NCBI GenBank assembly: GCA_041548245.1
Contig: JBFESZ010000068.1
Location: forward strand, 1 to 11,736
Direction: 5' to 3'
Origin: Sulfurimonadaceae bacterium
GTDB lineage: Bacteria; Campylobacterota; Campylobacteria; Campylobacterales; Sulfurimonadaceae
DNA length: 11,736 nt
In this document: piece by piece, positions 1-11,736 of the stretch
How positions within the stretch are numbered: the stretch's first letter is position 1
Layout: every line of letters begins with the position of its first letter
Notes under the pieces: generated by a model
What the model was told of the DNA's origin: nothing
Seen by the model: only the letters and a program-made list of their open reading frames with translations
Databases searched by the model: none
Program-made: the position numbers and the translations under genes

Positions 1-85
1 ATTTAGTGATATTTAAAACAACATGTCACTTTGCAATATATTTCTTATTATCTATGAATTATGAGCTAATCTTGAAGTATTAATA

Positions 86-175
86 TGTAGGGATATTGGA
101 TTTTAAGCCAATATCTCTACAAAATGTTCTGCTATTTTTTCTATATGTAATATCCCTACAAAATGTAAGGATATT
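86..175. repeat. Four copies of a 12-bp motif (TGTAGGGATATT) forming two inverted repeats; operator-like
   Basis: tgtagggatattgg (86-99) pairs with ccaatatctctaca (108-121), 1 mismatch. aatatccctaca (149-160) pairs with tgtaaggatatt (164-175), 1 mismatch. 110-127 and 149-166 form an 18-bp direct repeat with 1 mismatch. The repeats are seen directly; their function is unknown. Confidence 0.8.
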
Positions 176-190
176 TTTTTGGAGGATATT

Positions 191-238
191 ATGCAAAAAA
201 GAAAACTTCTAGATCAGGCTGTCCAATTATCAAGATAA
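191..238 (+). pseudogene. 15-codon ORF MQKRKLLDQAVQLSR*; possible truncated N-terminus of an integron-type integrase
   Basis: GGAGG at 181-185, ATG at 191, TAA at 236-238. The basic start plus KLLDQ resembles IntI-family N-termini (IntI1 ...VKVLDQLRERIR...). The similarity covers only about 9 residues. Confidence 0.35.
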
Positions 239-338
239 AGCTACCTAGTAGCTAAATTGAAGCATTTAAATAACTAATGGTGATAGGAGAGAGAGTTTAA
301 AGTAGCTATTTCAGGGCTTTTTAGTGTTTTTTAGATGC

Positions 339-355
339 TCCAGTATCCGGAGCCA
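339..355 (+). mobile_element. att-like site: 17-bp match to the 3' end of tRNA-Asn (putative island boundary)
   Basis: TCCAGTATCCGGAGCCA parses as the last T-loop base, the 3' T-stem strand CCAGT (as in E. coli tRNA-Asn), acceptor strand ATCCGGA (complement of a TCCGGAT 5' end, recalled for Campylobacterota tRNA-Asn), discriminator G and CCA. No tRNA body lies upstream. Confidence 0.6.
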
Positions 356-443
356 CTTTTAAACAACCCCTTATACATATATTCCCAAGCAATTTTTTGA
401 AAATAGATGATTTAAATCTACGTTGCCATATTCTTCAGGAGTA

Positions 444-1562
444 TCAGGCCTGGCTCAGAGGCATTTGAATCTTAAAGCATGCCCCATCGTCTTGATTCAT
501 TACTGTGATATTCCCATTCAAATGGTCTTCTATGATCTTTTTGACAATATAGAGACCGATTCCCGTACCGCCTTTGCCCGTTTTGGTCGTAAAATATTTT
601 TCAAAAACCTTATCCAATAAGTTATCATCTATTCCACCGGCATTATCGCATATACTTATCATCAAAGACGTATCATCATGTTTTAAACTCAGCACAATTC
701 TCGGATTTTCTATATTTCTCTCAAGAAGCGCGTCTTGTGCATTGACGAGTATATTGACCAGGACTTGCATCAACTCCCTGACATAAGTACTGATCGGGGT
801 GTCATCAACCTCACAACTCAATTCAACCCCATTGCTTTTAAGGGTTGAGCTTATGATGCTCTGCGTCATATGAACGAGTTCCTGGAGCGTTATGCTCTGC
901 AGCTCTTTGTTCGGTTTGAAGAAGTTTGCAAAGTCTTTGATGATCTTTGAGAGCTCCTGAACCTGGTCATTGACTATATGTGCATGCTCTTTGATCTGTT
1001 CTATATCATATTTATCAAGCTCTATATCAAAGATGATCTTGTTGGCTACCGCTGAAATCGCAGAGAGAGGTTGTTTCCACTGATGTGCTATAACACTGAT
1101 CATATTTCCCATCTCCGCATGTTTTGACTGGGCCATCATGATCTCTTCGTTCTCTTTCAAGAGCAATTCGAGTTCATCCCTGTAAAGCTTAAGTTTGATA
1201 TTGTTTTTTACCCTTGCTTTCACCAAGATAGGGTTGAACGGCTTATAGATATAGTCCACTGCACCAAGGGAGAGGCCCTTTGTCTCACTTTCATCATCGC
1301 TTAAGACCGTTATAAATATGATAGGTATATCTTGTGTCTGTTTATCGGACTTAATACGTTCACACACTTCGTACCCATCCATTTCGGGCATCACGATGTC
1401 AAGCAGTATCATATCGGGCTTATGTTCGGATCTGCATATCTCTATGGCTTTTTTTCCGTTATTGGCGACAGCGATCTCATACTCATCTTGTAAAATATTA
1501 AGGAGTGAATCCAGGTTTGAAGGGGTGTCATCAACAATTAAAACCCTGTTTTTACTCATCAT
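444..1562 (-). CDS. Cytoplasmic hybrid response regulator/histidine kinase (REC-HisKA-HATPase_c)
   Basis: REC motifs VLIVDD, DMILLDIVMPEMDG and YIYKPF. H-box IAHQWKQPL, N-box QVLVNILVNAQDA, G1 DNAGGI, F-box FEKYFTTK, G2 GTGIGL. No TM segment. The start is ATG 1562 or 1559 and overlaps the upstream kinase stop. Confidence 0.93.
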   Translation of the reverse strand: MMSKNRVLIVDDTPSNLDSLLNILQDEYEIAVANNGKKAIEICRSEHKPDMILLDIVMPEMDGYEVCERIKSDKQTQDIPIIFITVLSDDESETKGLSLGAVDYIYKPFNPILVKARVKNNIKLKLYRDELELLLKENEEIMMAQSKHAEMGNMISVIAHQWKQPLSAISAVANKIIFDIELDKYDIEQIKEHAHIVNDQVQELSKIIKDFANFFKPNKELQSITLQELVHMTQSIISSTLKSNGVELSCEVDDTPISTYVRELMQVLVNILVNAQDALLERNIENPRIVLSLKHDDTSLMISICDNAGGIDDNLLDKVFEKYFTTKTGKGGTGIGLYIVKKIIEDHLNGNITVMNQDDGACFKIQMPLSQA

Positions 1563-4500
1563 TATCCCCGTGAATATTGGTGTGATCTTCCAAAACCTGC
1601 ATGATTACCTCTTTGATCCCGTCAACATCATATATGTCGAACAAAGACTCTATTGTATTGATATCCGATTCATTAATGATCCTTCCATTATAACCCTTTA
1701 ACTTTTTAAATAACTGAAGCGACCTAATGATGTCTTTATCCAAATAATCCGCAAGTTCTCGGAGTGTCTCGACCGCTTCATCATCATTAAGCGTATTGAT
1801 GTCTGCATTACTCTGAGGCTTCTGCAGTGAAGCTGTGAAGCTCTCAATCGATCTGACGACCTTCTCATATTCATCCGCTATGCTTTCAAGAGCCTTTGTA
1901 TCAGGCACCTCTTTCCTCTTGAGTTGCGAGTCAAGCGTGTTGAGTGCCTTATACAGCTCAGTCGCACCGAAATTACCGACGATAGCCTTTAACTGATGAA
2001 GCTTTTTCTCAGCTTCTTCTATACTGTTTTGAGCAATCAGCTCCATGACGACTTTAAAACTGTCGCTTTGATGTTGCTCAAACTTGCGTAAAAGTTTGAG
2101 CAACAGGTCCTCATTATGGACAACCCGCTTAAGTGCGATATCCTGATCAATACCATGTAAAGAAGAGTAGTCATAAAGCGACTTCCTCTCTTTTGCAACA
2201 TCACTCTGTTTTATGTCACTCTTTTCTGTGTTCGTTTTCTCTGTACCGAGAAAATCAAGCAGTGTCTCAAAAAGCATCTCCGGATCGATCGGTTTGAAAA
2301 GGTAAGCGTTCATACCTGCCTCAAGGCTTTTGTCAATATCATGTTGACGGACATTCGCACTTAGTCCGATAATCGGAAGCTTGGCATAATAATCATCATT
2401 GAGTACCGACTCGAGCTGTCTGATAAGCTTGGTCGCTTCATTACCGTCAAGCTCAGGCATCTGAACATCCATGAGAATGAGGTCAAACTTGAAAGCCTTG
2501 GCTTTTTCAACAGCTTCATAACCATTTCGCGCACTCTCTATTACCAGCCCCTCCTGCCCCAAAAGGTCCGTGATAAACATGAGATTGATATCATTGTCTT
2601 CAGCGACCAAGATCTTTTTCTCCTGTATTGATTCAAGAGAGATGCTCCTGTCTTTTCTCTTTCGCATGACATCTGAGAGCTCCTTATTACTCATGAGAGC
2701 GTTGAGGATATCTGAGCTTCTCACAGGTTTTACTAGGATGGCTTCTATTTTGCTGTCCTTAAACTCATAATAGATGTCTTCTCTGTTGTAAGCGGTCACG
2801 ATAAAAATCCTTGGTACTTTTTTCAGACCTTTGAGCGTATGAATCCTCTTCGTCGTCTCCAGACCGTCCAGATCAGCCATCTTCCAGTCTAGAAAGACAA
2901 TGTCATAATCACCCTCCTCAATAGCACTGAGTGCCTCTTCTCCACTTGATACGGCATCCCTGCGCAGACCCAAAAGTTCACAGTTTTCAAGCAAAACATT
3001 TCTGGCAGCTTCATTGTCATCGACAATGAGGACTGAGAGGTTCTTTAAGATGCCACTCTTATCAAGTTCCTGCGTAAGCTCGGCCGCATCGAAATCACTG
3101 ACATTATCTAAAGGGATCTCGAAACAAAACGTGCTACCGACACCTTTCGTACTCGACTCAAGCCACAGCTCCCCGCCCATCAGGTTTACCAACCGTGAGC
3201 AGATAGAAAGCCCCAGTCCTGTCCCGCCAAACTTTCTTGTCGTACTTGAATCTGCCTGAGAGAACTCCTCAAATATCTTCTCCCTCTGTTCTTCACTCAT
3301 CCCGATTCCGCTGTCCTGGACACAGAACCTCAACTGCAACTGTTCACTGCCCTTTTGCACACATTCAATACGCAATGTGACGGATCCGTTGTTCGTGAAC
3401 TTGATGGCATTGTTGCACAGGTTGATAAGCACCTGCTCCAGCCTGTGCGGATCACCTTTGAAAAGTTTAGGCAACTCTTTATCTACGAGGACGGAGAAGT
3501 TTAGGTTTTTTGCTTTTGCCTGCACTTCGACAATGTTTTTTAAAGTATCGAGCACTTTATCCAGGTTGAAAGGGATATGCTCTATGTCGAGTTTTCCAGA
3601 CTCTATCTTCGAGAAGTCCAGAATATCATTGATAATATTGAGCAAGGAACTGGCAGCACTTTGTGCCTTCATAACATAATCCGTTTGCTGTGTGTTCAAG
3701 GATGTCTTCTCCAGAAGATAATGCATCCCCATAATCGCATTGATCGGGGTTCTTATCTCATGACTCATGTTTGCCAGAAAATGACTCTTGGCGACATTTG
3801 ACTTCTCGGCATTTACCTTCTCTTCTTTCAACTCATCTGCGATGATTTTTAATTTTTCATTACTCTCTTCAAGTTCGGCTGTCCGCTCTTCTACCCTCTT
3901 TTCAAGCACTTCGTTGACATTTTTAAGCTCATCCTGGCTCTGCTCCAACTGGGAGTTGGTCTGCATCAACACTTTGTTTTGCTCCTCGATAAACTCAAGC
4001 ATACTGTTGAAGGCATGCACGAGTTGACCCACTTCATCCTCACTTTTTTGATCGACGCGCAGTGAATAATCCTTCGAAAGTGCGACCTTTTCAGCCGTTT
4101 TTGTCAAGACAAGAATTGGTTCTGAAATAAACCTCTGCAACCAGGAAGCCAAGATAAAAGAGACAAATGAACCAATCGATATCATTAACGCGGTTAAAAA
4201 AAGAAGATTGAGCCACATCTGGTTAATGCCCTTTAATGACGCGACTATAAAGAGCGTACCTACGACATCCTCATTCATGACAATAGGTTCATAAATCAAC
4301 AACTTGTTATTGACAAAAGACGTCTCGCTCTGTTGCTTAAAGTTTTCAAAATCATATTGGCGCTCGATACCGCTCTCATATTTGGCAAAGAGTCTCTTAT
4401 CCGCACTAAAAATGGCAGCAGCAGTAATAGTCGGTTCTACTTTTAAACCAGAAAGTATCTCTTCCGCACTGCTATTATCTGAGAAGATTACGGCAGCTGT

Positions 4501-4683
4501 GCTCTGTCCGGCTATTACTCTTGCCATAATGCTAAGGTTTGACCTCAACTCCCCTTTTGCCTTGTTATATTCAATGGATACGAAGACGATACCGATAAGC
4601 ACGAGCGTTAAAAAAGAAGCAAATGTAATCATGATCATCAGTTTTGACTTGATTGATGACACTGCTACATTCAAAAATCTCAT
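1552..4683 (-). CDS. Membrane hybrid sensor histidine kinase: TM-CHASE8(YfiN-like)-TM-HAMP-HisKA-HATPase-REC-REC-Hpt
   Basis: TMs at about aa 15-37 and 157-181. Periplasmic NLSIMARVIAGQSTAAVIFSDNSSAEEILSGL...AAAIFSADKRLFAKY resembles the YfiN sensor. HAMP (EPILVL...DEVGQLVHAFNSM), H-box FLANMSHEIRTP, NLCNNAIKFT, DSGIGM, GGTGLGL. REC1 DIVFLDWKM...VKPV, REC2 DLILMDVQMP...FKPI, Hpt HQLKAIVGNFGA. SD AAGGAG at 4688-4693. Confidence 0.93.
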   Translation of the reverse strand: MRFLNVAVSSIKSKLMIMITFASFLTLVLIGIVFVSIEYNKAKGELRSNLSIMARVIAGQSTAAVIFSDNSSAEEILSGLKVEPTITAAAIFSADKRLFAKYESGIERQYDFENFKQQSETSFVNNKLLIYEPIVMNEDVVGTLFIVASLKGINQMWLNLLFLTALMISIGSFVSFILASWLQRFISEPILVLTKTAEKVALSKDYSLRVDQKSEDEVGQLVHAFNSMLEFIEEQNKVLMQTNSQLEQSQDELKNVNEVLEKRVEERTAELEESNEKLKIIADELKEEKVNAEKSNVAKSHFLANMSHEIRTPINAIMGMHYLLEKTSLNTQQTDYVMKAQSAASSLLNIINDILDFSKIESGKLDIEHIPFNLDKVLDTLKNIVEVQAKAKNLNFSVLVDKELPKLFKGDPHRLEQVLINLCNNAIKFTNNGSVTLRIECVQKGSEQLQLRFCVQDSGIGMSEEQREKIFEEFSQADSSTTRKFGGTGLGLSICSRLVNLMGGELWLESSTKGVGSTFCFEIPLDNVSDFDAAELTQELDKSGILKNLSVLIVDDNEAARNVLLENCELLGLRRDAVSSGEEALSAIEEGDYDIVFLDWKMADLDGLETTKRIHTLKGLKKVPRIFIVTAYNREDIYYEFKDSKIEAILVKPVRSSDILNALMSNKELSDVMRKRKDRSISLESIQEKKILVAEDNDINLMFITDLLGQEGLVIESARNGYEAVEKAKAFKFDLILMDVQMPELDGNEATKLIRQLESVLNDDYYAKLPIIGLSANVRQHDIDKSLEAGMNAYLFKPIDPEMLFETLLDFLGTEKTNTEKSDIKQSDVAKERKSLYDYSSLHGIDQDIALKRVVHNEDLLLKLLRKFEQHQSDSFKVVMELIAQNSIEEAEKKLHQLKAIVGNFGATELYKALNTLDSQLKRKEVPDTKALESIADEYEKVVRSIESFTASLQKPQSNADINTLNDDEAVETLRELADYLDKDIIRSLQLFKKLKGYNGRIINESDINTIESLFDIYDVDGIKEVIMQVLEDHTNIHGDNDE

Positions 4684-4897
4684 AACACTCCTTTAATTTC
4701 ATGACACTGGTTATTAATACGGGAAAAAATATTGGTATCCAAACATTATACATACATTTTTTATGAATTGTAATATTTTTTCATAATATAAAATAAAAAG
4801 ACTTTAACATTGCATCTTTTCAAATTTTGATACAATAGGCAAAGTTTTTATAATAATACTTTATTATACTAAAGCCCATAATCTCTAAAGGATCTGT
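4684..4897. promoter_or_regulatory. AT-rich divergent promoter region between the kinase operon and the receptor-yfiR operon
   Basis: + strand: extended -10 TGaTACAAT (4828-4836), TATAAT (4849-4854), SD AAGGA (4888-4892). - strand: TATAAT (4745-4750), SD AAGGAG (4688-4693). Confidence 0.6.
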
Positions 4898-6811
4898 ATG
4901 AAAAGTCTCAATCATCCGCTTCTTTTTGTATCTGCAATGGCTTATTCACTACTTGCTGATGATATCGACGTTTTTGATATCGGTTTTGATGAACTTAAGA
5001 GTATTAAAGTCGAAGTTGCCTCACGTCAGCAAGAGCCTTTAAAGGATGTTCCTGCCACGGTAAGGATAGTGACCGCAGATATGATCAAGCAGCGAGGTTA
5101 TATGAGCATTGAAGAGATCCTTTCTGACCAGCCTGGATTTCAGTTTAGAAATATCAATGGGTTCAACTCCTACACTTTTATGAGGGGTTCTGTGAGTCAA
5201 AACAACCATATTCTGATGATGGTTGACGGGGTACAGATTAATGAGCTCAACTCCGGCGGCTATTACGGAGGGCTGCATTACAACCTTTTTAATGTCAAAC
5301 AGGTGGAGATACTCTATGGACCATCTTCAGCCCTGTATGGAACAAACGCGATATCGGGTATCATAAACATCGTTACCTATTCGCCCAAAGAACGAGCGGC
5401 AAATGCCAATGAGCTAGAGCTCGCTTACGGTTCATTTGACACGGGACTGGCATCATTTAGAAGCGGAGACTATGATGTTCTAAAAGAACTTGGCTATACC
5501 CTTTCCGGCCATTATGTCACAACAAAGAAAGCTGATCTAGCCGGTGCTCAAGGTGACAATAACTGGTATGAGAGTATGGATAATTTCGAAGAGAGCTTCT
5601 CCCTGGAGGGAAAGATCAGCTACAAAGCCTTTGATTTCGGTCTTTTGTTCCAAGACAAACAGACTTCAAGAGCGACCAATTACAGGAGTGTCGGCACGGA
5701 AAAGCATGATTACGGCACACTCTGGCACATCAGTTTTTTAAATGCCTGGGCAAAACATGAGGCGGATTTCAGCGACACTATGAAGATCATCTCAAAACTC
5801 TACTACAGAAACGCCACGGTGCAGGATGACACCATCGCCTATATTGATGAGACACCGCTTCCGGGACAACAAGTCGGCTATTACCGACCAAACTGGCTCA
5901 TCGGCCTGGACGAACAGCTTCAGTTTCAATACTCCGACACCCTGAACCTGACTTTGGGTGTCAGTGCAGAGCATGAAGAGCTCTCAGATGGATTTGGAAT
6001 GACCCACAGTTCATCTGTATCCCTTCCTCCTGAAAAACCCTCTAGAGAAAGCATGTTGTCCAACAACCTTTTAAGTACCTACCTTCAAGTGAGATACGCA
6101 CTGAGCGACTCCCTTTATACTACTGCAGGAGTGCGATACGATCACAGCGACTACTACGGCGAAGTGGCCACGCCGCGTCTGGCCTTTGTCTACACCCATG
6201 ACAAAGGCAATATCAAACTGCTTTACTCCGAAGCCTTTCGTGCTCCTAAACCATGGGACTATCAATATAACAATGCTCTCGAACCAGAGACCATCAACAG
6301 TTATGAATTGGCGGGGAGTTACGAACTCGCCAATAACTTCTACACTCAACTCTCTGTATATCATAATGTCATTGACGACCAAGTAACAGAGGAAAAGACC
6401 TACGGCATTGAGCTTGACCTGCGTTATAAAAGCCGTGACTTCGAAGGCTATGCCAACTATACCTACACCGACAGCCGGGATGAGAACGGACGCAGAGTCG
6501 CCGAAATCGCTGAACACACTCTCAATGCCGGGCTGAACTACGCGTATGATCAACACTGGAAGTTCGACCTGAGGTGGAACTATGTCGGTAGTAAAAAGAA
6601 TGCTTCGACCCTGCCTACAGCAAATGAGACGATCAAGCCCTATATCGTGTTCAACGGACAGCTCTCATATCTTGATCTCAACGGCTTTGATATACACCTG
6701 ATCGCGAAGAACCTACTGGATGAAGAGTATTACCATACTTCCAACAGAAGCGTATCACGCTACAGGCAACCTCAACAGACCATCATCGCGAAAGTCTCCT
6801 ATGCTTTCTAG
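4898..6811 (+). CDS. TonB-dependent outer-membrane receptor (plug + beta-barrel), YfiR-associated type
   Basis: Signal peptide ending SLLA|DD. Plug motifs DVPATVRIVT, ILMMVDG, QVEILYGPSSALYGTNAISGIINIVT. Barrel motifs AGVRYD, AFRAP, LEPET, KNLLDEEY. C-terminal VSYAF beta-signal. SD AAGGA 5 nt upstream. Confidence 0.92.
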   Translation: MKSLNHPLLFVSAMAYSLLADDIDVFDIGFDELKSIKVEVASRQQEPLKDVPATVRIVTADMIKQRGYMSIEEILSDQPGFQFRNINGFNSYTFMRGSVSQNNHILMMVDGVQINELNSGGYYGGLHYNLFNVKQVEILYGPSSALYGTNAISGIINIVTYSPKERAANANELELAYGSFDTGLASFRSGDYDVLKELGYTLSGHYVTTKKADLAGAQGDNNWYESMDNFEESFSLEGKISYKAFDFGLLFQDKQTSRATNYRSVGTEKHDYGTLWHISFLNAWAKHEADFSDTMKIISKLYYRNATVQDDTIAYIDETPLPGQQVGYYRPNWLIGLDEQLQFQYSDTLNLTLGVSAEHEELSDGFGMTHSSSVSLPPEKPSRESMLSNNLLSTYLQVRYALSDSLYTTAGVRYDHSDYYGEVATPRLAFVYTHDKGNIKLLYSEAFRAPKPWDYQYNNALEPETINSYELAGSYELANNFYTQLSVYHNVIDDQVTEEKTYGIELDLRYKSRDFEGYANYTYTDSRDENGRRVAEIAEHTLNAGLNYAYDQHWKFDLRWNYVGSKKNASTLPTANETIKPYIVFNGQLSYLDLNGFDIHLIAKNLLDEEYYHTSNRSVSRYRQPQQTIIAKVSYAF

Positions 6812-7325
6812 GCTTCTTAAGACTCTGTTGTCAGGTTCTTTGCTGCTGGGCATCTGCTTGCATGCCAAAGAACTTCCCGAGTATCAGCTCAAGGCGGGTT
6901 ATATCTACAACATCATGAAGTTCGTCAAGTGGCCCCAAAAAGAGAAGCTTGTTGTGTGTATTTTAGGCGAAAACCCTTTCAAGGGATATCTCGAAGAGAT
7001 GCAGAAAAGAAAAATAGCCGGTATGGACATTGAAGTGGTACATACCTACAGTGCCGCTGAACTTCAAGCATGTGATTTGATCTATGTCAATGTAGCCGAC
7101 TTCAAAAAGATTGAAAACCTCTTTACTCATGTACTGACTATCAGTGATGAAAAAGATTTTCTCGATAATGGTGGAATGATCAAGCTTGTCAAAGAACAAC
7201 AGCAGGTCAAAATCATGCTGAACTATAAAAAGATCAATGCACAAGGCTTTACAATCAGCTCAAAACTTCTTAAGACCTCTATTGTAGGTTTTTATGAGCC
7301 AAATAAGACATCAGAAAAAAAATGA
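6801..7325 (+). CDS. YfiR/HmsC-family (DUF4154) periplasmic regulator
   Basis: ATG 6801 overlaps the receptor stop by 11 nt and puts a Sec signal at the N-terminus (MLSRLLKTLLSGSLLLGICLHA). Family motifs EYQLKAGYIYNIMKFVKWP, VCILGENPF, ACDLIYV, VLTISD..F...GGMIKL and ISSKLL. 174 aa. Confidence 0.88.
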   Translation: MLSRLLKTLLSGSLLLGICLHAKELPEYQLKAGYIYNIMKFVKWPQKEKLVVCILGENPFKGYLEEMQKRKIAGMDIEVVHTYSAAELQACDLIYVNVADFKKIENLFTHVLTISDEKDFLDNGGMIKLVKEQQQVKIMLNYKKINAQGFTISSKLLKTSIVGFYEPNKTSEKK

Positions 7326-7389
7326 AAACTATTATGAAAATATCTTCATAAAAAGATCACACATTCTCAAATATCTATCTTCTGCCGAT

Positions 7390-7432
7390 TATAATTGCGC
7401 TATAATGAATCCATGTCATATAACACAAGAGG
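7390..7432 (+). promoter_or_regulatory. Putative sigma70 -10 boxes and RBS of the first diguanylate cyclase
   Basis: TATAAT at 7390-7395 and 7401-7406. AAGAGG at 7427-7432 lies 6 nt before TTG 7439. Confidence 0.5.
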
Positions 7433-7438
7433 TATGGT

Positions 7439-9049
7439 TTGATTAAACTGGGAATATCTCAAAAACTGAACATCCTTATCATTGGAGTTACGCTGAGCAT
7501 AGTCAGTATATTTTCTGCCTATGTCTTTTTTAATATTTCTGATAATGCCAGAGAACGTGTTAATGAGCATCTCTCCTCCGTGGCTACTTACGAAAAAATT
7601 TATTTGGATTACTTTTTTTCAAGTACGGTAAAGGAATTAAACCTTGTCACCAGCCGTACCCATTTCAGAGAAAACCTGCTTGCTTACCATCAAACACAAG
7701 ATCAGAAATACCTTCACAAGATAGCCAAAATTTTGACAGATGCCAATAATGCAACAGACACCTTTTATTCTTTAACACTTACGACGACTGATGGAAAAAC
7801 CTTATTCAGCAACGATATAAGCGATAAAACTGCCCGCTGTAAAGTCAATCTAACAAATTACCCCCATATCTCTAAGACATATATCCCCATATGTTTCAAA
7901 GAGAAAGACAATGACACATCATACATGAGAATGCGTTCACCCGTTATCCATAATGCAGAGACAATCGCACTCTTATATGCAGCCATCAACCTAAAACCGT
8001 TGGACGAGCTCAGCAATATCCGCAAACGACTGGAGTACAAGACAGCGGATTCGGTTGTTGTCTACTACAGAGATGAAGATGCCCTCTTTCTTACCCCTGT
8101 AACCTATGATGAGAAAGCTGCTTTAACACGTACTATAGCACTTCAGAACATGGATATTTCCTACAACAAGGCACGGAACCACCCTGACGGAGAGTTCATT
8201 ACCGGCTTAGACTATCGCGGTGTACCCGTCTACTCTTATGTCACCTACTTAAGCCAATACAACATCGGTCTCTCTGTCGAATTGGATATGGATGAACTCA
8301 AAGCTATCGAATCCAAAAAAGTCGGTTTTTCACTCTTGATGCTGACTTCTTTAATCATCATGGCAGGAGTTTTCACTGTATTGATGATTAAACAGCTGCT
8401 AAAGCCACTGCACAAGCTGCATGATGTTATTGTCAAACAATCGCTTAGCACAGGAAAGCTTGTACAGTGCAAACATTTGTCCAATGATGAATTTGGAGAA
8501 CTTGCCCATTCGTACAACAAGATGATAGAACGTATTCAAGAGCAGAGTATAACCGACGCGTTGACCCAACTTCACAATAGAAAAGCTTTTAATGAAAGAA
8601 TCGAGGAACTCATTGCTCAATATCACAGGTATCAGATCCCCTTTTCGGTCTTGATGCTCGATATTGACCACTTCAAATCCGTCAATGACACCTATGGACA
8701 TCAGATGGGTGACAAGGTATTGATCGCATTGAGCAACGAGTTAAAATCACACATTCGAAAGAATGACTACGTGTTCAGGTATGGCGGCGAAGAGTTTATC
8801 ATCCTCTTAACGGGCACGACCATAGATCAGGCAAAGATATTTGCAGAGAAGTTAAGGTCATCCGTGCAGGCGACCATCCATGTCATCGAAGAGAGAAAGA
8901 TCACCATCAGTATTGGTGTCTCGGAATTTCATAGAGAAGACAGTTCTGATTCGATCGTAAAAAGGGTAGATGATAACCTTTATCGCGCCAAAGAGAGTGG
9001 CCGTAACCGTGTCTGTATAGATGAGAGCCGCCCCTCTACTCTCAATTGA
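7439..9049 (+). CDS. Membrane diguanylate cyclase (TM-Cache-like-TM-HAMP-GGDEF)
   Basis: Two TMs. Cache-type motif LDYRGVPVYSYVTY...GLSVELD. HAMP (KPLHKL...DEFGELAHSYNKM). TDALTQLHNR, DIDHFKSVNDTYGH, I-site RKND, intact GGEEF active site. Confidence 0.92.
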   Translation: MIKLGISQKLNILIIGVTLSIVSIFSAYVFFNISDNARERVNEHLSSVATYEKIYLDYFFSSTVKELNLVTSRTHFRENLLAYHQTQDQKYLHKIAKILTDANNATDTFYSLTLTTTDGKTLFSNDISDKTARCKVNLTNYPHISKTYIPICFKEKDNDTSYMRMRSPVIHNAETIALLYAAINLKPLDELSNIRKRLEYKTADSVVVYYRDEDALFLTPVTYDEKAALTRTIALQNMDISYNKARNHPDGEFITGLDYRGVPVYSYVTYLSQYNIGLSVELDMDELKAIESKKVGFSLLMLTSLIIMAGVFTVLMIKQLLKPLHKLHDVIVKQSLSTGKLVQCKHLSNDEFGELAHSYNKMIERIQEQSITDALTQLHNRKAFNERIEELIAQYHRYQIPFSVLMLDIDHFKSVNDTYGHQMGDKVLIALSNELKSHIRKNDYVFRYGGEEFIILLTGTTIDQAKIFAEKLRSSVQATIHVIEERKITISIGVSEFHREDSSDSIVKRVDDNLYRAKESGRNRVCIDESRPSTLN

Positions 9050-9764
9050 TTATGGCGTCATGCCATTGTACTAGGGTGAGTCGATACCCTTCTTCGACTG
9101 GAACGACTTCATGACTGTAGATAGGGTTGCTGGGAAAGACGATCATATCCCCCGCTTCGGGAAAAATTCTGATCGGATTGCCATCAACGTCAAAAAGGTA
9201 GTTGAAAAGCAGCTCCCCACCTTTGAACTGCATTCCCTGGGCATCATGTTTTTCAGAAGAAGTCGCAAAAAGGACTGTACTTAGCTTGCGCTGCGGAGCC
9301 ACTTGAAGAAAACCGATCGTCTCACCCATATCATTGACAAGCTCGCTTGAATCATCCGCATGCTTGATATAGAAAGAGCCTTTGGTATATTCAAGCGTCT
9401 GCAGGTCTGTCGATGTCATCAATGCAATATTAAAATAGTTCTCAATAGCCGCCTGATGTGTCTTGAAGCTTAAATCATACGCTTTATGAAACACTTTTGG
9501 AAGCTTATGCAGCACGGTCTTGCGAATGTTCTTGTCGACTTTCGCCTTAAGAAGAGAGTTCATCTCTTTTGTTCTGACCTTGGCTTGCTCCACAGCAGAA
9601 GTTTTACTCGTATATTTAGCAATCTCATCACAGGTTGATGCCGACAAAAAGTTTTTAATGATCAAATAGGGATAGTTATAATAATGATTCGGCATAAGTC
9701 GTGTGTCTAACTTCAAGCTGGCAATAAAATCATCACAGAATACATAGTTGCTTATCTGCTGCAT
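9042..9764 (-). CDS. 2OG-Fe(II) oxygenase (prolyl-4-hydroxylase-like)
   Basis: Y..GSFYIKHAD (HxD), RKLSTVLF, FKGGEL, GDMIVFPS...HEVVPVEEGYRLTLVQW (distal His and 2OG-binding Arg). In-frame ATG 9764 is preferred over TTG 9812; the start is uncertain. Confidence 0.88.
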   Translation of the reverse strand: MQQISNYVFCDDFIASLKLDTRLMPNHYYNYPYLIIKNFLSASTCDEIAKYTSKTSAVEQAKVRTKEMNSLLKAKVDKNIRKTVLHKLPKVFHKAYDLSFKTHQAAIENYFNIALMTSTDLQTLEYTKGSFYIKHADDSSELVNDMGETIGFLQVAPQRKLSTVLFATSSEKHDAQGMQFKGGELLFNYLFDVDGNPIRIFPEAGDMIVFPSNPIYSHEVVPVEEGYRLTLVQWHDAIIN

Positions 9765-9875
9765 GGTATCATCTTTTGTATTAATATTAAAAGAACAGTT
9801 TTTTGCCTTCAAGTTTGAAAGAACCTAAAAAAGCTCAGAAGTATACTTGAGCAATACTTAACAAACACTCTTGCA

Positions 9876-9916
9876 TGTGATTTAATTGTGATACTACTTT
9901 GTCACAATTCTATGAC
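9876..9916. promoter_or_regulatory. TGTGA-type repeat array in the divergent intergenic region; candidate regulator site
   Basis: tgtgat at 9876-9881 and 9887-9892 (11-bp period). aattgtga (9884-9891) and tcacaatt (9902-9909) form a perfect 8-bp inverted repeat with a 10-nt spacer. Confidence 0.45.
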
Positions 9917-10011
9917 TATGGGAATTTTATACATCATTCGTTAATTTTAAAAATAAAAAAATATTCAGAAAAGAACACATATTAACAATTTTACGATAGA
10001 ATAGTTCAACT

Positions 10012-11562
10012 TTGATAAGGAATATCATAAATACTTTGCAAATCATCAATTCAAGCAATCGAATCCTATTGATACTTCTGAGCCTTATCGGCTTTATCAC
10101 CATGGTCTTTTTGTATTTGGGGCATTTCCAATACAAATTTGTCCTCAAGACCCTTGTGGATGAAGAACAGAAGATCGCCAGCAAGGTCTATAAAAATACC
10201 TTTAAACACATTGCCAGCCATTATGAATCAATAGCCAATAACATATTGCTCAACAAAGAGGTCATTAATGCTTTTGAAAAGCAGGACAGGGATGAACTCT
10301 TTAAACTGACAGAACCTATATATAAAGAGCTGATCGCTGAAAACCCGTACCTGCACATCATGCACTTTCATACCAAAGAGACCAAGAGTTTTCTGCGTCT
10401 GCACAAACCTGAAAAGTTTGCCGATGACCTGAGCGATATTCGCCATATGATCAACAGTGTCAACCAATTTCACACCAAACAAATCGGTGTCGAAGTCGGT
10501 AGGTATGGTATCTATTACCGAATAGCCCTACCTGTGTTCAATCTCAACAAAGAGTATCTTGGAGCATTTGAGTTTGGTATCAATATCGACTATATCTTCA
10601 ATCTATTCAATAACGATTATGGGTTTGAGACTATTCTGCTCTTGCATAAAGATATCTTCGAGATGATATACGAAAACAACAAAGACCTGAAATACCGATC
10701 CTTTTCTGATCAGTTTTATGTCGTTATACCCGAGCATAATCTAAGCCGGATATACACATCACTTATCCACCATCTATCCACATCGGTGCTCACCTCAAAA
10801 TATGAATTGATTGAAAATGACCTCAATGACGATGTCGTCTTTAAAGTCACCGAACTCACCAGTGTCACCGGTGAAGACATCGGAGAGATCATCTTTGTCA
10901 AAAACCTGAACTACTATACGGACCGAATAGAGCTTATCCAGAACATTTCCATAGTATTGGGCATATTTATGATTCTGTTTTCTGTCTACTTCTTACGCAA
11001 ACTCTTCAAAAGTTTCATGGAGACGATACATAGCTATCAGAGTAAGATAGAGATCAAAAACCGTTCACTCTCAAAACTGGTCAATCTTGACCACCTGACC
11101 AAGATCAACAACAGAAAGTCCATGGAGACGATCATGGAAAACGAGATCAAACGAGTGAGCCGTTACAACAAACCGATGTCCATCATCATGTTTGATATCG
11201 ATGACTTTAAATCGATTAATGACGACTATGGACATAATGTGGGTGACAAGGTCCTCAAAGAGATTGCCAAGGTCGTACTTTCTGTGATCAGAGATACAGA
11301 TCATTTTGGAAGATGGGGTGGAGAAGAGTTCATACTGCTTCCAACCGAGACCTCACTCGAGGATGCTACCGTGTTGGCCGAAAAGATCAGAAAAGCGATA
11401 TTGGCACATGATCTCATTGACTCACGCAGAGTAAGTTGTAGTATTGGTGTTGCACAGTATCAGCAAGATGAAGACCTAGACATTTTAGTACACAATGCAG
11501 ACCTTGCAATGTACGATGCTAAAAACAGTGGAAAGAACCGGGTTGTTGTTCACAACCTATAA
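10012..11562 (+). CDS. Membrane diguanylate cyclase (TM-dCache_3-like-TM-GGDEF)
   Basis: Two TMs. Periplasmic HFHTKETKSFLRLHKPEKFADDL...GVEVGRYGIYYRIALPV is typical of dCache_3. DHLTKINNR, DIDDFKSINDDYGH, I-site RDTD, GGEEF. The start is uncertain (TTG 10012 or TTG 10036). Confidence 0.9.
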   Translation: MIRNIINTLQIINSSNRILLILLSLIGFITMVFLYLGHFQYKFVLKTLVDEEQKIASKVYKNTFKHIASHYESIANNILLNKEVINAFEKQDRDELFKLTEPIYKELIAENPYLHIMHFHTKETKSFLRLHKPEKFADDLSDIRHMINSVNQFHTKQIGVEVGRYGIYYRIALPVFNLNKEYLGAFEFGINIDYIFNLFNNDYGFETILLLHKDIFEMIYENNKDLKYRSFSDQFYVVIPEHNLSRIYTSLIHHLSTSVLTSKYELIENDLNDDVVFKVTELTSVTGEDIGEIIFVKNLNYYTDRIELIQNISIVLGIFMILFSVYFLRKLFKSFMETIHSYQSKIEIKNRSLSKLVNLDHLTKINNRKSMETIMENEIKRVSRYNKPMSIIMFDIDDFKSINDDYGHNVGDKVLKEIAKVVLSVIRDTDHFGRWGGEEFILLPTETSLEDATVLAEKIRKAILAHDLIDSRRVSCSIGVAQYQQDEDLDILVHNADLAMYDAKNSGKNRVVVHNL

Positions 11563-11566
11563 ATGT

Positions 11567-11665
11567 TCACTTCCTGTCTGCTTTGGCACGTTTATATATG
11601 ACGTAACCGATGCCAACCAAAAAACCTGTAAGAGCTATCACGCCTTGCTGTTCTAAAAAGTTCAT
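11567..11665 (-). CDS. 32-aa single-pass membrane microprotein MNFLEQQGVIALTGFLVGIGYVIYKRAKADRK (not in ORF track)
   Basis: ATG at 11665, TGA at 11569-11567. SD AAGGA (11678-11674) lies 8 nt upstream. A 17-aa uncharged hydrophobic stretch is followed by a basic tail. An extended -10 lies just upstream. Confidence 0.72.
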   Translation of the reverse strand: MNFLEQQGVIALTGFLVGIGYVIYKRAKADRK

Positions 11666-11691
11666 ACCGTTTTTCCTTTTTTAGTTTGTGG

Positions 11692-11700
11692 ATTCTAGCA
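11692..11700 (-). promoter_or_regulatory. Extended -10 promoter (TGcTAGAAT) for the microprotein gene
   Basis: The minus strand reads TGCTAGAAT, which puts a predicted TSS near 11685, just upstream of the SD. It is overlapped by a short inverted repeat, TAGCA-N6-TGCTA (11696-11711). Confidence 0.6.
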
Positions 11701-11736
11701 TAAACTTGCTACCAATGCATAAAAAAAGAAAAAGAA

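Follow-up and report, generated by a model that had tools for sequence, protein, structure and literature searches.

A conserved set of a TonB-dependent receptor, a YfiR-like periplasmic protein and a CHASE8 hybrid kinase, in divergent arrangement, as a possible envelope-spanning sensor in a Sulfurimonadaceae bacterium

Known systems and their relation to the locus

The YfiBNR system of Pseudomonas aeruginosa (YfiR/TpbB-YfiN/YfiB), in which a periplasmic PF13689 protein and an inner-membrane CHASE8-HAMP sensor with GGDEF output are joined by the OmpA-like YfiB, has equivalents in HmsCDE of Yersinia and DgcN/YfiR/YfiB of E. coli. Hybrid kinases under the control of a periplasmic binding protein are also found in LuxP/LuxQ and TorT/TorS, and in FecA/FecR/FecI a TonB-dependent receptor is the outermost sensor of a trans-envelope relay. 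YfiR binds its outer-membrane partner through strand addition, and its fold is similar to that of a single lobe in periplasmic ligand-binding proteins; the region formed by helix alpha1 and the beta7/alpha3/alpha4 pocket is shown to bind YfiB and predicted to bind YfiN (PMC4655355).

The system considered here, a TonB-dependent receptor, a YfiR-like protein and a CHASE8 hybrid kinase, is not new as a kind, and its portrayal in an earlier note as a 'rewired' YfiBNR system overstated its novelty. Cores of YfiR and a YfiN-type sensor that have kinase, hybrid-kinase or MCP outputs and no YfiB were described in 2012, and the main text of that paper lists YfiNR pairs from distant phyla, including a Thauera system, with kinase, hybrid kinase, HPt, GGDEF-EAL and MCP outputs (PMC3375315). 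The output range of these modular YfiR-YfiN[PAS/HAMP] cores is the same as in the present loci, and such pairs without YfiB have been proposed to respond by themselves to a periplasmic condition. The main text of the 2012 paper nowhere uses the word TonB, so that the receptor link is not described in it. NCBI, moreover, already holds curated families for all three proteins, and an experimental study of Cycloclasticus sp. P1 reports a route for PAHs that runs from the receptor PahS through the periplasmic protein PahP to the kinase PahK (PMC10570129). Signalling across both membranes is reported there on the basis of SPR, co-IP, FRET and two-hybrid assays, PahS bound PahP at 92 nM in a ligand-modulated manner, PahP is a ligand-binding, two-lobed substrate-binding protein of 318 aa, and PahK is said to have no periplasmic sensor domain (PMC10570129). 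No paper on the combination of a receptor with a YfiR-like protein was found in the literature.

Like YfiBNR, the locus combines a PF13689 protein with a CHASE8-HAMP sensor that retains an AAVVF-type motif, and the partner-binding surface of YfiR is the best-conserved part of the YfiR-like protein too; unlike it, a hybrid kinase phosphorelay takes the place of GGDEF as output, no OmpA-like YfiB is encoded in the window or among 118 ORFs flanking related loci, the YfiR disulfide Cys145-Cys152 is absent, and a receptor is present for which canonical YfiR has no counterpart. [quoted passage not shown] A TonB-dependent receptor would be the outermost sensor, as in FecA/FecR/FecI, whereas STN, ECF sigma and anti-sigma are lacking in the window ORFs scanned. 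In LuxP/LuxQ and TorT/TorS a soluble periplasmic protein likewise controls a kinase of the unorthodox or hybrid type, but with another periplasmic fold and sensor domain and no involvement of an outer-membrane receptor.

Organization of the locus

The window, that is, the whole stretch of 11,736 nucleotides analysed, contains two divergent gene pairs on either side of a 214-bp spacer and a downstream cyclase gene:

444..1562, minus strand: REC-kinase, ORF of 372 aa
1552..4683, minus strand: hybrid (unorthodox-type) sensor histidine kinase, ORF of 1043 aa; TM1, CHASE8, TM2, HAMP, HisKA, HATPase, REC, REC, probable HPt
1858..2094, minus strand: probable HPt domain (kinase aa 864-942), with an H-x-L-K-x-x-x-G-N-F-G stretch
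4246..4557, minus strand: CHASE8 periplasmic sensor domain (kinase aa 43-146; Pfam PF17152, E 5.6e-19)
4483..4497, minus strand: A63-A64-V65-I66-F67 motif in CHASE8, read from the kinase sequence
4684..4897: AT-rich spacer between the divergent pairs, divergent control region
4898..6811, plus strand: TonB-dependent receptor, ORF of 637 aa; signal peptide, N-terminal TonB-box region, plug, barrel, C-terminal Phe
5003..5023, plus strand: putative TonB-box-like segment I-K-V-E-V-A-S (receptor aa 36-42), preceded by a D-E-L-K-S stretch
6801..7325, plus strand: YfiR-like periplasmic protein, 174 aa from ATG 6801
7439..9049, plus strand: membrane diguanylate cyclase (Pfam); Cache-like periplasmic part, HAMP, GGDEF with GGEEF and RxxD

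This layout bears out the overlapping divergent pairs and the intergenic region proposed earlier: stop and start overlap by 11 nt in both pairs, between receptor stop TAG 6809-6811 and YfiR-like start ATG 6801, and between hybrid kinase stop TAA 1554-1552 and REC-kinase start ATG 1562. The mechanical ORF of the YfiR-like gene runs from 6720 to 7325; judged from the sequence, ATG 6801 is the start, as it yields a signal peptide and fits the N-termini of close relatives. The ORFs of the module are long and have strong family matches, and are not chance ORFs. Pfam and NCBIfam scans of seven window ORFs detected no OmpA-like (YfiB), STN, ECF sigma or anti-sigma domain, in agreement with what had been stated before, and of these seven only the kinase has a CHASE8 domain (Pfam).

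Within the spacer lie the top sigma-70-like site of the window (plus strand, 4827..4854, 11 of 12) and a 10-of-12 site on the minus strand (4774..4745); window-wide such sites number 33 against 29.3 +/- 5.2 in shuffles and are thus not in excess. The spacer contained no Fur-box-like site, and Rfam gave no match in the window at E<=1. The cyclase, on which the earlier note was silent, has the same orientation as the YfiR-like gene and starts 113 nt beyond it, and no terminator-like site was found in this gap. It is possibly co-transcribed with the YfiR-like gene, and its membership in the module is uncertain; not being a CHASE8 protein, it is not expected to be a YfiR partner.

The three proteins

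The earlier domain calls were upheld by profile searches, as seen for CHASE8 (above) and for DUF4154 in the YfiR-like protein (PF13689, E 1.9e-33, Pfam), whose signal peptide spans about aa 1-22. A profile built from 83 family members matches the solved P. aeruginosa YfiR (4yn7) with E 4e-11; the window sequence by itself finds no PDB YfiR at E<=1, and it scores 39 bits with NCBI's YfiR model NF053586 (cut-off 85) and 78 bits with NF053591 (cut-off 125). The best-conserved blocks (N-terminal helix 27-45, I127, N141 and L150-x-I-S-S-K-L-L 152-157) align to YfiR helix alpha1 and the C-terminal beta7/alpha3/alpha4 pocket region, so that the surfaces used by Pseudomonas YfiR are conserved. Invariant residues are either on this protein-binding surface or common to canonical YfiR, and no family-specific pocket is evident among them. 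A C53/C91 pair aligns with the redox-sensitive Cys71/Cys110 of YfiR, its first cysteine being present in only 38 of 83 members, and the structural Cys145-Cys152 disulfide is missing in all 83.

The kinase (Pfam: HAMP 181-230, HisKA 298-363, HATPase 410-526 and two REC stretches) reaches 194.5 bits with NF053592, 'sensor histidine kinase, YfiR-like protein-associated' (cut-off 194), and its N-terminal 235 aa alone reach 199.2 bits. Its transmitter part has a likeness to the TorS, BarA and LuxQ models of NCBIfam, the BarA model covering aa 10-927 with 477 bits, under that model's cut-off. By motif and position, A63-A64-V65-I66-F67 appears to correspond to the 'AAVVF' site of YfiN, predicted to bind YfiR in the main text of PMC3375315; across 72 sensors the columns hold A63 in 60, A64 in 65, L/V/I65 in 72 and F67 in 71. 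The probable C-terminal HPt, which had gone unmentioned before, is the top Pfam match of the C-terminal fragment at a sub-threshold score (PF01627, E 2.9e-4, 21.5 bits, cut-off 24.6). The companion protein, with REC, HisKA (23.4 bits, below the cut-off of 26.9) and HATPase by Pfam, is likely the next station of the phosphorelay. The same REC-HisKA-HATPase architecture follows the sensor gene in two related loci, L035 (381 aa) and L070 (385 aa), each protein 26% identical to the window REC-kinase.

The receptor comprises a plug (48-155) and a barrel (245-594) and has no STN domain (Pfam). Since plug, barrel, TonB-box-like segment and C-terminal Phe are all intact, it looks transport-competent. 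It scores 102.5 bits with NF053590, the TOL_0244 family model (cut-off 645), generic heme and siderophore receptor models score it equally or higher, and relatives at 44-51% identity are numerous. The segment I-K-V-E-V-A-S, which we take to be TonB-box-like from its resemblance to familiar TonB boxes, aligns with I-E-V-T-S-V-S of receptors encoded next to YfiR-like genes and of unlinked relatives. This N-terminal region is common to both receptor clades, and because unlinked relatives have it too, the motif is no mark of signalling receptors.

Conservation and co-variation of the three families

Of 571 confirmed relatives in species-representative genomes, the best 80 supplied the loci for a comparison of gene neighbourhoods; these loci contain 82 YfiR-like genes. 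A CHASE8-HAMP sensor gene lies directly downstream of 75 of the 82, and a TonB-dependent receptor gene is directly upstream on the same strand in 61 and divergent in 5 more, 66 in all, as the expected co-occurrence of the families would have it; in 55 all three genes are co-directional. Receptors beside YfiR-like genes occur in Acidobacteriota, Verrucomicrobiota, Bacteroidota, Nitrospirota and Proteobacteria. Receptor and YfiR-like genes frequently overlap: the receptor stop is <=20 nt from the YfiR-like start in 46/60 loci, and the YfiR-like stop is equally close (<=20 nt) to the sensor start in 65/70. All 72 aligned sensor N-termini, that of the window included, contain CHASE8 and HAMP, and all 64 receptors contain a plug. 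An STN domain was found neither in the 64 aligned receptors nor in three long ORFs scanned whole, and 118 flanking ORFs of the relatives yielded no OmpA-like domain, ECF sigma or anti-sigma. The three families are conserved together, and the flanks outside the triad show no conservation. Among 75 YfiR-like genes with room upstream, five are without a receptor in the locus, one of them in an MCP version, and therefore the core can work without it.

The curated NCBIfam trio of NF053590 (TOL_0244 family receptor), NF053591 (TOL_0243 family YfiR-like) and NF053592 (kinase) represents the same set, matching 62 of 64 receptors at E<=1e-30, 83 of 83 YfiR-like proteins and 72 of 72 sensors. In the window only the kinase sensor reaches its cut-off, receptor and YfiR-like protein remaining below theirs, and the gene order differs. 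The window is thus a divergent variant of the triad, its kinase divergent rather than downstream and its receptor from another clade; a kinase placed likewise outside the receptor operon was found in 0/80 of the sampled loci (best 80 of 571 relatives).

Distances between YfiR-like proteins correlate with those of CHASE8 at r 0.75, and the sensor's cytoplasmic TM+HAMP part gives r 0.73, so that the sensor signal is not interface-specific. Correlation with the receptor is moderate (r 0.46 for the plug, 0.49 for the barrel) and falls to a partial r of 0.12 once the sensor is taken into account; thus there is no sign of a co-evolving YfiR-like/receptor interface. The YfiR-like tree does not follow receptor clade. 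YfiR-like protein and sensor have been passed on together; their receptor partner has repeatedly been replaced by another, and a receptor was re-recruited following exchange. This pattern is as compatible with generic read-out, or with a loose functional association, as with sequestration, in which the receptor would stand in for YfiB as the partner-switching sink.

Alternative explanations

That the periplasmic YfiR-like protein controls the divergent kinase by binding its CHASE8 domain, in the way YfiR controls YfiN, is in our view highly probable. The opposing possibility, that the two operons are unrelated and that the target of the YfiR-like protein is the downstream cyclase or a CHASE8 protein encoded elsewhere in the genome, appeals to a kinase gene that lies outside the YfiR-like transcription unit, in contrast to 75 of 82 related genes, and to the cyclase gene that follows without an intervening terminator-like site. 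It is very improbable, however, given a kinase N-terminus that scores above the curated NF053592 threshold and carries an AAV(I)F motif, its position as sole CHASE8 protein among the seven ORFs, and the Cache-like nature of the cyclase.

The receptor may pass on a ligand: the compound would be imported with TonB energy and bound by the YfiR-like protein in the periplasm, which only when loaded, or only when empty, would engage CHASE8, its contact with the receptor being transient. PahS/PahP/PahK follows the same logic, with a ligand-binding periplasmic protein (PMC10570129), the lobe-like YfiR fold (PMC4655355) and the transport-competent appearance of the receptor agree with it, and the weak co-variation fits a link via ligand rather than interface. 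We nonetheless regard such a hand-off as unlikely, since a 150-aa single domain is set against the 318-aa, two-lobed PahP, the invariant residues are shared with receptor-less canonical YfiR or face protein partners, no family-specific pocket is evident, and a swap of receptor clades with no matching change in the YfiR-like tree sits uneasily with ligand specificity that resides in the YfiR-like protein. Rather improbable, too, is that the receptor provides no input and is merely a co-expressed or regulated uptake function, with the YfiR-like protein and CHASE8 themselves sensing redox, envelope stress or protein folding in the periplasm. Many YfiNR cores in the main text of PMC3375315 have no outer-membrane partner, five loci with upstream room are receptor-free, the receptor is exchangeable, and the C53/C91 pair is kept in the window; but the first cysteine is missing from over half of the family, the flanks outside the triad are not conserved, and adjacency to 66 of 82 genes in five phyla, frequent overlaps and re-recruitment after exchange would be difficult to account for if receptor and YfiR-like protein had no functional relation.

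A possible three-part sensor

The whole explanation that we favour, tentatively and at somewhat less than even probability, is a three-part, envelope-spanning sensor of receptor, YfiR-like protein and kinase, for which we infer the ligand, the regulatory direction and the binding events of core and input. It is favoured by the conserved triad and its tight spacing, the NF053592 score of the kinase, the retained binding surfaces, the lack of an OmpA-like alternative among the 118 flanking and seven window ORFs, and the precedents of YfiR with YfiB (PMC4655355) and of PahS with PahP (PMC10570129). Speaking against it are the weak co-variation with the receptor, the receptor-free loci, the separate kinase operon, the sub-cut-off scores of receptor and YfiR-like protein, and a receptor motif that unlinked relatives share. 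The YfiR-like protein would be exported to the periplasm, where its binding to CHASE8 would set the state of the hybrid kinase. As the domain architecture suggests, phosphoryl groups would pass from HisKA to REC and the probable HPt, and then on to REC in the co-transcribed REC-kinase, which may act on a regulator encoded outside the window. Input would come from the receptor, translationally coupled to the YfiR-like gene: in the preferred mechanism, ligand loading would expose its periplasmic N-terminal (TonB-box) region, which would capture or release the YfiR-like protein, and the latter would therefore partition between outer-membrane receptor and kinase. A YfiR-like tree that does not track receptor clade, together with a TonB-box region shared by both clades, fits the read-out of a generic receptor feature.

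Gene layout and domains

The window holds seven long open reading frames (ORFs), given below with the spacer between its two divergent gene pairs, as assigned from ORF calls and Pfam.

444..1562, minus strand: REC-HisKA-HATPase protein (REC-kinase), 372 aa
1552..4683, minus strand: hybrid kinase, 1043 aa
4684..4897: divergent spacer between the two gene pairs, 214 bp
4898..6811, plus strand: TonB-dependent receptor, 637 aa
6801..7325, plus strand: YfiR-like gene, start at ATG 6801, 174 aa
7439..9049, plus strand: Cache-like/HAMP/GGDEF cyclase (sub-threshold dCache_1 match)
9042..9812, minus strand: 2OG-Fe(II) oxygenase family gene
10012..11562, plus strand: dCache_3-GGDEF cyclase, the second in the window

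The ORF coordinates confirm the arrangement described in the earlier note, two divergent overlapping gene pairs around a 214-bp intergenic region, with an 11-nt overlap within each pair. For the YfiR-like gene the mechanical ORF begins at 6720, but the start was placed at ATG 6801, giving a protein of 174 aa, because it opens a typical signal peptide (predicted by inspection as a basic and then a hydrophobic stretch ending L-H-A before K-E) and because close relatives align from this position. The spacer contains a receptor-facing sigma-70-like site matching 11/12 positions, the strongest anywhere in the window, and a kinase-facing one matching 10/12, such sites being no more frequent across the window than in shuffled sequence. 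A Fur-box-like site was considered as a clue to the ligand and rejected, since the best in the spacer has 7/19 mismatches, as is typical of shuffles. No Rfam family matches at E≤1 anywhere in the window, which also has no tRNA genes. Past the REC-kinase gene there is no ORF of at least 80 aa in 1..443, and a minus-strand terminator-like hairpin at 253..239 could end the kinase operon. On the other flank the first cyclase gene begins 113 nt past the YfiR-like gene, with no terminator-like site in the gap, and is convergent with the oxygenase gene (8-nt overlap of the ORF ends, 9042..9049). Both membrane diguanylate cyclases combine a Cache-type periplasmic part with a GGEEF active site and an RxxD motif five residues upstream, and with them and the kinases the window is a dense island of signalling genes.

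The YfiR-like protein was expected to carry DUF4154 (PF13689), and matches it at 116 bits (cut-off 24.9, E 1.9e-33). It falls below the cut-offs of the NCBIfam models both for canonical YfiR (NF053586, 38.2–38.8 against 85 bits) and for the YfiR-like TOL_0243 family (NF053591, 77.8–78.4 against 125 bits), and one relative reaches 61% identity. Alone it has no match in the PDB at E≤1; a profile of 83 YfiR-like proteins matches the solved P. aeruginosa YfiR at E 4e-11. Conservation over these 83 members is best in the N-terminal helix (E27-Y28...K31-A32...N37-F38...F41-V42-x-W44-P45), other such positions being G56...P59-F60, C91, L112-T-V-S-D...F120...G124-G125-x-I127, N141 and a C-terminal block, L150-x-I-S-S-K-L-L (152–157). 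In the profile alignment I127 pairs with YfiR Phe151 and the C-terminal block with YfiR residues 165–181, so that by this alignment they would form the floor and walls of a hydrophobic pocket on beta7/alpha3/alpha4, the region to which YfiB attaches by strand addition and for which YfiN binding is predicted, according to PMC4655355. In contrast to canonical YfiR, for which that paper stresses the importance of the structural Cys145-Cys152 disulfide, the aligned columns lack Cys in 83/83 members. The canonical Cys71/Cys110 pair aligns to C53/C91 of the window protein, with C91 kept in 82/83 members and the first Cys of the pair in 38/83. The YfiR-like family is very large, a full-library profile search returning 29,918 cluster representatives at E≤1e-3, of which 12,018 remain at E≤1e-30. 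Some PF13689 proteins (P0142, P0152 and about 20 others) are 340–380 aa long with two tandem YfiR-like domains, and would resemble a two-lobed periplasmic binding protein.

As the earlier note had foreseen, Pfam finds CHASE8 in the kinase sensor (aa 43–146), together with HAMP, HisKA, HATPase and two REC domains. The best Pfam match of its C-terminal 224 aa is Hpt (aa 864–942), sub-threshold at 21.5 versus 24.6 bits, in a stretch whose residues resemble the histidine site of an HPt. BarA and TorS models match the kinase below their cut-offs, and the model for YfiR-like-associated kinases (NF053592) does so marginally above its own, at 194.5 against 194 bits for the whole protein and 199.2 bits for aa 1–235, while the N-terminus matches the NCBI DgcN/YfiN model at E 2.3e-26. 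At aa 63–67 it carries A-A-V-I-F, a site of the AAVVF type in near-invariant columns (F67 in 71/72 sensors), and an 'AAVVF' motif in the periplasmic domain of YfiN is the predicted YfiR site in PMC3375315. Thus the window sensor shares with that of the Pseudomonas YfiBNR system its CHASE8 and HAMP domains and this motif, whereas the GGDEF output of YfiN is replaced by HisKA, HATPase, two REC domains and a probable HPt.

By its features, a plug and barrel (Pfam), a TonB-box-like segment I-K-V-E-V-A-S and a terminal Phe as C-terminal aromatic (both by inspection), the receptor would qualify as a TonB-dependent transporter. Pfam finds no STN domain in it.

Conservation of the triad

One genome per species was scanned with an alignment of nine sequences, the YfiR-like protein and relatives of it; this gave 571 confirmed relatives, of which the best 80 loci were kept. 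These hold 82 YfiR-like genes, 27–38% identical to the window protein, in Acidobacteriota, Verrucomicrobiota, Bacteroidota, Nitrospirota, Gemmatimonadota, Competibacteraceae and others. The ORF calls were mechanical and crude, and were classed by phmmer against the window domains; the counts refer to the subfamily nearest the window protein, not to DUF4154 as a whole. Among these best 80 of 571, the co-occurrence of the three families that the earlier note had predicted is evident: a CHASE8-HAMP sensor gene lies directly downstream on the same strand of 75/82 YfiR-like genes, and a receptor gene is found beside 66/82, directly upstream on the same strand in 61 and divergent in five; 55/82 form a full co-directional triad. 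For the sensor, the remaining genes have no room on the contig (one), none (three) or one elsewhere in the locus (three). For the receptor, it is elsewhere in four cases, lacks room in seven, and is missing despite at least 1900 nt of room in five (L022, L043, L060, L067, L072). Pfam shows split receptor genes directly upstream in two loci of the 'elsewhere' class (L026, L029) and barrel fragments at the contig edge in two of the 'no room' class (L070, L080), and L063 also has a receptor fragment.

Pfam bears out the domain assignments. CHASE8 and HAMP are present in 72/72 sensor N-termini (the window and 71 of the 75, four with short matches being left out), the plug in 64/64 receptors and the barrel in 59/64 (the window and 63 others, two cut by contig ends being dropped). 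The sensor start is no more than 20 nt away from the YfiR-like stop in 65/70 cases. A plausible YfiR-like start is found at such a distance from the receptor stop in 46/60 loci, a count that is an upper bound because the start nearest the receptor stop was taken. Past the triad the gene flanks are not conserved. Among cultured organisms the triad is carried, for example, by Thauera terpenica 58Eu (L073), Terrimonas sp. R1 (L013), Oleiharenicola lentus (L028) and Thalassolituus oleivorans MIL-1.

These flanks bear on two known systems. YfiBNR includes the OmpA-like YfiB, and in agreement with the earlier note, which saw no YfiB, Pfam finds no OmpA-like domain in the 7 window ORFs, nor in 118 flanking ORFs of related loci. 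FecA-type signalling involves an STN domain and adjacent ECF sigma and anti-sigma genes, of which the earlier note had likewise seen no sign. None occurs by Pfam in the window ORFs, and the 118 flanking ORFs contain no ECF sigma, FecR-type or TonB/ExbBD domains. STN is found in 0/64 receptors, most with N-termini trimmed to the matched region, and in 0/3 ORFs with long N-termini scanned whole.

Fused proteins were also considered as evidence of contact, and rejected. Ten longer PF13689 proteins were listed, P0150 (with barrel domains) among them, and the sequences of seven others were inspected. The receptor plus YfiR-like fusions P0144, P0146 and P0147, like the YfiR-like plus CHASE8 proteins P0148 and P0149, are garbled at their junctions in the manner of frameshifts, and P0145, although in frame, would have an inconsistent membrane topology. 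Judging by their sequences, the longer proteins are treated as probable errors of assembly or gene calling, evidence of adjacency alone. An apparent receptor-YfiR-like fusion in L017 results from runs of N.

Exchange of the receptor

The window receptor scores 102.5 bits with the TOL_0244-family receptor model (NF053590), below its cut-off of 645, the corresponding scores being 808.9 bits in L049, 774.7 in L013 and 631.5 in L056. Its closest relatives are 76% and 72% identical, and 117 further relatives, listed among 1929 proteins at E≤0.001, are 44–51% identical and come from many phyla, while the receptors beside YfiR-like genes in the 80 loci reach only 18–28% identity with it. The receptor tree and the NCBIfam scores define a large clade within or near the TOL_0244 family and a second, looser set (L036, L012, one of the two L001 receptors (L001a), L077, L042, L039, L019 and the window clade) at 102–206 bits with NF053590, whose members score equally or better with generic heme, B12 or siderophore receptor models. 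A D-L-x-x-L-S-L-E-E-L-M-N-I-E-V-T-S region in the N-terminal TonB-box neighbourhood is common to all these receptors, and occurs also in the 44–51% relatives of the window receptor.

In the YfiR-like tree, genes paired with second-set receptors do not group together but are interspersed with those paired with TOL_0244-type receptors. Over 56 triads, pairwise distances of the YfiR-like protein correlate with those of CHASE8 (r 0.75) and of the sensor TM+HAMP region (r 0.73), and less with those of the receptor plug (r 0.46) and barrel (r 0.49); given the sensor, the partial r between YfiR-like protein and receptor is 0.12. The tree scatter and these correlations indicate that YfiR-like protein and sensor are inherited together and that the receptor has been replaced several times; they are compatible with contact and equally with its absence. 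As mirror-tree evidence of an interface the correlations were rejected, since the cytoplasmic TM+HAMP value rivals that of CHASE8 and points to joint inheritance rather than to an interface.

Modularity of the output

The sensors beside YfiR-like genes are in the majority plain kinases (about 40), with about 22 hybrid kinases, and some have extra PAS or GAF domains. Two are unique in the 80 loci: a CHASE8-HAMP-GGDEF-EAL protein in L055:3-4556, where it follows a receptor and a YfiR-like gene in a row, and a CHASE8-HAMP-MCP chemoreceptor following the YfiR-like gene in L072:4980-7608, with no receptor gene in 4.9 kb upstream. The former joins a YfiN-like output to a TonB-dependent receptor. The gene after the sensor encodes a single REC in 16 loci, REC-GGDEF in 3, REC-PAS-GGDEF-EAL in 4 and REC-GerE in 1. 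In L035 and L070 it encodes a REC-HisKA-HATPase protein of 381–385 aa with the architecture of the window 372-aa protein, at 26% identity.

Several loci depart from the simple triad. L001 (5721-8474, 10912-16457) has two receptor/YfiR-like modules with receptors of different clades and a kinase after the second only, and L039:7204-8495 has a tandem pair of YfiR-like genes followed by one hybrid kinase, an arrangement like the Thauera case of PMC3375315. In L067:6292-7482 the usual place of the receptor, immediately before the YfiR-like gene, is taken by a gene for a FIST-domain protein. A REC-GerE (LuxR-type) regulator is encoded just upstream of the receptor in L028:5240-5902, L032:5286-5969, L045:5096-5947 and L062:3012-3704, all in Opitutaceae and other Verrucomicrobiota, and is a candidate cognate partner of the plain kinases there. 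MlaD-domain genes adjoin the triad in L001:4083-4523, L027:10065-11578 and L053:10085-11668, with ABC ATPase genes in the latter two; they could hint at traffic of lipids or hydrophobic compounds, or be coincidence.

Relation to described systems

According to PMC3375315, cores of YfiR and YfiN[PAS/HAMP] constitute a widespread modular system, mostly without YfiB, whose outputs include kinase, hybrid kinase, HPt, GGDEF-EAL and MCP; 'TonB' is absent from the main text of that paper. Release 20 of NCBIfam has three consecutive models for the TOL_0244-family receptor, the TOL_0243-family YfiR-like protein and the associated kinase, from which it follows that the neighbourhood had already been noticed by curators. 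The full-text literature, a coverage that takes in few subscription journals, yielded no paper describing the receptor, YfiR-like protein and kinase together.

The module is real and widespread, and has already been recognised by annotators and partly also in the literature. The window represents a divergent variant that embodies no new principle: it has a receptor outside the TOL_0244 type, a YfiR-like protein that misses the family cut-off, a divergent kinase operon and, as output, a hybrid kinase with a probable HPt, plus a REC-kinase. Of the earlier reading as a rewired YfiBNR-type system, the layout, domains and co-conservation hold; 'rewired' overstates the novelty, YfiB-less cores with kinase output being already described in PMC3375315.

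A lead to the ligand, for the TOL_0244 family only, comes from PMC6304351, in which TOL_0244 of Thalassolituus oleivorans is up sevenfold on n-C28 and is likened to OmpS of Alcanivorax dieselolei, suggesting long-chain alkanes.

Proposed mechanism and its rivals

Homology, conserved surfaces and near-universal adjacency give good support to the proposal that the periplasmic YfiR-like protein controls the CHASE8 sensor, here a hybrid kinase expected to feed a multi-step phosphorelay. Conserved adjacency, gene overlap and re-recruitment after exchange in turn strongly imply that the receptor would supply the input to this core. The rival in which the YfiR-like/CHASE8 core is independent of the receptor is live; it would suit the five YfiR-like genes that have room for a receptor and none, and is set against that recurrent adjacency.

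As to how the receptor might act, a second live rival is ligand hand-off, which has a precedent in Cycloclasticus sp. P1: as PMC10570129 relates, the TonB-dependent receptor PahS binds both polycyclic aromatic hydrocarbons (PAHs) and PahP, a periplasmic binding protein of 318 aa, PahP in turn binds the kinase PahK, and PAH shifts the affinities. The logic is alike, but the periplasmic protein differs in published size and fold, and PahK is reportedly without a periplasmic domain. By analogy with YfiR we prefer a mechanism in which the periplasmic side of the receptor, through some generic feature that depends on ligand, would capture or release the YfiR-like protein, because this protein does not track receptor type and because YfiR binds its outer-membrane partner with the same surface. 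A bolder extension of capture and release, which we consider rather unlikely, is that YfiR-like proteins are general adaptors that read receptor loading by strand addition to the receptor's released N-terminal (TonB-box) strand, as between YfiR and YfiB, and relay it to CHASE8 sensors whose outputs are kinases, cyclases or chemoreceptors, a sigma-independent second route from the cell surface in hundreds of species of many phyla, with interchangeable receptors.

What provides the input signal to YfiR-type systems without YfiB has been a standing question since PMC3375315. The presence of a receptor beside 66/82 YfiR-like genes in several phyla, within so large a family, offers a testable answer, namely input from outside through a TonB-dependent receptor without STN or ECF sigma. 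If the link is physical, it would establish a second, widespread way in which receptors signal across the envelope, and give a handle on the ligands of many orphan receptors and kinases; if it operates via an imported ligand, it would generalise the PahS/PahP/PahK scheme.
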